From Podarcis tiliguerta (Eukaryota): a DNA stretch of 64,000 nucleotides. The stretch lies in the NCBI GenBank assembly GCA_965153285.1, contig OZ229113.1, one strand, 5' to 3'. Position numbers and translations under genes: made by a program. Below the pieces are notes generated by a model. It was not told where the DNA came from, ran no database searches, and saw only the letters and a program-made list of their open reading frames with translations. Below are positions 1 through 64,000 of the stretch, in pieces (the first letter of the stretch is position 1; every line of letters begins with the position of its first letter).

Positions 1-762
1 TATTGCACTTGGGCAAAAAAAATGAGAGGCACAAATACAAGATGGGTGACACCTGGCTTGAGAGCAGTACATGTGAAAAGGATCTAGGAGTCTTGGTTGA
101 CCACAAACTTAACATGAGCCAACAGTGTGACGCGGCAGCTAAAAAAGCCAATGCAATTCTGGGCTGCATCAATAGGAGTATAGCATCTAGATCAAGGGAA
201 GTTATAGTGCCACTGTATTCTGCTCTGGTCAGACCTCACCTGGAGTACTGTGTCCAGTTCTGGGCACCACAGTTCAAGAAGGACACTGACAAACTAGAAC
301 GTGTACAGAGGAGGGCAACCAAAATGGTCAAAGGCCTGGAAACAATGCCTTATGAGGATCGGCTAAGGGAGCTGGGCATGTTTAGCCTGGAGAAGAGGAG
401 GTTAAGGGGTGATATGATAGCCATGTTCAAATATATAAAAGGATGTCACATAGAGGAGGGAGAAAGGTTGTTTTCTGCTGCTCCAGAGAAGCGGACACGG
501 AGCAATGGATACAAACTACAAGAAAGAAGATTCCACCTAAACATTAGGAAGAACTTCCTGACAGTAAGAGCTGTTCGACAGTGGAATTTGCTGCCAAGGA
601 GTGTGGTGGAGTCTCCTTCTTTGGAGGTCTTTAAGCAGAGGCTTGACAACCATATGTCAGGAGTGCTCTGATGGTGTTTCCTGCTTGGCAGGGGGTTGGA
701 CTCGATGACCCTTGTGGTCTCTTCCAACTCTATGATTCTATGATTCTATGATTCTATGATTC
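1..762 (+). mobile_element. CR1 LINE 3' end, running off the left edge of the window
   Basis: The ORF2 C-terminal protein is CR1-type ([35 protein letters not shown]). It is followed by a CR1 3' UTR and an (ATTCTATG)n tail ending at ~762. Confidence 0.97.
3..671 (+). CDS. CR1 ORF2 C-terminal fragment, downstream of the RT catalytic core (partial)
   Basis: Uninterrupted 222-aa frame with CR1 ORF2 motifs, ending in TGA before the 3' UTR. Confidence 0.9.
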
Positions 763-816
763 ATTAGGCAGAGTGAAGTGGGTGATAGGGGTGCAAAGCA
801 GTGGTTAGATGTTGGT

Positions 817-1137
817 AGGGCCAACCCTACAATTAGACAGGAAGGGGGAATCACCAGAGGATGCAGATACTGACAGGCAGCAGAGACAGTCCCCTAGCTG
901 GTCCTCTTGAGCTCCTCTGGCTTTACTATCTGTTGGAGGGCAGAGTTGTGTATGTCACACAGTCTCCTGGGGCCCCTAAACTAACTTGCTGCCTCTAGTG
1001 TGATGAAGGATACAGTCACATCGCTAGTGCTGAAGTCAGATTCAGCTGTCAGCCCACTTAGCTTCTGTACAAGGACTATGGATGGTGTACCAACTTCCCC
1101 TTCACCTCAGGAGTTAAACTGGTTTGGGCCAACACTG
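817..1137. mobile_element. Degenerate non-autonomous DNA transposon (hAT-like MITE)
   Basis: The ends resemble CAGGGCC..GGCCAACACTG termini. An internal segment recurs as a partial copy at ~1220-1300. Confidence 0.35.
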
Positions 1138-2351
1138 CTTTTTTGAAGAACAAAATTATTTGCATCTGTGCCATATGGCCTACTCTGCATCCCCTAAGTC
1201 TTTTACCCCTTAAACAGGATGGGGGACATTTTCACCAGTGCTGAATTAAGATTCAGTTGCTAGTCCATTTGGCTTTGGTATGTGGATTGGGGTGTATGAA
1301 ATGTCATTTGACTCGGGTCAAATGATCTGCTTTCAGTGTGGCATTTCAGGTTTGTTTGCTTTAGGGGTACGTGAACAAGAATCAAGATAGTAAAATGTTC
1401 AATATCACCTATCAAAACTTCAGTTTCCTCTAGGATCCTGGAGCATTTCCAGAGCTCAATTAACTTAAATTAGCGTTCTTTTCCTAATTACATAACAGCA
1501 ACAATAAGCCACAAATTCTATGAAAATGAACAAAAACGAGCTATGGTGAAGAAGTGAATGTGAATCTTCCTTCTGCATGAAATAAGACAGAGAAGAATAT
1601 TGGTTGTCATAACTGCCTGGATAAATTTTCAATAATAGGCTTCTTTAAATATATTCATTGTAACAAGTGATGATACAAATATGAGAAAAGGATAATCGAT
1701 ACAACCATAATGAGAAAGTGTGATTGCCAATCCAGTTACATGAAGAATTAGAATCAACACAGTTTGACAATGGATCAAAGAGGCTTGAAACATAAGAAGA
1801 AAATAAGGTTTTGTTATTCTGTGAAGCAAATGTGATATGAAGTGTATGGGGGTGGGAATTTGTGGGCACATTTCAGTTGTACTGCAATGAGTTTTAGAGA
1901 CTTAATCAGCTGCCATTGACAATCAGCATCTAACCTGCAAAGAAGTTTTCAAAATGTTGTTTCTTTCTTTTTAAATATCAACTAAGGAGAACAGGAAAGA
2001 AATGAAAGAAATCACTCAAATGGCAAAAATGCGTAGGATAGATCATGAATATAATGTGCTGTTGCATGAGGCTGTTCCTGTTTTGCAGGCAAAAGTGCTC
2101 TAAAAACTGGGAGAAAGAATATCTTCTTACATAGACAGGAGAAGTTTGTACATTCAAACCTCAGTTTTCAAACGTCTCAGCTGCCGAATGATTGGGAAGC
2201 CGAGCGCCAAAAACCCAGAAGTGAATGCTTCTGTTTTTGAATGCACCTTGGATGTCAAAACAAATAATTAAACCATCAGGACAGCCTTTAAAGGTCCATT
2301 GTCATGTTTTTTTCTCTCCCTAGGAGGCCAAGCAAGCCTCCAGTCACCTTA

Positions 2352-2710
2352 GTAAAGGTAAAGGTACCCCTGCCCATATCGGCCAGTCTTGACAGACTCT
2401 AGGGTTGTGCGCCCATCTCACTCAAGGGGCCGGGGGCCAGCGCTGTCCGGAGACACTTCCAGGTCACGTGGCCAGCGTGACGAAGCTGCTCTGGCGAGCC
2501 AGAGCCACACAGGAAACGCCGTTTACCTTCCCGCTAAATACTAAATACTTCCCTATTTATCTACTTGCACCCGAGAGTGCTTTCGAACTGCTAGGTTGGC
2601 AGGCGCTGGGACCGAACAACGGGAGCGCACCCCGCCACGGGGATTCGAACCGCCAACCTTTCGATCGGCAAGCCCTAGGCACTGAGGCTTTTATCCACAG
2701 CGCCGCCCGC
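2352..2710 (-). mobile_element. Sauria SINE (subfamily A)
   Basis: (ACCTTT)n tail on the minus strand and a tRNA-like head with a GGTTCGAATCC B-box. Possible degenerate TSD CAGTCACCTTAG/CAATTACCTGAG. Confidence 0.95.
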
Positions 2711-2799
2711 AATTACCTGAGCCAATTAGAACCACAAATTCTTAATGAGATGCTCTTCCAAATCTGCAAACCTCATGAATACTCCCCTAGTTAGATTGC

Positions 2800-2801
<2 letters not shown>

Positions 2802-2836
<35 letters not shown>
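2802..2836. repeat. (CT)n microsatellite
   Basis: Read directly. Confidence 0.99.
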
Positions 2837-2840
<4 letters not shown>

Positions 2841-3131
2841 CTTTTTATTTTATTTTTTGAGTACAAGGTAGATGACAGAACCACAGCTTTTCTTTGTACA
2901 GGACAATTCAGTAGCACCTCTTTTCTCCTTTGCTAAGGTTGGTTGTGAGACAAAGGGCCTCTTGAGAACTTTTTTTAATTTACATTGAGGGTGTGTTGGA
3001 AGAAGAGAAAATTCTGGAGGGTTCTGTTGAAACGCATGAACAATCCTATATGACTAAGATCGCTTACAGCCCTGTTGACCCTGTATTGTATTCAGCTAAG
3101 TTCTACTCTGAGTAAACCCAATGAAATTAAT

Positions 3132-3497
3132 ATTGTCTGCATCTGTCTGTCTCTGGAGACAATGGAGTGCACTTTCAGGGGTGAAGTCAAACTGCTGTGT
3201 TACCAGCACCAAAGTGACCTCCCCAGAGTGCAAGACTGGGCAGTGTGTGTGGAGGTCCCGGGCTGACCACACAACAAGACCCCCACTCTTGGCTTCACTG
3301 ATGTGGTCCGAAGGAAAGCAGAGCAATATGTTTGGGTTGGCTATAGGAGTTGCCAGGAGACGACGTACAAGATGCCATCCAACCATCTTAGGCACTCCAT
3401 GCCAGATTTGTGTATGGTTTATTCCTTAGCATTTTCTTCTCCTGGAGATATCTCGCAAGGCAGCAAAGGTTTAGGACCAGAGTTTTCCTTCTCCTAG
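3132..3497 (-). mobile_element. Non-autonomous RTE-clade retroposon (5' UTR joined to 3' tail)
   Basis: The minus strand starts with the RTE 5' UTR-type motif CTAGGAGAAGGAAAACTCTG and ends with an RTE-like CCATTGTCTCCAGAGACAGACAGATGC. A 27-bp TSD with 2 mismatches lies at 3105-3131 and 3498-3524. Confidence 0.7.
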
Positions 3498-5736
3498 ACT
3501 CGGAGTAAACCCATTGAAATTAATGAATCATGTCTATAAACTCAACGGGTCTACTAGCATTGAATGCCATCAGCTTATGCTAGAATTCATGTTTGTTGAC
3601 CATGAGAGTGGGAGAGAGAATTCTGGTTTTTGTTGAAATGCAAGGTGTTTTTGGAGTGAGGGGAAAGATTTATTAAGCCAGTCTTCTGTTTGTCTCCACC
3701 AGTTCTGCATATCCAGAAGTAGACTGCCTCACTTTTGAGACACAGGGTGTGAATGTGAGGAATTGGTGACCAAGCCAGTCCTTAGGATGTGGTCAAAGGG
3801 GTTTTGAAGAACTGAGGTGTGACATCTCTGAGAAGTGGTACTTCAGAGCTTCTCAGGGGCTTTTGCAATTTCTTCCCTATCTTCTCAGTTGTACTGGGAT
3901 TTGCTGCAAGGCCCCAGGCCTCTTACTCAGGGGAGCTATCCCCAGGTATCTAAACCGAGCAGAATCCTGACAAAAATGGCAAAGTTGTGAAGCAGTTTTA
4001 GCCCCTACTCTAATGATGACCCTAAGCAGACCCCTCTACTTTCTCCCATATAATTGAGGGCTGCCATTTTGCAGCTTAATAGATAGGAATAAATTCAAAA
4101 GCATGATATCCAAGCATGCTTGGGGTTATAGATAAGAAGCAATGTGTTCTATCATTATTTGACTTCTCAATACCGTTTCCCTCTTTTATCAGGCTTAATT
4201 GGTTGCCTAATTTGTAGATGTCACAGAACGATTGCAAACTCGAGTACTTCTCGCTGTAGAAAGGATGATTTCTTTATTTGATATAATGAATGGCAGTTTT
4301 CTTACAAAAACCTCTCATTCCTTCTCATGTTCTTAATTGCTTATCCATTAATCTCTAGTTTTTGATATCTATAATACTACCAATAGATGGAATATAAGTG
4401 GAATTTTCTCTACCCTGCCAATCAGAGCTATACACCTTTCAATCAACAGATAGGATTAGCATTTATAATCATTACTCAATTGCAAGGTAATCCACATTTT
4501 TCTCTAACTACCCCGCCTTTTGATTATACCAGAGTTGCACATTCAAAAAGGAACGGGAGGTTGTTTCCCTCACTTGAAGTTATTACCACTGATGGACTAT
4601 TATAAATATCTTTCACCAGAATGTTATTGCCAACCCCACCCCCCAAAAACCCCTCTAATAGTTATGCTTGTGCTGATTGTATTGGGTCATGCCAATGAGG
4701 ACTTGTTATACAGGCCGACTATGATTTCTCTATGTAATGCTAATTCTTGTTGCAAGTTTGGTTGCATTGATCACTGTGAATAGCTAACTGAAGAGTGGCT
4801 TGGGAAACATTAACAAAAGAGCTTTAATTATTCTTCATTACTGGAGATGTTCATCTGGTAGCTAAGAATGTCTTTACAGCATTTGAAATGCAATACTCCT
4901 AAGAGTTGGGGAAGGTGAGATGTCTCAGGACTGTCCCCCACTCTTAGAAGCAGCCTGGCCTCTACTTTCCACAGTGGACAAACCTGTGTTGATACTCCTG
5001 AACTGTGGATTGGCCCACAACTCCCAATCTGATGGCACACTTATTTGGATTTCGCAATGCAGCTTTGGTGCACAAAAGGGGCACACACAAAAATATAACT
5101 TTGCATTAAAAGTGCATACAAAATTTAAAATTGGACTTCCCATATCTCCTTTCACAATTGTACACAACATGACGTGGAATGGACCTGTGGCTGAGTGTAA
5201 GCAAAAGTGAAACCTCTCAGTCCATTCCGGAGATTACAGGGCCCAAACCTGAGACATAGGGGCAGCCTCTGGGGATGTCATTAAGCATGATACATGATCC
5301 AATAACCACAGTTGCTGGGGCCATGTCTTCAAATAAAGAACATGAAGTCTAAGAAGTCAGCAAATACCACACTGGTTGGAAATCAAGACAGAAACCTTAG
5401 CTAAAGGGGCGTTCCTAGGTCCAGCTGAAGTATGGGGACCTTCTCACCTGCTTAGGGAGCCTGGGTGGAGATGTGATGTTTTTAGATGGGGACACTCACA
5501 GTCAGGAGCCCAGACTGACGCCCCTGAAGGCTGCAATTCCAAACACACTTACCAAGGACTTTCTCTCTCTCAAGCCCTCCTGCGGCCATCTGCCAATCTC
5601 TGAAACTTCAAAGCAGCCCTGAAGGTTTGGCAACCCCATGCACTCTCTCAGTATTGGTGGTAATGTGGCTACAGCCAGGTTGCTCCAAGAAACATATGAG
5701 CTAAACCAGACCCAAAGAATTTGTGAGCTGCTGTGG

Positions 5737-5965
5737 AGAATCGTAAAACCGTGGAGTTGGAAATGACACCCAGGGTTATCTAGTCTAGCCCCCTGCAATA
5801 CAGGAATCTCAACTAGATCATTCATGGCAGATGGCCATCCAACCTAGGCTTAGAAACCTACAATGAAGGAGAGTCCACCAACTTCCATCAGAGTCCGTCC
5901 CACTGTCAAACAGCTGTTACCATCCAGAAAGTTCTTCTTGATGGTGAGTCGGAATTGCCTTTCTT
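5737..5965 (-). mobile_element. CR1 LINE 3' fragment
   Basis: Reverse complement of the CR1 3' end seen at 540-760, but more diverged. Confidence 0.9.
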
Positions 5966-6246
5966 TAGGGAAAAGGTACTTCCAACATTGTGTAAAATCT
6001 ATAAATAAGTGTGCTGCGTGATATAAAATTGCTACTATCTTAATAACTGTAAGTAGTTAACTGTGAGAGATAAGAAGGCTACGTGTAAATGAAGCCCGAT
6101 CATGACTTTGTAAATGAGCTTTGGCAGCTTGCTTACTGTCAACAAAGCTAAAACTTTCACCAAGGAGACATTTATAGGCCTCGGAAGGTTTACAGTTAGG
6201 TTCAGAAGTTTATGTACCAGACATGAGAATAAAAAAAAGGTCAGGT

Positions 6247-7392
6247 TGTGGTAGGCCAGTCAGAGCATATTCTAATTGGCTCATAAATACAGGCCAATGG
6301 ACTGGAGCTAACGAGTTATTAAAAGAGGGTTGTGGTTATAGACTATAAGTCCTGCAGGGGGCCAGGATCACCTCAGGCAGAGAAGAGCCTGAGAGGGGAG
6401 GCGACTGCAGCAGAGCGTCTGAAGAAGAGCTGGGATCACTGGGATCTCCTTGTCCAGATATGACGGGAGAGGAAGACTCAGTTCTGCAACAGTTCTGCAA
6501 GGAAGCTGGGGAAGTCAAGTGCCTGGCAGGCTACCCACAGAGCCGGCTGGCCTTTGAAACGGGGTGAAGCACCCAGAGGCAGAGCTAGCTGCTCCGGCAC
6601 CCGGAGGGGCGCACATGCTGTGCACCCAGGGGTGGGGCCATGGGGGCGGGGCGAGCTTCCCAGGGGAGCGCCACTCACGGTGAGCGTCCCAGGGAGTGAG
6701 ACGCCCATGGGGGGGTGGGTGAAGCGAGCTGCTCATGGCGGGCTGCTTCCTGGGTGGGTGGGGGAGGGAGGGAGCTGCGCTGCTTTGTGAGCAGCCTTCC
6801 TCCCTTCCCTTTTCCTTTTGACAGCTCAGGGGAGGCTCCCCCCTCCAGGAAGCAGCCCGGGAGCAGGGGACAATGGCCTGCTGCCCGCCCGTGACTCCCA
6901 AGCCTCCCCTAAGATGTCAAAACGAAGGGGGAAAGGGGGAAGGCCACTGGCAGTGTGGCACAGCTCCACCCCTTCCCCCTACAGCTTGGAATAGGCTTGG
7001 GAGGCGCGAGTGGGCAGCGTGCCAAATGTCACCACCCTCAGTAATGGCATCCGGGGCAGAACGCCCCCACCGCCCCCTTCCTCCGCCCCTGGAAGCACCT
7101 GCCTCAGGCAGCAGAAGCACAAGAAGCAGCGCCTCACCTGCCCCACCTACTTCCATCGCTACCCAACAGCGGAGAAGTTGAGCCACAATGCCTTGCAAAG
7201 TGTCCCAGCCCCTGTTGAGTTCGAGAGATTGATGTTCCCGCACACAGCATTGCTGCTCGTCTTCCCTGCCCTGCGGGTGGGTGGGTAAAATTTCTATCTT
7301 CCATTGGTGATACACCCATGATGGAGTCCCGTATAACCACTAAACCTTATTCTGTTGCTCTGTACTTGTGTTCTGCCACTGGTAACACTACA
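6247..7392 (+). mobile_element. Putative solo LTR (Gypsy-like) carrying a nested insertion
   Basis: TGTGGT...ACTACA termini, CCAAT and TATA-like (TATTAAAA) boxes, and a 9-bp internal inverted repeat GTGGTTATA/TATAACCAC (6332/7332). No TSD is visible. Confidence 0.5.
6538..7157. mobile_element. GC-rich hAT-like non-autonomous transposon nested in the LTR
   Basis: Exact 8-bp TSD GCTACCCA at 6530-6537 and 7158-7165. The left end is CAGAGCCGGCTGG. The right terminal inverted repeat (TIR) is eroded. Confidence 0.65.
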
Positions 7393-8689
7393 TTTTTAAA
7401 CGTTTCTCCTAGTTCTTTTAATGCATTTCACAGCTGGAAAAATTTCCCCCTTCAATCCCTGGGTGTTTTCGGGAAGGGGATAGAGAAACCAGCAGCTTCT
7501 TAAGAGTCCATCCTCATGATTCTTCTATCATGAGGCTATGGCAGTAGTAGGAGCAACTTTGCCCGTTGGTATTCTGCTCTACAGATAAGTCATAATACAC
7601 TGTTATTCTTTTTCCTCCTGGCATGATTAAAGCAGAAAGTTTCAATATGTTTTATGTTCCTGCAATTTTATTAGCCAGTGCTTAAAACGTCTACTTCCAG
7701 AGGACATGTGTAAAGGTCATGTGGTGAGCTGGCTTGATGGCTATCTTTATCACCTTGCCAGTGACTGCGCAGGCAGATTGGGGTCACTGCAGGCTGGGGG
7801 AAAAGGCTGAGCAGAAAATCTAAGCGAAGGAGGATTAGAAAACAATTTGTCTAGAAAATGACACTTCCAGAGAAAGAGTGAAGGAAGGCCCCTAGAAATA
7901 CCGACTCACCTGAAAAGGTCCTGGTAGGTCCCTATGGGATAAATGGGGATTATAGTTTTTCAGGCTGAAGTCTATGCTAATTTTCCTTGTGTTAAATGAT
8001 TAAAGCATGCCCTGTGAGAAGCTTATGCTAAACTCAAGTGCTCAGTGTCTCACTGGGGGAAGTAATTTGACAGTCTGAAGCCAAGTCTCCTGCAGGGAGT
8101 AATTTGCAGGGATGAACCAAATTCTCATAAAAAGAGAAGATGACTCAACTTGAGCCTGGTGAATTTGACCCACTCAGGATCTCACTGGTACTTGATACCC
8201 GAGGCAAATATCTTGACAAGGCAGGCCAAGCCGTTGCAGACTTTGGAAACCACCAAATGTGTGGTGCACATGTGAGCCACAAAACAATAGGTCTACACAC
8301 GGGCTACTCACATGTAGAGCATGGCGTGCTGAGTCAGAAGTAAAATTGTGCTTTTAACCCCTCCCTGACATCTTCTCTGCTTCTGTCAATAACCACACCT
8401 TGTGTGGAGTTTCTTCAGAATCTCACACATTGTTGTTGTTGCTTTACACAAAAGCATGCACAATACTTGACTGTTTCAAGAATCAGACACTATGTTTGGC
8501 GAGGGGCTAAAAGCTGTGCCCTCTTCCCAATTCAATATACATTTGCCCTACACATGAGTAATGTGCATCTAGGGTTAAGTGTCTAGCTAAAATGGTAAGC
8601 AAGAACGTATGACATCTGTGTGAGGAAACAAATTCTATTTACTACTAGAATGTGGGCTTACTACATGCTAGTAGGCTCAAAGCAGACTA

Positions 8690-8990
8690 TGATTTTGTTC
8701 AGTCTGCATTTTTAGCTGAACCTACCTAATTCATACCTCCTGGACACACAGATTAGAACATGCCCCAAAATTCATATTTAAAATGTATACTTTAGTATAA
8801 AAGTGTCATGCAAATAAATCTGTACCTTAGTGAAAAAAATATTTTGTAGAAAATGCATATAAAAACAATGCACATTTTAGTGTTGTTTTTTATTTTTTAA
8901 AAACCCGATCTGTCCTGTTTCCACAGATTTATGAATGAACGCACGGAAAACTGACACGGATCAGAAACAGACTGATCTCTCCATCCGTAC
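8690..8990. mobile_element. Old AT-rich MITE-like repeat
   Basis: Shares AAAATGCATAT-type internal repeats and a CATCC(C)TA-like end with the copy at 43000-43373. Confidence 0.45.
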
Positions 8991-9157
8991 AGCTAACAAA
9001 AGGATATTCCTCTTCATACAATGAATCATTCATGTAGTAAATTCCCTATTGCAAGGTATGGTGATGACAGCTCACTTAGGTCACTTTTTCAAAAGAAGAG
9101 AGGAACTTGTGGAGTTTATGAATTAGCCATGACAGCTGAATAGAGCCTCTTATCAAC

Positions 9158-9460
9158 AGGAAGGGTGGCAAATTTCAGGTCCAGGGACCAGGTGTGGCCC
9201 TCCAGGCTTCTCACCTGGCCCTTGGAATACTCTCCAGGCCACATAGCTCACTGGCCCTCTTTCATACCCTAAGTGTTTTTGCGTGGCAGGACTGTGTCCT
9301 TGAGAAGTGATCATGCCTCTAGCTTGTTTGGATGATGGGCAGAGAGGGTTGTGTTAATTTGTTCAGAAGCTTCCACTATACAAAGGTAAAAATTGCACCT
9401 GCTCCCCCTCCTATTTTTGCCTCTGGCTCCACCCATGTGTGCCTCAAACATTGGCCCTTT
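9158..9460. mobile_element. Degenerate hAT-like MITE
   Basis: Homologous to 29115-29450 (shared GCCCTCCAGG and TGTGTCCTTGA segments). Confidence 0.5.
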
Positions 9461-10288
9461 TATTCGTGGGCAAATAAAAATGGTTCTTTTCATGGCTGTG
9501 AATAAGCTCTCCAGAAGAAGCCAGCTGACCACCACTGAAAACAAACAAAAGCAAAGAAACCAAGAATGGTGGGCAAGATTAACCTTTGGTCTGATGCCAA
9601 CAAGAATCTTCTTTAAATTTGTGTTTGGTAGTAGTCATATTGTGCAATTTCAGCTGTAAACAATTTCTGCTGTATTACCAATTCAGAAGACAGAGATGAA
9701 CCCAGTGCCAAAACGTGTCTTCAGCCTATCCATCATACTTTAGCAAAGTTGTTGTTGCTGCTGTTGTCTTTTTGGACACTCAGCTCATGCAATTAGGAAT
9801 GCCTAGTTACTGCAGGGCATAAACAGCAAAACAGAGGACTAGTGAGAGTTTATAAAGGGGCTGAAAAGGGAGCCTAAGTAGATGGAGCAGGGTTACACAT
9901 GTTCTTTATCAAAATTCTCTAGGGCATATGGCCATGTTTGGACTATCATATCTGAGTTTATAAGCAGAAATATAAAATAAGCCTTAGGTACTTGCATACC
10001 ACACCTTTGTTCTTCCCTTCACACAAGACAGGAAACAAGTCACACTTAATACAAGGAAGGCTTCAGATAACTATAGTTTCCATTACATCTGAACAGCGAA
10101 AATGGGTTCAATGGCTTCCTGAAGAGACAAGATAGAAAACCATAGCATAAAGTAAGTTTAAATCTTACCTTGTTTGGGAGCTATTAACCACAGTTTCCTG
10201 ATTTGTTTTCAGCAAACTACAGTTAACTTAAGATTTCCTGCCTTGTTTGTTTGGTTGCAGGAGAATGAGGCTTGATGATATTGACTTA

Positions 10289-10603
10289 AAGGTAAAGGGA
10301 GCCCTGACCGTTAAGTCCAGTCGCAGATGACTCTGGGGTTGCAGCGCTGATCTCTCTTTACTGGCCGAGGGAGTTGGCGTTTGTCTGCAGACAGCTTCTG
10401 GGTCATGTGGCCAGCATGACTAAGCCGCTTCTGGCGAACCAGAGCAGCGCACGGAAATGCTGTTTACCTTCCCGCTGGAGCAGTACCTATTTATTTACTT
10501 GCACTTGAATGTACTTTCGAACTGCTAGGTTGGCAGGAGCAGGGACCGAGCAATGGGAGCTCACCCCATCGCAGGGATTTTAACTGCCGACCTTCCAATT
10601 GGC
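10289..10603 (-). mobile_element. Sauria SINE (subfamily B), 5'-truncated
   Basis: Body matches the other copies. TSD ATATTGACTTA/ATGTTGACTTA at 10278-10288 and 10604-10614. Confidence 0.95.
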
Positions 10604-10680
10604 ATGTTGACTTACTGACTCCAAAAATGATCAGCTGAGTGTGAACATTGTCCTCTGACTTTGGCAACCAATGTGATATG

Positions 10681-11098
10681 GGCAACCAATATGATAAAAG
10701 TGCATGGAAACCAAGCCTTATGAGGAATGGTTAAGGAAGTTGGGGATGAGAGGAGACTGAGAGGAGATATAATACCATCTTCAAATATATAAAGGGCTGT
10801 CACATGGAAGATGGAGGAAGCTTGTTTTCTCTTGCTCTGGAGGGTAGGACCCAAACCAAAGGATTCAAGTTAAAAGCAAGGAGATTCCTACTAAACATCG
10901 GGAAGGACTTTCTGACAGTAAAGAGCAGTTCGACAGTGGAACTGACTCCTTCAGAAGGTAATAGACCTTTGGTGGTTTTCAAGCAGAGGTTGGATGGCCA
11001 TCTGTCATGGATGCTTTAGTTGAGATTCCTGCATTGCAGGGGGCTGGACTAAATGACCCTAAGGATCCCTTCCAACTCTACAGTTATATGATACTATG
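10681..11098 (+). mobile_element. CR1 LINE 3' fragment (degenerate)
   Basis: Homologous to 312-760, with a decayed ATTCTATG tail. Confidence 0.92.
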
Positions 11099-12900
11099 GC
11101 ACACCTAGGATTTTTTTTTTTTTTTAAAGAACCACAAATTTCAATTATAATGTTGTAACTTAAAAACAACAACAACCTATTATACAAATTCTGAAATTCA
11201 TGAAACCCAAAATTTGGGGGGTTCTTATTGAACATCCAAAAATGATTTTTTCTCCCAGAAGCCCTGGATGTCAATCCAAACCACTTTTCTCTTCATAATT
11301 ATTGAATCAATTTCCAAGTCCTTGCAAAATTCTGTCAACACACTATGTTGTTATTTATACGATAGCATGCAGATATAGACATAGACGAAGCATATGTAAA
11401 TGCTTTTGCAATGTTGTTGCAGTGTTGCTGTTGTCTAAAGAAAAGAAAAAGTACAGGTAATTCAAGGCAATGTATGCTTTGCTTGATTTATTAAAAAAAA
11501 AAAATTCTGAAGTTCTGCATTTCCTTTAAGATGTACTTTTGTGGAGTAGCACACCCTGGGAGAAATTATTCAAAAATTGCACTAATGAGTGTCAAACTGC
11601 ATTGCAAGGCAGTTTGAAAATTGTCCTATTAATTAATGGTGTAATTAAGCTTTTGTCATTGACATATCATATTTCTGACAGGAATAGATGGCCTATGCAA
11701 GCCTGCGCTAGGCAGCAATCCAGGCAGCTAGTGTGTATAATGGATGGCAGCAATTTAATGCAGGTTTACAGTGATGGGACCACCTGCATTGGGGGAGAGC
11801 TGGCAGTAGCATACCAAGCAGTTCTGTGCACTGCATCTCGGCAAAATCGCCTTAGCTTAGATTGATGGAATCCTCCCTCGGATGACACATTAGCTCTTTG
11901 CCATTAAACCATAAAAAAAAAGTGTTTCTCGGTGCTTTTGTGACAAAAATGTCAATTAACTTCCAACTTTCATTTCCATTTAATTTCGTATTCCCTGGCT
12001 CATTTGCATATTAATGCGAACGTGGTATAGAACAGTTCGATTAGAATACCTTGGTAAGGCTAATAGCATGTAATGCATACTTATTGGGTATAATAGTTAG
12101 AAAAACATGAAAGTTTCTGGGAAATTTATTACCATGGTAGTATCTTCACATGGGAAGGGGGGGGGGGATAATATCAAGCCATTGACAACATGAGTAGGTG
12201 GCATATTCAATAGGGCCGACTAAAAATAGAACGAGGGTAGAAGAGAAATTTCTAAGTGCAAATGAGTGCAATATAAACCATTTTATTCTGTTCCTCCCTT
12301 GGCAACAGATCTCTATTAATTCTAATATTAATAATTTATAGCCTAGTGCAGTTAACAAGAACTCAAGAATTTAATCTGGGGGAGAAAAGAGGAAGAAAAC
12401 TATGAGGAAAGAATTTAAGTGTAGGACAGATTTAGCTTCTTTGTGCCTACACAGGTCACATGCTCAGATTTGTTATTGCATGTCCAAGAATGCAAACCTT
12501 GGCTGTTTGTAACTGTTGAGAAATGTGATTCTTCTGCTGTCACTAACTAGCCTAAAATATAGGAAGAGAAAGGTAGTAAAGGCTAATGCAATATCAAAAC
12601 AAGTACCTGCCCTGATTTAAATTTCTGAAGTTCCCCGCAGCTCAAAATGTGAACGAGATTTCATGGACGCTGTTTAGGAGTGTCCATTTAAGGAGAGGAA
12701 CTTCTTGACAGGTTATTTCCCTCAGCATCACCTGAGAAAAACCATACTAGCTTTACACAATGAATTACTAGTATTACAAATAGAGCTGAGCTACCACCAC
12801 CCACGCCCACCCCCACCCCACCCCAAAAGAGCAGGTTTGGAAAGTTTGGCAAACTTCCCTTCTTTTCAGCAATTTGGGGGAGGGTCCTAAAAAAGGATTA

Positions 12901-13250
12901 GGGACACAGGTGGCGCTGTGGGTTAAACCACAGAGCCTAGGACTTGCTGATCAGAAGGTCGGCGGTTTGAATCCCCATGACAGGGTGAGCTCCCGTTGCT
13001 CGGTCCCTGCTCCTGCCAACCTAGCAGTTCAAAAGCACGCCAGCACAAGTAGATAAATAGGTACCGCTCTGGCAGGAAGGTAAACGGCGTTTCCATGCGC
13101 TGCTCTGGTTCACCAGAAGCGGCTTAGTCATGCTGGCCACATGACCTGGAAGCTGTACGCCGGCTCCCTCGGCCAGTAAAGCGAGATGAGCGTCGCAACC
13201 CCAGAGTCGGTCACGACTGGACCTACTGGTCAGGGTTCCCTTTACTTTTA
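12901..13250 (+). mobile_element. Sauria SINE (subfamily B), full length
   Basis: GGGAC..GGTGGCGCTGTGG head and ACCTTT-type tail. 15-bp TSD CCTAA(A/G)AAAGGATTA at 12886-12900 and 13251-13265. Confidence 0.97.
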
Positions 13251-14317
13251 CCTAAGAAAGGATTAAAAATATTCATGAGGGGTATAATCCCAGCCAGTTG
13301 CTACTGTGATGCAGTGAAACCATAACGATGTAATGTGGCAAAATGGAAAATCTTGCTGATGCACGACAATTGTTTCAGCATCATGGGTTTGCGTTTCCCT
13401 TCCTAGGCACCAATGAAAACTGAAGGCAGATGAATGGTTTTATTTGACTTCAGCAACACTGTCATGTATTCCTTCCCTGGTGCAGCTCCAACACTGTTCT
13501 TTGTTTCCAGAGCCCTTATTCTCCTCCAGTTGGTTCCTGCCATCCAGGGGATGTGGTGACATCAGAGCACCACATGGCCAATCAGGTTTTGATACATGGC
13601 AGGGACACTCAAGTCAAATGAAACCCTTCTGTGAGCAGAAAAATGGGGATTGCAAATGATACCAATGATAAAGAAGAGCATAGGGAGCAGGGGAACTGGG
13701 AATTTGCATTGATAACTAAATTAACACAGTACATTAGAACAAGGAAAAATAGATGAAGACAGAATAAATGTATAACAACCAGGATCTCCTTTATTGAATA
13801 TTGTAAAAAACAAACAAACCCCACAAAAACATCCTGTTGCTTTCAAAAATATTATATTTCTTAATGTTTGGAAGTTATTTCAGTCAGATTTTGATTTTTC
13901 AGAGATCATGGCTACTGTATATAATATTTTGAAAGCTAAATCTGATTTAAAGCTATGGTTTTGTTTTGCAGCTCTTTTAATTTTATTGCCTTATGTATTT
14001 ACATGTGATAAACCATGTTTCTTATATTATTTCACATTAGCAATGGTTAGTATCAGAGGTCTCTGTTTTCAGCATTTCATACCATTTTAATTTGCATATG
14101 CAATTATTTTTGTGATTAAATTTACAAATAAAATACCTCACAAACAAACAAAAGCCTTGCACCTATTTGGCAGGCCAGCTTCATCTACTCAGAAAGGGCT
14201 ACAATTCTGGTTCCAGCAAAAAGTAAGGTGTCTAGGTTGTGCCTACAGCAGTCCAGTCCAAAAGGGACTGGTTTCTGGAGCCCCAAAGTGAGATCTGAAT
14301 TGATCTTTGTTTTTGGT

Positions 14318-14641
14318 AAGGTAAAGGTAAGGGGACCCCTGACCATTAGGTCCAGTCGTGAACGACTCTGGGATTGCAGCACTCATCTCGCTTTATTGGC
14401 CGAGGGAGCTGGCATACAGCTTCCGGGTCATGTGGCCAGCATGACTAAGCCGCTTCTGGCGAACCAGAGCAGCACACGCAAACGCCGTTCACCTTTCCGC
14501 CGGAGTGGTACCTATTTATCTACTTGTGCTGGCGTGCTTTTGAACTGCTAGGTTGGCAGGAGCAGGGACCTAACAATAGGAGTTCACCCCGTCGCGGGGA
14601 TTCGAACCGCCAACCTTCTGATCGGCAAGCCCAAGGGTCCC
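14318..14641 (-). mobile_element. Sauria SINE (subfamily B), slightly 5'-truncated
   Basis: TSD TTGTTTTTGGT at 14307-14317 and 14642-14652. Confidence 0.95.
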
Positions 14642-14729
14642 TTGTTTTTGGTGCACAACCCCAATTACTACCATTGTTAAAGAATAGCAGGCAACATGTC
14701 AGCAAATTGTGTTTTTTTTCCCTTTCCAT

Positions 14730-14984
14730 CTTGATATTTTATTAAGGATTTTCTTGTTTTACAGAAGTAAGTGTAATGCCTCATATATTTTTTTCCCCAT
14801 GTAACATTTTTACAAATCCATTTCATTTGTTTAGGCATTAGGGGGGGAAGAAAAAAAAAGAAAAAAGAAAGGGGGGGTGGAGTGAGGGAAGATGGATGGG
14901 GGTGGGGTCGGGTGGCGGTGTTTCTATTATGTTTAACGTATGTAGAGTTTGGTGTCAGCGTTGCTTGTGTTGTTCACTTGTGTT
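14730..14984 (-). mobile_element. L1-like LINE 3' UTR fragment
   Basis: Minus-strand AATAAA followed by an A-rich end, with a pyrimidine-rich 3' UTR composition. Confidence 0.5.
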
Positions 14985-15293
14985 CAGTGGTGTAGCGTGG
15001 GGGGTGCAGGGGGGCCCGGCCGCACCGGGCGCAACATCGGGGGGGGGGCGCTCGCACTCGCAGCTCTCTGCCCCTACCTGGCTCACTCACTCTCTCTCAC
15101 TGCAGTGCTGGCTGTGCGAATCCGATCCGAGCCGCCGGGTCGCTGCCCACTGTGGAGGGGAGGGTGCCAGGCGTGCGGTGCGGTGCGGAGAGAGAGCGAG
15201 GGACTATCTGGGGGAGGGACAGTGCAGCGGGGGGGAGGGGGGCGCAAATTACTTGCCTTGCCCCGGGTGCTGACAACCCACGCTACGCCACTG
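14985..15293. mobile_element. hAT-superfamily MITE
   Basis: 16-bp TIR CAGTGGTGTAGCGTGG / CCACGCTACGCCACTG (1 mismatch). Exact 8-bp TSD CTTGTGTT at 14977-14984 and 15294-15301. Confidence 0.95.
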
Positions 15294-15304
15294 CTTGTGT
15301 TTCA

Positions 15305-15420
15305 CAGCGCGGCGGCAGCAGGAGGCCCCATTAGCTAAAGTGGTGCTTCAGGTTAAGAACAGTTTCAGGTTAAGAACAGACCTCCGGAACGAATTAAGTG
15401 CTTAACCCGAGGTACCACTG
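15305..15420 (+). mobile_element. Tc1/mariner (Tigger-like) MITE, right half only
   Basis: Matches the 3' half of the 38900-39141 copy and ends GAGGTACCACTG followed by TA. Confidence 0.9.
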
Positions 15421-15449
15421 TACTTAATCAGATCCTCCTAATTGAGGGT

Positions 15450-16205
15450 CCGCGTTGCGCCCCCTTCCTCTCTGTGGGGTGGGGGTGGGGGATGAGCCCG
15501 AGCCAGGTGATGGCCCCATGGTCACAGCCGATTGGCCAATCAGAGAGTGGTGGTGTGATTGTGGGGGCATTTAAAAGATGGCGGTGCATCGCTGGTGCTT
15601 TCACCTGGCTTCGCGCCGCCATACACCTGCCCACCCGCCCTCGTTTTTAGGTGTCTGCTCTGGACTTCTGTTGGTCGCCTGTTTTGGAACAGGGTCTGGG
15701 TAGGATTTTTTTCCATTTGGCAGATTGGCACTGGTCATTTGGTTTTCGCCTACCTCTTAGCAATCGTCACAACTTTGTAAGGTTTGGCGGTTAGACATTG
15801 GCTTTGTGAGGTGTGGGGGAGGGGAGGTGCGGCCATCACCTGCCCCTGCAGGTACAAGGGTATTCCGTTAAAGGAATCCGTAGGTCTGGATTTCATCCGA
15901 AGTCCACTTGGGGGGCTGGGGCCATGCCAGGACCCAGCGGGAACCCCGGGGTGAGCTTCAGTTGGTCGCCATCGACAGAGCTCCCTCTTTTGGTGGTTTA
16001 CCCTTACAGACTTCCTGCACGGCGGGCAGGTGTCAGATATAGTTTTTGCCAATGCCTAAGCCAATACCAGTCACGTTTCCTTAATCAATAAAGTTGTGGC
16101 CTAAATTTTGCCCATCAACCTTTACACTAAAATACTGTGTCAATGAGTTTGTTTGTTTTTAAAGTGTGTGTGTGTGGGGGGGTGCGCTCGGCCTTGACAC
16201 ACAAC
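15450..16205 (+). mobile_element. LTR-like non-coding element, copy 1 (possibly a DIRS/Ngaro-type tyrosine-recombinase retrotransposon repeat)
   Basis: CCAAT (15530-15541), TATA-like CATTTAAAAG (15568-15577) and AATAAAGTTGTGGCC (16087). Termini are GTTGCG...CACAAC, with no TG..CA and no TSD. Homologous to 50444-51219 and 53696-54455. Confidence 0.75.
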
Positions 16206-18337
16206 TGAGAATATCCATTAAAAAGGGAAATGTTCCAAAAGAAATTATTGTGAAAATAAGAAATATTTAGAGGATAGGATGCCAGATTTTGACTGCAAGA
16301 GCTTTCTTGACCTCTCTGCCTGAAGCACTTCTCTGCCAGCCTCCTGATATGGCTGTCTGGTATCCCAGCAGCAGCAGAAATTCTACATTCCTTTCACCTT
16401 TTTTTATGTCTGGGATCTGAGATGAAAGATCAAGAGAGAAAGGGAGCCATCCTGGGACAGTCAGGTTGGTTGAGAGAAAGCTGACCAGAAGGAGATAAGC
16501 TGCGGTGATTTTTTGATATTTTTCTTTTGGAACACCCAGAAGGTGTTCACATGCAGAGGTCATGTGGACCACACAACTTAGATACATTCCCAGTACTCAT
16601 AATTTATGCTTTGGGGTGAAAGCATCAACCCAGGCATGTATACTACAGTACAGATTGATATTCTGTGTGTCTAGCATAATTATGCCTTGATCCCCTCTCA
16701 GACTCGTAACTCAAGAATGAAAATAAAATTGCCTGCTGCAGTGATAGCTTCCAGGATTTCTATCACAATAGCTGAAATAAATCTAAGTTACAATCTGCCA
16801 TAGCCTTTACGCACCTGAGGGTCAGCGGGCAGCGAAGATACAAGAGTGTCCTGCAGTTACTGCCAAGTTTCAAAGGTGATCTCGGCCAAAGATCTGAAGA
16901 CTTCATACTGACTGAATATGTTTCTAAGTGACTTGAGACGCAGCATCTCGTTTGATGGCTTAGTGGATGTCCAATATATTTAAATTAAAATAGTGTTTCA
17001 TTACATCGGATCAGACATGGAATTACTTTGCCATTAATTATAGGTAATCTGCACTTTTACATTAACTCCATTACCAGTAATAGACTTTTAATGTGGTACT
17101 TACATTGTGCTTAAAGGGTGAGCACTGATACTACTTGGAAATATCTAAAGGAGAGAATGAGAAGGGAGATTAGAGGGGAGAGGATAAGACATGGGGTGGG
17201 GAAGGAAAAGAAAGGAAAAGAAGGGGAGGGAAGAAAGATGGGCCATTAAAAGGCTAGAGGAGGTAGTGATGAAGAAAGGAAAAGGAGCAGAAGAGAGCAA
17301 ATTAAAGGACAAAACAGGATAGGGCATTGGTGTGATCATTAACATATTGAAAGCTTATTCAGTGCTAGAAAAAATAGGTCACAACTAGGATTAGTTTCAA
17401 ATAGCTAAAGGCCATTTCAAATATTACACAAGGCGAACGGATCTGCACCAAACCATTTGTGTATTTGCAATTATGCTTGTTACCACCACACTTTATACAT
17501 TCAGGATACCTTTAAAATTGTAGCATTCTGGAAATACTGGTATCAGCAGTTATGGATTTGGGGATCTGTTTATGGGGAATAAATATAACCAGGGAACTCA
17601 GGGGGGAAGGAAGAATCACTGAATCCACAGTAGGCTTGGGAGGAGCCCATGTTGGTTCTTTCGCTACACGAGGAGGCAGGCCTCTAGAGACATCAAGGCC
17701 TGCCAGGACATTGTGGAGCAAATTGCAATCTCCATTAACAATCTGGACATCCAAAAAACAGTCTACTGTCTGAATTCTTGGAGGTGGACCAGATTAACTT
17801 TCCGCATGCTGAAAAAAGTGCCACAAAACTTGGGGCCGGTTAAACAAGCTTTGATAAGGCGAACTGTTTGATTGAAATGTTCCTTGCTTTGCGTTTATTA
17901 AGGACTGGAAATTCATTTTGGACTTTTTGCATGAAAGAGAAAATGAACTAAGAGATGGAAAAGGTGCCCCACCCATTTGTCCTCTGGCACAGAGCGCCCT
18001 TTCATTTGTTCTCTTAATGACCTATCACCCAAGTGATTACCTGAACATTGGAAGCTAGTCTGGCTTAATTAGCTCTTAACACTTGCCGGGTACAAGGATT
18101 ACATGCCTGGCACCCACAAATGCATAACAATACTATGTGTGCCAGCAATGCTTCTACATTGGTCCTATGGCTCTAAAAACATTGTGTCTAGCATCCCTAA
18201 AGAGCTGCAGTAGATGAAAATATCACTCCTTTTTCTTTCGAGTTGCACAAAGTAAGAGCTCCAGCATGAAATAGAATTAATCCATTTCAGTGTGTCTTTG
18301 TTGGCAGTACAGAACTAGGGTCTGACATGTAACCTCA

Positions 18338-18496
18338 NNNNNNNNNNNNNNNNNNNNNNNNNNNNNNNNNNNNNNNNNNNNNNNNNNNNNNNNNNNNNNN
18401 NNNNNNNNNNNNNNNNNNNNNNNNNNNNNNNNNNNNNNNNNNNNNNNNNNNNNNNNNNNNNNNNNNNNNNNNNNNNNNNNNNNNNNNNNNNNNNNN
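18338..18496. other. Assembly gap (159 N)
   Basis: Run of N. Confidence 1.
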
Positions 18497-21035
18497 AATA
18501 TATCACAGAAGAACTGTCAGAAGATAAGGAAGCAAATTGAAAATACTTTGAAAATGCAGAAAAAACATGAAGGAGGGGTCCATGCAATCCAGCAAGAGAA
18601 AGTCACTGCATTTCTTTAAGATTCTGCTTTAAACTATACAGTCCTGCCTCTGTTGTTTAAGTTAAAACAGCTTGATGTGCTAAATGTAAAAAATAAATAG
18701 AAACACAGACTGTCGTTCCTGTTCAATTATATTTATGATGATGCATTGGAATTTGACAAATTTACAGCAAAAATCTTGAGCTGTAAAGATTTGCACTTCC
18801 TCTAGCAGCATCTTGTTATTTAAAGGATTTGATATGCAAAATCTTAGATGCTGTATCCAGACACACTTTCCCATGTGTGAAAGACAATGGATTTTAAGGT
18901 TGTCTTTAATAATTTACCCAACTCTTCATTTCCTTTCCAGCATTTTCATCTCCAAAGTGTAGTGATAGCAGCACTAAGACTTTATTAGCTGGAAACCTAT
19001 TTAAAAGGAGTCATACAAAAGGCTATAAATGCATTTGCAAACTGGAATCTTTTCAGGAACCATTCATCAAGCTTTGTAGGCTATGCTAAAACAAATAGAA
19101 ATAAAATTCTTCCCCAAGGCAGTCTAAATTCTGTATCAAGAAAAGCTAAATTTTGTAACTTGTCTAAATGCCAATTGAACACATTTGTAAAATATATCTA
19201 ATTCGCATAATTTATTCAGCAGTTTTTGTTGTTGTACATATTTTATTCTGGATTGTTCATCATAGGAGAGCAAGGACCATGAAGCACTCCCTGACCCAAT
19301 CGACAACTTATTCAACCACCCCTCTGGTTTTGTAAATTTCTGGAGGTGTTGCTCATACAAATTTTCAGATAGAATTTGATAGCCCCAAAGGTGAGAAATT
19401 TGCTATTTACTCTAGCTAGCTATCTGAGGTTCTTGGGAAAGTAACGTTTCTGCCCAACACCACATTCTGCATCTTTTCCATGCTTCTCCAGCAAGGCAGC
19501 ATGTAGAGTAAGATGGAGAGAGGCCTAGCTATTGCCATGTTATAAATTTGGGGGGGTCAGTCTGGACGAAACCCTGGAACCTCTTCCATGCCTGCAATCC
19601 TGTATCTGTGAGGGTAGACTGTATCAGAGGACGCTTGCCAAACCAGCTCCTTTGTCAGGATAATGACTTTGGCTGGCTAGTTAAGTACCACAAATCAGGA
19701 TATCCAGAAAAGTTGCCCTGTGCCATAGAAACAAATGGGTTCATCGGTTTACACATTCATTCATTCAGTCAGATAGACAGTGGAGCTGACAGTGCAGATT
19801 CCACAGAGAACAACTTGAACACTCTTCACAGTTTCCACTGACTGCTGCTGCTATCAGCAGATTTTGGTAGATAGTAAACAGAAATGGAATCATTCAGGTA
19901 AGGACATTTTGGGAGAACTATAAACACCACCAACACGGTGGGCACTGCTATTTTAGATGTCTGAATCTCTGATTAGGTTGTAGACCCCATGGGACCCACA
20001 ATGGTAGAACCCATAGTGTCTCCAGGAAGCAGCTTGTATGTTCTGTGGCTAGCGTGCCATTTCAGTCATGCTCGGAAAATTCAAAAGTGTCTCCTTCCAC
20101 TCACAGGGGAATATGGCTGCAATTGGACAAATTCTCAAGGAAACACAATCCCCTCCTCACATCTACTTTTTGCTGTGGTGGGAATATGGATTAATAATTA
20201 TGTGGGTTGGGGGGGGGGGTTCCTACAGAGCATTATAGGTTGCAAGAAGTATAGGCCTCTCCACCTCGTAATTTCAAGGCAGTCCAGAAGCCACATATGG
20301 TTGATCAACAACATGGCATACAAGAAACATCATGGTTTGTTGGCAATCTATTACTTGGCCTGTTACAATATAGGGCAGGGAGGCCACAATATTCCTTTCC
20401 CCACCTTTCATGTTTAGAAAAAGGATGGCTTGATTTCCATTCAGTTCCAAAATTCTTATTCTCATTCTTTTATGTGCTCATCTATTGACACAGGAGGCTG
20501 TTTCAGAGAAGATCTTATTTAGTGCTGTGCTTGCATCAGATTTGCAACAACATGAGCTTCAATTGCTCTATAAACCCCAGGAAAAATGCATTTCACAGTG
20601 CATACAGATTCCATCACCTTTCATTACTCACAGGCCAACTTTTCTTCTAGTTTAGTGTTCACCCAAGATGAACTAATAAAAAGCCTCAAAAACATTTCTA
20701 GGAAAATACAAGGTGTGCATGGGATAAAAGGCATTCTCTCAGAAAAAACTCTTCAGACCAAAGTCTGATTTTGACAGTCATCTCGTTCTTCTGTATGTTT
20801 CTAAAAGCTTTCACTAATAGGAAATTTGTGTCAGTTCAGTGAGGTCAATGAAATAGCACTGTATCTTGCAGTTACATTTGGAAAGAGAGGCTTAAGAGAC
20901 CAGATGGTGCTACAGAGGACTGCCACTAGCAAGAGATTCTTTGAAAGACCTGCTTACCTGGGCATTGTGTGGACTAGAGCTTAGGGTCAATCGATGAAGC
21001 TGGTTAAGAAGAGCTTCACAGATGACAAAAGATTG

Positions 21036-21140
21036 TAGCCATAGGTCAGTAGTAGAATACATGCTTTGCATACACCCAAATTTAATCCCTGGCATCTCCA
21101 GGCAAATCTGGAAAGGCCCTGTCTTAAAATCTGGAGAAGG
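21036..21140 (+). mobile_element. Old tRNA-derived SINE 5' fragment
   Basis: Decayed A/B-box head followed by CCCTGGCATCTCCAGG, typical of squamate tRNA SINEs. Confidence 0.6.
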
Positions 21141-21244
21141 CTTGTCTACACTTCCACTTGTCCTGTGTCTAGGAGGCATGTTTCTGAGCAGTTTTCTGCT
21201 TGACCTGTGCTTTCTAGGCATGGGTCCAAGTAGTTTTGCCTTTA

Positions 21245-21350
21245 CCCTGGAAAACCCGCTCTTTAGTGCTAAACTGGAACAAATGGCAATCCGCAGAAAA
21301 CCCAATTGCCATTTGTTCCAATTCAGTGCTGAAGATTGGGTTTCCCTGGG
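21245..21350. mobile_element. Core of a palindromic MITE
   Basis: Inverted arms GGAACAAATGGCAAT / ATTGCCATTTGTTCC. Same family as 47580-47860. Confidence 0.65.
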
Positions 21351-23372
21351 GGAAAGTGGTGGGCAAAGGGTGGGCAAAGGAGGGAAAGTGGTGGGCAAAG
21401 ATTTAGTGAAGGCTTTGAATAGAAACTGAGGTCTATTTGCTGTGATATCTAAATAGAGAAACAGAAACATATGGTATCTTTTAGGGGTGTGCAATGACTT
21501 TGCATGAACCCCAAACTGGAGCAAGGTACCTCTGGGAGATTTTTGGCTTCTTTGAGATGGGGCCTATATGAGGCAACTTGAAGCAGTGATCCCCTAAAGT
21601 GCCTCAAAGCACCTCCAGGACTCAGACACAGACATCCCCCCCAAAAAAAATGCAGAGTAGTGTCTGCAAAGAAGTGATATTCTGCCTTTAAGCTTACCCC
21701 TTAAGGAAAAAGACCAGGGTGTGGTGAGAAGGGAGAGAAGAGGAAGCTTTGCAAAAGTAAAACTTCTGTCTCTACAGTTAAGAATAATGCTAGGACCAGG
21801 AGGCGGGAGGGGGGGGGCCTTAATGACTGACAGATCCAGCGTGTAATCAGAGATAATTATTTTACCAGCGCTCCAATCCCAGTGCTTTGGGGTAAAGATT
21901 TTGAGTAGAGATGGGGAAGATTTCAGTTTGAACCTCGCATCTGTATCTGCCTGGACCACACTTGGATCATAACACAGACATGTGGATTAGACCGCATGTT
22001 TATGAAACTTTCCAAAGCATGGTTCACTCTAACTTACATTGCTTTTTCATAAGCTGGTCCAAGGACTTCTCTAGTTCTTCATTTTTTGCAAGTAAGTAAG
22101 TAAGTAAGTTTATAGCTTTTTGCAGCAGCAAGGTAGTGTGACATATTCTGCGCTCATTGAAAACTGCAAATAAAATCGTCTGTAAGGCTACCCAGGATTT
22201 TGGGGTGTGTGTCTTAGGATGTTTGCCCCATAGCCATCTTTATATCCATATAATTATTCAGGAAAGGGATGGCAGTCGATACACTAACTGAAACTTCTGA
22301 CAAAATTCATAACCTGCCCCTGCATCTAGTCGCAGTTTTCAAGGAATGTGGCAATGGTGGTGCTTTCTAGTCGCTGCAAGCTGAGACATGGAAGCTGAGG
22401 CTGATGAGAACTGTAGTCTGAAGGTTCCTGAAGGCTGTAGCAGGTCATTTCCATCGAAATTTGCACCAGTGTTTGAGGATCTAATAACTACCTTGCTTAT
22501 GAAATGTCATGTCAGAGCATTAGTTGCAGAGATATTCACGCACACTCCCATAAACCCCAATTTCTACCTTTCCTGGTAGCAAAAGCTAATCTGTTTTTCC
22601 TTGTGCTACAAGTGGCCTCTGTACCAAATTTGGTTCAGATTTGTCATCTTGCTCCTGAGATATTGAGACTGCATCATACATACACTAAATTAATGATTTC
22701 TCTTCTGAGAAAGAACAAACGTGTAAGAATGCCAAACTCATTTATCCTCTTCAGAACAACATACCATTCAACCAGAAATCAATAGCCTACTTACAACATT
22801 TCGTGTGCATGGAATGGCATAACAGCCCCTGCAAACTTTCAGAAATGAACGTTGGATTAGGTGGGCTTTGGCAAGGTAATTCTGATGCCCTTGTGGCTAC
22901 AGTGACCAGCACTTGTGTTGCAACCTGACGTAAGAAAAGAGACGCAGACAATGGGGTGAACCAAGGCCACTTTTTATTCATAATATCTGCAGGGGAGATT
23001 AGAAGAGCGGGAAGCTAAGAAAGCTAAGTTCAGCTTTGGTTGAGCCGAATGCTTCCCACTTCAAGCAGCTTGATAAGGCACAGCCCCCAAAACCTAGGCC
23101 TCACGTTATGGTAAGCAGGGAGGCCTTCTTCCCCACCCATCCAAAGTGCCAAAACTCCAGGCAGGTGCAGCAGGTGGGACGGAGGGTGAGATGGGTAGGT
23201 AAGAGAAAACAGCCAAAGGGACTTTCTGGGGATGTGCCTTTGCATACACAGTCTGTGTGTGTATACACTAGGCAGTCCAGATTGCTTGTAGCAACACTCT
23301 CAGACTCAGCACTGCATGGCTTGGGGGGGGGGCAGACCTATGACACCTAGCTCACCTTCAGCTTAGAAAACA

Positions 23373-23714
23373 GTAAGGTAAAGGTAACCCTGACCATTAG
23401 GTCCAGTCGTGGCCGACTCTAGGGTTGCGGCGCTCATCTCGCTTTATTGGCCAAGGGAGCTGGCGTACAGCTTCTGGGTCATGTGGCCAGCATGAGTAAG
23501 CTGCTTCTGGTGAAACCAGAGCAGCACACGGAAATGCTGTTTACCTTCCCGCTGGAAGGTATTTATCTACTTGCATTTTGACGTGCTTTCAAACTGCTGG
23601 GTTGGCAGGAGCAGGGACCGAGCAACGGGAGCTCACCCCGTCGCGGGGATTCGAACTGCCAACCTTCTGATCAGCAAGCCCTAGGCTCTATGTTTTAACC
23701 CATAGCGCCACCCA
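23373..23714 (-). mobile_element. Sauria SINE (subfamily B)
   Basis: Near full-length homology to 39935-40288. Confidence 0.96.
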
Positions 23715-24204
23715 CAAATCATTCCCCTGCCCCAAAATTTGGCTAGGAATTCACCTAGAAACAATCTCCTCTAAAATTAGTGGCTTGGGTGAGCATCCCT
23801 CTCTTGCTGTCTTACTGAAGTAGTTCTAAACTGATTGTAGCTCTAAAAAGAAAACACTGTTTGAAATTTATCCACGCCCCTTTTCTCAATAGGAAAGTAA
23901 AACAGAAGGGCAATGAAACAAAACACAAGGGATGAGGAGGAGCCAGGTAAACATTTATAGCATAAACACACCTTGGATATCTATTGCCTCCCTTTGGGAG
24001 AAAAGGTGGGGTATCTAACAAACAAACAAACAAACCAAGAAACCAAGTGCTATTGCTCCTCTGAAAACAAATGGTGCTTCATTTTTTACTTACTTTTGTA
24101 TTAGGTTGCGCTGGTCTGTTGCTTTCTCTTTCTTTATTGCATGTCATTTAACTCTGACTTCACTTCTGCTGCAGGGATCACTTTTCCTTTGGGTATGTTT
24201 TGAA

Positions 24205-24260
24205 AGAGAAGAGAAGAGAAGAGAAGAGAAGAGAAGAGAAGAGAAGAGAAGAGAAGAGAG
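24205..24260. repeat. (GAAGA)n microsatellite
   Basis: Read directly. Confidence 0.99.
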
Positions 24261-24986
24261 ACCATGACCTAACAAATATTACTGAAGTCCTTTTAACAGC
24301 CCTATTGAAATTCCTACCCATATTTTGCCTCAGTGGGACCTTTCAAATTTGCTTTAAATTCCATTTTGGACTAGGCATATATTATATGAACATGGCTTCA
24401 AAAGAACATTTCGTCTGCTGCTACTTACAAAAAATGGCAGGCTTGGCATCTATTCAAGTACTTATTACGAAGCTTCTGTGATATTAATAAATGCTGCCTG
24501 CTAAAATCACATTTTCCCTTTTAACTTTGGTGGGGTGGGGGAGGGAGTAGAGGACGACACACTTATACCTGCTCTGACTCATATAATAGCCAAGACCTCT
24601 GCAGAGCAGTCCAAACTACAGCATTTGCTATTTTTCAACACCTTCTCAGAAGGGAGTCAAATCAATCTCTTCGTTGCTGATATGGTAGGTCACCTTCAGC
24701 CTTTTAAAGTTACACACACACACAAATTGCAGGTAGCTAATGTAGCTTCTGTTAATGCACACCTCTGTGGAAGATGCTGTCTTCAGGGTCCAAACACCTA
24801 TCCACTTCTACCCCTGCCCTATCTCAGCAGCATATTAATTCTCCTTCATGCATAACTTGGAACCACCACAGAATATTGTAAAAACAACAACATGCTACTA
24901 CTTTGTAAGCGAAAACCACTCTTAAGCATGCTCAAAGCAGTTTCACAACTTTGGCATGCTCAAAGCAGTTTCACAACTTTGGCATG

Positions 24987-25103
24987 TCAGCTACTAACTC
25001 TCAGCCTAGCCTACTTCACGGGGCTGTTGTGAAAATAAAAGTGGGAAGGGAAAGACTGTGTACATTGCTTTCAGGACCTTGGAGGAAAATAAAGATACAA
25101 ATA
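24987..25103 (+). mobile_element. Old CORE/MIR-like SINE 3' half
   Basis: CTCTCAGCCTAGCCTACTTCACGGGGCTGTTGTGAAAATAAA resembles the body of the Squam3-like copies. Confidence 0.55.
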
Positions 25104-25368
25104 CACAGCAGCAAGCAGCAGATATGTGCAGTTTCACAACTGTCAGCAAAACACATATACACACAAAAAACAGTTCGCCAACATTCATCACTAAAGTTTC
25201 CCAAGTGTTAAAGTGCAGTTTCCAGGAATTTTAACTTGCTGCAGCTATAAGGTGTTTAATTATTTTATCGTTGTATTTGCTGATTCATTCTGTATTTTAT
25301 ATTTTTATTTTATGTTTACTGTATACTAATAAAGAACAGCTCAGTGATGACCAATGAACTGTAGTGGT

Positions 25369-26358
25369 TGTGAAGGGCGTAGAAAATGGCTGAGCGGACT
25401 GCAAAGTCACCGTTTTGGCTCAGTAGGAAGGAAACCTTATTTATTTCAAGGATGTTACTTCTGAGTAAAACATAATGTTATGAGTTTGTGGGTGCCAGAC
25501 CCCTCTAATTCTAGCAAGTGTTAAAAACTAAACAAACCAGGCTAGTTTCCTGATGTGGTAACTGTCTGGGTGATGGGCCATTAAGAGAACAAATAAAAGG
25601 GAGCTCTGTGTCAGACCGAAAATGGCTGGGCTCTTAGTAAGAAGGACAAAGCCTGAGTTTGAGGGCAGAATTTGCTGTTATGCGAACTAGAAGCTGGAGA
25701 AAAAGCAGCTAGCAGAGGATCAGAGTGCAATGCTTATTCTCTGCTTGAATTCCAGGCTGTGGCTAAGGGAGAAAAAAGACTCAGGCTCAGGTTATACATA
25801 TGTGTAAATAAACCATATATCATAAAGACACCACAGTCTCTGCTCTGCTTCATTCCCAAAAGGAAACACTGTTCTGTCCTGAGACTTCTCTCAATCTGGA
25901 GAGTATAAACAAAACTCCACAAAGCTCTCAAACGTGTATTTTATTGACGTTCACAAGACACATGTAGAGGTACTTCCTCATATGGCTCTGAATGAATGTG
26001 GTTAGGAGCTCTTTGTGAAGTTCTGTAAGAACGAGTGACTACCCCGCTTCCTGGGCTTGCAAGAACTAAAACAGAACTAGGTTGCAAAAGAGAGAGGGAG
26101 TTTCTCCCTGCTCTGGGCAGAGCCAATAGATACTAGAATATTACTGTGCCTTCATTTCCCAGCCTGCCTTGAGGTCTAGAAAGGTACTACCTTTTCTTAG
26201 AGGAGCAGCATGATTATTCCTTCTACCTAATACTAATACACAGATTTGCTGTCACTAAATAACTGGACCCTGTGGGAGCAGAACAAACACAGACCCTGGG
26301 TAAGTGCCTGGCGCCCCTGGAATCTTGCACTGCTTGGAGACTGGGGTGGCATGCACCC
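25369..26358 (+). mobile_element. Solo LTR (outer), interrupted by a second LTR
   Basis: TG start, AATAAA at ~25807, and U5-like sequence that resumes after the nested insert at 26291. The 3' terminus is approximate. Confidence 0.6.
25870..26285 (-). mobile_element. Solo LTR (nested, 416 bp)
   Basis: Inverted termini TGTTCTG...CAGAACA, 5-bp TSD AACAC at 25865-25869 and 26286-26290, and a minus-strand AATAAA at ~25940. Confidence 0.85.
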
Positions 26359-28409
26359 CGGCAATTGTGTTTTGTTCTGTAAAGGCAGCAGAATGAATGA
26401 AATAACACTGGCACAGAGAAAAGTGCTTAAACAAACATACCCCCGGTAAGTTCCTTCATCCACCTTCCCCTATTTCTTTCTGCTGGTCAACATTCCTTTC
26501 TTTAATTCCTTGGCAACTGTGATTAAGCAGTAGTGCTGCCTGCCAAAAACTAAAGCTTTAAAGTTATCTCCAGGAGTTGTTTTATAACTTTCTTTTAAAT
26601 TTCCCAATAAACTTCTTCTTTTTTTAATGAAAGCTAAGAGTCTGGGTCCCCTGTTGGCATGAGGCCCAGTAAGTGTGTACCCTCATACTGCCTTGTCAGC
26701 AGCCCTGGATTGTTTCAGATTGTAATCTCAGTCACAGAAAGCCTCTGGCTTCAGGCTTTCTGTTCAAACAGGTATGGCTTTTTGGTCTTCCTTCCATGTA
26801 CAACTGCATAATACATAAGGCAATGCTAGCAAACTTCATCTTTAGCTCTCAGCAGGGAACTAATAATAGTGCATGATTGCAGTTTAGCACATGTGTCACC
26901 AAAGCTAGCACCTCACTGATTTGGGAGCAGAGTGGCAAACTTTAATTCAGTATAAACCTGACCTAATAGGTTTAAAAAACAGAAAAAGCTAGCCATGACC
27001 ACAATCTTTTTGCTCTTGAAAGCCAATGTTTATTTTCTTCACCTTTTTGTGAATCTTTTCTATACATTTTAGAAACCGGAATACTGTTGCTATTTTATTA
27101 AAGATGCTTTAGCTATTTGAATTTGCAAAATTGTAAAAAGTGCAGGGAGCTTCCTGGAGAACAGAAATCGGCCCTCCAGCTCATGTAGAGTAAATTATGC
27201 TGACCAGTTATTTGAATGTGGATGAGTGGGTCAACATGGTGTGAATCATCAGAACATGGGTGGAGGAGATGGGCAAGCCAGGTCTGCCCTCCTGGGTTCT
27301 TAGCGCATCATAAAACATCAGATCTGCAAGTCCCAGTGCAGATCTTTGAATCCAGAATGCTAGCTGATCATATTTCCACCCATCACCAGTGAAATGTGGA
27401 TTTTCTTCTGCCTTCTTTCCAATACCAAAAGACAGCTAAATATAAAATGCACCACAATGTCCTTTACACAGGGTATAAAACATACTTGCAAAATGCATAT
27501 CAAATGGTGTGCATGCGATTGGAAATAGGGTTGCAAATAAGGTCTGAAGATGAATGGCTGGCAGCTAGCTCCAGCTTCCTTCCTCTGGATCCCTGATTCC
27601 TCTTCCTCTTTTGGTCCTCTTGGCTCTTACCTTCTTCTGTGATGTTCACATGGCACTGCTGTAAAGCAATGGTATGGCTTAGTCCCGGTCTGCAGTTTCT
27701 AATGGGAAAGGAGGATTTCGAAATCTGCCTCTCAGGTGGAAACTGGGAGGTTCTCTGAAGAGAAACAGGCACACAGACACTGTGGAATATTATTATAGAA
27801 GGTTAAAACTCCTTTGCGTCTATGTTAAAGTGTTGATCCTTTCTTCTTTCCAAATTTCTGCTCCCAACACTTCCTGTGTCTGATTTCGTGTACATTAAAA
27901 CACGGTATTCAACTGAAACAAATTTATGGTTATGTTAAATTCTCCATAGCAAACCCGAAATCCCTTGAAGCTGATAAACCCTTTTCCTTTTCCCTTTCGC
28001 AGATCAAAGTAAAGGATACCTTTTAATCTTTCAGAAACTTGTATTTTAATGAGAATTGTAACCCCGTATTGTAAACCTCTCCTTAAGTGACTTGGCCTAG
28101 TAGCAGGAAAAACAATCAAAGCTTCTTTAGCTGCTCACATTAAGATTCATTTGCTTCATAGCTAGAGCATTTCTGCTGATAGGTCAGAAATTCCATGTGT
28201 TAAATATAGCTACATATCAGAGTGAAATTAACTAAAGCAACAAAGGAAAGGACTTCCAAACCAGAAAGGAACCAGCCTTGAGTATAGCTCCGACACACAA
28301 ACACAAGTGCAACAATGGCTTTTTACTTGAAATTTTAGTAGGGGCAGAAAATGCTACTGCAATGAGACATCGTACTTAGAAATAATTACTAAATATTACT
28401 AGCTTTACA

Positions 28410-28872
28410 TCCGTATAGTAAAAGCTATGGTTTTCCCAGTAGTGATGTATGGAAGTGAGAGCTGGACCATAAAGAAGGCTGATCGCCGAAGAATTGACGC
28501 TTTTGAATTATGGTGCTGGAGAAGACTCTTGAGAGTCCCATGGACTGCAAGAAGATCAAACCTCTCCATTCTTAAGGAAATCAGCCCCGAGTGCTCACTG
28601 GAAGGACAGATCGTGAAGCTGAGGCTCCAATACTTTGGCCACCTCATAAGAAGAGAAGACTCCCTGGAAAAGACCCTGATGCTGGGAAAGATGGAGGGCA
28701 CAAGGAGAAGGGGATGATAGAGGACAAGATGGTTAGACAGTGTTCTCGAAGCTACAAACATGAGTCTGACCAAACTGTGGGAGGCAGTGGAAGACAGGAG
28801 TGCCTGGCGTGCTCTGGTCCATGGGGTCACGAAGAGTCGGACACAACTGAATGACTAAACAACAACAACAGC
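28410..28872 (+). mobile_element. Bov-B (RTE) LINE, 5'-truncated
   Basis: ORF reads VFPVVMYGSESWTIKKADRRRIDAFELWCWRR, followed by a (CAA)n tail. 12-bp TSD ACTAGCTTTACA at 28398-28409 and 28873-28884. Confidence 0.97.
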
Positions 28873-29114
28873 ACTAGCTTTACAAATGGCAGCAAAAGAA
28901 ACCAGTTTGCTGCTTGCCCTTCATCCTAAGATCTCAGTGTGGGTTACAGATTGTATTGTTTAAGGACCAAACTAGATGTGATTGGGACAGCTGTTCTGCA
29001 CATGTTCACTCCATTCTCGCATCAGACACCAAGTGTAGTTAATCTAAACTTCATACCCATTTGTGCCATGGACCTCTCCCCTCTTCACCTGCCCTAATCC
29101 TGAGTTGGTCTTGA

Positions 29115-29450
29115 GCAGAGGCAAGGAACCTCAGGTGTGGGAGCCAAATGGAGCCCTCCAGGTTTCTCTCCCTGGTCCTCCCCCCCCCCATGGCTTCTCC
29201 CTAGCTGGCCTTGCTCTGTACCTTCCTTTTGCCAGAATGTGTCCTTGAAAAGTGATGGTGTCTCTTTCATGCCAGAATGGAGATACGACTGTATGTCTGT
29301 CTGTAGGAATCTAGTAGCTGGAATGAAGCCCATTGTATACAGGTAAGAGTTGCATTCATAGCCCAACCATGTCTTGGTTTGACTATGCCTGCTGCTGGAC
29401 TGAAAGGGGGTAGGAGACCTGGAGCATTGATTAATGTCCCCTCACCTGTA
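29115..29450. mobile_element. Degenerate hAT-like MITE
   Basis: Homologous to 9158-9460. Confidence 0.5.
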
Positions 29451-31892
29451 TGTCCCCCCCTTTGGTTAAAAATGAAGCCCCCGTTCTCAATTTATACAGT
29501 CTTACGAATAAACTAACATGTCTCCCCACCACATCTAGAAAAAAGGCTTTCTGAGGACAGAAAGACTGTGATTTGTGCTACTGGTGGATACTAGTCAGGT
29601 ATCAGCTACTTATATTTTCCATTACTAAAGTTCTCTTTGCTGCAGAAAAAGGTATTTATAATGGGCTTTTAGCAAACAGATAGATGAATGAGGTTTCTTG
29701 TTGAGCTAGGGATCTGTATGTTCCCAGAGTTCCCTCATAATGTATAAGTCCATGGATAATTGCTAATGAGCCAAGCCCCTGGAGAGCCAAGCTTCTGATC
29801 TTCGCTCTTTTCAAGGAGGTCTTTATGTCTGTCAGCACCTGCTGAATATCACATTAATAGCTTTGAATAAAGGACCTGGGTAAAAGAGCGAAGATCATTC
29901 CATAATAATCAAGCTTATAGTTCAGGGAACTGAAAGCATGAACAAAATAGAAAAATGACAAGTCGTTTAAACGGGTGGATCAACTAATTTCAAAACGTGG
30001 GAACATATGGTACCACTCAGCTGCCCCTCATTAGAAGAGACGCCACTCATTTTAGACCCAAAAAACTAACACCCTCCTACACAGCCCTGATGTTCGCACT
30101 TTATTACAGTAAATTGTTTACAGAAAAGAGGCTAAATCATGAAAACAGGGCTGTGGAAAATATCACTTTGGGAGTTGAAATTCCCACAGGAGAAGCACTT
30201 TGAGGAAAGAGCGGAGGGGGAGGAACTTCTAAAATGCATCTACCACCTCACACGACAACTAAGTCCCATGAGCACATCCACTCTGATATATTCATACACA
30301 CAAATGCACGTACATCATCACTGTAGTCATTACTGTACAAACAAGAGAAACTAAATGAACAAAAAGCACTAAAGCCCAAACTGAGAAAGAAAATGAGAAA
30401 AATATTCAGCATCTATCTCAGACCATAGCCAGTATTACTAGATGAACAGGTCACCATGGTACAGTCTTGTTCAAGTATTGTATAAATGGGTTCTATTGTG
30501 TTAACAAACCCTGGTTTAAATTAATATTTCCACCCCGGAGATAGGAGGAAGCCCCACTCAGTAGGATTTACTTCTGAGAAGACATGGTTAGGATTGTGCT
30601 ATTACAAATCAACACCATCTTCCAATTCTTTCATTTCCAGATCTCAGGACTTGGCAAATGGTCTTGTTCCTAATATTTAGTAATAAAATCCTACCTATAA
30701 TTAATGAATTAGCCAATAACTGTCTGTGTTCAGATCTAACATAAGGCTTCACATAAAATATTTATAGGTATCAATGGGATCTCTTTAACTATAATGTCTT
30801 TAACATATAATAAAATATATTTTCCATATTGCTAGGTGATGTCACAGCCCCATCAGATGTGGAAGCAAGTCTCAATGTATCATTCAAACATGTAGCAATT
30901 GAATTACTATGCAATCTGTATATTCTTACAGCATAATGTATATGTTATAGTTTTTTTATTAAAAGCTTACCCATTGAATATACATATATATGATGTCCAT
31001 TGTAAGAATTGGTCATCTCAGTAAGCAACTCTCCACTCAATTTTATTTTAAAGTATTTTATCACTGTTAATCAAACCACTCTGAATACTTTGGATAGTAG
31101 GCACTGTTCTCCAACAGAGTTGTCATTAAAACCTCAAAAGGTGCAATTATTCAGTACAAAAACAAACATATTATTTTGAATAATAAACTTGAATTTTCAG
31201 GTATTGCGAAAAATCGAGAACTTGCTTATTACGTACCTTTTGTATTAATGTGCCTAAAGATAAAACACTCCCCAAACCATTCCTCAAGGCAAATTTTAAA
31301 GCTCCTTTCCTCTTTAAGTTTCTGAATTTTTTTGCTGCCAAGAAAAGAGGAGAATGGATATATTTTTTATGTTATTAAGAAACTTGCAGAATGGTTATTT
31401 TCACCACTGTTTCTTGTATCCACTCAAAGCCACAAGGAAATTTATACACACCATTTGACTCTGGCTTGGCAATTCGGAGCCAGATGGTAACCTTCAGGGA
31501 GCTGATTTTTTGCTCAGGGCCATCAGTTCTCAATGCTCTACTGTATGAGAAGTGGGATGGATGCAGGCTATGTAAGTATCACACTGCTTGCCATGATGAA
31601 AGGACCAAACTCCATTGGTGTTCCAACCAACTGTTTGCAAAGGATGGAGGGCTTTGAAAACATTCAATATGCATGCTTGCAAAGACTCAAGATGTCCTGC
31701 CACTGGCTCCCCTCTGTCTCTGTCCTGTGGCTAAGAATCATAGAATCACAGAATTGGAGAGTTGCAAATTTAGCGCTGAGAAGAGGAAGGCTGCCACAGG
31801 CAGTCCCAAACCATAGCAGAGGAACTTTTCACTCCCGGGACTTGAGAGACCTTACCAGCAGACCGTTTTGTGGGCCTACAAGCAAGCTGTAC

Positions 31893-32600
31893 TTTATTTT
31901 TTTATTTTTTGCTTTATTAAAAATCTCTTATATCGTATGACACATTTCATATAGCATATCTCATATAACATACATATACATATGTATTGCACATCTTCTT
32001 GAGTAAACATATATATAATCCATGTAAGCAAAAACCATATACAAGTAGTATTCTGTTTATAAATTAAACTGATTCATATTTCACTCTTTTGTTGTCTTAT
32101 CTTTTTATTAACATGAGTTAAAGAAAGAAAAAACCAGAAAGAAAAAAAAAAGGTGTAGTTGGACTTACTATCATTTCCTGCTGTATAGCCTTTTTCTAGT
32201 AATGAATATACCTATCATTATTGAGTTATTCTTTATATTCCTTCTAATACATTCTTACAACAGTTAGTACCTTTTGACTTATTTGCTAGTCCGTTATAGC
32301 TGAAACATTTCTGCCTTTCCAGTTCATTGCTATCAATGTTCGAGCTGCAGCCGTGGCATACAGAAAAATTTCTCTCAAATTTTTCAGAATATCGTTGTCG
32401 AGAATGATTAGCAGAAAAGCCTTGGGCTTTTTTGGAAAGGTTAACCCAAAGTTTTTTTCCAGCTCATCAAGGCACCCAAATTCTCTAATCTTTCTACATG
32501 TCCACCACATGTCTCCATTACTTTCCCCACACTTCCAACAGTTGTTTGCTATGTTTTTGTACAAGCTGTACTTTAAATCAAAAGGTGCTTGATCATCTTG
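31893..32600 (-). mobile_element. L1-clade LINE 3' fragment (ORF2 C-terminus plus 3' UTR)
   Basis: ORF 32286-32621 carries a CWKC...WWTC zinc-knuckle remnant and ATAAARTLIAMNWK. A minus-strand AATAAA and A-rich tail lie at ~31895-31920. Confidence 0.85.
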
Positions 32601-32847
32601 GTGTTTCATTTGCAATAGCACGCAGCCAGTATTTCAGGAAGGATGCTTCGAAAATGGCACATGGCGCTTCTCTTGGGACATTGGCTGCAGTGTGAAGTTT
32701 TGCTCCAGCCTTCCTGCCTCAAGGCCTTCTGCCACCTCTGCACCTTGCTTCCTGGGATGTCCTTACATCAGTTTTCCAATCTGTAGTCTGCTCGGCATAG
32801 CTTCCCCTTTCCTAAGGCTTCTGTACAGTTTAATCTCAGCCAACTGT

Positions 32848-33555
32848 CTGCATCAACAAAAGTATATTGTGTCTAGATCAAGGGAAGTAATAATACCACT
32901 CTATTCTGCCTTGTTCAGACCACACCTGGAATACTGTGTCCAGTTCTGGGTGATGAAATTTAAGAAGGATGTTGACAAGCTGCAATGTGTGCAGAGGAGG
33001 GCAACCAAGCCTTATGAGGAAGAGTTGAAGGAGCTGGGTATGTTTAGCCTGGAAAAAAAAGGAGTCTGAGAGGAGATATGAATCAAATATCTCAAGGGCT
33101 GTCCCATAGAAGAAGGAGCAAGCTTGTTTTCTGCTGCTCTGGAGGGTTGGACTCAAACCAATGGATTCAAATAACAAGAAAGGAGATTCCGACTAAACAT
33201 CAGGAAAAACTTTCTGACAGTGGGAACAGTCTCCCTCAGGAGGTTGTGGACTCTCCTTCCCTGGAGGTTTTTAAGCAGATGTTGGAGGGCCATCTGCCAT
33301 GGATACTGTTATGTACTATGCTTGGATCCTAGAACAATAGGCAAGTAGGATCCTAGAATGCAACAACTGATTGGCTTGCAGGAAAAGACCAATCAGGCTC
33401 CAGGAGGGAAGCAGAATAAGCCAATCAGACAGGACTCATTGTGTAAATAATGTATATAAAAGCCTGAGGTTTGGGGGGCAATTCAATCACTGTTTTACAA
33501 GCTGCAGTAAAGAGCATGAAGGGCTCCCTTCCAACTCTACAATTCTATGATTTTC
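32848..33555 (+). mobile_element. CR1 LINE 3' fragment interrupted by an LTR
   Basis: Translates as [26 protein letters not shown]. The tail CCCTTCCAACTCTACAATTCTATGATT resumes at ~33521. Confidence 0.93.
33307..33520 (+). mobile_element. Short LTR, 3'-truncated, inserted in the CR1 3' UTR
   Basis: TGTTATG start, repeated CCAATCAG boxes, TATATAAAA, and an AGTAAA poly(A)-like signal. Confidence 0.7.
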
Positions 33556-34845
33556 ATGAAAATTCCCTAGCATCACAGTGCTTTAGCTTAGCAATGTCAG
33601 AGGCCTCACTATCACAGAATAAGTATTTTAAAAAGCACACAATGCCTGACTTCAAATTAGTATAGGAAGCAACCCTATATACAGAGTTTTCACAGCACTC
33701 CCTAGATTTAGAGTGTTGTTCTATAAACTCTTAATCAATACAATTCACAGCACATCTTTGAATCTCAGGGCAACCCCATCTCAACATTCAGGGTGACCCA
33801 GAGAAGGTCCAAATCAGTTGGAGCCATCAGGGCTTATGCAAATGCAAGCCAGCACGAAATGACCTGTACAAATAACTACAGCTCCCCATGCCAAGCTGCA
33901 GTGGGTTAGCAGGATCTGACTGCTTTGAGTCCAGACCTCTGAAGACTCTCTGCAAGGCAGGATTTGCTTTTGAGAAGCTGTTTGTAGTGTTGAAGGATTC
34001 ACCTCTGTTGCTGCTGTCTCCGTTCAGATTAGCCAGCAAAGTATAACATCGGTGCCTGCTGTTTCATCGTGCCTGGTGGGTATATATTGAGATCAAACAC
34101 TTTACATCTGCACAGGAAGAAAGGCAAGAAATGTATCGTACTTAAAAACCAGAAAACAGAAAGGCAACAAACATGGTCATGGCGCTAGTTGTTCCGCTTC
34201 AGGCTTTACTTTTAACCAGCAATGCTAAACGCTTGAAGCCAGCCAGCCCTGTGCACATTACTTTTCGTAACAACACAGGAGACAGCAGGTATTTTAAATG
34301 CATACATAAATGCATACACAAATGTTATCGGAATCCAGACTTTCTTTTGTGCCAAGTTATTGGATAGGTGCACTTTGAAACTAGGGGTGCCATGAATAGC
34401 TGTGATTTCCTACTCCTAATCACCGTTTCAAGGAATGCACAAGTTGTGGGGCACTCAAGACAATGGCAGAGTGATTCAGATCGGCATTAATTTATACACT
34501 ACTGTCTGTGCCTTGAAGAGGAGGGATGTGGTATACATTTTAGGTAATGCTTGCTTTATTTATTCAGCCACCAAAGAAATGTGATTGGGATATAAATCCT
34601 GATAATAAATAAGCAATAAATACAAAACAGTCATAGGCCACCTTTATGTCAAAATGCTCTACAAGTGGCCTTACATCAATTGTTAAGGTACAAATGAATT
34701 ATCCCCATGTGTGCCCCATGGGTGGGGAAGATGGTTGGAGCGCAAGAATAGTGCTCCATGGCACGGCCATGCCTATGCCAGTTGGCCTTTGGGGAGTTGA
34801 CCAGAGAGGGAATGTCTCTCTTCTGGTCCACTCCTGGATTATACA

Positions 34846-34893
34846 GTTGGATGACCTTCGTGGTCCCTCCAACTCTAAAATTATATGATTCTA
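34846..34893 (+). mobile_element. CR1-type 3' tail remnant
   Basis: GATGACCTTCGTGGTCCCTCCAACTCTAAAATTATATGATTCTA. Confidence 0.7.
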
Positions 34894-35135
34894 GGAAATC
34901 ATAAGCCCCAGCCAAGCACTGTTTGGGATGTGATGTAAGGGGATTGGGAATGGAAGAACAGTTCCCAGTTGCTTTGCACTCACCATTGCCTGCCCGCCCT
35001 TTTCACTTCATTCGGAGTTGATTTTGTAGACAGTACTTCCCCTAGCATGAAGATGCGCAAAAGCCCCCTGTTGTAAACAAAAACTGCTCTCTTTCCCTTA
35101 TGGGGTACACAAGAGTCCTTTGTAGGTTCTCCATC

Positions 35136-35716
35136 AGTAGGAGAAAATAACAGAGGCCAACCAGAGAATATTGAGAAGCAAAGAAGCTGGTAAGCCTGAT
35201 CTTTATTAAAGCTGTTGCAACAGGGTGCTCCCCCACACGCAGGAGAGAGGAGGAGGACCCAGAACAAAGATGTGCAAGCCCTTATATAGACTTTTGAACT
35301 GCCCACCCTGGAGCCCAAGACCACCTATCCATACATCATACATATGGTACACCAGAGAAGGGGCGGACTACAACAGAAATCTGAGTACGTTGTTTTTATC
35401 CTGTCTGCCAGGTTACCTGATTGGATTACCTGGGCATCCTGGCAATTCTTTTGCTATGATAACTACTTAGTTATTGAATCCAGGTCACAGCTTACCCTAT
35501 TCCTATCTTAACTGTGCCATTGAGACAGGATTCGTGAGCAAAGAGACAATGGGGAGGCTACCCATTTCCTTCGACCTTGCAGAGAAATATTTGAGGTCAA
35601 TGTGGAAGAGACAAATGGTTTCAGGCCTTTTTCTTTGGGTCTCAGACATGTGGTCTATACATTTATGTATGTGCTTGCTTGGTACATTTATGTAAGGCCT
35701 TAAAATTCTTATAATA
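35136..35716 (-). mobile_element. ERV-like solo LTR
   Basis: Minus-strand TATA (CTATATAAG, ~35281-35289) followed ~80 nt later by AATAAA (~35202-35207), with CCAAT upstream. Boundaries are approximate. Confidence 0.65.
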
Positions 35717-38700
35717 CCCCCCCCCCCTTACTGGGAACTTATAAGGAGGAGGTTCAGACACACACACACTCATATATATTTCAAGTTAGCTCCACCCACT
35801 GCTGGCCATGCACCCCACAGTCTGCATACTCCATAGGCTGTGAAGGCAAAGGACCCTCCATATGAGAGATCCCCACCCATGAAGGGGATGTCTGTTCATA
35901 CATCAGTGTGTCTATTAAGGCCCTTGTCACATGTGAAGAATGCATGGAGTATGGTGTGTGAGGCTGGGACTAGCCTGGGGGGGGGGAGGGCTGTGACCTC
36001 TTCATGTGTAATTTGGGCATATGGGGAGGTGTCATATGGGGGTTCCAGTCTGCACTCCAGACCACCTACTTAAGTTGGAATCTTGTGGCCACATTGCCTG
36101 AGAGTCTGGTGCATCGGTACCCCCTATATTCGCCTCTGATTTTGTGTAAGAAGCGCAAGACAGGGAAATCTGGTCCATTCCTCTCTCTCTTTTTTTTTTG
36201 GGGGGGGGGGGAGGTGTTATTTCTAAAAGAGCTGTAACACTGCAACCCCAAACACGTTTACTAGGCCATAAATTCAGCAGATTTCAGTGAGACTTACTTC
36301 TATGTAAACATGGGCTGGCACTGTAGGACTGCAATGCTTAGCCACCTTAATGGTGAGTCTCTGATTTAAATCAAAAGGACTTTCACCCCAGTAAACGTGG
36401 GAAAACTGTTTTTTTCCATGTGCTTTGGATTGGGGAGAACAACACCAGATAAATAAATGTTTTCAAATACAGTATGGTTGGAATGGGGGAAGGTGTTTGC
36501 AAGCATCTTCTGGGAGGCAAATATAATCTAAAAATAAGTTATTGTTATGCGATTCCTTTGTGATTTTCTTCTCCTTTGTACACTATTTTTAATGCATTCC
36601 CCCTTGTGCTGTTTCTTACCTTTTGTTCTCTGTTTGTTTCATTAGTTCTAGATTGTTTATGGTTACTTGCTTTTTATTTTAACTGCATTTGCTATTCCCT
36701 GCGTCTGTCCCCCTGGACAGGCATTCTTCTCTCTTCCACATTACTGCTTTCTATGTGCCAAGATTAAATACTCTTTGATCTTCTTTGCTCCCACTGATCC
36801 ATTTACATCACTTCTGTATGTTTTTCTGGTCCTTGGATTACTTAACTCTTAAGTCCCTGATTTATTCTAGGTGTCAAGCTCTGTTTTCAGTTATCTCTCA
36901 GAATCTGATACTTTACTTTCTGAAACTATGATTACAGAAACGTGTATGGACATCTTTTATCCACCAGTCATTTGTTATCCCAGATTATCTATAGAGTTTT
37001 TCAGTAGAGTATGATGTTCCTCCATGTGACAGTAATTATGTAACACATGATGAGTGCTCCTATGTTTTGAGCCTTTGAAATGCAAGTTGGCACAAATAAA
37101 AGCAAAATTCTCTATTGTCCGATCTGCTCGGCAGTTCTGGAACTTTAGTACAAATACAGGACTGGTGAAAATGGACTGTAGGGATGATTTGTGCCAAGTT
37201 GTTCACCTCTGGAAGAAAAGAAGAAACCTTGGAGAGTAGAATGGTTCTACTTTGGCCAGAACACTGGAGCAGATTGTGGAACCTTGAGTGGATTGCACAA
37301 TCAGGCACATTCAAGCCCTTCCGATGCTGAAGAAATCAGTGAAAACCCTCCCACCACACTTGAGATAGTTCTATTTGAGCAGCACCATATAACGCATTTT
37401 TGATAATTCCAGACTGCTCATGGCCATGCACATATCAAACCTTCAGTGCTGCGTGGCGCTGGTGTTCCCGCTGGCCCCTCTCCATGTTAGGGGCTTTTCA
37501 TCATTTTAAAAATGTATCCATAACCTGCTGAGATGTTTTCATCCTAGTTGGCATATAGCTGGGGTGAAATTTGGTAACACTCCTCATGGGATGCAAGGAG
37601 GATAGGAACAGTCTTTGGACCCAGAGCTCAAAGGATTGTTAATGCAACCCAGTAGAAGACATGACTCCATGCCCACTTTTATAGTGCAGGTCCGTTTGAT
37701 TCAGCTCCACAGGTTAAGCAGCATTCTTGGGGCAGGGTTTGTTCTGCTACAACAAAGCACCTTTTAGGTTTCCTTTCTTTTTTTAAGTTACAGAAACATA
37801 TGCAGCCTTTGGCTGCCGACGCTACCTTTTTGTCCCCAGAAACTCGGCACCACCACTTCCATCTCGCACACTGACACTTCAGATTAATTGCCAGCTTTTC
37901 CCCTGCTGAACTCAGCCAGCAAGCCACTTATGACTTCAGCAGATGTTTCTGCACTTCTAGCAAGCTAAAAAAGTTTATGTTCCCTTCCGCTTCCTTCTGC
38001 ATTGACAAATTAACTCCACTGCAGCAGAAGAATTAAAGGGATGGGGGAGGAGAGAGAGAGAACCACCAAAACTTATAGCAAAGAAATAACTAGCTACCAA
38101 ATTAATTTGAATAATGACCCTGTTAAGGCCTCACTTCTATCCAAGTGGGAGGGCTGGAGTCCAAGCTGAGAATAGACAGAGGCCCAAACTGACCCAGTAA
38201 GAGAAAGAAAAACAAACACCATGTTCTTCAACCGAATGCTTCTTCAAGTAATCTGCTTTAGAATTAGGTTTGGTTAATTGAGCTTCAACTACCACTTATT
38301 TTTTAAAAAGGAAAATAACCTAGTTGAATTCAAGCCCAGTCCTGACCCCGTCATATGATGACATAGTCTGAATCTTTCTCCTAGCCCCTCTTGAGCCCCC
38401 AGTCACACCCTGTGAGATCTCCCAGGTCATAATATCCCAGATTTCCTTAACTGGTGTTGCAGGAGCACCAGTGACAACCGTTTCTGCGGCAGGTAGGGAA
38501 GAAAGGCTGTCTCTCACCCAAAGCTTGCTGTCTTCTTCCCTGGTGCTTTAAAGCCTGATATAATATGATAGGAACATGGAGAGAAGGAAAGAAGGCCACC
38601 CTACCTGCAGATTTGCAACCAGTAGGGAGGAGTGTATTGGGGGGTAGCCGTTCTCTGGACTCAAGTGGTAAACATATCTTCCCACTGGCTCACTGTATAC

Positions 38701-38809
38701 AGAATAATGCTGTTCTGTGATGAGGCTGGGGAACTGCAGATCTGCTTTCAGCATAACTTTAGTTGCATCTTCACGACCATCAAAGAAGATGCAGTCAATA
38801 TCACCCTTC

Positions 38810-38853
38810 CTTTTCTTTTCTTTTCTTTTCTTTTCTTTTCTTTTCTTTTCTTT
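38810..38853. repeat. (CTTTT)n microsatellite
   Basis: Read directly. Confidence 0.98.
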
Positions 38854-38899
38854 CCCTTCTTTTAGCTTTTATGTTTGATCTCTGATGTTGACTTATGTA

Positions 38900-39141
38900 C
38901 AGTGGTACCTCAGGTTACAAACGCTTCAGGTTACATAAGCTTCAGGTTACAGAATCCGCTAACCCAGAAATAGTGCTTCAGGTTAAGAACTTTGCTTCAG
39001 GGTGAGAACAGAAATCATGCTCCGGTGGTGCGGCAGCAGCAGGAGGCCCCATTAGCTAAAGTGGTGCTGCAGGTTAAGAACAGTTTCAGGTTAAGTATGG
39101 ACCTCCGGAACGAATTAAGTACTTAATCTGAGGTACCACTG
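38900..39141 (+). mobile_element. Tc1/mariner (Tigger-like) MITE, full length
   Basis: TIR CAGTGGTACCTCAG / CTGAGGTACCACTG, TA TSD, and internal CTTCAGGTTA repeats. Confidence 0.95.
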
Positions 39142-39934
39142 TATATCATTTTTCCTTTGTTTTTCAAGCTTTAATAAAAATAGTTTTTTTAAAAAATACA
39201 GCCTTCTGACAAATATCATCAAATTCCTGACCTACGGATTTCATAACATTTCATTGGGCCCTCTTGACTTTATCGTGATCTGCTACAAATGTCTCGTCTT
39301 CTTCAATAATCAAGGCAGCATGAATACAGAGGTAATGGTGATGGCAGCTGTGGCCAGTACTATCTCTGATGCTTTTTCTAGTAACATTACGTATTTCTAA
39401 TGTGTTCTACTCTTTTTTTATATGTTTGAAGTGGAAGGTGTGCTTGGTTTTCCTAATGTCAATTCATAACTTCCATCAGTTCAATCTTGGGCATCAGCTA
39501 TTTGTTCTTTATTTTCATCAGCAGAGAAAATTATTTCATTTGTTGGCATTGAAGCATTCTGCTTACTTTCCTTCAAGGCTTCTTCTCAAGGCTTCTGCTC
39601 TCGTCTTCTTGCTTTTTGACATGTCTGCTATGCTCAGGCATATATCATATAACTGTAAGTGCTTGGCACTCATTTTTAATGATTTTTATACAATGTTACC
39701 ACATTTTTACACAAAAAAATAATAAGACAAGATTAAAACATAAAAAGTCAATATTTTAATATGGTTATTTATCAAGCAAAACTAAATTATATTAATTTAA
39801 CCCAAATATCTTTTGAATTCCCAAGTCATGTTACAACTTTTTAGCACCCCTCATTTTTGAAATTTGAAATTTGAAATATTCAATAAGGAAAAGAAATGAA
39901 TCAAGATGTTTGAAAACTAATTACAAACTAGTTA

Positions 39935-40288
39935 GGTAAAGGTAAAGGGACCCCTGACCATTAGGTCCAGTCATGACCGACTCTGGGGTTGTGGCACTCA
40001 TCTCGCTTTATTGGCCGAGGGAGCTGGCATACAGCTTCCGGGTCATGTGGCCAACATGACTAAACAGCTTCTGGCGAACCAGAGCAGCACACGGAAATGC
40101 CGTTTACCTTCCCGGCGGAGCGGTACCTATTTATCTACTTGCACGTTGACATGCTTTCAAACTGCTAGGTTGGCAGGAGCAGGGACTGAGCAACGGGAGC
40201 TCACCCCGCCGCGGGAATTCGAACCACTGATCTTCTGATTGGCAAGTCCTAGGCTCAGTGGTTTAACCCACAGCGCCACCCGCTTCCC
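39935..40288 (-). mobile_element. Sauria SINE (subfamily B), full length
   Basis: Exact 12-bp TSD ACAAACTAGTTA at 39923-39934 and 40289-40300. Confidence 0.97.
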
Positions 40289-40346
40289 ACAAACTAGTTA
40301 CTCCAGACTAATTTCAGAACAGTGCCCTCCACCTGCAAATTACAAA

Positions 40347-40505
40347 CAGTATCCTTGCCTGGCAGGATGCGCACCTCAATTTTCAGAACCTTGAAACCAA
40401 AAAGTGTATTTACTGGTGAATGTAAATTTCCATCAAATCTAATGCACACCTTAATTTTTGTAGCGTAATTTGGCCAAGAAATGTGCGCATTAGTTTCGAG
40501 TAAAT
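40347..40505. mobile_element. Degenerate pogo/Tc2-like MITE
   Basis: GTGCGCATTAGTTTCGAGTAAAT end and an ATGCACACCTTAATTTT internal motif like those in 44721-45240. Confidence 0.45.
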
Positions 40506-42341
40506 CAAGAGGTTGAAGTGCCTAGTGAAAACCAGCAGCTAGCAGAATTAGTCCTCTCCAAGCTCCAAGCTGTATTTGTTCAACCCTATTGATCCCACTG
40601 TTATAGTAAATGGGGTCTACACAGTTATATTCACAGTAAAGGTTGAAATGCCATAACAGGCTATTTTCTAGTGGTGTGACATGCGAACATGTTCCCTGGA
40701 ATGGTTAGATCTTCACAGACGACCGTCTCACTTTCAAGGTTTTTTGTGTTGTTGTTTTTTTAAAAAAACCATTCCTGCACACTCATGTTTTCGATCAACC
40801 CGGGAAGAAGAAAATGAGAAGTTGTTTGCACAAGGAAGCCCCTTCCCTCAGTACATAATCCATAATATATTGAACATCTCATAATCCCCGGTTTAGAATA
40901 ATAAAACACATGTCTTTTCGAAGCAGCCACAGCAGTCCTTCTGGGAAAAATAAATGATTAAGTAGAACCACACAAGACTAGCACATCAAGTACTTTGTCC
41001 TCAAGGAAAATAACCTTTGACCAATTATTTTAGAATCATTTCTAAATTGTGGTAATTTCTTTCTTTCATGGGGTATTTGTTTGAAGTCATTGAATTTGCC
41101 CCTTGGCTTATTTTTTCTTCTTCCATTCATTGCTATCCAAAAATGGAAACCTCGATAGAATCAATTATTAAACTTTGTGTTTGTATATGAGTAGTGCCTC
41201 AGACCAGCACTTGGCTGCCAACCAGACTAATAGCATCACAGTATCCAAATAATAACGATTTGAGATATTTTTAGTTGTAAAAGAAGCCTTTGAGACATTA
41301 GTTTCCCAATAACCGAATGCAAAATAATGCCCCCCCCCCTTTCTCTAAATGGATCCTAAACTCTCCATTTGTGACCGGTGATTTTTCTGACAATCAACTG
41401 CAAGGGAACGTGGGTGAGACTGTAGCCCCAGGTGACACAATATTAACTTATATTTAGGCAAAGGGACACACTGTTTCTCCCACTCCCAGCAATGAATGAT
41501 GTGACATTATTTAGAAAGCCAGTGTCTGTTTGAGACAAATACCCATAATAGTGTGAAAGTGTTTTGATTTTGGAGCAGAAAAAGCAAACATATATGTGCA
41601 TCCTGGGGCTTAATGCTGTGAGCATCAATGGCTAGACCTGTTGTTTAAATATACAGAGAAGAAGAAACATGTTAATCCACAGCAGTTTAATGTAATATCA
41701 AAGTCATGAACCTCCTCTTTCTAAAATGTGTGAAACTGCCTTGAGTCTAAACTGAAAAAGTAGAATGTTTCTGGATCTCACAGTTGAAACCCTGCAAAGT
41801 GAAGCATCATCAAAGGTTTCTGAGTAGGGCTACTTTAGGAATATGTGAAAACATTCCTTCTCTTTTTGTGCAGTCTTCCATCTCTCCATGCTTTCAGAAA
41901 ATCACAGGAAGTCAATGGAGTGCCTTTGAAAGCTACATGTGTTCAAATAACCTGTGCCTGTGGAGTTTTTACACACATGCCTTGAAAAAGCTCTTGCATC
42001 AACTCACGCACATTAGAACAGTGGATAGGCTCATGCATGTCTGCCAGTTATGCTTATGGAATATGTGTTCAAATGACCATTGAAAGGCTTATCCAACTGA
42101 CGGCAAGGCATTACTGGTAGGCACCTACACACATGTGCATTTTATTCTGCCTCTATTTTCCCCTGTTCCACAACATGATTGTACAAGAGTTTGTACCTCT
42201 ACACCGACCCCCCTGTGGAAAATAAAAACCAGAGTTGAACTATTCAGAAGCTTCATGATAATTGCCCACACCAATGGAACAACAGGATCCACACCAGAAA
42301 TAAACCATGGCAATTTATTGCAATCCTCCTAAATGTGAAAG

Positions 42342-42675
42342 CCTGGATAATTCAGTTGGTTAGAGTGTGGTTCTGATAAAACCAAGGTTGCAGGTTTGAT
42401 CCCCATATGGGACAGCTGCATATTCCTGCACTGATGTAAATTCCTGCACTGCAAGGGGTTGGACTAGATCAGGCTTCCAAACTTGACCCTCCAGATGTTT
42501 TGAGACTACAATTCCCATCATCCCTGACCACTGGTACTACTAGCTAGGGATCATGGGAGTTGTAGGCCAAAAACATCGAGTTTGAGGAAGCTTGGAGGGC
42601 CGAGTTTGAGGAAGCTTGGACTAGATGATCCTCAGGGTCCCTTCCAACTCTACAATTCTATGCTTCTATGATTCC
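42342..42675 (+). mobile_element. tRNA-derived SINE with a CR1 tail (POM/Squam2-like), interrupted by a MITE
   Basis: Head CAGTTGGTTAGAGTGTGG..GGTTTGATCCC and CR1 3' tail GGTCCCTTCCAACTCTACAATTCTATG. Confidence 0.88.
42470..42618. mobile_element. hAT MITE (URR1-like)
   Basis: 8-bp TSD GACTAGAT at 42462-42469 and 42619-42626. Internal palindrome ACTACAATTCCCATCATCCC / GGGATCATGGGAGTTGTAG. Confidence 0.92.
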
Positions 42676-42999
42676 TACTAGTTACAAAGTGGTATAGCTT
42701 CATCCAGCACCAGCTCGAGTTCTAGCTTCTCTCTAAACCACCCTTCATGGGATTTCAAGAGGAAGGAAGAAAAAGCAACCCAAGTAAACCATCACATGTT
42801 TACACATATTACCATCATCTGCAGAGGTTATTGCAGGTATGAGCTGTTCTGGTTGCAGAAAACAAACAGTTTGTACTGCTCTCAACTAGAGATGAGATGT
42901 CATGCCCTGGTGGAGCCCTGTTCTTCCTGCAGGGTCAAAGTCTGGGGTGGGGAGAAAGAGAGAGAAAAGAAAGACCTGATTCTCTGCTGGAGGTGAGGA

Positions 43000-43373
43000 G
43001 AAATTTAATTCAATTCATGTTTAAAGGCAAATCTACATGATTCACATTTCCCGAACTGAAACACAGCCATCTTTCGAAATCCATACTTCTTTGAATTTTG
43101 TACTGTGGTTCTCCAGGCAAGTAATGTGAAGGAAAATTCTTTAATAGGGCAAAATGTGCATTAAAATGCATATATTGATTAAAATACCATACAAAAATGC
43201 ATTAGATTAGGGGGAAATGCATTGAGAAAATGTATTAGGCAAAGCCGTACACAAAAATGTGTAATTAGAAGAAACTCACAATAAAATGCTCACTGATGTG
43301 GAAATGTGGAGTCCTGAAATTAAGATCGGAAAAAATAGAAACTGAGAGAAGCTGACAGGTCCACACATTTCTA
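43000..43373. mobile_element. Old AT-rich MITE-like repeat
   Basis: Internal AAAATG(C/T)RTATT repeats, related to 8690-8990. Confidence 0.5.
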
Positions 43374-44720
43374 TTCTCTTCATGAATGGTCCTAGGTGGA
43401 TGTCTCAAGAAAGGGCAGGGCAAGCTCATAGGTTGGAAAGGTAAGCTGAGGTTTGTTTTCCAAAAGCATCCAGTGGGTACAGGGAAGAAAGAAGCAGAGG
43501 GCCTGTGAAGACCAAGGAAACAAGAAAAGTTTGTAGGGTCAGGAAGGAGTGTGGGAAGAGTCTATGACAGAGCAAGAAGCAGAGTCTGTGAGATGCACGT
43601 AGTAGATGCAGTCTTACACAGATATTGCCTGCTACTACTTGCTTTGAATTCTTATTCATTGCTCAGAAATGTGACCTATTCATTTATTATTCATAAAATG
43701 TGAAGGAGAAACTTTTTAGGAATCAAGGAAAACAGAGGGATAACCATATGGGTAAAATAAGGCAAAGATCTGAAAGCTACATGGCTTCAGGGAGGCCTAA
43801 AAACCTGCTGTGGCTCACGAAGTGGGCTCCAGACTAGCTTCTCAAAGAACCATCACTTGAATCTACTCTTTGCTGAGACCACTGACCCAATATAAAGGAC
43901 CATAAATCAGTTTTGCAACTCCCAATTCAGCCAGATCCATAGCCCAAGCTGCGGATCACCCATTCATAAGGAGTGAATTGAACCCACCACAGTGAAGTAA
44001 CCAAGGTTCTGTTCAAGAGGACCTGAGCTCTACTGTGGTTGGAGCAGAGATGGCAAGAGGACAAGCTACTTAAATTGTTGGCTTCCTCCGGCATACATTG
44101 AGCCAGCGAGAACTGTTCCAGAAATAACAAAAGCAGGCATGCCAATGTTGGTGCTGATTCAGGAGCCCTCCCAGACTGCTATCATGGGAAGAGCTTTGGC
44201 AGGAATACAAATAGGCTGTCCAACAGAAGGAACTATCGCCAGGTCATTTTCACAACTGCCCTTGCATGACATTGCAACTCAACGAAATTCATCTAATGGT
44301 GAACCACCTCTTTCTTCCACAAATCCTAGTCCCCAAACCACCTCTTTCTTCTGTGAATGCTTTGGCTGAATTGCTGAAGTCCACATCTCCAAATGAAATA
44401 ACGTTTAAGTATGTGCACCTGAATTTGCTTGATTCGGCACTTGTCACCATGTAACTTCCACCCATTCCCTCCCCTCCTCTCCCTCCCTCCCCCCCCCCCC
44501 GTGCCTCTACAGGAAGGAATAATTTTGCCTGAATTAGCCTTTGATTTGTGTAATATATCACTATCCTCTTACAAGTAGTGCTTCTCGGTCTAAAGTTGAC
44601 CCACTTGTATACTAAATGTAACACCATGTTCAGTAGTCTTTTTGTAACATTAATGGCTGTGTGTTTGTTCCTAGCAAGGCCATTTGATGTTTCAATACAT
44701 CTATTTCTTGCAAATGTGTG

Positions 44721-45240
44721 CCGTATTTTTCGCTCTATAGGACGCACCTGACCATAGGACGCACTTTGTTTTAGAGGGGGAGAACAAGACCCCCCCCCTC
44801 TGCTCAGCGCCCCTTCAGCGAAGCGGCAGGAGAAACAGAGCCCCTTCCATTTCTCCTCCTGTTTCGCTGATGGGGTGCTGCACAGCTCTCCCTCTCTGCT
44901 GAAGCCAGGAGAGTCTTGCTCTCCCGGCTTCAGCAAAAGGAACCCAAAGCCTTTGGAGCGCAGCACGAGTTCCCGCTGCGCTCCAAAGTCTTCAGGCGGC
45001 TATCCCTGAAGCCTGGAGAGCGAGAGGGGTCGGTGTGCACTGACCCCTCTCGCTCGGCAGGCTTCAGCAAAAGCAACGCGAAGCCTCCGGAGCACAAGGG
45101 GAGCGCTCCCTCTGCACTTTGGAGGCTTCATGTTGCTATCGCTGAAGCCAAGGAGCCTGCATTCGCTCCATAGGATGCACACACATTTCCCCTTAATTTT
45201 TGGAGGGGGAAAAGTGCGTCCTATAGAGCGAAAAATACGG
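44721..45240. mobile_element. pogo/Tc2-type MITE, young
   Basis: Perfect 27-bp TIR CCGTATTTTTCGCTCTATAGGACGCAC. TA on the right flank and TG on the left. Internal GCTGAAGCC/GGCTTCAGC palindromes. Confidence 0.95.
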
Positions 45241-45323
45241 TACTTCCATTCACGAATGAGAATCTGGTCTCCTGTAGGCAAAGCCAAAGTTAATGACACC
45301 ACACAAGTCACAAGTAAACTATA

Positions 45324-45565
45324 CAGTGGTACCTCAGGTTAAGAACTTAATTCGTTCTGGAGGTCCGTTCTTAACCTGTAACTGTTCTTAACCTGAAGCA
45401 CCACTTTAGCTAATGGGGCCTTCTGCTGCCGCTGCACCGCCGGGCCACGATTTCTGTTCTCATCCTGAAGCAAAGTTCTTAACCCGAGGTACTATTTCTG
45501 GGTTAGCGGAGTCTGTACCCTGAAGCGTCTGTAACCTGAAGCGTATGTAACCCGAGGTACCACTG
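45324..45565 (-). mobile_element. Tc1/mariner (Tigger-like) MITE
   Basis: Reverse complement of 38900-39141, with TA TSD. Confidence 0.95.
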
Positions 45566-46066
45566 TAGATCCAAAATGATCTACCTCAAACAATATAATA
45601 CCAGGGAATGTTAGTTTTTGTAATCTTGGGTGAAGATAACCCAAACTGGAGGTCCTGCAACTCAGAATGAACTATTGCGGTCTGTCAGTTTCTGTTACAA
45701 AATTGGCACTGAACACCAGGAAGGGCTTTGCAGCAGTGCAATATGTGAGGGGTGGGCCGTGGTGGCATCGTCCAAGCTGCTCTGCACTAAACAAAACATT
45801 AAGGCATGGATATCTCTCATACTTTTGAATACACTGTTAAACCAACAGAGCGTAGGCAAAAGTACTTTTAAAGACAAATCTGAGTTTAGGGGCACTTCTT
45901 GACCATTATATTGATGAAATCATTTTACTAGGTTGCTTTTGTTTTGTTTTGTTCTAATTCTAGGTAACTATATTTATATAATTTGATTTTATACGTGTTA
46001 TTTTGCTGCTTGCTTTTACATGTTTGTGAACTGCCTTGCTATTTCGCCTCAGAATTAAGGGCAGTA

Positions 46067-46313
46067 CAGTGGTACCTCGGGTTACATATGCTTCAGGTTA
46101 CATACGCTTCCAGTTACAGACGCTTCAGGTTACAGACTCCGCTAACCCAGAAATAGTACCTCGGGTTAAGAACTTTGCTTCAGGATGAGAACAGAAATTG
46201 TGCGGCGGCAGCGGGAGGCCCCATTAGTTAAAGTGGTACTTCAGGTTAACAACAGTTTCAGGTTAAGAACGGACCTCCGGAATGAATTAAGTACTTAACC
46301 CGAGGTACCACAG
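46067..46313 (+). mobile_element. Tc1/mariner (Tigger-like) MITE
   Basis: TIR CAGTGGTACCTCGGGTTA, with TA TSD. Confidence 0.95.
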
Positions 46314-46442
46314 TATAGAAATTGTGTTAGTAAATAATAATAGCAATAATGTTGACGTTTTCACATTCAGCTACAGCCTTTCCTTAGGGGGGCCCTTACT
46401 CCAATCACCACCTGGTGAGATTGAGCAGAGGGTAGGGCTACC

Positions 46443-46572
46443 TGGGTTGCCCTATTTTGAAGTGGGGGGAAAGAGGAAACATTTTAACTATGGGTTGCTA
46501 TGGCGACTCTCATTTTACATACCCATGAAAAAGAGGACATGTCCTGGGAAAAGAGGGCATATGGCAACGCTA
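46443..46572. mobile_element. Small MITE with GGGTTGCC..GGCAAC termini
   Basis: Imperfect TIR and AAAGAGGAC subterminal repeats. Confidence 0.55.
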
Positions 46573-46611
46573 GCCACTACCATCACATCTGCATTGCCAG
46601 ACAAAGCAGCT

Positions 46612-46684
46612 TGGGCAGAATTGGGGAAAGGTAGACCTCTATACCAGCTGGGCAGAATTGGGGAAAGGTAGACCTCTATACCAG
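46612..46684. repeat. Perfect 36-bp tandem duplication
   Basis: TGGGCAGAATTGGGGAAAGGTAGACCTCTATACCAG twice, separated by one C. Confidence 0.95.
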
Positions 46685-47579
46685 TTCATCCCCTCTCCCT
46701 CTCTGCCCACAGAATGCCACATTAGGGGGCATTTCACTGGCTGACTCCACATTGAGCATGTGGAAGGGGAAGTCTGCATCGCTCCATGACTAGTGGCTAG
46801 TAGGGTAGCAGCAAAGGCTGGCTGGGTGGAGGGAAACCTCTGTTCTATCCAATCCCCCCCACCCCAGCCAATGAAAAGGGGAAGCTAGATTCCTCCGCTA
46901 TATTGTTAAATATTACTCCCTACATTTAAGACTAACTTGAAGGTGACTTTCCACAAGAGACATCATTCATGTAAAATGCCCTCTTTCTGAACTAGCAACC
47001 CATAGTTGTGATATATAAGGAGCAAAATATTTTCAAAATCAATTTGTTTTTTCAAGTATTCTACCCACTGCTCATTGGTCGAAGGTTTCAGCAGATATCT
47101 GGTATATTTCATCTTTGGTTCCATGAAATAAACATCTGACAACTTGATTAACTTGTACATGCTTCCCCTCCGAGACACACACTGCTTGGTGATTCTTAGA
47201 ACTTTTTTGGGGGGAAAGAGATGAACTGATGGTATTTCCATATACAGTTTTGTATACAACATCCATATGCAAATCAAGGAGGAGCCAAATCACATCTTCT
47301 AAAATATATTGAACCCCAAATTAATCAAGATATTGCCTCCTTGGGGTCATTTGGGCATTACATATTTTTCTTCAAACAGCAGCATGAGTAAATTATGTAT
47401 TTACTCTTGCATATTAAAACATTGCCATTTGGGAACTCTTTCCCTGATCCAAGGTTGAATACCTTCATCAAAAAAAGAAGAGCTGTTTCCCTTTCCCCCC
47501 CTCTCTTTTTTAATATAATAGTGATGACTGCAGAGCTAGCATGAAGGCAGCAAACATCAAGGTCTGTCAGGGTTCATCC

Positions 47580-47860
47580 ACACTTCCCTTTGGTTCTCCA
47601 TTTCTAGGCACGGATCCTGGATTTCCAGGTCTGTGTCTGTGCGTTGTGTCAGACCCCGGGGAACCTATTTTTCACCGTTGAAATGGAGCAAATGTCAATC
47701 CACGGAAAATCCAGTTGCCATTTGCTCCCATTCAGCAATAAAGCATAGGTTTTCCTGGGGAAACTGCTAGGACCAATCAATCAATCAATCAATCAATCCT
47801 TGAACATGGAGCTGGAAATCCAGGATCTGTGCCTAGAAAAGCAGAACAAAAGGAAGGGGT
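47580..47860. mobile_element. Palindromic MITE
   Basis: Long inverted arms TTCTAGGCACGGATCCTGGATTTCCAG / CTGGAAATCCAGGATCTGTGCCTAGAA, with an internal (CAAT)n run. Confidence 0.75.
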
Positions 47861-48497
47861 TTTTATTGAAACCTTAATTAAAATATGGCTTTTAAAAGAG
47901 GGGCAGGGGAAGGAGATGTTGCATCTCCCCCCCCACCCCTTCTGACAGAGAGCAGGGGGACCAATTCTGCACATTGCTGCTCCACAGCCAGCTTCCATTT
48001 GCAAAGGAGCATCTTGCACCTTTCAGGATCAAAATCATCTCTTTCTCATGGCCTCAGACAGGAAGGAGAGTCAGGTTATAGTGGGCTCCACCTTCTCCTG
48101 AGAAGACACAGCTGGCAGTCAGGGAGGTCTCAGCCTTTTCATGGGAAGCCCAATGCATGCCTCTCCTTCCTGCCTGAGGCCCTGCTCCCATGACAGCCCT
48201 GTATCCCTTTTGGTCATCCAGATCCCTCACATTTTGAAGCCCAGATCCTTCCAAAGAGGTCTGACTTTGCTTGGGGTTTGGGCCTCAGCCAAATTCAGTG
48301 CACAAGCCCAGCAGTATGACATGTGATTACATAAAAAGAAAGTAAACCTCCACCACCTTCAAAGATCTCCACTTACCAACCATCCAAACAGGAGATAAAT
48401 GCTCTGCTTTTGTAAATAAAAGAAATTTAGCAAAGGTGTCTGTTGCTCCCATTTCCTTGATTTAGAGAAGACGTGTGCATGTTCTACTAACTTAATA

Positions 48498-48859
48498 AAG
48501 GTAAAAGGTAAAGGTACCCCTGCCCGTACGGGCCAGTCTTGACAGACTCTAGGGTTGTGCACTCATCTCACTCTAGAGGCCGGGAGCCAGCGCTGTCCGC
48601 AGACACTTCCGGGTCATGTGGCCAGCGTGACAAGCTGCATCTGGCGAGCCAGCACAGCACACGGAACGCGGTTTACCTTCCCGCTGGTAAGCGGTCCCTA
48701 TTTATCTACTTGCACCCGGGGGTGCTTTTGAACTGCTAGGCTGGCAGGCGCTGGGACCGAGCAACGGGAGCGCACCCTGCCGCGGGGATTCGAACCGCCG
48801 ACCTGACGATTGGCAAGTCCTAGGCGCTGAGGTTTTACCCACAGCGCCACCCGCGTCCC
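48498..48859 (-). mobile_element. Sauria SINE (subfamily A), full length, CpG-rich
   Basis: Exact 13-bp TSD TACTAACTTAATA at 48485-48497 and 48860-48872. Confidence 0.98.
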
Positions 48860-50443
48860 TACTAACTTAATAGAACAGCTATATTTACATATAAGGGCTG
48901 CCTCAATCTGTTCCAATCTTCTTGGTTAATTGTATTATTGCTGTTATAAATTCCTTATGCATCTAACTAATTTTTATGTGGCAGTTGGAATATTAGGTGC
49001 TTATTTATTTATTTTGTTGGCTCCACTACCCCAGTATTGATGGATGAATCTTTGCTTTAGTGCTTGCCAACCTCAACTTCTCCAGGTCAGGCTAACAGCT
49101 GCGGTCTATAAGTTGGATTTTAACATGTATAACCCTGTTGCTAGTCAGTCAAACAGATTTGGAAAGTCCCTTGCCTTACTGACCTGTCCGTTTAATTAAC
49201 TTGAATAGCTCCCATTAATCAGTGGGTTTCACCCCAAGCAGCTGAAGACACAAAGGGAAGCCAACGGTGCGTTCATTATATTCATCACAGAAAAAAGTAT
49301 TGGCAACAGTGTCATTAATAAGAATTTGAATTGCAGGCATTATTACTGAATGCATAATTATTATGCATTATTATCTGAGCTGATTATTATCCACTTTCTG
49401 GTACTTTGGTAAAGGACTCAAATTGAGGTTTTGGAAATGGTCATGAATTTATATACCTCCACTCCCTCCCCTGCCATTGTTTTACCTAAAGGCCGCTGGG
49501 TTAAACACACTGGTAAAGGAAAGGGAGGGAGTGTAGCCTGGCAAGAAATGCCAAACACAAGGTTAAAGCATAAATTATACCCAAGACTGGTTTAAATTAA
49601 CCTGCCCTCTTATCTCAGCTGTTTGCAGCAGAGCATATGCAGGATATAATTTCACTGCAGCAAATGTCATCTATAGAAGGGAAATCGGACCCTCCTCTTC
49701 TAAACAAGGTCAGTAGTTAAGGAAAAGGCGGCTGCTCTCATTAGAAAGTGGTGGACCCAAGGGCTTGACTAAATTGCCTCAAAAGTGCAAAGGTTAATAA
49801 CATTCCTCCTTTCCTCAGCTGAAGAATTTACAAAGGGAAGAGGGCTGGTTTCAAAACAGATCAGCACCCTGGTTGTTAGATTTATTTTCCTGGAAAAAAA
49901 CTACAGTCTTTTCTTTGCAGATAACTAACAGGCAACCCTCAACATCTATTACGTGAATGTGAAACTTCTGGTGGTGGGTAGACGCGAGGTCATGTTGTGT
50001 AGGGCACCCAGGCCAGCCTGGGCCCATCGGCAGGTGCATATTGAAACTTAGGCAGAAGGCAAGGCAACCAAAAGCAGGTGTAGCCAGAGCCAGTGACAGG
50101 CCAAGTCCATTAATTCTAGTTTTGCCACCATCATCCTCCCGTGTGGGTTCTACAAAGGCAACATGGAGCCCCTAGACTGGTTGTAAGCAGGAAGGCAGAC
50201 AGGTGGAGGGCTGGCTGAGGGCCAGACTGATGTCGGTGGGACAGCAACCCGGTTGCTCTAGGGGGGCCAACCTCCAGGGGAGGTTAACAAAATTCTAGAT
50301 GGCGTAACTTCAGGCGATGGTTGTCAGAGAGTGGTTACAGTTGAAGGCTCAACCAAGCAAAGCAGATATGCACACCAATGGAACTGATCACAAATAGCAC
50401 ACCGGACAGAAAAGCTTAGCATAGTGCTCTCTGCGCTGTGTTA

Positions 50444-51219
50444 GTTGCGTGTCGAGGTCCCCAAGCCACCCCTCAAATAATTCACAACTCACACATAATT
50501 TTTGTTTAAGGTTTTCGGCATAATTTTGGCCACAACTTTATTAAAATACATAAATATGAGTGGTTGCTTAGGCATTGGTTAAGACTATCTGTCCTCCCAC
50601 CTGGGGACAGAACTGACGTCCGGATTCCAGTGAAAGCCAGTAAGGGAAAACAATATTGGGGAGAAATGGAGCTGAGCCACAGGCCCTCACCTCTCCCCGC
50701 GGCTTGCCGGTCCTAGCCCCATTCCAGGGATCCAGATGAAAGCATGGCAAACCCCTGGATTCCTTTAACAGAATTCCCTTTCAGCAGCAGCATTGGAAGG
50801 GCAGGCCCAGCCAATCCTTACCCCTCCTCCAATCAATTTGATAACCAATGCCTAACCTCAAACCTTACAAGTTGTGACGATTTGCTACGTAGTAGGCAAA
50901 AACTAAATGGCCCAGCCAATAAGCCAGATGGACAAAATTCCTACCAGGCCCCTGCCCCAAAAGCAAACAACCCCATGACAGGCATAGCAAGGTCAACGCA
51001 ATAGCCCTAGATTAGGGAGGGTGGGTGGGTGATCCGGGGCATGCAGCGAAAGAGAAAGCTCCAAGCTTTGTGCACAGAATATAAAACCTTTGATCCCTCC
51101 CACCAAATTGGAAACATAGAAATTACCCCAGCAACCCAATCATCCAATAGTTGCCACTGCCCAACCCTGCCTGGCAACAGAGAGGTGGCCTGTCAGACCC
51201 CAACTCAACACGTGCTCTC
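50444..51219 (-). mobile_element. LTR-like non-coding element, copy 2 (possibly DIRS/Ngaro-type)
   Basis: The minus strand runs GAGAGCACGTGTTGAG ... AATAAAGTTGTGGCC ... GACACGCAAC and has the same conserved blocks as copy 1. Confidence 0.78.
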
Positions 51220-51568
51220 TATGAGGGAGAACACGCTCCGTCGACTTCCCTGTGATCTTTGGATGAATGGCAGTATCTAATAAATCTAATATCTAATAAC
51301 TAACATCTAATAAATAGTAATAGTTAGCTTTTCTACCGGCTGGTACTTTTTTATGAGCGTAAACACTAAAAACACTAGTCCATGTACAATCTGAAGTGGC
51401 TCCATCCAGAATTTTATCAGCTCAGCACAGAATTTTATCAGAGAGCCAGCTTACCTGGTTTCCCAGTGCTGGCATTGATGCACAGGGAGTGGGCACTGTG
51501 CGGGCAAGGGGCAGAGCCAATCCTCCCCTCCTGCAGCTGCACCTACTGATCTCCTCCTCATGGTGACT

Positions 51569-51849
51569 GGAAGCCAATGTGGTGTAGTGGTGAAGAGCAG
51601 TAGTCTCATAATCTGGTGAACCGGGTTTGATTCCCTGCTCCTCCACATGCAGCTGCTGGGTGACCTTGGGCTGGTCACACTTCTCTGAAGTCTCTCAGCC
51701 CCACTCACCTCACAGAGTGTTTGTTGTTGGGGGGGAGGGGAAAGGAGATTGTTAGCCGCTTTGAGACTCCTTTGGGTAGTGATAAAGTGAGATATCTAAT
51801 CAAAACTACTACTCCTCCTCCTCCTCTTCTTCTTCTTCTTCTTCTTCTT
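51569..51849 (+). mobile_element. Squam3-like tRNA/CORE SINE with a (CTT)n tail
   Basis: Head TGTGGTGTAGTGG..GGTTTGATTCC and core GGGTGACCTTGGGC. Highly similar to 58846-59125. Confidence 0.93.
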
Positions 51850-53695
51850 TGACCCAACACTGAAAAGCTGCCCCATCCCACTGTATCTTGCTGCCTCAGT
51901 GTATTGCCATATTTTGTGCAACACATAAAACAACCTTACCCCCCCTTTCTCAGTCACACCATCCCCCCCCCTGAATGTTAGGCATCCGCATCCCAACATA
52001 GAATGTGCCACAGCTTCTGAGCACAAGAGACTGACAGCAGGAGGAGAGAGCAGGGAAGTTTGTGACACTAAGATTCACTATTGCTGGTGCACAGATCGTG
52101 CTAACCTGTGGTCCAAAACAGTTTGTTTGTTTTTGTTTGTTTGTTTGTTTACTAATTCAATTCACGTCTTGCCTTTCCTAAGAGGCCCAGGGCAGCAACC
52201 AGATAGCAAGGCAGCAACCACATTTAATCCAGAAGTCATATGACCATTCTGTTTATTAATTTATTAATATTGATTAAAGTTGTGTAAAATTTCCATATGG
52301 GTAAGAACACCTGTTTTAAAGCATGAAGCATATTTTGGTTCTAGGTTAGCAAGCATTATAGCAAGCATTATTTTAGAAGAGGCATTCTCTCTATGTGTTG
52401 CTTTCATATTAGTACATGTGTTAGAAATGATAGCTTGGTAGATATAAATATTACAATGACAATGGAAATTTGAAACTCACATAGCAGACAGTAATGAGAG
52501 AATCAAACAGCACTTCATATAAGTTTGTTCTGGGTCCTGGTAGGATATATGTTGCATGTGTGTGTGTTTAAATCTAGCAGCCCTAGTAGATAGTGTATTA
52601 AATTTGGACTTGGAAAACGGGTTTTTCTCCCACTCGGCCTTAAAGCTAATTAGGTTGGCATTGGCATCACTATTGTTCAGCTTAAACTTATTCAGGTGCC
52701 TGCATAGCCTCCAACACACCAAAGATGAAAATCAAATGTGCGTCTTTTGTATTAAAAAAATGGGCATCTTTCAGAGCGACATTCTTGTGGGAGCCAAAAC
52801 AGGACATTTCAGGATCCAATCAGAATCTGGGAAGGCAACTGTCATTCTAGGATGTCCTGACAGTTGAGGAGTATGTGCCTGTAGTCGGGATAGAATTTCA
52901 CAACCCCTTTGTTGGAGGAAGGGCATGATATAAAAGGGATAAATAAATATGATATGTGTCTGGATTCTTTTTTCCTTCCTTCGCAACTAGTGTTTATATA
53001 CCAATATTTTTCATGAACAATTCAGATATTTTCATAAGTCCCCCACCCCGGTAATTTGACCATTTTTCAGTCATTGATTTGTCAAAATAACTGTTAACAG
53101 GCATGAGAGGATCAGTCTATTTCTGTCACTTCCATGTAGGGCTGTGCAGCCGTCACAAGATTTGTCTTGTGTCTGTAACATTAGGAAGCGCTTTCTGGTG
53201 GTAAGAGCTGTTTGAAAGCGTTAGGGGAAAGTACAATTGGGAAAGAAGCAGACCCCCCAATCGTCTGCTGATGCTCCAGTCTCACAGTCAAATCTCAGAG
53301 GAGAAGGCTGACCCACATGTTTACTTCAAAAACCCTCCCTCAAATCCCTGATATTGGAGTGCACTGGGAAAAATAATTTGCTCCTGTTTAAAGCTACAGT
53401 TGTCCATTGGGGTGGGAAAGCCTAAATTTCCCCACCCCTTTCTCTCTCAAGCTCAGTGCATTTTCTTATTCATCCTGGGGCTGCTTCCCAGAAAGGAAAT
53501 TGTAGGGGGAAATGGTCATGAATTTAAAATAATGGAAAACTGAGGCAACAGGAGGTCAGGCACTCCCTTATCTACCTTGACATGCCTTCTTATGTGCGTG
53601 ATTGGACTCAGGTACATGAAAAACTGCCCTGATTCATCTCATTACATCCCCACATTCTTTTATGTTTACCCATAAATTGTGTCCTCCAAATCATG

Positions 53696-54455
53696 GAGAG
53701 CCACGTGTTGCGGTGAGGTCACCAAACTGCCTTTTTATTGCTGGGGTGGGTCCGCTTGGTTGACCTCCGCACCTCATTGGTTGCCCCTTTGTTGCTGGGG
53801 CAAATTTCTGTCGGTTGGGGTTTGATTGGCAACTAAGGGGCCATTTAAGGAGCTGCACGAGGCGAAGTACTTTCTCTTTCGCATCGTGCAGCGGATCTCC
53901 CTCCCTCCCTATAATTTAAGGTTGTATTTTTGACCTTGCTATGCCGGTCTAGGAGTCGTCTGTTTTTGGAGCAGGGGCCCGGTAGGAATTTTGCCACTTG
54001 GCTGATTGGCTGGTGCCCCTTGGTTTCTGCCTACCGTGTAGCAAAATGTCACAACTTTGTAAGGTTGGCAGTTAGGCATTTGGAGGGGACGTGGTTGGCT
54101 GTGCCTGCCCTTCCATTGCTGCTGCTAGGGAATTCTGTTAAAGGAATCCAGGGGCTTGATTTGCTTTGTCCGATCCCCTCAGGGATAGGGCCATGCCAGA
54201 GTTCCTGGGAGCATCTGGGGTGAACTAAGAGGCAGAAATCCACCTCTGTGCTCCCCCAGTATGTTTTCCCTTACTGACCTCTGGAGGTTCCAGCTGTCAG
54301 TCCTGTTCCTGCTGGTGAAGGTTCAGGTAGTCCGAACCAATGCCTAAGCAACCATTCACCTGCTGTAATCAATAAAGTTGTGGCCAAATTAATGCCAAAA
54401 ATCTTAAACAAATATTTTGTGTCCTGTGTGATTTATTTTGGAGGGGGTTTGGGGG
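53696..54455 (+). mobile_element. LTR-like non-coding element, copy 3 (3' terminus eroded)
   Basis: GAGAGCCACGTGTTGCG start, GATTGG boxes, CCATTTAAGG, and AATAAAGTTGTGGCC at 54371. Confidence 0.78.
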
Positions 54456-54582
54456 TAAATGCATTCTGCCCCGTTTTCTACCATTTTGTTTAATCCACAT
54501 TAAAATACATATTTTTAAAAAATCTATTTTCTCCGTGCATGCATGCATGTGTGTAGAAATGTATACAGTATATAAAAAATTT

Positions 54583-54634
54583 GTCCAGTGGCACCTTAGA
54601 GAACAACTAAGTTTGTTCTTGGTATGAGCTTTCG
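54583..54634 (-). mobile_element. Penelope-like element terminal remnant containing part of a minimal hammerhead
   Basis: GTCCAGTGGCACCTTAGAGAACAACTAAGTTTGTTCTTGGTATGAGCTTTCG resembles squamate Penelope pseudo-LTR ends. The minus strand carries CGAAAGC. Confidence 0.7.
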
Positions 54635-55477
54635 CACGTGTGTGTGTGTGCGTGTATAATGGATTTTGATACTTTTTTTAAGATGAAGCTGCCACAGAAC
54701 GTTCAAGAAGTGTGAAAGCTGATGGTGAAGTTCTCATTCAGTTTGGACAAGATTTGCAAAGATTCAATACTGCAAGCATGTATGGCTCTTGCAGGATAGC
54801 CTCTTGAACTCCAAAGGTATCATGGAAGGTAGAAGAACAGGCTTTCAGGGATGAACTCCCCGACTGCCCCAGTCTCCCCCCCCCCCGCCATTTATTTATT
54901 TTTTGAGCCTTTCACCATTGAAATGAGTTTTAGGGAGTGGATTGCTTCATTTATGCAGAACCAATTTCCAAGGCCCTTTCATTGGCAAAAAAGACTTGGT
55001 CCCCAACACTAATAGAATAAGGGAATTAATGGAGAAGTAGTTTTGGAGACTCCTTTTTTTGCATTATATAATCTGCTCATTGAGGGCACAGAGAGCGAGT
55101 ATAGATTTAGAACAAATTAGGGGCAGCAGGAGAATTACAAACAACCCCCGATTTGTGCAGGCATTGCATTCCTGGCATTGCTTGTATGAATTGTGTGCAA
55201 CTGAAATACCACATTCCACCCTGCCCTACCCCACCCCCATTGTTCCACACTTTTAGTGACATATTTTAAGTCATTTCCAGGTCTCTTCTGGGTTCAGTAT
55301 TGTGTGCACAATCGCACCCATATTGGTTGTGCTTAAAACAGGGGTTGCTTGCACAACAGGGTTTACTTATATAAATACTGTGAATTAGTCTTGTGGATTT
55401 TCTATCCTGATTGTCAAGACCAAAAAGAGAATTCCAGGATGTTTCAAGCATAATGAATTGTGTGTAAAACTGGCAAA

Positions 55478-55524
55478 GGTTCTTGTGGTACCTTAGAGAC
55501 AAATACATGCATTACAGCAGAAGC

Positions 55525-55565
<41 letters not shown>
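55478..55565 (-). mobile_element. Older Penelope-like terminal remnant followed by (TTA)n
   Basis: TCTTGTGGTACCTTAGAGAC...AAGCTT is similar to 54583-54634. Confidence 0.5.
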
Positions 55566-55965
55566 TGATAGGCACATGATCTCAGTTGACAGGCATAATA
55601 GAGAAAATTGTACAAGGGAAGTTGAATGGCAATGAGATGCAAAAGCTACATTCAGTGGTAATTAAAGCTCAAATGTACTCTAAAGAGGTGCACACGTTTT
55701 ACAGGACCAGATTGGTGATAATTTACTCTACATTGGTGAGATGATTACATTAACAACTGTAGTGAGGCAGGAAACCAATCACCAGAAGCAGTCATCTACA
55801 ACACACTTAGCTTAGCATTGGAGAGCTAATTAACACACCTAGCAAGATAAAAAATCCTCTGCCATGATTTAACCCACACTGTTATTGCATCTCAAGGAGG
55901 TATCTTGGGTCACCTACAAATCATTATATCTCTCTAGGGAAATTTACACTTAACCCACACCTGTC

Positions 55966-56040
55966 TGCTATGCTATGCTATGCTATGCTATGCTATGCTA
56001 TGCTATGCTATGCTATGCTATGCTGTGCTGTGCTGTGCTA
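55966..56040. repeat. (TGCTA)n microsatellite grading into (TGCTG)n
   Basis: Read directly. Confidence 0.98.
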
Positions 56041-57080
56041 AGATGGGTAAAATATTATCTTTATGAGGTCTGTGAATGTGCACAACTTGTGCACAACTGG
56101 GAGCTTTTGTTTTTCTTCAAACCACATTGAGCAATTTCAGCAGATTCAGGAGACTATTCCATAAACATCTAGAGGGCAGAGCTATGCTAAAAATGGATGG
56201 CTACTGAGCTAGCTAACTGCCTTGCACTGCATATGTAATACGCTATAGAAATTTACACTTCTTTGTTTTACTGCTGGTGAGTTGCATGGAGGCGGGGTGG
56301 GTGGGTGGGAGAAAAGCAAGGGTGTGATCCATCTGTTTATGCCAAAGTCTAATGTGCATTGCACATAAGTTATTGAGCCAGGCGCTTGAAGCACTAGCTA
56401 CGGAAGCAACTTAGTTTGTTCATGCACAATTTAACAATTAGCTATCAGGGGACCCGAGGAGGCTAGAGTGGCATGCTGGCAATGACAAAGAGAAGTAATT
56501 GTTTTACATTCAGTAACTTCAGGGAGAACTGCAGCCGAACTGATTGCTTTGAACATTTCAAATCTAATTAAAGGACAGACTGTGGCTGGCCCCTGACTGA
56601 GTGCAGTAAGATGGAGGTGGTCAGGGAAGGGAATGAGTTTACTTTCACTGCTCATCTATTCAAATATGTTTTGTCAGAGGATGCAGTGATTATTAGTGAC
56701 TTCCTACTCTCAAAGCTTTTTTTAAAAAAAGTGCAATTGCTGCAGCAAATAAATATCTATAACAGGTAGCAGATATTTGCATAATATTATTGGATGTGGT
56801 GCTGTCATAATTGTGCAGCTGTCGAACAAACTGCGCCAATTGCCCATGCAGTGCTCAAGAAAGTTTCAGGGCTTGCATTAATATATATATTGTTTGTGTT
56901 TTTGAATGGGTGAACATGATGTACAATGGGGAGAGATGTTTAGATCTGTTCTTTGTGCTTGCAATGTGCACAGCCACCCCCTTCATTTCAGGAATTATAA
57001 TGGTGCAGTGGGAGCAAATGCATCTGGGGCCATGACTGTAAGGGAGCCAAAACTCAGAGCTTTCATTTTAAAATAATACG

Positions 57081-57117
57081 AAGAAGAAAAAGAAGAAGAA
57101 GAAGAAGAAGAAGAAGA
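57081..57117. repeat. (GAA)n microsatellite
   Basis: Read directly. Confidence 0.97.
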
Positions 57118-58605
57118 CGACTTTAGCCCTTCTGGAAGGAAAGTTATGAAGCAAACTGTGCAGGCAACATTCTAAATTGATTTCTGTGAAATCATTCAGT
57201 GGCTGCTCCCACATTTTAGCTGTGATTGTCAGAGCTGTGGTTGGTGAATGAGGGGTCTGGGCACCAGGCTAATGGAGTCCTTGGGGTTCTAAAGAGCTGC
57301 TGCTTCCCCTTCCCCTCCAATGCATTCTTTGGCTTCTATCTCCTTTTCTAGTCCTTTGAATCTCCATAGTTTCTCTTCCTTATCCCCTAGCAACCAAGAC
57401 ACATCATTCCTGTGGTGGGTTCATCTGAGATCAGGTACTCCCTGGAAGTTATTTTCCGCAAATACTACCACACAACAAATGGCAAATGCAGAATGTGAAA
57501 ACTTTACAAAAAGGCTAAGTCAAATTTCCTGTTGTGCAGTAGCTGAAGACCAAGCACTCATTAAGAAGTCACTCTATAATTAACTTACATGTGTTAATGA
57601 GACACACTACCAACATCCATTTGTCAACATGGATATAACTTTAATACCAGCTCTTGTACTAATTAAGTACTGCTTGAACCAGTCCAAACTCTGCTCGGGA
57701 AATTATATAAATTAAGTAGTTCTTTTAGCTAATTAATGAAATTGGCAATGGTGTGGCCTAATTCATAAAATTAACATACTGTATCTTCAGATCATGCCAC
57801 ATCATCAGAGGAAGATGATAACTTTGAAAAGAGGGGGGCAAGGTACTGGTTTAAAACGATTGGGCTGTGTGGTATAGGTACCGAAAATAATAAAACAACA
57901 AATACAACAAAGATAGAATAAACACATTCTAAAAAAGTATGATTGCTTTTCCTTCAGTTCTTGGTGCCAACTGTGCAAATCAAGCAAGTGACAGAAAGAA
58001 ACATTTGAAATCAAAATGTTTGTAAAGTGGTAGATCTTTTAGCAGCATCTTAACATGCATGTGGCAGAACGCTGAGAATCCTGAAGAAATAACACTCCCG
58101 GTGGAATGCGAAACTTTTTAATATTTCAAATATGGTTTTAGAGAAATAGATTAGAGCACTGTCATAGACTAGCACATGTCAAAACGCTTGATAAACCCAT
58201 TGTGATTATAGAAACTAGGACTTGTTGAATCCATTAACATATTTGTCATCACTAAACGGACTCCTTCTTTCAGCATTGCAGAGATAGGGGGCCAATATGC
58301 TTAGGAAGCATTATCTCACCACTGACTAGTCTTCATTTATCCCCAGTGACTTCAGGTCACAGCTCAATAGAGCACATGGTGTTGTGACATCATGCTCACT
58401 ATGTGATAGGTTGGGATATCTCTAGGACCCTACCCTGGGTGAGAGGTGCTGAGCCATTTAAACAATGATGGCGGCGGAGCGTGTGTGTCCAACACCTGGA
58501 CATTTAAGAGTTTCATTAGAAAATGTTTCTACCCCTCCCCAAAATCATTACTTTGACCTGAAAGCTGAAATGCACCAACATTCAGTGCAGTCCTGGACGA
58601 AACCA

Positions 58606-58781
58606 TGTTGTTGTTTAGTCGTTTACTCGTGTCCAACTCTTCATGACCCCATGGACCAGAGCACCCCAGGCACTCCTGTCTTCCACTGCCTCCCGCAATT
58701 TGGTCAAACTCATGTTAGTAGCTTTGAGAACACTGTCCAACCATCTCGTTGTGTCATCTGCATATCTGAGGTTGTTGATAT
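58606..58781 (-). mobile_element. Bov-B 3' fragment with an internal deletion
   Basis: Reverse complement of the 3' end at 28725-28870, fused to a segment encoding INNLRYADDT (58751-58781). Confidence 0.9.
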
Positions 58782-58845
58782 CATAGTATGTAGCAAAGTT
58801 TCAAACTGACCATTAAAGGAACTTATTAAAAGAACTTCAACAAGA

Positions 58846-59125
58846 GAGCCAGTGTGGTGTAGTGGTTAAGAGCAGTAGTCTTGTAATCTGGGGAACCGGG
58901 TTCGCGTCTCTGCTCCTCCACATGCAGCTGCTGGGTGACCTTGGGCTAGTCACACTTTTTTGAAGTCTCTCAGCCCCACTCACCTCACAGAGTGTTTGTT
59001 GTGGGGGAGGAAGGGAAAGGAGAATGTTAGCCGCTTTGAGACTCCTTAAAGGGAGTGAAAGGCGGGATATCAAATCCAAACTACTCCTCCTCCTCTTCTT
59101 CTTCTTCTTCTTCTTCTTCTTCTTC
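58846..59125 (+). mobile_element. Squam3-like SINE with a (CTT)n tail
   Basis: Full length. ACAAGA flanks both ends (58840-58845 and 59126-59131). Confidence 0.93.
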
Positions 59126-60394
59126 ACAAGATTTTTTAAAATAATAATAATTATGTTTTGTTTATGTTTAGGTCCTGCTATCTGAACTCATAGCATTCGC
59201 TGGAAATCATCCATTAGACAAGTGTTTGCATAACAAGCCAACCATTTCCATTGATTCCTATGGGGAAAATTCTACTGTGTTCCCAACCATGTAGTTTTGA
59301 CTTCCAAAAGCAAAAAACAAAAAACTCTCTGAAACATTACTAAAGCACAGATTATTACAGCTGAGTTCTGTTCTTCAGTCAACCAGCCAAAGAAAAGCAA
59401 AAAAGCAAAAAACAAAAACTATCTGTTCAGATATCTGTGGTGTGTATAACAAGGTTTGGGTGCTAATTCCTCTTGTTTGGATAAGTGAATTTTCCCATAG
59501 TGAATGTTGTTAAAGCGGGACATACTTGCACATATTCAGATCACAACAAAGATTATTCAAAATCCCAATTCTATGTCCAAAAAGATAGAATCATCCATTC
59601 AAGTGGGATCAGATTCCTTAGATCTCCTAGATCTTGCTCCCTGAAATTAATGGAACAAATGCATTTATTTATCTCATTTGTATCCTGTCATTCTCCTTAA
59701 GAACTCAGATTGTGTGCATTTGATCCCCACAAGATCCCTCTTGGTTGGTAGTCTGAGGTGTAGCAACTGCCCTCAAGATCACTCTTGAACACAGCATCTG
59801 CTACAGAACTCATTTCAAAGCCCTTGTATTCATGTTCTGAATTATTAAACTGTAGTTTATTCACAAGCTTTTAATATGCCAAATGTGCCTTCTAAATTGT
59901 CTTGACTAGCGTGGCCACAATGTATGACCTCACCAATCTTTCATCTTTTCTTCTCTGATCCCAAACAACAACTTACTAAACCAAGTTATTTGCAATATAA
60001 CAGAGAAGGCACCACAGCTTCAAAAAAATGTATGTATGTATCTGGACATTTCGAAGATCAGGATGCAACCCCTTTGAAGAAGAGTTCCTGTGTAAATATT
60101 TAACAGAAGGTTATGATTGCCGTCGCAATAAGTTTTAGAAAAGTGGTTAAGTAAATTACATTTGAATGTTTCTACATTTATCTTATTGTAAATGAATTAC
60201 AGCTGAGTTCATCTGAAGCTTCACAAACAGTTATTTTCTCTTTTCAGAATGCAAGAGAAAGACTGTTTCATATTATATGTCATTCTTGTTATGGCCCCAT
60301 CTGCAGTATACATTTCAAACAGTTTTGTACCATTTTAAGCAGTCATGGCACACCCCTAAAAAGAACCATGGGATCTGTTAAGAATGCTTGTTCA

Positions 60395-60674
60395 CAGTGG
60401 CGAAGCTTCATGCTCCGGCACCGGGGGTGGAGAGCAGGCAGAGGCGTGGCGCGCGCGCACCCTGGGGGCGTGGCGTGCCACCCACAGGGGCATGGTATGC
60501 GTCGCGGGGGCATGGTGCGCCACCCACAGGGGTGCGATGCATGTCCTGGGGGCGTGATGTGCCGCCTGTGGGGGCGTGGGGCCCAGGACGGAGCAGCAGC
60601 CATGATGGCTCCCCATTGGGATCGTGATGCCGGGGGCAGTGAGCTCCCCCCACCCCCCTCTTCCTCTGCCAGTG
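60395..60674. mobile_element. hAT MITE with GC-rich internal tandem repeats
   Basis: Termini CAGTGGC...GCCAGTG. Exact 8-bp TSD CTTGTTCA at 60387-60394 and 60675-60682. Confidence 0.9.
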
Positions 60675-61637
60675 CTTGTTCATTTGTTTGCTTTCACAAT
60701 CCTCTAGAGCAGCTTAACTTCCAGGGCATGAGGAAAGGGCAAATCCAAGGTGATGGTCAGAACACATTCAGCGCCAGAGTATTTGGGGGGGGGGGAGATT
60801 TTTTAAAAGTAACATGGGCTCAGAGCAGGCATTGAAACTGTCCAGGTTCTTAGGCCCTGAACACTCACCATGGTGTTGCTATGCCTGGTGACAACTCTAT
60901 TTCATTCTTTCATTCTCCTCCTCAATGGTAAAACTTTTCCTTTCACTACCCAAACAATTGTACCATTGAAAATCAGCTCGAATCCCTTTTACATTGCTTT
61001 GCATTCATATTTAGGCAAAAGGCCCCTATGTAAATTCCTCTTGCTGCCTGCTGCACGGTACAACAAGCAGCCTCAAGTTGAAGCCTTCTTCGCAAACATC
61101 ATGCGCACACAGTGGTAAGCACATTTAAGGTAAGTGGAGTGCATTGTACCACTAACTCATTTGCAGTTGAGATTCTGCTGTGTGATCATAAATCTGGAAT
61201 AGGGGAGGGTGAGGCTTCAAGGAATTGGCTCTTTCCCCCCCCCCCCCCACCCCTGTTCATTTTACAGAAATACCTGTCCCATAATTTGTTCAAGTTATTT
61301 TTTAAGGATGGGCAATCACTGCGTATATGGAAACCTGTGGCTATGATTCTTTGAAGCCTTAAAAAATAATAATGCAATTGCCTTGTTACTATTTCAGGTT
61401 AGCGTCTCCTGTAGTAGAGGAGCCGTGGAGTTGCCATCCATTAGTCACCTTTCTTGCTTTTAGGCAGTTGTTTTGTGCACACCTCTAAGCATCCCGCTTC
61501 CATTAACCCAGCTCAGCCTTTCCCACTTCTCATGAACTAATTTCCCCTCTCAGCCCTCTTACAAGAGTGACCGCATCCTGACACCATTGTCCAACTGCAT
61601 TGCAAAGCCTTATTTCAAAAACAAAACAAAGGGTATC

Positions 61638-62181
61638 TGTCAAGGACAGGCAGGGCTCAGCGGAGTAGTTGGAAGAGGTAGCAGGACCAGAGGCTTATGG
61701 GGGGGTTGAAGGGGGATAGTGATTTATGGTGTTTTGTGCCTCTTGTGATGCAAAACCCAGATCTGGAGGATGGAGAGGGGTCTGAGCAGTCAAGAGATGG
61801 AGAAGGACGTGCCAGGAAGTGAGGGAAAGGTGGTGCCTGAAAGGATGGGGGGGGGGTTTCGGCAGAATCCCTACCGTCCCTCTTGCTGACCCCCAGGACC
61901 AGGATCTGCTTAAAGAGTAGGCAACAGCAACAACTTCAGTGTAGAAGTTGCAGGTTCAAGGTTACTTAGGTTTGAGTGGCCAGATAGTTGAGCCAACAAT
62001 CCAGCTCAGAGCACAAGCTGGGGAAGGTACCAATGACTTAGCCACCAGAAGTGTGTGTGTGTGTGTGTGCGCGCGCGCACATGTTTAGTTCACCTTAGCA
62101 GCTACTCTAAGTTCATGCTTTATCAACAAAGAATTAAACTACCAGCCGTTTATCTTACTCGGGGTGGTTTTGCTCAGGACA
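61638..62181 (+). mobile_element. Solo LTR (Gypsy-like)
   Basis: TGTC...GACA termini, 5-bp TSD GTATC/GTATG, and ATTAAA near the 3' end. Confidence 0.75.
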
Positions 62182-62471
62182 GTATGGTTCAAATACAAGT
62201 TCAAGGGAAATCAGCACAGCTGATCCAACACAGCACAACACAGATCCAAAGAAAGTTCACTATTCATTAGCAACAAAGGGGACAGCATTATACAAAGGGG
62301 ATAGAGCCATTCCATGTTTACGAAATACTGTCCAACTGTAAAATAGCCCAAAAGCATTATCTGACCAAACCACTGATTTCAATGGAAAAGGTTTCCACAT
62401 GTGCCAAACTTTTCCACTGAAATCATTAAGATATAAAAAATGCTGAACACTCCCTTGACTGTGTCCAAATA

Positions 62472-62842
62472 TAGTGGTGCCCCACAAGACGAATGCCTCG
62501 CAAGACGGAAAACCCGCAAGACGAAAGGGTTTTCCGTTTGCAGAGGCGCTTCGCAAGACGAATTTCCCTATGGGCTTGCTTTGCAAGACAAAAATTGACG
62601 AAATTTTTTTTGGGGGGGGGGGTTTCGCTCCAAAACCCCTTTTTCTGAAGCGCTAAGCTGCTAAAAGCATTTTAGCAGCAAAACCGCTAATCCCTTAAGC
62701 CTTAAAAAGCCATTTTTAGCCCTTAAACTGCCAATAGTGCTAATAGCGCTACTCCGCTAATGGGCTTGCTTTGCAAGACGAAAAAACCGCAAGACGAAAA
62801 GACTCGCGGAACAGATTCTTTTCGTCTTGCGAGGCACCACTG
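62472..62842. mobile_element. Tc1/mariner (Tigger-like) MITE, second family
   Basis: TIR (C/T)AGTGGTGCC..CAAGACGAA / TTCGTCTTGCGAGGCACCACTG, TA TSD, and repeated CGCAAGACG. Confidence 0.92.
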
Positions 62843-63167
62843 TATGTGTGCCTGAAAATAAGCACAGGCAGTCAGATACATAATGCCATCATTATTCTAA
62901 AAAAATCATATACTTTCCCCCGAAAAATCAGACTTTCTCCTGAAAAATTCTAGTTTCTACTGTTTTATGGTATTATTTTTACACTTATCCCTTTATTTTC
63001 AGTTGTGGATTCAGTGTTGCCTGCTCCATGTTGTACCGTTCTTGTTTAAAAGTCACCTTTTTGTTTCTACCATAGGATGTACACATTTCTTTCAAAACTC
63101 TATTCTAGGTTAACAACTTTTTCTGACAATTCAAATTGCATCCTATAAGAAAATCATCCTGTAAGAA

Positions 63168-64000
63168 AATATACAGATGACACAACTTTGATGGCAGAAA
63201 GTGAGGAGGAATTAAAGAACCTCTTAATGAGGGTGAAAGAGGAGAGCGAAAAATATGCTCTGAAGCTCAACATAAAAACAAAAACAAAAAAAACTAAGAT
63301 CATGGCCACTGGTCCCATCACCTCCTGGAAAATAGAAGGGGAAGAAATGGAGGCAGCCACAAAATTAAAAGACGCCTGCTTCTTGGGAGAAAAGTGATGA
63401 CAAACCTAGACAGCATCTTAAAAAGCAGAGACATCACCTTGCCAACAAAGGTCTGTATAGTTAAAGCTATGGTTTTCCCATAGGGAAAACATGGGGACGC
63501 GGGTGGCGCTGTGGGTAAAACCTCAGTGCCTAGGACTTGCTGATCGTAAGGTCGGCGGTTCGAATCCCCGCAGCAGGGTGAGCTCCTGCCGTTCGGTCCC
63601 AGCTCCTGCCCACCTAGCAGTTCGAAAGCACCCCTAAGTGCAAGTACATAAATAGGTACCGGTTTATAGCGGGAAGGTAAACGGTGCAAGTAGATAAATA
63701 GGTACCGCTTTATAGCAGGAAGGTAAACGGCGTTTCTGTGTGCAGCGCTGGTGCTGGCTCGCCAGCTGCAGCTTTGTCACGCTGGCCACGTGACCCGGAA
63801 GTGTCCTCGGACGGCGCCGGCTCCCGGCCTCTTGAGCAAGATGACACGACTGGCCCGTACGGGCAGGGGTACCTTTACCTTTACCTTTTTATGGTTTTCC
63901 CAGTAGTGATGTATAGAAATGACAGCTGGACCACAAAGAAGGCTGATCGGTGAAGAATTGATGCTTTTGAATTCTGGTGCTGGAGGAGACTCTTGAGAGT
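63168..64000 (+). mobile_element. Bov-B LINE fragment (RT region), interrupted by a Sauria SINE and running off the right edge
   Basis: Translates as YTDDTTLMAESEEELKNLLMRVKEES. After the SINE it resumes as MVFPVVMY..SWTTKKADR. Confidence 0.95.
63494..63889 (+). mobile_element. Sauria SINE (subfamily A) with a 46-bp internal duplication
   Basis: 13-bp TSD TATGGTTTTCCCA at 63468-63480 and 63890-63902, and an (ACCTTT)n tail. Confidence 0.97.

What the first reader, a model, noticed from the sequence alone, without database searches (positions are those of the whole stretch)
15678..15760. ENE-like (poly(A)-clamping triple helix) RNA module in a lizard LTR-like element
Seen: copy 1 folds as a lower stem GGUAGG(15699-15704)/CCUACC(15749-15754), a bilateral U-rich internal loop (A-U7 opposite U4-CG), and an upper stem CCA/UGG extended by UGGC/GUCA. 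It lies ~330 nt upstream of AATAAA (16087). The same architecture occurs in copy 2 (50891-50945, minus: GGUAGG AAUUUUGU CCA..UAG UUUUUG CCUACU) and copy 3 (53980-54036: CGGUAGG AAUUUUG CCA..UGG UUUCUG CCUACCG). An upstream hairpin covaries across the copies (CUGUU/AACAG, UUGCU/GGCAG, CUGUU/AGCAG). Established: the KSHV PAN ENE, the MALAT1/NEAT1 3' ends and plant/fungal TE ENEs use a U-rich internal loop between two stems to form U-A-U triples with an A-rich tract, which blocks decay. Inference: this vertebrate retroelement may stabilise its RNA with an ENE, which I do not know to be described for squamate TEs. I also recall, without verification, a similar GGAAGG-AAUUUU..UUUUUCG-CCUUCC motif in some amphibian and turtle CR1 3' UTRs. 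If confirmed, that would imply a structured module shared across TE classes. Caveat: the U tracts in copies 2 and 3 are interrupted.
Basis: partly seen in the sequence, partly recalled or inferred. Interest (0 to 1): 0.85.

Follow-up and report, generated by a model that had tools for sequence, protein, structure and literature searches.

The report
ENE-shaped hairpin in lizard LTR-like repeat
A non-coding, LTR-like lizard repeat carries a conserved RNA hairpin shaped roughly like the "clamps" that grip poly(A) tails and protect some viral and transposon RNAs, but the resemblance is minimal and the function is untested.

Summary
Three diverged copies (58-70% identical) of a ~750-bp ORF-less, LTR-like unit carry the described hairpin at 15698-15755 (+), 50946-50890 (-) and 53980-54036 (+). 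RNAalifold recovers it unaided. Its consensus energy beats all 500 column shuffles (z -4.8). Stems are more conserved (22/28 invariant columns) than the element (321/660).

The ENE reading is only partly supported.
- The shape is cheap: a descriptor fitted to copy 1 hits 4 times in the window against about 2 in shuffles.
- Covariation rests on one pair of 14.
- The U tracts are short or interrupted (7/4, 4+1/5, 4/3+1) and less conserved than the stems.
- The ENE-like fold is the minimum-energy fold only in copy 1.
- The invariant loop apex is an inverted CCAAT box, so a DNA-level promoter reading competes.

In its favour:
- G·U pairs favour the strand that carries AATAAA.
- G-C pairs flank the loop.
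- A conserved long-range helix could bring the poly(A) signal close to the hairpin.

I put a true poly(A) clamp at about 0.25.

The scan has flagged this hairpin before on other DNA of this genome (several notes, one follow-up).

The parts
15430..16210 (+). Copy 1 of the ORF-less LTR-like unit. Ends are uncertain by about 20 nt. The 5' third is poorly alignable to copies 2 and 3.
   Evidence: the shared core by BLAST is 15674-16140
15531..15577 (+). Promoter-like stretch: back-to-back ATTGG/CCAAT (15531-15540) and TATA-like TTTAAAAG (15570-15577). TATA-like strings sit in the same alignment columns in copies 2 and 3.
   Evidence: sequence reading only, no TSS data
15678..15693 (+). Upstream 5-6 bp hairpin (CCUGUU/AACAGG)
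   Evidence: 100% of cells paired, changes on one side only
15698..15755 (+). ENE-shaped hairpin, copy 1. Lower stem 15698-15704 pairs with 15749-15755. 5' loop 15705-15712 (A+U7). Upper stem 15713-15715 pairs with 15740-15742. Apical stem 15718-15721 pairs with 15734-15737. 3' loop 15743-15748 (UUUUCG).
15724..15728 (+). Invariant ATTGG (inverted CCAAT box) in the apical loop. Copy 3 reads CTGATTGGCT, a full NF-Y-type Y-box.
15760..15794 (+). Most invariant block of the element, directly 3' of the hairpin. RNAalifold puts a small hairpin here.
15791..15802 (+). Long-range block A (UUAGACAUUGGC), complementary to block B
16048..16059 (+). Long-range block B (GCCAAUGCCUAA), 27 nt upstream of AATAAA
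   Evidence: duplex with block A and its flanks is -24.3 kcal/mol
16087..16092 (+). AATAAA, followed by an invariant GTTGTGGCC and a GT-rich stretch (16135-16176)
50420..51240 (-). Copy 2 of the unit. AATAAA at 50542-50537, block A from 50855, block B at 50578-50568.
50890..50946 (-). ENE-shaped hairpin, copy 2. Loops are AAUUUUGU and UUUUUG. The upper stem CCA/UAG has a C-A mismatch.
53680..54460 (+). Copy 3 of the unit, head to head with copy 2. AATAAA at 54371-54376, block A from 54072, block B at 54337-54347. The 3' end is probably truncated.
53980..54036 (+). ENE-shaped hairpin, copy 3. Loops are AAUUUUG and UUUCUG. The outer pair is C-G.

Best explanation
The hairpin is a real, selectively maintained stem-loop in a non-coding, LTR-like retroelement family (promoter-like 5' part, own AATAAA and GT-rich 3' part, no ORF).

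I read it as a cis-acting RNA element on the strand that carries the poly(A) signal. It is one part of a larger fold: a small hairpin on each side, plus a 12-20 bp long-range helix that can draw the poly(A) signal to within about 36 nt of the hairpin base.

The two U tracts of the internal loop sandwich a few adenosines of the poly(A) tail as U-A-U triples. Neighbouring G-C pairs take A-minor contacts. Deadenylation of the element's RNA is slowed as a result.

Shown here: the hairpin, its conservation, its strand bias and the long-range complementarity.

Inferred, not shown: that it is transcribed, that the U loops stay open, and any contact with poly(A). The match is a minimal, sub-canonical version of an ENE (3-4 possible triples).
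For: - Same layout in three copies that are only 58-70% identical overall but 74-82% identical in the hairpin.
- RNAalifold recovers the fold unaided. SCI is 1.01, z -4.8, 0/500 column shuffles as good.
- Stems have 22/28 invariant columns against 321/660 element-wide.
- The outermost lower-stem pair is G-U, U-A and C-G in the three copies.
- Seven G-U cells, against one C-A, make the sense strand the better folder: -18.2 against -13.2 kcal/mol.
- UUUU on the 5' side and UUU on the 3' side are invariant. A C-G pair abuts both U tracts on the upper side in copy 1, and two G-C pairs close the lower stem.
- Block A/B complementarity is present in all three copies, -24 to -27 kcal/mol as a duplex.
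[quoted passage not shown] The Evade ENE lies upstream of the whole 3' LTR, so several hundred nt to the tail is not disqualifying (PMC12501189).
- ENE-type elements were predicted in stickleback retroviruses (PMC7583470).
Against: - The shape alone occurs about 2-6 times per window in shuffled sequence.
- U tracts are 7/4, 4+1/5 and 4/3+1, with G or C interruptions in copies 2 and 3. None offers five aligned U/U levels as in PAN.
- The U loops (9/14 invariant) are less conserved than the stems.
- There are 1-2 nt purine spacers between the lower-stem G-C pairs and the U tracts.
- The upper stem is only 3 bp and is broken in copy 2.
- The fold is the MFE only in copy 1. In a full-length context the lower-stem probability is 0.66, 0.07 and 0.00, and the long-range helix is probable only in copy 2.
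- Covariation is not significant with three sequences (87/500).
- No Rfam family matches even at E<=10.
- There are no data on transcription, strand or RNA ends.
Confidence: 0.28

Rival explanations
1. DNA-level reading. The conserved core is a transcription-factor site, an inverted CCAAT or Y-box of the NF-Y type at the hairpin apex. It is one of several in an LTR-type promoter/enhancer. The flanking inverted repeat and T runs are incidental or serve DNA recognition. The RNA fold has no role.
For: - ATTGGC is invariant in the apical loop while its neighbours vary. Copy 3 reads CTGATTGGCT.
- CCAAT/ATTGG pentamers number 6, 10 and 4 in the three copies against about 1.8 expected each. Three of them are positionally conserved.
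- The apex looks like a tandem TTGGCTG/ATTGGCTG duplication.
- The antisense strand gives an equally good z-score, as any palindrome would.
Against: - The stems, not the apex, are the best-conserved part: 22/28 against 6/12 invariant columns.
- Changes in the stems are wobble-compatible on one strand only, which a protein site on duplex DNA does not predict.
- This CCAAT lies about 150 nt downstream of the positionally conserved TATA-like box.
Confidence: 0.25
2. An RNA element with a different job in a retroelement transcript. Candidates are an R/U3 stem-loop that modulates polyadenylation or expression (as R-region stem-loops and the HTLV-type fold that juxtaposes signal and cleavage site do), an export or packaging/dimerisation signal, or a protein-binding U-rich loop. 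There would be no triple helix with poly(A).
For: - The same evidence supports a conserved sense-strand structure.
- The hairpin is one of about seven conserved blocks and is not the most conserved one.
- The invariant apical AUUGG is complementary to the CCAAU of block B, so a loop-helix or kissing contact is possible.
- The short, interrupted U tracts fit a generic internal loop better than a clamp.
Against: No specific known element of these kinds matches: Rfam finds nothing. The bilateral U-rich loop closed by G-C pairs is not explained by this reading.
Confidence: 0.25
3. No present function. The inverted repeat was inherited from the master copy of the family. It looks conserved because the three copies share ancestry and mutations are few, and its ENE likeness is coincidence.
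For: - Only three sequences are available, and copies 2 and 3 are close relatives.
- The shuffle control for covariation is not significant.
- The shape is common by chance.
- Two pairs are broken in copies 2 and 3.
Against: The copies are 30-42% diverged overall, yet the stems keep 79% invariant columns and 96.5% of cells paired, with a three-way change at the outer pair. An earlier follow-up on another copy reports that the shape is the family's majority sequence (s1-821233; not tested here).
Confidence: 0.2

Closest known systems
KSHV PAN RNA ENE and related viral single-domain ENEs
   Same: Stem-loop with a bilateral U-rich internal loop closed by G-C pairs, on the sense strand upstream of a poly(A) signal. 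Copy 1 reads ..GG-A-U7-CC...GG-U4-CG-CC.., close in layout.
   Different: PAN forms five U-A-U triples plus three A-minor triples (PMC7583470). Here at most 3-4 aligned U/U levels are possible, with G/C interruptions in two copies. The upper stem is only 3 bp. The hairpin lies about 355-370 nt from the expected cleavage site unless the long-range helix forms. No binding or stabilisation data exist.
Transposable-element ENEs: plant and fungal double-domain ENEs, the Arabidopsis Evade/Copia93 ENE, and predicted ENEs of stickleback retroviruses
   Same: Retroelement context. Evade's ENE also sits hundreds of nt from the tail, upstream of the 3' LTR (PMC12501189). The proposed role is protection from deadenylation.
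   Different: Most TE ENEs have two domains with four U tracts. This one has a single domain with short tracts, lies inside the LTR-like unit rather than in a spacer before it, and sits in an ORF-less repeat of unresolved class in an amniote.
MALAT1/NEAT1 and the MALAT1-like loci (tancRNAs) of Anolis
   Same: Triple-helix RNA stability elements do exist in lizards (PMC12941219 citing Zhang 2017). Their U tracts are also interrupted by G/C.
   Different: Those pair with a genomically encoded A-rich tract and are followed by a tRNA-like mascRNA cut by RNase P. Here there is no matching A-rich tract, no tRNA-like structure and no Rfam mascRNA hit. A canonical AATAAA is used instead.
CCAAT/Y-box (NF-Y) modules of retroviral LTR promoters
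   Same: Multiple CCAAT/ATTGG motifs in both orientations in an LTR-like unit. One is invariant at the hairpin apex.
   Different: This does not explain the strand-specific wobble pattern or the stem conservation. No occupancy data exist.

Membership tests
ENE (poly(A)-clamping triple-helix element) | Stem-loop with an internal loop between a lower and an upper stem, conserved among relatives | tested here: met
   96.5% of cells paired, SCI 1.01, z -4.8. The upper stem is broken in copy 2.
ENE (poly(A)-clamping triple-helix element) | Both strands of the internal loop are U-rich, with tracts comparable to characterised ENEs (PAN: five U-A-U triples) | tested here: inconclusive
   Tracts are 7/4, 4+1/5 and 4/3+1. 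The invariant core is UUUU / UUU. This is within the 3-6 triples seen in natural RNA triplexes generally, but below PAN.
ENE (poly(A)-clamping triple-helix element) | G-C pairs adjacent to the U-rich loop for A-minor contacts | tested here: inconclusive
   On the upper side a C-G pair abuts both tracts in copy 1. In copies 2 and 3 it is separated on the 5' strand, by GU and by G respectively. On the lower side two G-C pairs are present but separated from the tracts by 1-2 nt (A/AA and CG/G).
ENE (poly(A)-clamping triple-helix element) | Lies in the 3' part of a polyadenylated transcript, in sense | not testable with these tools
   It is on the same strand as AATAAA, 332-348 nt upstream.
ENE (poly(A)-clamping triple-helix element) | Binds oligo(A), or stabilises an intronless reporter in a U-tract-dependent way | not testable with these tools
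   This is an experiment. About 10 of more than 200 predicted elements have passed it (PMC7583470).
ENE (poly(A)-clamping triple-helix element) | Covariation supporting both stems | tested here: inconclusive
   One pair of 14 changes on both sides and two change on one side. The shuffle control is 87/500, from three sequences only.
MALAT1-like triple helix module | Downstream genomically encoded A-rich tract plus a tRNA-like structure | tested here: not met
   No tRNA-like structure, no Rfam mascRNA/menRNA hit, and no complementary A-rich tract next to the hairpin.
Retroviral-type LTR | Promoter-like 5' part and a poly(A) signal with a GT-rich downstream element in one unit of a few hundred bp | tested here: met
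   (sequence reading only).
Retroviral-type LTR | TG..CA termini with short inverted repeats and a 4-6 bp target-site duplication | tested here: inconclusive
   The ends cannot be fixed from three copies. There are hints of TGTGTYC / GRCACACA-type termini, but no consistent duplication. The 9-nt repeat bracketing copy 2 recurs at the 5' end of copy 3.
Retroviral-type LTR | Paired copies flanking gag/pol sequence | tested here: not met
   No Pfam hit in any ORF of 120 aa or more tested, nor in ORFs between copies 2 and 3, which are inverted and not direct. All three look solitary.

The most novel reading that the evidence does not exclude
A high-copy, non-coding LTR-like retroelement family of lacertid lizards protects its own RNA with a minimal single-domain ENE. 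A conserved long-range helix brings that ENE next to the poly(A) site. This would be the first ENE-type poly(A) clamp in an amniote transposable element, working with only 3-4 U-A-U triples.
Probability: 0.2. Interest if true: 0.7.

Novelty: new member of a known kind. Interest (0 to 1): 0.4.

Why it matters
ENE-type clamps are known from herpesvirus and other viral RNAs, from MALAT1/NEAT1, and from plant and fungal transposons. In Arabidopsis Evade, the clamp has been shown to raise RNA stability and mobility.

A working clamp in an abundant squamate retroelement would extend this counter-defence against deadenylation to amniote transposons. It would also define how small such a clamp can be. 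And it would give a handle on why this ORF-less family became so abundant.

If instead the hairpin is a promoter module or a different RNA signal, the case is ordinary. It would then be a useful warning that the ENE shape alone is expected by chance a few times per 64 kb.

Tried and rejected
- **Sequencing runs.** So there is no read evidence, no family-wide copies, and read laying was not used.
- **Rfam.** Nothing at gathering thresholds on the whole window. At E<=10 on copy 1 there were only four chance-level hits to unrelated families.
- **Covariance model of the hairpin.** With filters off over the window it found only the three known copies. The next hit scores 14 bits at E 0.35. This gives no sign of the module in other repeat families here.
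- **Coding partners.** No Pfam hit at E<=0.01 in ten ORFs of 120 aa or more. Only two far-sub-threshold hits appeared in ten ORFs between copies 2 and 3.
- **tRNA-like structures.** None.
- **Hammerhead/Penelope-like reading.** The head-to-head pair suggested it, but no hammerhead core and no Rfam hit were found.
- **DIRS-type inverted terminal repeats.** The two copies point outward, only 2.5 kb of ORF-less DNA lies between them, and no partners exist in the window. Not supported.
- **Target-site duplications and TG..CA ends.** No consistent solution.
- **Primary ENE papers.** Tycowski 2012 and 2016, Mitton-Fry 2010, Torabi 2021 and Zhang 2017 are not held in the library. Definitions were taken from PMC7583470, PMC12501189 and PMC13541005.
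- **CR1 3' UTR motif.**
- **Earlier scan notes by sequence.** The look-up was blank.

Full report
**What is there**

The window holds three copies of a roughly 750-bp repeat.
- Copy 1 lies at about 15430-16210 (+).
- Copy 2 lies at about 51240-50420 (-).
- Copy 3 lies at about 53680-54460 (+).

Copies 2 and 3 are 72% identical by BLAST over about 600 bp. Copy 1 matches them at 73-81% only over parts of the core 15674-16140, and its 5' third barely aligns. In the MAFFT alignment, pairwise identity is 58-70%.

Each copy has the same layout:
- CCAAT/ATTGG motifs and a TATA-like string in the same alignment columns (copy 1: 15531-15540 and 15570-15577);
- a long conserved block that contains the hairpin;
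- further conserved blocks;
- AATAAA followed by an invariant GTTGTGGCC and a GT-rich stretch.

There is no ORF with a Pfam hit in or near the copies. There is no tRNA-like gene and no Rfam family at gathering score. The unit therefore reads as an ORF-less, LTR-like, self-contained Pol II-type unit.

Its class is unresolved. I could not fix TG..CA ends or a target-site duplication from three copies. Copies 2 and 3 lie head to head, 2.5 kb apart, with nothing coding between them.

**The observation**

The hairpin is a real conserved feature.
- RNAalifold on the three copies recovers the lower stem, the bilateral internal loop, the 3-bp upper stem and the apical stem without guidance.
- The consensus energy is -18.2 kcal/mol with a structure conservation index of 1.01. 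It is lower than in all 500 column shuffles that keep the conservation pattern (z -4.8).
- On the named structure 96.5% of cells are standard pairs, against 37-54% when the 3' partners are slid by 1-3 columns.
- Stem columns are invariant in 22 of 28 cases, against 321 of 660 ungapped columns element-wide.

Covariation is thin.
- One pair of 14, the outermost pair of the lower stem, changes on both sides (G-U, U-A, C-G).
- Two pairs change on one side.
- Two pairs are broken, in copy 2 and copy 3 respectively.
- The shuffle control is not significant at 87/500.
- The upstream hairpin said to covary shows only one-sided wobble-compatible changes.

**Strand**

Any hairpin is also a hairpin on the other strand, and the antisense alignment has an equally good z-score of -5.4. 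But seven cells are G-U or U-G, which would be A-C mismatches on the other strand, against a single C-A cell. The sense consensus is also 5 kcal/mol more stable. This modestly favours an RNA structure on the strand that carries AATAAA. It argues against a pure duplex-DNA palindrome.

**How special is the ENE-like shape?**

Not very. I wrote a descriptor that just admits copy 1:
- lower stem of at least 5 bp ending in two G-C pairs;
- 5' loop of 5-9 nt with a run of four U;
- upper stem of at least 3 bp;
- 3' loop of 5-8 nt with a run of four U.

It finds 4 sites on the two strands of the window, three of them unrelated to this repeat. Twenty dinucleotide-preserving shuffles give 1.9 +/- 1.6. 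Relaxed to admit copy 3 as well, it finds 10 sites against 6.0 +/- 1.9. Copy 2 fails even the relaxed version because of its C-A mismatch. The argument therefore rests on conservation, not on the shape.

**ENE-specific features**

[quoted passage not shown] PAN forms five U-A-U triples and three A-minor triples (PMC7583470). In Evade, the U tracts and the immediately adjacent G-C pairs were both needed (PMC12501189).

Here the tracts are:
- copy 1: A+U7 opposite UUUUCG;
- copy 2: AAUUUUGU opposite UUUUUG;
- copy 3: AAUUUUG opposite UUUCUG.

Counting levels from the upper stem, both strands offer U at four levels in copy 1. Copy 2 offers four with a G interruption. Copy 3 offers three with G and C interruptions. 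The invariant core is UUUU and UUU.

On the upper side a C-G pair abuts both tracts in copy 1. On the lower side the two G-C pairs are separated from the tracts by A or AA on one strand and by G or CG on the other. The loops are less conserved (9/14 invariant) than the stems (22/28). That is the opposite of what one expects if the U tracts are the functional core, although the numbers are small.

**Thermodynamics**

The ENE-like fold is the MFE only in copy 1. With the fold enforced, copies 2 and 3 are about 12 and 7 kcal/mol above their MFE. In those MFE folds the G-rich segment upstream pairs with the 3' U tract or with the apical region.

In a putative full-length RNA, from the TATA-like box to the poly(A) site, the lower-stem pair probability is 0.66, 0.07 and 0.00. 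Nearest-neighbour models penalise large U-rich loops and ignore tertiary contacts. So this counts against the reading but does not settle it.

**Distance to the tail, and the long-range helix**

The hairpin ends 332-348 nt before AATAAA. That alone is not disqualifying. The Evade ENE lies in a spacer upstream of the entire 3' LTR.

All three copies also carry two complementary blocks. Block A (UUAGRCAUUGG-like) starts 35-36 nt after the hairpin. Block B (CCAAUGCCUAA) ends 23-27 nt before AATAAA. Together with their flanks they give duplexes of -24 to -27 kcal/mol. If this helix formed, about 90 nt of chain would separate the hairpin from the tail.

In global folding, however, the helix is probable only in copy 2. 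Its core never varies, so it carries no covariation evidence.

**The DNA-level rival**

The apical loop keeps ATTGGC invariant while the positions around it vary. In copy 3 it reads CTGATTGGCT, a textbook inverted CCAAT or Y-box (the NF-Y consensus is from general knowledge).

CCAAT/ATTGG pentamers occur 6, 10 and 4 times in the three copies, against about 1.8 expected each from the window's density. Three of them are positionally conserved: the apex, block A and block B. Part of the conservation may therefore be promoter or enhancer grammar.

It is also unclear which TATA-like string is used. The conserved GTTAAAGG near 15866 is an alternative to the one at 15570. If the downstream one is used, the hairpin lies in U3 rather than R. 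In an LTR element, either position puts it in the 3' part of the full-length RNA.

**What could not be done**

I therefore have no evidence on transcription, strand, RNA ends or family-wide variation.

The covariance model built from the three hairpins finds nothing else in the window. The idea of a module shared across TE classes has no support here. The recalled CR1 motif could not be tested.

**Relation to earlier notes of the scan**

This hairpin, or ones very like it, has been flagged repeatedly on other pieces of the same genome. One follow-up (s1-821233) reports a repeat in thousands of copies in a lacertid genome. It says the shape is the family's majority sequence and the function is untested. 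I could not check the copy number or the majority claim. My results on three further copies agree with its cautious verdict.

**Verdict**

| Reading | Probability |
|---|---|
| Working poly(A) clamp | about 0.28 |
| DNA-level CCAAT module | about 0.25 |
| Another RNA role | about 0.25 |
| No function | about 0.2 |

If the clamp reading is true, this would be a new member of a known kind. TE ENEs are known in plants, fungi, slime mould and stickleback retroviruses, and MALAT1-like triple helices exist in Anolis. It would be notable for being amniote, single-domain and minimal. Interest is moderate at 0.4, because the decisive evidence is missing and the shape by itself is cheap.

Noticed in passing
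window 50420-51240 (-) and 53680-54460 (+): Copies 2 and 3 lie head to head, with their promoter-like ends facing each other across 2.5 kb of ORF-less DNA. The arrangement is unexplained. It does not fit DIRS-type inward-pointing terminal repeats.
   Followed up: partly
window 51220-51212 and 50431-50423: A 9-nt direct repeat AGAGAGCAC brackets copy 2. A near-copy of the motif also sits at the 5' end of copy 3, so it is probably element sequence rather than a target-site duplication.
   Followed up: partly
window 53677-53685 and about 54417-54425: The string TTGTGTCCT at the 5' edge of copy 3 recurs in its GT-rich block after the poly(A) signal. This hints at terminal redundancy of the unit.
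   Followed up: no
window 15765-15794 (and the equivalent in copies 2 and 3): The most invariant block of the element (up to 90% invariant columns) lies just 3' of the hairpin. RNAalifold places a small hairpin there, and its role is unknown.
   Followed up: partly
window 15855-15884: A second highly conserved block lies around GTTAAAGG, flanked by an imperfect inverted repeat. It could be an RNA hairpin or an alternative TATA-like box, which would put the ENE-shaped hairpin in U3.
   Followed up: no
window 15791-15802 with 16048-16059; 50855-50842 with 50568-50581; 54072-54083 with 54337-54347: A conserved long-range complementarity lies between a block 35 nt after the hairpin and a block 25 nt before AATAAA. 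It gives -24 to -27 kcal/mol as a duplex in all three copies but is globally probable only in copy 2.
   Followed up: yes
the three copies as a whole: CCAAT/ATTGG pentamers are enriched: 20 found against about 5.5 expected. ATTGG lies mostly in the 5' half and CCAAT in the 3' half.
   Followed up: partly
window 15309-15422, 39030-39143, 46202-46315, inverted 45322-45435: A 114-nt repeat, 93-94% identical between copies, ends a few bases before the approximate 5' edge of copy 1. It and the many Sauria-type SINE copies (families D1-D5) make up much of the window.
   Followed up: no
   Followed up: no
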